DNA of 20,000 nucleotides from an uncultured virus (IMG/VR IMGVR_UViG_3300037466_001022) (lineage: Duplodnaviria > Heunggongvirae > Uroviricota > Caudoviricetes), in IMG/VR virus record IMGVR_UViG_3300037466_001022, one strand, 5' to 3'. Shown in pieces: positions 1-20,000 of the stretch. The position numbers and the translations under genes are program-made. The notes beneath the pieces are model-generated. The model ran no database searches. It was not told the origin of the DNA and was given only the letters and a program-made list of their open reading frames with translations. Numbering within the stretch: the first letter of the stretch is position 1; each line of letters begins with the position of its first letter.

Positions 1-229
1 TTCAGATTCAACAACCCAAAATACGAATGGAGTGGTGAACGTTGTCACTCTTGGAGTGACAACGGAAGGTGAGCCTTTTGCTATGGATGTTGTCAATGGT
101 GTTGTACGTTTTAGACGCCTCCATGCAAATGGATCATTGTGGCTTGAAAGTAATTCGACTCACATTTTGATTCATGCCAATTCAGTATTCAACCCCGGTC
201 CACCAGGACCTCCAGGACCTCCAGGATGA
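1..229 (+). CDS. 5'-truncated small virion-type protein ending in collagen-like GPPGPPGPPG; paralog of 226..513
   Basis: Frame is open from base 2 (SDSTTQNTNGVVNV...), so the GTG at 32 is probably internal. It aligns with 226..513 (DxxTQNTxG...RFxR..H...GPP) and its TGA overlaps the next ATG (ATGA). Confidence 0.75.
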   Translation, partial: SDSTTQNTNGVVNVVTLGVTTEGEPFAMDVVNGVVRFRRLHANGSLWLESNSTHILIHANSVFNPGPPGPPGPPG

Positions 230-477
230 GCATTGTAGTATCAAACACAAATATCACATTCCCTGATGCAAATACACAAAATACTGCTGGAATAACTTCT
301 GCAACAGATTTGGCTAACACTGGTCAATCAATTGTTGTTGATCGTTCTGGTGACACACTACGGTTCAAGCGTATTGCTCATGGTACATTCCTTACCGATT
401 TTGCCAATTCTAATGTTGTCATCTTACAAGGCCATAATCTTTTTAGTCCTCCGGGTCCACCAGGACCTCCGGGTCCA
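194..477 (+). repeat. Two collagen-like Gly-Pro-Pro coding tracts (194-226 and 448-477)
   Basis: CCTCCAGGA/CCACCAGGA/CCTCCGGGT 9-nt units at the 3' ends of both small ORFs. Confidence 0.85.
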
Positions 478-513
478 ATTATTGCTCCACCACCTGTTAA
501 TCCAACAAAATAA
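226..513 (+). CDS. Small putative virion/fibre-associated protein with C-terminal PPGPPGPPGP collagen-like tract
   Basis: 95 aa, N-terminal ITFPDANTQNTA motif of the type seen in phage fibre proteins; translationally coupled to its upstream paralog. Confidence 0.75.
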   Translation: MSIVVSNTNITFPDANTQNTAGITSATDLANTGQSIVVDRSGDTLRFKRIAHGTFLTDFANSNVVILQGHNLFSPPGPPGPPGPIIAPPPVNPTK

Positions 514-523
514 AAAGGTAGTT

Positions 524-1210
524 ATGATACAGTATAAACGACGTGAAGGTGTAAATTATTTTACCGATTTCATGATGAACAACAAGCCAGGGGCTATTCG
601 TGAAAGATTATGGTATTATGATGAACATTTTATTTCTCCAGAATTGTGTGACAAATTTGTTGATCGTGTCCAACAATTAAATAAGAAAGAAATAAAAGGT
701 GGTGGAATTCATGTCGAGGAGGGGGACACGACATATCGTAATTCTGACGTATTCTTTCTGAGTAATGAGGATGTTTCATTGCCAGATGTAAAAGAATTTC
801 ATGATACCATGATTTCCAAAACATTAGAAATAAATAACCGAATATTCAATTTTGATATCTCCCATTTGATGCATTCCCAATTCACTCAATACAAGGGTGA
901 AGACAAACAGCATTTCAATTGGCATCCTGATGGTGGGTTAGGGTTTGAAACAGATTTGGAATTAATGGATGATTTGATCTTCCGAAAGTTGACAACTGTT
1001 GTCTGTCTTTCGGATCATACCGATTATGAACACGGCGATTTTATCCTATTTGATGGTGGTGTCTTACCAGAACAGGCTATATGTTTGTTCAAGATGACAA
1101 AGGGGGAAGCAATTATTTTCCCGGCATTCATGATGCATAAAGTAAATCCAGTAACTTCTGGAAAGAGAATTTCTTTAGTAAATTGGTTTTGTGGGCCTAG
1201 GTGGCGATAA
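524..1210 (+). CDS. 2OG-Fe(II) oxygenase, prolyl 4-hydroxylase / PKHD-type family
   Basis: HxD (WHPDG), distal His (MHKVNPV), 2OG-binding Arg (GKRISLVNW), TYRNS and RKLTTVVCLS motifs. Start re-assigned to ATG 524 (AAGGT upstream), after the stop of 226..513. Confidence 0.88.
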   Translation: MIQYKRREGVNYFTDFMMNNKPGAIRERLWYYDEHFISPELCDKFVDRVQQLNKKEIKGGGIHVEEGDTTYRNSDVFFLSNEDVSLPDVKEFHDTMISKTLEINNRIFNFDISHLMHSQFTQYKGEDKQHFNWHPDGGLGFETDLELMDDLIFRKLTTVVCLSDHTDYEHGDFILFDGGVLPEQAICLFKMTKGEAIIFPAFMMHKVNPVTSGKRISLVNWFCGPRWR

Positions 1211-1213
1211 ATA
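1206..1213 (+). promoter_or_regulatory. Possible T4-type late promoter (GATAAATA)
   Basis: 7/8 match to TATAAATA, overlapping the oxygenase stop and followed by AGGAGG and ATG; very close to the start codon. Confidence 0.35.
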
Positions 1214-1220
1214 AGGAGGA

Positions 1221-1484
1221 ATGATGAAAATAGATTATACTTTGATCGGTGTAGAGGAATTTCTTGAGCATCTCCACCTGAAAGTGGAATACCGCACTGA
1301 GAATGCTAAACTTATAAAATTGGTATATATTCCAGCCGGTACAACTGATTTCAATAAATTGGCTGAGATGCATATCCCAAAAGCCGAAATGAAAATATAT
1401 TCGAATTTTGCGAAAACCAAAAATAAAGATGGTTCTTTTGAACTTGAGGATAATAACCAAGGAGAACTCCTCCTAGAAGGATAA
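1221..1484 (+). CDS. Hypothetical protein (87 aa)
   Basis: Strong SD (AAGGAGG) and tight packing between neighbours; no recognisable motif. Confidence 0.7.
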   Translation: MMKIDYTLIGVEEFLEHLHLKVEYRTENAKLIKLVYIPAGTTDFNKLAEMHIPKAEMKIYSNFAKTKNKDGSFELEDNNQGELLLEG

Positions 1485-1487
1485 GAA

Positions 1488-1814
1488 TTGGCCGCATATA
1501 CTGAATTTGTTATTGATGCGAATTCTGATTTTAGTGTCACCATATCATTAACAGATAATAACGGTGATATCGTAAATCTGACTGGTTATTCGCTTGCTGG
1601 CACCATAAGAAAATCGTTTGATTCGGAATTGTCATTTTCATTCAATGTCACAACTGCGAATGCGAACACTGGCAACGTGAATGTTGCTTTACCTGGATAT
1701 GTTTCAGCAAACATGGATCCAGGAAAATATTCGTTTGATTTGAATATCTATAATTCCAATTCTTGTATTAGAATATTGGAAGGTGTTGTAACTATTACTC
1801 CAAGTGTATTTTAA
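1488..1814 (+). CDS. Conserved T4-like phage virion adaptor-type beta protein (BppU-N-like)
   Basis: TTG start; pattern MAAY..F.ID...DFS.TI.L......NLTGY...GTIRKS...G.Y.FDL.....RILEG...ITP typical of small genes preceding fibres in large T4-like phages. Confidence 0.7.
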   Translation: MAAYTEFVIDANSDFSVTISLTDNNGDIVNLTGYSLAGTIRKSFDSELSFSFNVTTANANTGNVNVALPGYVSANMDPGKYSFDLNIYNSNSCIRILEGVVTITPSVF

Positions 1815-4753
1815 TGGCTGATAATATTAAAGTTACTATAACTGGTAATCCTCCTCTTGTTGTATCTGGTGTGACACAGGGTGTTGCCGCAAATGTCTTG
1901 CCAGCATTCAATCAAGCTAATTCAGCATTTTCACAAGCCAATTCCGCTAATTCCCAGGCCTCGGCTGCTTTTAATCAGGCTAATGGAGCTTGGTCGGCCG
2001 CCAACACTGGTATCGCAATTGCCACTCAGTCTGGAAATCAAGCTAATTCAGCATTTGTAGAAGCTAATGTTGCAAACACAATCTCTGTTCAATCAGGTAA
2101 TATTGCGAATGTAGCGTTTTCTACAGCCAATGCCGCATATTCTTCATCTAATACATCTAATACTATAGCAATACAATCTGGGAACCAGGCTAATTCCGCA
2201 TTTGTTGGTGCAAATATTGCCAATTTAATTGCCATACAGTCTGGTACTGTGGCAAATTCAGCATTTGCAGCCGCTAATACAGCAAATATTATTGCCATCC
2301 AATCTGGTAATCAGGCCAATTCCGCCTATATACAAGCTAATACATCAAACAGCACTAATGGTTTTGGTTATATTGCTGCCAATGCCGCTTTTGCTCAAGC
2401 CAATAGTTCATGGACGACGGCAAATACTTCCAATATTATTGCCATTCAATCTGGTAATCAGGTTAATTCTTCCTTTTCTGCCGCCAATACAGCAAATGCA
2501 AGAGCAATTGGAGCATTCGCTCAAGCTAATGGTGCTTGGAATAGTGCCAATACAGCGAACAACATTGCCTTGCAATCTGGTAATCAATCCAATTCTGCAT
2601 TCTCTGCAGCCAATACCGCAAACTCTATTGCCATTCAATCTGGTAATCAGGCTAACTCCGCCTTCGTGGCAGCCAATACAGCCAATACCATTGCAATTCA
2701 ATCTGGATCACAAGCTAATTCTGCCTTCACTGGTGCCAATACAGCAAATAGTATTGCTATGGGAGCATTTTCTCAAGCCAATAGTGCATGGACAACAGCT
2801 AATACCGCTAATACCATTGGAATACAATCTGGTAATCAGGCAAATTCGGCATTCAGCCAAGCTAATACTGCGAATGCAACGACCGGTTTGGGTTATATTT
2901 GGGCAAATTCTGCATTCAATCAAGCCAACGGTGCATTCGCTAGAGCCAATGCTGCTTATGCACAAGCTAATACTTCTCCTGGATCCAATACTAATATTAT
3001 ATTTAATGATAGCGGTGTATATGCAGGATCCAATAATACATCATGGAATAAAGCAAACAGTTCGCTTCTAATTTCTGGTAACACATACACTACAGAAATT
3101 GTAGTCGGGGATAATGTTGCATGGTCAAAAATCCCTTCATGGAAGTATGATTTCCGTTCTGAAGTTCTTCCTTTTGGATCAACTTTTACAAGAAATTCAA
3201 TAGCCACATATTATGCTGCAAATGGTCAGATGATGACTGTTAGTGCAAATGTAGCGCGGTTTGATCATAATCCAATTGATGGTTTACCATTTGGTTATCT
3301 AGCCGAAGTGCAGAGTACGAATGCTGTAACATATTCTGCCGACCGCACCCATTGGACAGTGAGTATTACAACCCTTTCAACTGATGGGACGCTTGCTCCA
3401 GATGGTTCATTAGCCACACTTGTTACTGCCAATTCTGGTGCCGGAAAACACTATGTTGCCAGCGGTCAGGCATCTGGTGCTGGTTCTACACTTCTTGGAT
3501 TAAGTATTTTCGTCAAGCAAGGAAGCACTCGCTATGTCTGTCTTGCTGAAACACAGGATAGTATCAATCACGCTGGCACCTTCGATTTTCAAACTGGTGT
3601 ATTTGTCAATGCTGGTCAGGGGATATCAAATCCCACTGCCAGACAACTTGCTAATGGATGGTGGCGCTTATCGTTTCAGATGACGGCTACCAGCACAAGT
3701 ACAACAACTCAGCTTTCAGTTTCACCTACAACCAGTAGCACAGGTACAGCGGCAGATAATACTTACACTGCAATTGGTAATGAAACTGTTTATGTCTTTG
3801 GTTTCCAGAATGAAGCAAATGGTGTAGGAACTACAACCTATATACCAACTGCTGGTAGTGCCGTCACACGCTTGTCAGATGTACTCACATTACCTCTAAC
3901 ATCTCTACCTGGATGGAGTTCTTCTATTGGTGGTATGTTAGTTTGTACTTATCGTTTACATTCCCGCGCAAGAACTGGTGTTGTTTCTTCGATTGTGGAT
4001 AGCGGTGCTGGCGCTAATGCCGTTTTGTTATATGAATACTTTGGTGGAGCGGCATTCTCAAGATTTAATACATTTGCCTCAGGAAACATTGCCCAATTGG
4101 GTGGTCCTGCCTCTCCTGCACAATTCGTGCGTAGAAAGATATCAGTAGCATGGATGGTTGGGCGCCAACAGATTGCTCATGATGGTATACTCGATGCCAC
4201 AAATGGCGGTCAATCTACTGCATTACCGTCCTCTCTTGTCAACCTTAGAATCGGAACAGATGATGGAACTAATAGTCTCTGTGGTACCATCGAAAGTATT
4301 GCTTATTATATGGGCAATAAGACAGACAACGAAGTACAATTCACAAGTGCCAATGGCACTGTCTTAGGATCAACTGTTACCTACCTCCATGATCAACTAG
4401 AAATTATTGGTTCAACTGCTCAATCAGCATTCTCTCTTGCCAATTCTATGTCAGTTGCTGCCAATACAGCCAGAATCAACATTCAAACTGCAAATTATAC
4501 GGTTTCGAATACAGATTCGGGCTCTATCATTGTCATGAATAGCTCCAGCAATCTAAATGTTACTGTACCATTTCTTTCTACTGGTATGTTTGTTCGCATC
4601 ATCCGTGGTGGGTCCGGTACTGTCAATATCCAAAATACAAATATTGTGATGAATTCAACTAATACCGGAAATACCTTGATTACCAAGCAATATGCGAGTG
4701 TTACCTTACTTGTTTGGAATGCAAATACGGTTATTTTGGATGGTAGTGTATAA
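1814..4753 (+). CDS. Fibre/whisker-like virion protein: Ala/Asn heptad shaft plus putative carbohydrate-binding head
   Basis: Long A-N-x-A-F heptad region, then FTRNSIATY...ARFDHNP...GYLAE..STN fibre motif and beta-rich lectin-like region, C-terminal QTANYTVSNTDSG domain; sits directly upstream of gp13 where T4 has wac. Confidence 0.8.
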   Translation: MADNIKVTITGNPPLVVSGVTQGVAANVLPAFNQANSAFSQANSANSQASAAFNQANGAWSAANTGIAIATQSGNQANSAFVEANVANTISVQSGNIANVAFSTANAAYSSSNTSNTIAIQSGNQANSAFVGANIANLIAIQSGTVANSAFAAANTANIIAIQSGNQANSAYIQANTSNSTNGFGYIAANAAFAQANSSWTTANTSNIIAIQSGNQVNSSFSAANTANARAIGAFAQANGAWNSANTANNIALQSGNQSNSAFSAANTANSIAIQSGNQANSAFVAANTANTIAIQSGSQANSAFTGANTANSIAMGAFSQANSAWTTANTANTIGIQSGNQANSAFSQANTANATTGLGYIWANSAFNQANGAFARANAAYAQANTSPGSNTNIIFNDSGVYAGSNNTSWNKANSSLLISGNTYTTEIVVGDNVAWSKIPSWKYDFRSEVLPFGSTFTRNSIATYYAANGQMMTVSANVARFDHNPIDGLPFGYLAEVQSTNAVTYSADRTHWTVSITTLSTDGTLAPDGSLATLVTANSGAGKHYVASGQASGAGSTLLGLSIFVKQGSTRYVCLAETQDSINHAGTFDFQTGVFVNAGQGISNPTARQLANGWWRLSFQMTATSTSTTTQLSVSPTTSSTGTAADNTYTAIGNETVYVFGFQNEANGVGTTTYIPTAGSAVTRLSDVLTLPLTSLPGWSSSIGGMLVCTYRLHSRARTGVVSSIVDSGAGANAVLLYEYFGGAAFSRFNTFASGNIAQLGGPASPAQFVRRKISVAWMVGRQQIAHDGILDATNGGQSTALPSSLVNLRIGTDDGTNSLCGTIESIAYYMGNKTDNEVQFTSANGTVLGSTVTYLHDQLEIIGSTAQSAFSLANSMSVAANTARINIQTANYTVSNTDSGSIIVMNSSSNLNVTVPFLSTGMFVRIIRGGSGTVNIQNTNIVMNSTNTGNTLITKQYASVTLLVWNANTVILDGSV
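1900..2975 (+). repeat. Degenerate 21/63-nt coding tandem repeat (IAIQSGNQANSAFxAANTAN)
   Basis: QSG codons at 2027, 2090, 2174, 2237, 2300, 2447, 2573, 2636, 2699, 2825; every spacing is a multiple of 21 nt. Confidence 0.9.
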
Positions 4754-4756
4754 ATA
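4749..4756 (+). promoter_or_regulatory. T4-type late promoter TATAAATA
   Basis: Exact consensus upstream of SD (GGAG) and gp13 start. Confidence 0.8.
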
Positions 4757-4772
4757 ATATTTCGGAGATTTC

Positions 4773-5738
4773 ATGAAGCATATCACAACCAAAGCCGATT
4801 TCATCAAATATTGCAAGAGACAACTGGGTTTTCCAGTAGTCCAAATCAATGTGTCTGATGAACAAATTTCAGACCGTATTGATGAAGCTCTTGGTTTGAT
4901 GCAGGAATATCATCCTGACGCCACTCAGAAGACCTATGTTAAATACCAGATTACCCAACAGGATATGGATAATCGTTACCTCGACATGAATAGAGCCTCT
5001 GGTACAGCAGACATCGAATCTGGTTCTGTCAATGTTATTGGTCATGGTACCTCTTTCCCAGAAGATACCCAGCTTGAAGACACTTTGATCAAAATCAATG
5101 GAGAAACAAAAGAAGTTATTTCTGTATCAAATACTACATTCTTGACTGTCAATTCGGCTTTCTCATCCACTGCTACGAATCAATTGATAACCTTCCCGAA
5201 CACTTACAGATTCTATAACGTTATCAAGATTTTCCCTATTGGTGACTCTATTGCATCTGGGTCCTATATGTGGGATTTGAACTACCAAATTCGCTTGAAT
5301 GAATTGTATGATTTCACAACTACATCATACATTCCATATGAAGTCACAATGCAACATTTGCGTACTATCCAGATGTTATTCGTTGGCGACTCCGAGATAC
5401 GTTTCAACCGTCGCAACAATCGCCTTTATCTTGATATCAATTGGCAAGGAAGCATTAAACTCAGTGTCGGAACCTGGATGGTGATCGAAGCTTATCGCAT
5501 CTTGACACCTGACATGATGCCAGAATTGTGGGATGATTGGTGGTTGAAGAGATATGCTGTTGCCTTGATTAAGAAACAATGGGGATATAACACCAAGAAA
5601 TATAAGAACATTGCTCTTATTGGAGGTGTAACCATGTCCGGTCAGGAATTATATGATGAAGCGGTAAAAGAAGTAGAAGAATTGGAAGATCAATTGCGTG
5701 ACAATTTGCAACCGCCGCCTCAATTTTTCGTAGGATAG
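4773..5738 (+). CDS. gp13: Neck protein gp13
   Basis: YCKRQLGFPVVQINV.DEQI.DRIDEAL, RFNRRNNRLYLDINW, WLKRYAVALIKKQWG.N..KY, C-terminal PPQFFVG; synteny. Confidence 0.93.
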   Translation: MKHITTKADFIKYCKRQLGFPVVQINVSDEQISDRIDEALGLMQEYHPDATQKTYVKYQITQQDMDNRYLDMNRASGTADIESGSVNVIGHGTSFPEDTQLEDTLIKINGETKEVISVSNTTFLTVNSAFSSTATNQLITFPNTYRFYNVIKIFPIGDSIASGSYMWDLNYQIRLNELYDFTTTSYIPYEVTMQHLRTIQMLFVGDSEIRFNRRNNRLYLDINWQGSIKLSVGTWMVIEAYRILTPDMMPELWDDWWLKRYAVALIKKQWGYNTKKYKNIALIGGVTMSGQELYDEAVKEVEELEDQLRDNLQPPPQFFVG

Positions 5739-5739
5739 T

Positions 5740-6606
5740 ATGCCGACTAATAACTTTTTTCAAGATTACTCCATTGGAAGCCAGGAATCCAGCCTGGTAG
5801 AAGACCTTATTATCGAATCTATACAAATACATGGTGTAAACGTGTATTACATACCTCGTGAGTCGGCCACAGGTAATATTGACAAATTATATGGAGAAGA
5901 TACTTTATCTAAATTTACACAAGCCTATCATATGGAAGCTTATGTTGAGTCAACAGAAGGCTTCGATGGACAAGGAGAATTCTTATCTAAATTTGGTCTT
6001 GACATGAACAACCAGGCTGAATTGATAGTGTCAATTCGTCGGTTCGGGGAAGCAACAAGCCAACAATTCGTTAGACCACGTGAAGGTGATCTTGTCTATC
6101 TTGGCTTTAAACCAAATCTATTCGAAATCAAATATGTCACTGACAAGACAGAATTCTTTCAATTAGGTAAGCTATATTTCTACAAGCTTAGACTTGAAGC
6201 CTTCCGTTATGGAAATGAAAGCATTGATACTGGAATCACTGATGTTGACGATATTGGCCGTGAAGTAGGCTTTAGAATCGCTTTTGTTCTCGGATCGGGT
6301 TCTGGTAATTACCAGATAGCGGAACAAGTCTATCAGGGCACAAGTTTTGCAACTGCGACGGCGGTTGCCGACGTAGCATCATGGGATCATCCAACTAAAG
6401 ACCTTCAAGTCATTAACATTGTTGGTGAATTTGTCGCAAATACAAATATTGTTGGGGTTGTTTCTGGAGCATCATACCAGTTGACTTCATATGATGATAT
6501 GCAAGATGAAAATGGTGGATTGATTGTTAATCAGGAAGTCAATGATGAAGCTAACACAATCATTGATTTCTCAGAGGAAAATCCCTTCAGCGAGAATCTT
6601 CCATGA
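5740..6606 (+). CDS. gp14: Neck protein gp14
   Basis: EDLIIESIQIHGV.VYYIPR, LYGED..SKF, FLSKFG, RPREGDLVY, FFQLGK, DFSEENPF. Confidence 0.93.
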   Translation: MPTNNFFQDYSIGSQESSLVEDLIIESIQIHGVNVYYIPRESATGNIDKLYGEDTLSKFTQAYHMEAYVESTEGFDGQGEFLSKFGLDMNNQAELIVSIRRFGEATSQQFVRPREGDLVYLGFKPNLFEIKYVTDKTEFFQLGKLYFYKLRLEAFRYGNESIDTGITDVDDIGREVGFRIAFVLGSGSGNYQIAEQVYQGTSFATATAVADVASWDHPTKDLQVINIVGEFVANTNIVGVVSGASYQLTSYDDMQDENGGLIVNQEVNDEANTIIDFSEENPFSENLP

Positions 6607-7601
6607 TTTCGAATCTCGATTTTGACAACCACTCTATCAGAAAAGCTACTGCTGCATTTGGTGCATTGTTCAATAATATAATCCTGGTTAAACGAGATTC
6701 TAATGGGAATGAGTTAAAAAGGGTAAAAATCCCGTTGGCCTACGGCTCCAAAGAAAAATATCTTGCCATCCTAACAGAAGACCCAGAAAAGAAGCGCGCA
6801 ACACAATTGCCTGTTCCCAGAATGGCATACAGTCTTGTTGGTTTGAGCTATGATGCCGGCCGCAAACAGCAAACAATGCTGAAAAACAAGAGTGCAATTG
6901 CTGGTAATCCCTTGAAACTGAACACACAATTCGTTCCGGTGCCATATGATTTGATGTTTGACTTGAACATCATCACAAGAGAAATTTCCGATGGGCTCGA
7001 AATTATTGGTAAAATCCTACCATTTTTCACTCCAGACTACACAGTCAGCATCAAATATTCGGATACAATCGGGCAACAGGCAACAAAAGACACACCAATT
7101 ATCCTAAGTAATACTACCTTTGAAGATAACACAGTTGGTCCATCGGGTGAAGTTCGTCTGATCATTTGGACTCTAAGCTTTATCATGAAGGCATATGTAT
7201 TCGGCCCAGAAACTTCACAGAGCCAGATCAAGAAAGTACAAATCAGTTTCTTTAATGATGGTTTGACTCCAACTGATATTACAATTTCTGGTATTCCTGT
7301 AACCGCAATAAGCCATCGTGGATCGAACACCCTCTATACTTCGGCAAATGTGGCTGGTCTTGTCAACGCTAACGATTCAATCATTGTTGATGGAACCACC
7401 ATCAGAGTAACAGGTGTTTCATCCAACGTATTGACAAGCAATTTGATCTTTACAACGGATGCTCAACAATTGTCGCTACAATATAATAATCCAAGTACAG
7501 TGATGGTAGCCAGGTATACAGCCGAAGTTACACCAAATACAGCCTTGATTACCGACAACTATGTAATTACTGATTTATTTGAGGATTTTTCCAATGAGTA
7601 A
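6603..7601 (+). CDS. gp15: Tail sheath stabiliser / tail terminator gp15
   Basis: AFGALFNNI, KIPLAYGSKEK, PRMAY, YD..RK, PVPYD, ILPFFTPDYT, YVFGP motifs. Confidence 0.92.
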   Translation: MISNLDFDNHSIRKATAAFGALFNNIILVKRDSNGNELKRVKIPLAYGSKEKYLAILTEDPEKKRATQLPVPRMAYSLVGLSYDAGRKQQTMLKNKSAIAGNPLKLNTQFVPVPYDLMFDLNIITREISDGLEIIGKILPFFTPDYTVSIKYSDTIGQQATKDTPIILSNTTFEDNTVGPSGEVRLIIWTLSFIMKAYVFGPETSQSQIKKVQISFFNDGLTPTDITISGIPVTAISHRGSNTLYTSANVAGLVNANDSIIVDGTTIRVTGVSSNVLTSNLIFTTDAQQLSLQYNNPSTVMVARYTAEVTPNTALITDNYVITDLFEDFSNE

Positions 7602-8088
7602 TATCAAAAAAAGCCTAGATGATATCTTCGAAGTCCCACAGCCTGTAATAACGGAGGTTTTTGATGATGAAATATCAATATCGCCACCGACAATCATTGG
7701 AACACCGCAGGAAGCTAGACCGATATCTAGTTCATACTACACGGAAGAAAGACCAGAAGAAATTGAAAACCAGGATGAAGATTTTAGAAAGGCTCGCAAG
7801 AATATTCGCAATATCGTGGATAAAGGCGACACTCTTCTAAAAGGCATCATGGACGTTGCTTCTGAAACCGATAAACCAAGTGCTTATGAGGCTGCCGCTC
7901 TCATAATGAAAACTCTCATGGAGGCAAACAAGGATTTGATCGACATCCATGAGAAAAACAAGAAATTCAAAGCATTACCAGAAAGCAATTTACCAGTTAA
8001 TAATGGCGATATCAATGTCAACAATGCTGTGTTTGTTGGCAATGCTACGGATTTGCTGAAGAAAATCAGAGAAGTTAAAGAGGATTAA
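7594..8088 (+). CDS. gp16: Terminase small subunit gp16
   Basis: DF..AR.NI, A...D.P.AYE, NNAVFVG...DLLK motifs. Start at ATG 7594 after GAGGA. Confidence 0.88.
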   Translation: MSNIKKSLDDIFEVPQPVITEVFDDEISISPPTIIGTPQEARPISSSYYTEERPEEIENQDEDFRKARKNIRNIVDKGDTLLKGIMDVASETDKPSAYEAAALIMKTLMEANKDLIDIHEKNKKFKALPESNLPVNNGDINVNNAVFVGNATDLLKKIREVKED

Positions 8089-9743
8089 TGTCTAAAAAGA
8101 ATTCTGGTGTACGTGGAAATAAACAACTTGTAAATCCAAATGAAATTCATGGCTATACTCTAACCGAAGTCGAAGAATTTGCTAAATGTGCATCTGATCC
8201 GGTCTATTTTGTCAAAACTTATATGAAGATCAGAACTGCCGATGGTCAAGTTATCCCATTTACTCTATGGCCATGGCAGGAGGATTTGCTCAGACTTTAT
8301 CATGAAAATCGTTTCGTAATCAGTCGAATCGCTAGACAGTCTGGTAAGACTTCGGTTTCTATTGCATATTTCTTGTGGTTGGCTCTATTCCATGAACAGA
8401 AGTTGATTGCCATTCTTGCCAACAAGGCTTCTACCTCCCGAAGTATTCTAGCACGTATTCGTCTTGCCTATGAACATTTGCCGAAATTTCTACAACAGGG
8501 TGTCATCACATGGAACAAGGGTGACATTGAACTTGGTAATGGATCTAAAATCTTCGCTTATTCAACCTCTGCCGAATCAGTCCGAGGCGAAACCTTCTCT
8601 GCTATCTTGCTTGACGAGTTGGCATTCGTTGAACCAAATGTGGCTGAAGAATTCTATACCTCGACTTATCCAGCCATCACAGGTGGTAAAGACACGAAGA
8701 TTTTCATTGTTTCTACTCCTAATGGAATTGGTAATCTATACCATACTATGTGGGTCAAAGCGGAGACCGGTAAATCAAATTTCAAACCATTCACTGTCAA
8801 CTGGTGGGATGTTCCAGGTCGTGATGAAAAATGGAAACAAGAAACCATTGCCAATACAAGTGAACGTCAATTTGAACAGGAATTCAACATCGAATTCCTT
8901 GGTTCTGCCGATACATTGATCTCGGGCCAAAAACTCCGCTTGCTACAAGGTATTGATCCGGTTGTCACAAACCAAGATGGACTTGCCATATACGAAGAAC
9001 CAATTGAAAAACATCAATATGCTATCACAGTAGACGTAGCAAGAGGTGAAGGCCAGGATTATTCTGCATTTACCGTATTCGATATTACAACGATTCCTTA
9101 CAAGATTGTTGCTCGTTTCAGGAACAACAAGATTGATCCAATCGTATTTCCCAATCATGTATTTACAGTTGGCAATCGCTATAATGAAGCATTCGTATTG
9201 GTTGAATTAAATGATATTGGAGCCCAAATTGCCGATATTCTTCATTATGATCTAGAATATGAAAATATGTATTATTCCTCACCTAAAGATCATCTCGGAG
9301 CACTAACAGTTGGCTCGACAAACGGCCGATACAATTATGGTCTAAAAATGTCGGTCAGTTCAAAGAAAATTGGTTGTGCAAACTTGAAGGCGCTTGTTGA
9401 AGACGACAAATTGACAATCCCAGACTGGGAAACCATCAAGGAATTGGCTACATTCGTGCGTCATAACAACACCTACAAAGCTCAAGAAGGTATGCATGAC
9501 GACTTGGCAATGACATTGGTCATGTTTGGCTGGCTTGTCGCCCAGAAAGAATTTAGAAATACCTCTGAAACAGATATTTTCAAGCATCTTAGTGGTACCG
9601 AAGAAGAGGTGCCTAACCCAATCGTATTCGTGGATGAAAACGTTTATCCTATTTTGTCAGCAAAATCAGGTAAATTTGCAGAGAAAACCTCCACTGAGGT
9701 CTGGGTAACCGTGGATACAGAAGATAATAGCTGGTTCCGATAA
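8088..9743 (+). CDS. gp17: Terminase large subunit gp17
   Basis: Walker A ARQSGKT, Walker B ILLDE, STPNG coupling motif, nuclease TVDVARG and HDDLAM; no intein or intron evident. Confidence 0.97.
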   Translation: MSKKNSGVRGNKQLVNPNEIHGYTLTEVEEFAKCASDPVYFVKTYMKIRTADGQVIPFTLWPWQEDLLRLYHENRFVISRIARQSGKTSVSIAYFLWLALFHEQKLIAILANKASTSRSILARIRLAYEHLPKFLQQGVITWNKGDIELGNGSKIFAYSTSAESVRGETFSAILLDELAFVEPNVAEEFYTSTYPAITGGKDTKIFIVSTPNGIGNLYHTMWVKAETGKSNFKPFTVNWWDVPGRDEKWKQETIANTSERQFEQEFNIEFLGSADTLISGQKLRLLQGIDPVVTNQDGLAIYEEPIEKHQYAITVDVARGEGQDYSAFTVFDITTIPYKIVARFRNNKIDPIVFPNHVFTVGNRYNEAFVLVELNDIGAQIADILHYDLEYENMYYSSPKDHLGALTVGSTNGRYNYGLKMSVSSKKIGCANLKALVEDDKLTIPDWETIKELATFVRHNNTYKAQEGMHDDLAMTLVMFGWLVAQKEFRNTSETDIFKHLSGTEEEVPNPIVFVDENVYPILSAKSGKFAEKTSTEVWVTVDTEDNSWFR

Positions 9744-9762
9744 TAGGTAACAATTGAATGGG

Positions 9763-9770
9763 TATAAATA
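9763..9770 (+). promoter_or_regulatory. T4-type late promoter TATAAATA upstream of the HNH gene
   Basis: Exact consensus in the intergenic region, embedded in inverted repeats. Confidence 0.8.
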
Positions 9771-9824
9771 GTATGGGTCGCGAGCGCCAACTCCACCCAT
9801 TTCTATAACAATAAGAGGTTACCC

Positions 9825-10439
9825 ATGTTACAGCGTTCAGATATATTTATTGAGTCTAAATATGTTAAATGGTATTTTGAGTTAATGGAAAAAGCAAGAT
9901 ACCAACCACCTATAAAAGGTCAGACAGAAAAACATCATATTATTCCAGAAGGATGTGGTGGTGAAGATAAAATGGAAAATAGGGTAAATTTGACATATCG
10001 ACAACATTACATTTCTCATATGCTTTTGGCAAAAGCCGATTATGTCGAATCATCTTCTAAGAGAAAAATGGTTCAAGGATTTCTTGCATTGGGCCGATTT
10101 CGTAAGTTAGATTGGTGGATTAATAGAGATAGGAATGGGTGTAAGACAAATTTACATGCTCAATTGAAAAAAAATCTCAGTTGCCACATTCGAGGTGAAA
10201 AAAGTGTGGTTTTTGGTCAAAAATTCTCTGAAGAGAGAAAACGACTCCAAAAAAATGGATTAATTGGGAAATCATCGTCTGGTGAGAACCATTATCTTTA
10301 TAAAAAGAAAATGTCCGAAGAACAAAAGAGGAAGATAAGCCAGACACTCAAAAAGTATAGTTTCACAGAAGAACATAAAAGGAATATCAGTCTATCAAAA
10401 ATTGGTCGTCCTCGAAAAGTGAAACTCTTAAAGTCCTAA
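9825..10439 (+). CDS. Free-standing HNH homing endonuclease (Mob-like) with NUMOD3-type DNA-binding repeats
   Basis: EKHHIIP..CGG.D...N.V.LT.RQHY..H.LL nuclease motif; C-terminal MSEEQKRKIS and FTEEHKRNIS repeats; AT-rich relative to flanks. Confidence 0.9.
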   Translation: MLQRSDIFIESKYVKWYFELMEKARYQPPIKGQTEKHHIIPEGCGGEDKMENRVNLTYRQHYISHMLLAKADYVESSSKRKMVQGFLALGRFRKLDWWINRDRNGCKTNLHAQLKKNLSCHIRGEKSVVFGQKFSEERKRLQKNGLIGKSSSGENHYLYKKKMSEEQKRKISQTLKKYSFTEEHKRNISLSKIGRPRKVKLLKS

Positions 10440-10442
10440 ATA
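10435..10442 (+). promoter_or_regulatory. Late-promoter variant CCTAAATA upstream of gp18
   Basis: CTAAATA core overlapping the endonuclease stop, ~40 nt before gp18 start. Confidence 0.6.
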
Positions 10443-10483
10443 TACAATAGAATTCAAAATTTTTACTCCAAAGGAGTTTTTAT

Positions 10484-12376
10484 ATGCCTTTCCAAATCTC
10501 ACCAGGTATTGTAACAACTGAAACCTCTCTGGCTGGTATCGTCCCTTCGGTAGCAACCACAGGTGGTGCTTTCGTTGGTGACTTCCTATGGGGTCCTGTA
10601 CTAGAACCAAAGTTGATTTCCAATGAAGTAACATTGGTTAATACTTTTGGCAAGCCTGGCGCAAACAACTACGAATCATTCTTCTCCGCAGCAAATTTCT
10701 TGGGCTACGGTAACAACCTACGTGTCGTCCGTGTCATTGATAGTGCTGCACGTAACGCAACTGCAACTGGAAATACTGGCGTTGTTATACGTAATCAAGC
10801 GGATTATGAAGCAAACGCAAAGTCAAGCCAGATTTCTACACAGGCCGGTCTAACTACCGCTCGTTATCCAGGTGTTCTAGGTAACAACCTTAAGGTATCT
10901 CTATGCCCTGGTGCGAATGCTTATTCAAACACACTAACAGCAACAGCAAACGTAACTGCTGGAAATACCGCTATTATCTTCTCAGCAAACGTTGCAACAG
11001 TCCTAACTACTGGTGACTATATCGCTATCGGTAATAACTCAAAACTCCAGGTTTCCGCTGTAAATAACACAAACGTAACTGTCGCTCTTTCTCCAACATT
11101 TTCAGCAACAGCAAACACCGTTGTTCGCTCTTGGGAGTATTCTGCTCAGTTCAATGGTGCTCCAGGCACTTCCGACTATGTAAGCACACGTGGCGGCTCC
11201 GCCGACGAATTGCACATGGTTGTTGTTGATGCTACTGGCGCAATCACAGGTACCGCTGGCACAATCCTTGAAAAGTATTCAAACCTTTCAAAGGCTTCCA
11301 ATGCTCTAAACAACGATGGTACAGCAAACTTCTATGTAGAAGCTTTGGAACGTCAGTCCCAGTATGTATTCTGGACTTCACACCCAACTGGTGCCACAAA
11401 TTGGGGTAATGACGCAACAACAACTTTCACTACAGTCGCTCGTCCAGTTACACTGACAATGGCTGGTGGTGTTGATTCCGGCACTCCAACAACAGGTCAA
11501 ATCGAATCAGGTTACGACCTATTCCTAAATGCTGACCTATACGATATCGGATTGGTCGTCACTGGTCCATGGGGAGCAACAGTCGGGGCCTATGTCATCA
11601 ACAACTTGGCTGAAGTCCGTAAGGATTGCGTAGCATTCGTATCTCCAGCTAAGACAGACGTTGTTCAACAGGTTGGAAACGAAGTCGATAATGTCATAGC
11701 ATGGCGTAACAGCCTTCCTCTATCCTCATCTTATGGTGTAGCTGATAGCGGTTGGAAGTATCAATACGACAAGTACAATGACCTATATCGTTGGATCCCT
11801 CTAAACCCCGACATTGCTGGTCTATGTGCAAGAACAGACATGACCAACGATCCATGGTGGTCTCCAGCCGGTATCACACGTGGTCAAATCAAGAATGTCG
11901 TCAAACTTGCTTGGAATCCTAACCAGGCAGAACGCGACCTTCTATATCCAAATGGCGTCAATCCAGTTGTCACTTTCCCTAATGAAGGTACAATCCTGTT
12001 TGGTGACAAGACCATGTTGGCAAAACCAGACGCATTCGACAGAATCAACGTCCGTCGTCTTTTCATCGTTCTAGAAAAGTCTATCTCCAAGGCTTCTCGT
12101 ACAGAGCTATTCGAGTTCAACGATGACTTCACAAGAGCAGGCTTCAAGTCAATGATTGAGCCTTTCCTACGTGACGTTAAGGGCCGTCGTGGTATCACCG
12201 ACTTCTTGGTAATCTGCGATACTACAAACAACACACCACAGGTTATCAACTCAAACAACTTCGTTGGTACCATCATTGTACGTCCAGCACGTTCAATCAA
12301 CTTCATCACACTTTCCTTTGTTGCGGCTCCGGAGGGAATCGCCTTCGAGGAAATTGTGGGCACTGGAGCCTTCTAA
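10484..12376 (+). CDS. gp18: Tail sheath protein gp18
   Basis: MPFQISPG, F.WGP, AANFLGYGNNLRVVR, YDKYND.YRWIP, PWWSPAG..RG, AFDRINVRRLF, PARSINFI; SD AAGGAG. Confidence 0.97.
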   Translation: MPFQISPGIVTTETSLAGIVPSVATTGGAFVGDFLWGPVLEPKLISNEVTLVNTFGKPGANNYESFFSAANFLGYGNNLRVVRVIDSAARNATATGNTGVVIRNQADYEANAKSSQISTQAGLTTARYPGVLGNNLKVSLCPGANAYSNTLTATANVTAGNTAIIFSANVATVLTTGDYIAIGNNSKLQVSAVNNTNVTVALSPTFSATANTVVRSWEYSAQFNGAPGTSDYVSTRGGSADELHMVVVDATGAITGTAGTILEKYSNLSKASNALNNDGTANFYVEALERQSQYVFWTSHPTGATNWGNDATTTFTTVARPVTLTMAGGVDSGTPTTGQIESGYDLFLNADLYDIGLVVTGPWGATVGAYVINNLAEVRKDCVAFVSPAKTDVVQQVGNEVDNVIAWRNSLPLSSSYGVADSGWKYQYDKYNDLYRWIPLNPDIAGLCARTDMTNDPWWSPAGITRGQIKNVVKLAWNPNQAERDLLYPNGVNPVVTFPNEGTILFGDKTMLAKPDAFDRINVRRLFIVLEKSISKASRTELFEFNDDFTRAGFKSMIEPFLRDVKGRRGITDFLVICDTTNNTPQVINSNNFVGTIIVRPARSINFITLSFVAAPEGIAFEEIVGTGAF

Positions 12377-12385
12377 TACTATATC

Positions 12386-12970
12386 ATGATTATTTCAGAG
12401 AAGGTGGAAGTAACAATATCAAACCAAGGGAAGTATTATTCTTCCCTTGGTTACAAAGATACTAAACAAGGCACTAAAATAATAGTACCAATTGAACATT
12501 TATTAAAAAATTCTAATATTAAAGTTGAATGTCAATGTGATCAATGTGATTCAATATTCTGGAGACAATATCAATTAGTAAGAAAAGAAGGTAAACTCAA
12601 TTTAGGACTATTATGTTTTGATTGTGCCAGAAAAGAAATAGGCGTTCAATCGGATAAGACTAATGCAAAAATTGCAAATAGTAAAAGAACTGGTGTTAAA
12701 CATCCACGTTGGAATCCTAATAAAAGTGAATTTGTTAAATTTGCCAATCAAGTAAGATGGTTAAGTGAAAAGAAATATATTGAATATAAAGATATTATCA
12801 ATCCACACGACTACCCAAGAACATTATGTGGTGTTGAAGGTGGTTATCAGTTAGACCATATTATTTCCATCAAAAGAGGTTTTTTGACAGGTCTTAATCC
12901 AGAATTTTTAGCAGAAGTAAATAATCTGCGAATGGTTCCATGGAAAGTAAATCGTGATAAGTGGTACTAA
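12386..12970 (+). CDS. Free-standing HNH endonuclease with N-terminal Zn-finger
   Basis: CDQC...CFDC, HPRWNP, C-terminal YQLDHIIS....GF.......NL.MVPW..N..K HNH motif; AT-rich. Confidence 0.82.
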   Translation: MIISEKVEVTISNQGKYYSSLGYKDTKQGTKIIVPIEHLLKNSNIKVECQCDQCDSIFWRQYQLVRKEGKLNLGLLCFDCARKEIGVQSDKTNAKIANSKRTGVKHPRWNPNKSEFVKFANQVRWLSEKKYIEYKDIINPHDYPRTLCGVEGGYQLDHIISIKRGFLTGLNPEFLAEVNNLRMVPWKVNRDKWY

Positions 12971-12977
12971 CCCACCG

Positions 12978-12985
12978 CATAAATA
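12978..12985 (+). promoter_or_regulatory. Late promoter CATAAATA upstream of gp19
   Basis: 7/8 consensus, intergenic, followed by AAGGAG. Confidence 0.7.
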
Positions 12986-13008
12986 TTCTCGCAAGGAGTT
13001 ATAAACAA

Positions 13009-13590
13009 ATGCCTTTTAATATTTCAAACTTCAGATCAGAACTACAATATGACGGCGCAAGAGCGAACCTCTTCGAAGTCACAATGCAGTTCCCTATTCT
13101 CCTTGGTAATTCCGATGCTGCAAGAAAGCTGACTTTCATGTGTAAGTCAGCCTCTCTGCCTGGTGTGTCCGTTGGAACTGTTCCAATGTACTACTTTGGT
13201 CGTGAGCTAAAGTTTGCTGGCAACAAGAATTTCCAGGATTGGTCAATCACAATCATCAATGACGAAGACTTTCTGGTCCGTAACGCATTCGAAGAATGGT
13301 CAGACGGCATCAATCGTCACGTCGAAAACCTAAGAACACTTGGCAATAATCCAAATTCTTATCAGGTTGATATGCAAGTTGTCCAGTACGGTAAGTCTGG
13401 TAACGGCATCAAGGGTTACAACCTAGTTGGTTGCTGGCCTACTGACATTTCAACTATCGATTTGGATTGGGGTACAAACGACACAATCGAAGATTTCACT
13501 GTTACTCTAGCATACCAGTGGTGGGAAGCGTATGGTCCGTCTGGGGTGCAAATCACAGATGGTGAATCCTCACCTGTCGTGTTGCCTTAA
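13009..13590 (+). CDS. gp19: Tail tube protein gp19
   Basis: GARANLFEV, FMCKSASLPG, YFGRELKFAG...F.DW.ITIINDEDF, WPT..S.IDLDW, IEDFTVT..YQWW. Start at ATG 13009. Confidence 0.96.
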   Translation: MPFNISNFRSELQYDGARANLFEVTMQFPILLGNSDAARKLTFMCKSASLPGVSVGTVPMYYFGRELKFAGNKNFQDWSITIINDEDFLVRNAFEEWSDGINRHVENLRTLGNNPNSYQVDMQVVQYGKSGNGIKGYNLVGCWPTDISTIDLDWGTNDTIEDFTVTLAYQWWEAYGPSGVQITDGESSPVVLP

Positions 13591-13606
13591 TCTTTTATTT
13601 TTTATC

Positions 13607-14269
13607 ATGTTGTGTACAATCTACAAAGCAACTAACAAAATTAATGGCAAATCATACATTGGTTTTGATAGTAATTGGCCAAGGCGGCAAATAGAACACA
13701 AGTCTAATGCCGCCTTGGCTCGCGATGCTACACACTTTCATAAAGCCATCCGTAAACATGGTTGGGATAATTTTGTTTGGGAAATTGTCTGTCAATTTCC
13801 AGACAAAAATTATACATTAAAGGTATTGGAACCATATTTCATCAAGTATTATGATACATACGAAAATGGATATAATCTAACACATGGTGGTGATGGTAAT
13901 CCTGGTTATAAATGGTCAACTGAAATGACCGAGTATATGAGAAAAATTATGACAGGTAAGAAACAATCAAAAGAAACACTGAAAAAGAAAAGCCTGGCTG
14001 CCAAAGGAAGAAAATTGTCTCAAGATCACATTTTAAATACTTCTATTGGTCTCATAAAGAGATATGAAACTGAAAACCAAGAAAAAATTTTGGTAAATAC
14101 AAAATATGGGTCAGTTATGTTTGGCTCATTTAGGTCTGCCGAAAGATCATTAAAAAATGGTTCAAAATGTGACCTTCATTGGTGCTTCCGTTTCTATAGA
14201 AAAAATGATCGTCTTCCACCAAAATTATTAAATGAAGGTTTCATCATTAGCGTAGAAAGAGTTGCCTAA
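13607..14269 (+). CDS. Free-standing GIY-YIG (Seg-like) homing endonuclease with NUMOD3-type repeats
   Basis: TIYKATNKINGKSYIG, R...H, AIRKHG..NF, E..FI, NGYNLT.GGDG, KKQSKETLKKKS. Start taken at ATG 13607. Confidence 0.9.
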   Translation: MLCTIYKATNKINGKSYIGFDSNWPRRQIEHKSNAALARDATHFHKAIRKHGWDNFVWEIVCQFPDKNYTLKVLEPYFIKYYDTYENGYNLTHGGDGNPGYKWSTEMTEYMRKIMTGKKQSKETLKKKSLAAKGRKLSQDHILNTSIGLIKRYETENQEKILVNTKYGSVMFGSFRSAERSLKNGSKCDLHWCFRFYRKNDRLPPKLLNEGFIISVERVA

Positions 14270-15978
14270 TGGCTGGCATAAAGTTATTTGGTTACGAGCT
14301 AATAAAGACTAAGCAGGAAGAGGCTAACTCCTCTCCTTCCCTTAAGTCTTTTGTTGGTCCGGAAAACGATGATGGTGCTATTACAATCCAATCGGGTGCC
14401 GGGGGATTCTCCGGCACCTTTCTTGACTTGGATGGTGTCATCAAGAATGAGCAAGAGCTTATTGTACGTTATCGTGAAATGGCTCAACAGCCCGAAGTTG
14501 AGTCGGCAATTGACGATATCTGCAATGAAGCCATTGTCCATGACGACGAAGGTAAGACCGTTTCGTTGGTCATGGATCAATTGGATGACTATGATGAAAC
14601 AGTAAAGAAGGCCATTCGCGACGAGTTTGACAATGTTCTGAGATTGTTGGATTTCTCCAACCAAGGTTATGATATCTTTCGCCAATGGTATGTAGATGGT
14701 CGTATCTTCTACCATGTCATCGTGGATGAAGCCAATCGGGATGAAGGTATCAAAGAAGTAAGATTTATTGATCCTCGCAGGATCAAAAAGATTCGTGAAA
14801 TCCAGAAGGTGAAAGACCCACGTACTGGAATGGACATGGTTGGTAAAGTCCAGGAATACTATCTGTTCAATGAGTATGGAACTCCTGGTAAGAACAATTC
14901 TGGGGCTAATGGCACTGTAGGCAAGATTGCCAAAGACTCTGTGGTCTCTATCACTTCTGGTCTTGTTGACCCGAAACGTGGACTCGTTATTGGTTTCTTG
15001 AACAAGGCTATCAAGCCTGCCAACAACCTTAGAATGATTGAAGATGCTTCTGTCATTTATCGTTTGGCAAGAGCACCTGGTCGTCGTGCGTGGTATTTCG
15101 ACGTAGGTGGCATGAGTTCCAAGAAAGCTGAAGAATATGTAAATTCGATGATGGTGAAATATCGTAATCGTCTTCAATATGATTCGTCTACAGGTGAAAT
15201 CAAAGACGATAGACGCCATATTTCAATGCTTGAAGACTTCTGGTTGGCACGTAAGGATGGTAAACAAACCACCGAGATCGTTACACTTCCAGAAGGTGCT
15301 AATCTTGGTAACATGGAAGACGTGGAATATTTCCTCCGTAAGCTATATTCTGCATTGGGTGTTCCACTTTCTCGTTTGCAGCCAGGTCAGCCCTTCTCTA
15401 TGGGCTACAACAATGAAATCTCTCGCGATGAATTGAAGTTCTCGAAATTCATTGATCGTCTTAGAAATCGTTTCTCTCACCTATTCGATGAACTACTTCG
15501 CCAGCAATTGATCTTGAAAAAGGTCTGTAATGCCGAAGAATGGGAAGATATCCGCGAACGTCTGCATTATGACTTTTTGCGTGACAATAACTTTACCGAG
15601 TTGAAAGAAAGCCAATTGTTGCAGAATCGTCTCCAGATTCTAACTTCAATCTCTCCTTATGTTGGTGTGTATTTCTCTCAGAAATGGATCAAGACGAACG
15701 TTCTTCGCTTCGATGACGAGGACATTGAACAAATGGATGAAGAAATCGAGGAAGAGGGTTCACAACCACCACCACCAGGAGCAGAGGGACAAATTGATCC
15801 TCAGACTGGAATGCCATTTGAAATGGGTTCAGACGGTACTCCAACACAAAGCGGTGCAATGCCTAGTGAACCAGGTGAACCAGCTTTTGGACAGAACAAT
15901 TCATCAAATGACTACAAGCCAAAGCTTCGTAGGAATAAGAAATATGGCGAAGAACCAAAAAGTCCGTTTGACAAGTAA
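14269..15978 (+). CDS. gp20: Portal vertex protein gp20
   Basis: YREMA..PEV.SAIDDI.NEAI, FRQWYVDGR, IDPRRI, KAIKPAN.LRMIEDA.VIYR..RAP, MLEDFWL.R, ISRDELKF.KFI.RLR. Confidence 0.97.
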   Translation: MAGIKLFGYELIKTKQEEANSSPSLKSFVGPENDDGAITIQSGAGGFSGTFLDLDGVIKNEQELIVRYREMAQQPEVESAIDDICNEAIVHDDEGKTVSLVMDQLDDYDETVKKAIRDEFDNVLRLLDFSNQGYDIFRQWYVDGRIFYHVIVDEANRDEGIKEVRFIDPRRIKKIREIQKVKDPRTGMDMVGKVQEYYLFNEYGTPGKNNSGANGTVGKIAKDSVVSITSGLVDPKRGLVIGFLNKAIKPANNLRMIEDASVIYRLARAPGRRAWYFDVGGMSSKKAEEYVNSMMVKYRNRLQYDSSTGEIKDDRRHISMLEDFWLARKDGKQTTEIVTLPEGANLGNMEDVEYFLRKLYSALGVPLSRLQPGQPFSMGYNNEISRDELKFSKFIDRLRNRFSHLFDELLRQQLILKKVCNAEEWEDIRERLHYDFLRDNNFTELKESQLLQNRLQILTSISPYVGVYFSQKWIKTNVLRFDDEDIEQMDEEIEEEGSQPPPPGAEGQIDPQTGMPFEMGSDGTPTQSGAMPSEPGEPAFGQNNSSNDYKPKLRRNKKYGEEPKSPFDK

Positions 15979-16216
15979 GATCATCGAACACCGTGATAGA
16001 GCTACCGACCATTTCATTGCGGAAGGCTTAGGTGATTGGCTGAAACCGGGTTACAAAGGCACTGCCGATATCAAGCGTAGACGCCAACAACACTTGGCTA
16101 ATAAGTATGTGTATAAGACCGATAAAGAAGGTACTTTCAAGTTTCATCATCATAACAGAGCGGCACAACGATATGGTCGTCTAGCTGCTGGTAAGAAACC
16201 ATTTCAAGAAGGATAA
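15944..16216 (+). CDS. Small basic hypothetical protein, probable head-core/internal protein
   Basis: ATG 15944 after AGGA, overlapping the end of gp20 by 35 nt; FIAE/G motif; shares a 20-aa motif with 18201..18794. Confidence 0.6.
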   Translation: MAKNQKVRLTSKIIEHRDRATDHFIAEGLGDWLKPGYKGTADIKRRRQQHLANKYVYKTDKEGTFKFHHHNRAAQRYGRLAAGKKPFQEG

Positions 16217-16220
16217 GAAA

Positions 16221-16967
16221 ATGAGCAGTAAAGATATCATCGACCATCTATACAATGGTGATTTGGATCAGATGCGTGAAGCATTCCATCAAACAATGCT
16301 TCCTCATGTCGCCAACATGCTTGAAACAAAGAAGCTTGAAGTAGCTTCAAAGATGATTGGAGATGGGGAACCTGTCAGTGAAGAGGTTCTAGCAGAAATT
16401 TCAAAGAAGACACTTGGCTCATATGTAAAGAAATCTGCCGAAAATATGGCTGCTGGTGAAAGTGACAAAGAAACATATCGCAAGTATCCGGTTGCCAGAA
16501 AAGAAGCTGAAAAACAGGTTGAAAAGCGCCGCACTGGAATTGAACGCGCCGTTAAAAAACTAACCAAAGAAGAAATGGAAACAATCATTGATGCTTTGGA
16601 TGAAGAAACATTGACAGAACTATCAAAAGGTACACTTAAGTCATATGTTCATAAAGCTTCAATGGATATGGTTAAAAATAATCATCTAGCAACATCACCT
16701 TTTAAAGGTAAAGGGTACGCAAAAAATAAGGTTGCAGAAAGAAAGTTTGGTAATAGAGTCGATGGTGTCAAAAAAGCCTTTAATAAAGTTACCAAAGAAG
16801 AAGTAGAAGAATTCCTAGGTACTTTAACTCAGGAAGAAATTGAAAATCTTCAGGAACTATCTTCCAAGAAACTTCTTCAGTACACAGCCAAGGCTGGTTA
16901 CGATACCAAGAAAGATCGTGAAAAGGGTATTGACAAGGCTACAAAGAAGCTATCAAAAGACGAATAA
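16221..16967 (+). CDS. gp67: gp67-like prohead core protein fused to three basic helical repeat modules
   Basis: First ~50 aa (IID.L..GDL...REAF...M......LE.KK.EVASKM) resemble T4 gp67 and lie just after gp20; followed by three LxE(I/L)S...L..Y..K modules. Confidence 0.7.
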   Translation: MSSKDIIDHLYNGDLDQMREAFHQTMLPHVANMLETKKLEVASKMIGDGEPVSEEVLAEISKKTLGSYVKKSAENMAAGESDKETYRKYPVARKEAEKQVEKRRTGIERAVKKLTKEEMETIIDALDEETLTELSKGTLKSYVHKASMDMVKNNHLATSPFKGKGYAKNKVAERKFGNRVDGVKKAFNKVTKEEVEEFLGTLTQEEIENLQELSSKKLLQYTAKAGYDTKKDREKGIDKATKKLSKDE

Positions 16968-16997
16968 GGTTCCTCGCGTAAAGGAGTAATTTTCCAG

Positions 16998-17285
16998 ATG
17001 AAAACATTCGAACAAATTCAAGAAGAAATTTTATCCGAATTGTCTGGCAAAACTCTTGTTGGTTATATCCAGAAAGCTACCGCGGAAGGTGACAAACAAA
17101 ATAAGATCGCTCAAGGGCATATGAAAACCTTACATAAGCTTCGCATGATTGACAACAAACTGGAAGACCCCAAGAACAAAGAATACTATACACAAACCCA
17201 TGCTCATGCTCGTAAAGCCGTGAGCAAGCATTTTAGAAGAACTGCTGGCTTGAAGCGAGCATATAGAAGTTTGGAGAAGAAATGA
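16998..17285 (+). CDS. Putative internal head protein: capsid-targeting-like leader plus one basic module
   Basis: MKTFEQIQEEILSE leader (cf. T4 CTS MKTYQEFIAE); ELSGKTLVGYIQKA...R..GL..A; SD AAGGAG. Confidence 0.75.
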   Translation: MKTFEQIQEEILSELSGKTLVGYIQKATAEGDKQNKIAQGHMKTLHKLRMIDNKLEDPKNKEYYTQTHAHARKAVSKHFRRTAGLKRAYRSLEKK

Positions 17286-17506
17286 AAATGTTAAATCAAA
17301 TCCAGGAAGAAATCTTGAATGAGATTAGCTTCGACAAAATGACCGAATATACGAAAAAAGCCTATGCAAGTCGTGAAAAGGCCGGACAGAGAGCCCGCGC
17401 ATTCGACAATGCAACAGCGAAAGAGGGTACCAAAACTTATAATAAAAGAGAAAAAGGTTTGAAACTTCTTCATAAGAGATCAAAGGGCTTTTACGGCGAA
17501 AAATAA
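17282..17506 (+). CDS. Putative internal head protein, paralog of 16998..17285
   Basis: MKMLNQIQEEILNE leader; EISFDKMTEYTKKA...REKGL; GGAG SD and ATGA coupling. Confidence 0.75.
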   Translation: MKMLNQIQEEILNEISFDKMTEYTKKAYASREKAGQRARAFDNATAKEGTKTYNKREKGLKLLHKRSKGFYGEK

Positions 17507-17511
17507 TCATC

Positions 17512-17697
17512 ATGAAGACATTCTGGCAACTTCTGGAAGAAATGAAGGTAACTAAAGAATCTGTAGACTACTCCAAGGGTATGCCAGAAAGTCATTGTGG
17601 TATCTGCGATCATTATAAATCACCAAATGCCTGCGAAAGAGTAAAAGGTAAAATCAACACAAATATGTGGTGCAAACTGTTCAAGAAAGAAGATTAG
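17512..17697 (+). CDS. HiPIP-like [4Fe-4S] protein with capsid-targeting-like leader
   Basis: MKTFWQLLEE leader then K..K..V.Y.......CxxC..Y..P..C..V.G.I....WC..F, the four-Cys pattern of short HiPIPs. Confidence 0.75.
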   Translation: MKTFWQLLEEMKVTKESVDYSKGMPESHCGICDHYKSPNACERVKGKINTNMWCKLFKKED

Positions 17698-17700
17698 ATC

Positions 17701-18195
17701 GTGAAAACCTTAAGCCAACTACTGTCAGAAACGAGACATGAAAAGGTGCAAGAACAGACACCACCTGTTTCTATGGTAGAGGCAACAGACGTAATTACAC
17801 CAGATCAACTATACCACGATTTCGATGTTGATGGAGATGGTGTTGTATCTGTAGACGACTATGCATCAAAGATTCTTTGGCATGAGACTCATCCCGGAAA
17901 GTTGGAATGGATTATGGGTAATATGGACGGTGTCCATTTGGAACATGCTGCAAGCGAAGATTCATCATGTGCCGTTTCTCTTCATGAAGACTATGATAGA
18001 AGGGTCGAAACAGAGAATTTGGATGAAAATACCAAAGGTTCTTTGATGCCACCGTCAATGATCGTAATGAAACGTGTTGCTATCCGACAATATCCCAATG
18101 GTCAGAAGGTGGCTCTTTACTACGCCAAGACAATTAATAAATATTTGACAGTTCCCTACAACGACATTGGTATCGCAGACTTAACGAAGGAATGA
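17701..18195 (+). CDS. Putative internal head protein with single EF-hand loop and conserved C-terminal domain
   Basis: GTG start, MKTLSQLLSE leader; DVDGDGVVSVDD loop; C-terminal PP...VMKR.AIR.YPNGQKVALYY......Y.TVPY. Confidence 0.72.
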   Translation: MKTLSQLLSETRHEKVQEQTPPVSMVEATDVITPDQLYHDFDVDGDGVVSVDDYASKILWHETHPGKLEWIMGNMDGVHLEHAASEDSSCAVSLHEDYDRRVETENLDENTKGSLMPPSMIVMKRVAIRQYPNGQKVALYYAKTINKYLTVPYNDIGIADLTKE

Positions 18196-18200
18196 TCTAA

Positions 18201-18794
18201 ATGACTCTACAAATTGGTAGCCTAGTACGCCCAACGGCAGGGCCACACAAAAACCAGGTCCATGAAGTTGTCCATATTTTCGAAGATGGACATGCAAACA
18301 TTCGCCCTGTAGAAGGCGAATGCTTGTATGAAGATGGATTGGTTACATGTGATCCAAAACTCCTTCAAGAAGAATTCATTGTTGAAGAATACCAGGAGCC
18401 CTATGGACACTGGTTTACGTCCATGTCTGAAAAGCAAAAGACGGCCTATCGCAAGAATCATCCAGATGCCCAAGGCACTTATGGTCATGCTCCTGGATCA
18501 GTCAAGCATTATAGGGCACTGTCACAGGCACATGAGAAATATGCCGACTTTCATAAAGATCGTTTGGAACATCATGAAGACAAGCGCCATGCAGAATCAC
18601 AGAAAACCAAACCAGACTATGAAGCAATGGATCATCATTCTAGTGCAAGACATGGACATGCTACAGAATTCCATAATCATACGATGGCAGCAGCACATTA
18701 TGGCTCTCTAGCTCGCGGCGGGTCTCCAAGTTATGACAAATGGATTCCAAAGCGTCATAATGAAGTCTCACCCGCAGAACCAGCAAGGTATTAA
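18201..18794 (+). CDS. Hypothetical protein: SH3/KOW-like N-terminus, acidic linker, His-rich C-terminus
   Basis: IGSLVRPTAGPHKNQVHEVV N-terminus; LQEEFIVEE linker; 13 His within ~67 aa. Confidence 0.7.
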   Translation: MTLQIGSLVRPTAGPHKNQVHEVVHIFEDGHANIRPVEGECLYEDGLVTCDPKLLQEEFIVEEYQEPYGHWFTSMSEKQKTAYRKNHPDAQGTYGHAPGSVKHYRALSQAHEKYADFHKDRLEHHEDKRHAESQKTKPDYEAMDHHSSARHGHATEFHNHTMAAAHYGSLARGGSPSYDKWIPKRHNEVSPAEPARY

Positions 18795-18797
18795 TAA

Positions 18798-19241
18798 ATG
18801 CCAATTTCCAATACACAAATCCTTCTAGATACCCAGAAACGCACCGTTGTTAAGGTAACGGGTTCTGGAACTGATGTTGCAAACACGACAATCATTAATG
18901 CCAATACATTGAATGGGGCCATTTCTGGTCTTGGATATCACGAGGTTGATGTTCGCAAGATCATCTATTCAATCACAGATGGTGGTGGTTATGTCAAACT
19001 TTATTGGCAGGGTGCGTCCGCCAACGTCGATATGGTAAACATCACAGGTCAAGGTGTTCTAGAATTCCAGCCAGAAGCAATGGTATTGAATAACAATGCT
19101 ACCAATCCATCTGGAAATATTGGATTTTCAACAACTGGTATGTCTGCAAACTCCGCATATACTGTAATCCTTGATTTGAGAAAGAATACCGCACACTTCG
19201 ATCCAGGTTCAGCACTTGACCCAGCCGCTTTCAACAGATGA
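18798..19241 (+). CDS. Conserved hypothetical beta-sandwich virion protein preceding gp68/gp21
   Basis: QIL.DT....V.K.TG, V.L.W, I/L.NNA..P.GNI, YTVILDLRK, DPAAFN; recalled as recurrent at this locus in large T4-like phages. Confidence 0.7.
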   Translation: MPISNTQILLDTQKRTVVKVTGSGTDVANTTIINANTLNGAISGLGYHEVDVRKIIYSITDGGGYVKLYWQGASANVDMVNITGQGVLEFQPEAMVLNNNATNPSGNIGFSTTGMSANSAYTVILDLRKNTAHFDPGSALDPAAFNR

Positions 19242-19515
19242 TTTTGAATTTCTAGACGAGGCGGCATTTAGATATGTCACACGAGTCAGAAATGGAAAAG
19301 TCATTCGACGCGCCAAAGTCAAAACTGTTAAGAGAAAAGGATATAAACTCCGTGGTAACAGATTGGTGCGAGAAAGTGCGGCTGAAATTCGAAACAGACG
19401 TCGTGCGGCGATTAAAGCTACAAGGAAGCGTAGGTCTAAACGCTCCCAATCAAACAGAAAGCGTGCAAGATCACTCCTAAAGAGACAAAGATTGCATCTA
19501 AAGAGGAAAAGATAA
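19216..19515 (+). CDS. gp68: gp68-like highly basic prohead core protein
   Basis: RVRNGKV.RR...GYKLRG..LVR.S..E.RNRR...KR..SL.KR; directly upstream of gp21; TTG start with CAGGT SD-like element; FLDE/A motif. Confidence 0.78.
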   Translation: MTQPLSTDDFEFLDEAAFRYVTRVRNGKVIRRAKVKTVKRKGYKLRGNRLVRESAAEIRNRRRAAIKATRKRRSKRSQSNRKRARSLLKRQRLHLKRKR

Positions 19516-20000
19516 ATGATCCTATTAACAGAAGAGATCAACGACATTGAATATTTGACTGAAGGTACCGGCGCGAACAAGGCTTATTATATTACTGGCC
19601 CCTTCATTCAGCCTGGTGTCAAGAATGGCAATGATCGTATCTACCCAGAACACGTTATGGATCGTGAAGTAGAGTCTTACACCAAGAAATATATCAATGA
19701 AAATCGTGCTTTCGGAGAACTGGGTCATCCCGATGGTCCAAAGATCAATCTTGATCGTGTCTCTCACATCATCAAGAGCCTAAAGAAAGAAGGACGCGAT
19801 TACTATGGTAAAGCAAAGATTATGGACACCCCTTATGGCAAGATTGTCAAGAACTTTCTTGATGAAGGTGCTAAAATTGGTGTTTCTACTCGTGGTGTTG
19901 GCACTGTTACCAAGAAGAATGGAATTGCCTATATTAATGAAGACTACCGACTATCCACTGCCGCCGATATCGTAGGAGACCCATCAGCCCCGGATGCTTT
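19516..20000 (+). CDS. gp21: Prohead core scaffold protease gp21 (3'-truncated; absent from ORF track)
   Basis: Manual translation: MILLTEE...YITGPFIQ..VKN.N.RIYP...RAFGELGHPDGP.INLDRVSH...GVSTRGVG...DIVGDPSAPDA; His/Ser/Asp triad motifs present. Confidence 0.96.
   Translation, partial: MILLTEEINDIEYLTEGTGANKAYYITGPFIQPGVKNGNDRIYPEHVMDREVESYTKKYINENRAFGELGHPDGPKINLDRVSHIIKSLKKEGRDYYGKAKIMDTPYGKIVKNFLDEGAKIGVSTRGVGTVTKKNGIAYINEDYRLSTAADIVGDPSAPDA

Follow-up and report, generated by a model that had tools for sequence, protein, structure and literature searches.

A protein of predicted HiPIP fold with a capsid-targeting-type leader in the head gene cluster of an uncultured T4-type phage

The window, a 20,000-nt stretch of DNA from an uncultured phage, contains a small gene for a protein (P0001) that, judging from its predicted model, very likely has the HiPIP fold, and that begins with a leader of the capsid-targeting type. 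Binding of a [4Fe-4S] cluster by this protein is likely. Packaging in the phage head and processing there seem fairly probable, and an Fe-S protein of HiPIP fold serving as internal-head (IP-type) cargo is, on balance, the interpretation toward which we lean. The gene is an ORF of 61 codons, running from an ATG to a TAG, with a product of 61 aa; its translation, MKTFWQLLEEMKVTKESVDYSKGMPESHCGICDHYKSPNACERVKGKINTNMWCKLFKKED, is letter for letter the one quoted in a preliminary description of this DNA. On the + strand it stands third in a tight row of four ORFs (Table 1). The first two overlap by four bases, five bases lie between the stop of the second and the ATG at 17512, and the stop of the HiPIP gene is followed after three bases by the GTG at 17701. 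The predicted mature domain (5.9 kDa, pI 8.75) begins MKVTKESVDY.

Table 1. Features of the window considered in the text, with positions in the whole 20,000-nt stretch
Feature	Position	Strand	Basis
Portal gp20, T4-type	14269..15978	+	Pfam Portal_T4 1.1e-165; phrog_213 9.1e-191
Candidate prohead-core protein, 248 aa (gp67/68 position)	16221..16967	+	phrog_5709 1.3e-7; phrog_1064 'prohead' 4e-4
95-aa gene, leader MKTFEQIQEE	16998..17285	+	Leader pattern
74-aa gene, leader MKMLNQIQEE, paralogue-like to 16998	17282..17506	+	Weak phrog_5709, E 0.009
Gene for leader plus predicted HiPIP domain (P0001)	17512..17697	+	ORF, PioC and Iro matches, predicted HiPIP fold
Capsid-targeting-type leader MKTFWQLLEE, ten codons	17512..17541	+	Likeness to T4 ipII/ipIII/ipI; three neighbours alike
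Predicted mature HiPIP domain, 51 aa	17542..17694	+	Cys29/32/41/54 (precursor numbering)
164-aa gene, GTG start, leader MKTLSQLLSE, EF-hand-like loop	17701..18195	+	EF-hand_7 E 0.0052, under Pfam cut-off
Prohead core protease gp21, N-terminal 161 aa, runs off window	19516..19998	+	Peptidase_S77 6.6e-29; phrog_207 6.6e-62

Sequence comparison and modelling support the placement of P0001 as a HiPIP-related protein, nearest to the short PioC/Iro type. Its four Cys (residues 29, 32, 41, and 54) are spaced C-x2-C-x8-C-x12-C, exactly as in PioC and within the pattern C-x2-C-x(8-16)-C-x(12-13)-C of the HiPIP superfamily. Among 177,635 PDB sequences, PioC (6xyv) was the sole match at E ≤ 10 (E 4.8e-5). 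Residues 26–58 align without gaps to PioC residues 19–51, so that all four Cys coincide; these 33 residues include the four ligands along with W-C, G, and V positions. A three-sequence profile (A1), in which two relatives were added to the domain from the window, matched PioC at E 9.1e-9; another HiPIP, 3h31, followed at E 1.2. PioC, from Rhodopseudomonas palustris TIE-1, has 54 residues, similar to the P0001 domain in its minimal size.

Matches to curated family models are more mixed. The preliminary description had suggested an HMM search against the HiPIP family, and here one model answered and the other did not. NCBIfam Iro (NF041615) matched P0001 at 2.2e-7, with residues 12–58, the whole mature domain, on profile positions 39–86 of 90, and it matched all nine family members tested, in each case with a score far under the equivalog cut-off. 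At 31 bits against a cut-off of 100, P0001 is not to be considered an Iro orthologue. The Pfam HIPIP model (PF01355) did not match P0001, which has no match in Pfam down to E ≤ 1 and none in PHROGs. Among 118 short relatives, however, 27 match PF01355 at E ≤ 1 (best 2.2e-5), and one relative in which the domain is fused to another protein, P0139, passes the gathering score (31 vs. 22 bits). Since P0001 itself has no such match, the Pfam link is transitive and stands beside the direct matches to PioC and Iro. When the 118 relatives were scanned individually, HPIP_like was matched by eight of them and every other non-HIPIP family by at most six.

Across an alignment of the 118 short members none of the four Cys varies, and conservation is 90% or higher at K12, K15, Y20, G23, V44, G46, I48, and W53. 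The conserved aromatic positions expected around a HiPIP cluster are present, with Y20 ahead of the first Cys, a consensus F/Y at 35 beyond the second, and W53 just before the fourth, along with F at 57, and they align with F, W, and Y of PioC. In HiPIPs, aromatic side chains bury and shield the cubane, and the cluster tolerates oxygen.

The predicted structure points the same way. An AlphaFold2 model of P0001, based on the 118-sequence alignment, has a pLDDT of 88.4. Foldseek, at E ≤ 10, gave it 18 matches, every one a HiPIP, the best at E 0.022 and none at E ≤ 0.001. In a comparison independent of Foldseek (VIA), 11 of 48,161 chains reached Z ≥ 2. The top seven are HiPIPs (Z 7.0–4.8), and the remaining four are chains of glycyl-radical enzyme complexes, which we take to be HiPIP-like small subunits. 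PioC is the best structural match (rmsd 1.9 Å, 53 of 54 residues, ~24–25% identity), at a Z of 7.0 that by VIA's own statement falls in the range common for best matches of unmatched models. Modest alone, the structural scores together with the sequence matches place the domain in the HiPIP superfamily. The structure prediction proposed in the preliminary description has therefore returned a HiPIP fold match for the predicted model, and the HiPIP-like identity claimed there is upheld by this fold, the PioC and Iro matches, the invariant Cys, and the conserved aromatic positions.

Bacterial HiPIPs typically have a Tat signal peptide and are periplasmic. P0001 has a single Arg, at residue 43, and no stretch of six or more hydrophobic residues, from which it follows that neither a Tat nor a Sec signal is present; the N-terminal 38 positions of the Iro profile have no counterpart in it. 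Its first ten residues instead resemble the start of T4 ipII/ipIII, MKTYQEFIAE, with four identical and four conservative positions of the ten, while T4 ipI begins MKTFKEF (both NC_000866). The match to T4 amounts to four identities in ten, and for such a leader outside T4 the targeting role is assumed. A search of all six frames of the window for the leader pattern gave four matches, all at ORF starts, with start codons at 16998, 17282, 17512, and 17701. Neither this recurrence of the leader nor the match to PioC can be put down to chance. These are four consecutive + strand ORFs, all situated between portal gp20 and prohead protease gp21; past the leader, the three others are not HiPIPs, and two of them share a different repeated motif. 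The earlier reading of these ten residues as a capsid-targeting-type leader in place of a Tat signal holds up, given the lack of a Tat signal, the T4-like leader, and the three neighbours that begin alike.

The T4 protease gp21 cleaves after Glu in the sequence L/I-x-E. The P0001 leader ends in L-L-E-E, a candidate prohead-protease site, and if the same rule applies, cleavage would leave a product of 51–52 residues. Of 117 short relatives, 56 have just 8–11 residues before the conserved Tyr (14 have exactly nine, like P0001 without its leader) and hence begin no more than two residues from the position that removal of the leader would leave. The window gene thus has the look of an entire free-standing domain, with its own Met, that has had a tag placed in front of it. 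That the leader is a mere N-terminal helix of the HiPIP fold was considered and rejected, as it is absent in those 56 relatives and present on three neighbours that are not HiPIPs.

These same features bear on whether the protein is packaged at all. It could be a cytoplasmic, unpackaged phage HiPIP that works in the infected cell as an Fe-S accessory or soluble electron carrier, as other auxiliary redox proteins of phages do, with its first ten residues forming only a helix or going untranslated because the start is at 17542. AlphaFold does model residues 4–11 as a helix, and many relatives are free-standing proteins of 50–60 aa without a leader. There is no Shine-Dalgarno-like sequence before the ATG at 17512, and GGAAGAA lies directly 5' of the in-frame ATG at 17542, from which a leaderless cytoplasmic product of 51 aa may be made. 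GGAAGAA, however, is also the leader's Glu-Glu codons, and it is found in two of the three neighbouring leaders as well, those at 16998 and 17282. It also counts against a cytoplasmic role that three unrelated neighbours begin with the same leader and nothing else in the window does, that this leader resembles that of T4, and that the gene lies between those for the portal and the prohead protease. Two other phages bear on this as well. In the first, a contig considered below (L016), the orthologue of the next gene keeps its leader. In the second, the cyanophage S-SRM01, the P0001 homologue is found among hypothetical genes and not head genes, as might be expected of a cytoplasmic protein, but eight unrelated ORFs share a tag. 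Overall, an unpackaged cytoplasmic protein appears unlikely.

The gene is set in a structural module of the T4 type, with genes ordered as in T4, comprising head-tail adaptor, head closure, sheath stabiliser, small and large terminase, sheath, tube, portal, and the start of the prohead protease, with three homing-endonuclease genes inserted between the core genes. The portal protein matched 2590 phage records, all at less than 60% identity; the best among the matches listed are from Methylophilales phages (50.5%) and Synechococcus phages (~45%). The assignment of the 248-aa protein to the prohead core, made by its position after the portal gene, is weak, and for the 95-aa protein that follows, the thresholds applied gave neither a Pfam nor a PHROG family. 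Two features of the T4 internal-protein system can be recognized here, namely one leader on several unrelated proteins (the four window genes) and a gp21-type protease together with a Glu-terminated leader. Like IPI, IPII, and IPIII of T4, P0001 has a ten-residue leader of the MKT(Y/F) type ending in Glu, a leader that both systems place on unrelated small proteins. As with the T4 internal-protein genes, the tagged locus varies in gene content and there is a T4-type prohead protease nearby; in contrast, the T4 genes are scattered, whereas the tagged genes of the window all lie between g20 and g21.

The variability of the locus can be seen by comparison with related phages. Of 17 viral contigs retrieved via gp21, none has the HiPIP Cys motif, so the HiPIP is not a core head component. 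The closest of them, L016, has a gp21 80% identical to that of the window, and between portal and capsid its genes follow the same order. At the same place it has two leader-bearing genes (MKTYKQILTE and MKTVKQLLAE) and no HiPIP gene; the second, which starts with ATG, is the orthologue of the window gene at 17701. Within this variable cluster of tagged genes, the HiPIP is thus an addition specific to its lineage, and the locus is variable in the way that T4 IP loci are.

A tagged homologue is also found, as an independent case, in a cultured phage. The freshwater cyanophage S-SRM01 encodes a 67-aa homologue of P0001, QPX48026 (tblastn E 1e-4), annotated as hypothetical, that begins MKSFQEFLFE and lies outside the head gene cluster. 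A degenerate DNA pattern for this leader has eight sites on the forward strand of S-SRM01 and none on the reverse strand, and a control pattern has none. The eight correspond to eight tagged ORFs, the HiPIP homologue among them, that are otherwise unlike one another. In the text of the S-SRM01 paper covered by a term search (PMC8557907), neither the gene nor virion mass spectrometry is mentioned. When P0001 and the S-SRM01 protein were both compared by tblastn with 50,697 phage records, only S-SRM01 was found (two records of the one phage), apart from one further weak match for each query (E 8 and E 0.05).

Other family members come from uncultured phages. A locus search with A1 gave five viral loci (L004–L008), with L004 on the same contig as L001, a high-GC phage contig carrying a family member. 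The L008 match was set aside as spurious, since it covers 27 residues (E 8e-4) and lies on the opposite strand to the ORFs called, tail genes among them. In three of the four credible loci the family copy, free-standing or fused, adjoins terminase and portal or virion genes: those of L005 and L006 are within ~3 kb of terminase and portal genes and that of L004 is beside virion genes, while the neighbourhood in L007 is uninformative. These assignments come from a PHROG scan of 30 of the 63 ORFs extracted from L004–L008, the larger ones near the match. A metagenome scan gave seven loci, of which one is the L001 contig and four are contigs of 2.3 kb or less; the other two matches were disregarded, at 11 residues each. 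Two narrow peptide patterns from A1 found no relative in a scan of genome contigs, a result that has no bearing on absence from bacterial genomes.

The family is considerably larger than these loci suggest. Searched exhaustively with a profile, 1.84 billion representatives yielded 1090 proteins at E ≤ 1e-3, counted as representatives at 50% identity, and 181 at E ≤ 1e-10. Among the 150 best representatives 23 are longer than 130 residues, usually with the domain at one end. A Pfam scan of 28 longer representatives gave matches for 12 and none for 16. The partners are Phage_portal_3, LPD23, NUDIX, and DUF2213 (two representatives each), and Acb1, DUF3626 with a weak JAB, HIPIP itself, and a weak MgtE_N (one each). 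LPD23, found in two fused relatives, is a polyvalent-protein domain. Portal/MuF fusions and polyvalent proteins have been interpreted as packaged and injected by Iyer et al., 2017 (PMC5512222), and the portal, LPD23, Acb1/2H, and NUDIX fusions of this family match types treated there. The terms "HiPIP," "Fe-S," and "LPD23" do not occur in the main text of that paper. P0001 differs from such fusions in being a free-standing domain with a T4-type tag. Given 1090 representatives and recurrence on portal and polyvalent proteins, the function, whatever it may be, is widespread among uncultured phages.

A domain at the ends of large head-associated proteins is also what might be expected of an adaptor, and the fold could be a HiPIP derivative that has no cubane, with Cys that bind Zn or form disulfides, serving as a rigid structural knob or adaptor in heads. 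A few scattered weak zinc-finger matches would fit this (Znf_XAF1_N in two of the 118 relatives, zf-C17orf113 in three). Against it, conservation across the 118 sequences extends to both the Cys spacing and the cluster-shielding aromatics, the model fits PioC with an rmsd of 1.9 Å over 53 residues, and HIPIP is by far the most frequent Pfam match (27 of 118). Moreover, if the leader does the targeting, the HiPIP domain is payload and not an anchoring adaptor. We consider a cluster-free knob improbable.

For a cluster-bearing IP-type cargo, the following course can be proposed. The 61-residue precursor would be made late, probably translationally coupled to the preceding gene. The ten-residue leader would steer it into the prohead's scaffolding core, like the T4 capsid targeting sequence, and the gp21-type protease, encoded 1.8 kb downstream, would cut the leader off after Glu9 or Glu10. 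The mildly basic domain of 51–52 residues would then stay among the packaged DNA and exit with it via the tail at infection; at ~6 kDa, it could pass the tail tube folded. With a buried, oxygen-tolerant cubane, a HiPIP is among the few Fe-S modules that could survive in a virion in oxic water. Its likely role would be that of a pre-made early effector or protectant, as for the T4 internal proteins; action in early infection or counter-defence specifically is a tentative suggestion, and it may well prove otherwise. A redox effector and a protectant had both been raised as possibilities, beside iron carriage, in the preliminary description. A structural role in association with DNA is given less weight than an early effector or protectant. 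The cluster could be a compact structural core or a sensor of redox state; it would probably not be a bulk electron carrier, because the number of one-electron carriers that a capsid could hold is too small to affect host redox balance.

Another use of the cluster would be as iron. The virion might bring Fe-S iron to an iron-poor host as a store or delivery, or might use it in adsorption, as in the "Ferrojan horse" idea. Such evidence as there is for this is circumstantial: there would be four Fe per copy, the phage is related to aquatic T4-like phages (with a portal nearest those of Synechococcus and Methylophilales phages), and there is a homologue in a freshwater cyanophage. The sequence gives no sign of cluster release, however, many iron-loaded copies per burst would presumably cost an iron-limited host more than they delivered, and family members are found in high-GC phage contigs as well, L001 for example. 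Iron storage or delivery is accordingly very improbable.

The pieces of this arrangement have precedents, each in a different system. [quoted passage not shown] That a phage virion can include an Fe-S cluster has a precedent in lambda gpL: Tam and co-workers are said to have found, in 2013, an iron-sulfur cluster in a tail tip protein of this type. It is a structural protein of the tail tip with no HiPIP fold, neither internal to the head nor ejected as cargo. The T4 internal proteins are injected counter-defence cargo, and we know of none that is an Fe-S protein. A review describes those of the T4 type as diverse, defence-countering, and sharing only the CTS (PMC3012670). A full-text literature search, judged on abstracts, found no description of a phage or virion HiPIP, which at that level agrees with the statement in the preliminary description that no capsid-targeted HiPIP had been described.

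A HiPIP as head cargo would, if true, join two well-studied systems and place an Fe-S cofactor among the material that viruses inject. With the window, the cases extend beyond isolated cyanophages, to one in which the tag appears to have been added before an otherwise complete free-standing domain. A cultured phage, S-SRM01, encodes a tagged homologue, which makes the claim directly testable. A broader, decidedly speculative extension, to which we would assign a low probability, is that many tailed phages carry oxygen-stable HiPIP modules in their heads as redox devices, oxidised in the virion and reduced in the cytoplasm. These would be tagged free proteins in T4-like phages and terminal domains of portals or giant injected proteins elsewhere, and the redox change might, at similarly long odds, signal arrival, activate co-injected effectors, or disarm host defences that depend on redox state or Fe-S chemistry.

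Two further observations concern how such proteins appear in other collections. With P0001 alone a word-index homologue search gave one relative, and with the 118-sequence profile 22, none of them named beyond "hypothetical protein." In the ESM Atlas, the cluster nearest to P0001 (score 0.89, to be taken as a lead) has 84 members, all of them viral, and bears an automatic name describing it as HiPIP-profile-containing.

Several of the small genes near the HiPIP gene, which encodes an HiPIP-like domain behind a ten-residue leader of capsid-targeting type, may also encode head components. The products of three of them have a recurring (K/G)TL..Y..KA-type motif in common and appear to belong to one small family of paralogues, made up of head-core or internal proteins. 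Two of the three match phrog_5709 (function unknown), the 248-aa protein at 1.3e-7 and the product of 17282-17506 at 0.009; the former has an additional weak match to phrog_1064, “prohead”. The leader is found on two of these three proteins (16998-17285 and 17282-17506).

The 164-aa protein encoded downstream of the HiPIP gene is a candidate for head cargo that carries the tag and binds calcium. It contains an acidic loop of EF-hand-like type, DFDVDGDGVVSVDDY, and matches Pfam EF-hand_7 with an E-value of 0.0052, a score that falls short of the Pfam cut-off. Leader and EF-hand-like loop are both retained in its orthologue (2515-3012) in L016, the closest relative among the 17 viral contigs retrieved through gp21.

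Within the HiPIP gene itself, a GGAAGAA sequence (window 17533-17544 region) lies immediately 5' of the ATG at 17542, which is in frame and with which the free-standing type of HiPIP domain begins. The GGAAGAA could also give rise to a leaderless isoform, so that packaged and cytoplasmic forms would come from a single gene. The same bases code for the Glu-Glu of the leader.

Features of the window and of related phage sequences
Sequence	Coordinates	Strand	Feature	Remarks
Window	332-1210	+	2OG-Fe(II) oxygenase-family protein, 292 aa	phage family phrog_61, 6.5e-28
Window	9825-10439	+	homing-endonuclease-type gene	inserted after terminase
Window	12386-12970	+	homing-endonuclease-type gene	inserted between sheath and tube
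Window	13532-14269	+	homing-endonuclease-type gene, GIY-YIG type	inserted between tube and portal
Window	16221-16967	+	motif-sharing protein	248 aa
Window	16998-17285	+	motif-sharing protein	
Window	17282-17506	+	motif-sharing protein	
Window	17701-18195	+	tagged protein, 164 aa	GTG start; head-targeting-type leader MKTLSQLLSE, same type as HiPIP gene
Window	18201-18794	+	His-rich protein, 197 aa	shortly 5' of prohead protease gene
Window	19216-19515	+	extremely Arg/Lys-rich ORF, 99 aa	shortly 5' of prohead protease gene; overlaps end of 18798-19241
L001	3007-4191		394-aa protein opening with HiPIP-like domain	93.6-kb high-GC viral contig; L004 and L009 are the same contig
S-SRM01 (MW015081.1)	81722, 82315, 83142, 126582, 138614, 157606, 176324		leader-bearing ORFs	

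In the cultured cyanophage S-SRM01, seven ORFs beyond the HiPIP gene start with MK(S/T)F..F.E/MEK-type leaders. Three are grouped at 81.7-84.2 kb, and those within the examined region are annotated as hypothetical. Together they are a candidate internal-protein set of this phage.

Other N-terminal arrangements occur in the wider domain family. Six free-standing representatives (P0054, P0060, P0073, P0097, P0099, and P0150) have a different amphipathic extension, of MSLR..I....K type, ahead of the domain; this could be a head-targeting or protease leader in another phage group. In the 394-aa protein of L001, the segment after the domain (residues 59-101) matches phrog_2423 (function unknown). 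Its gene is immediately upstream of virion structural protein, Neck1, and tail sheath genes.

The products of the His-rich and Arg/Lys-rich ORFs had no family match in Pfam or PHROGs; L016 carries counterparts of both at the same position.

The core structural gene series of the window is interrupted by the three homing-endonuclease-type genes. The longest ORF of the GIY-YIG one has a 59-base overlap with the end of the tube gene, and its family match covers nothing before residue 26-29; the gene therefore probably starts further downstream than this ORF does. The structural module has the oxygenase-family gene at its edge.
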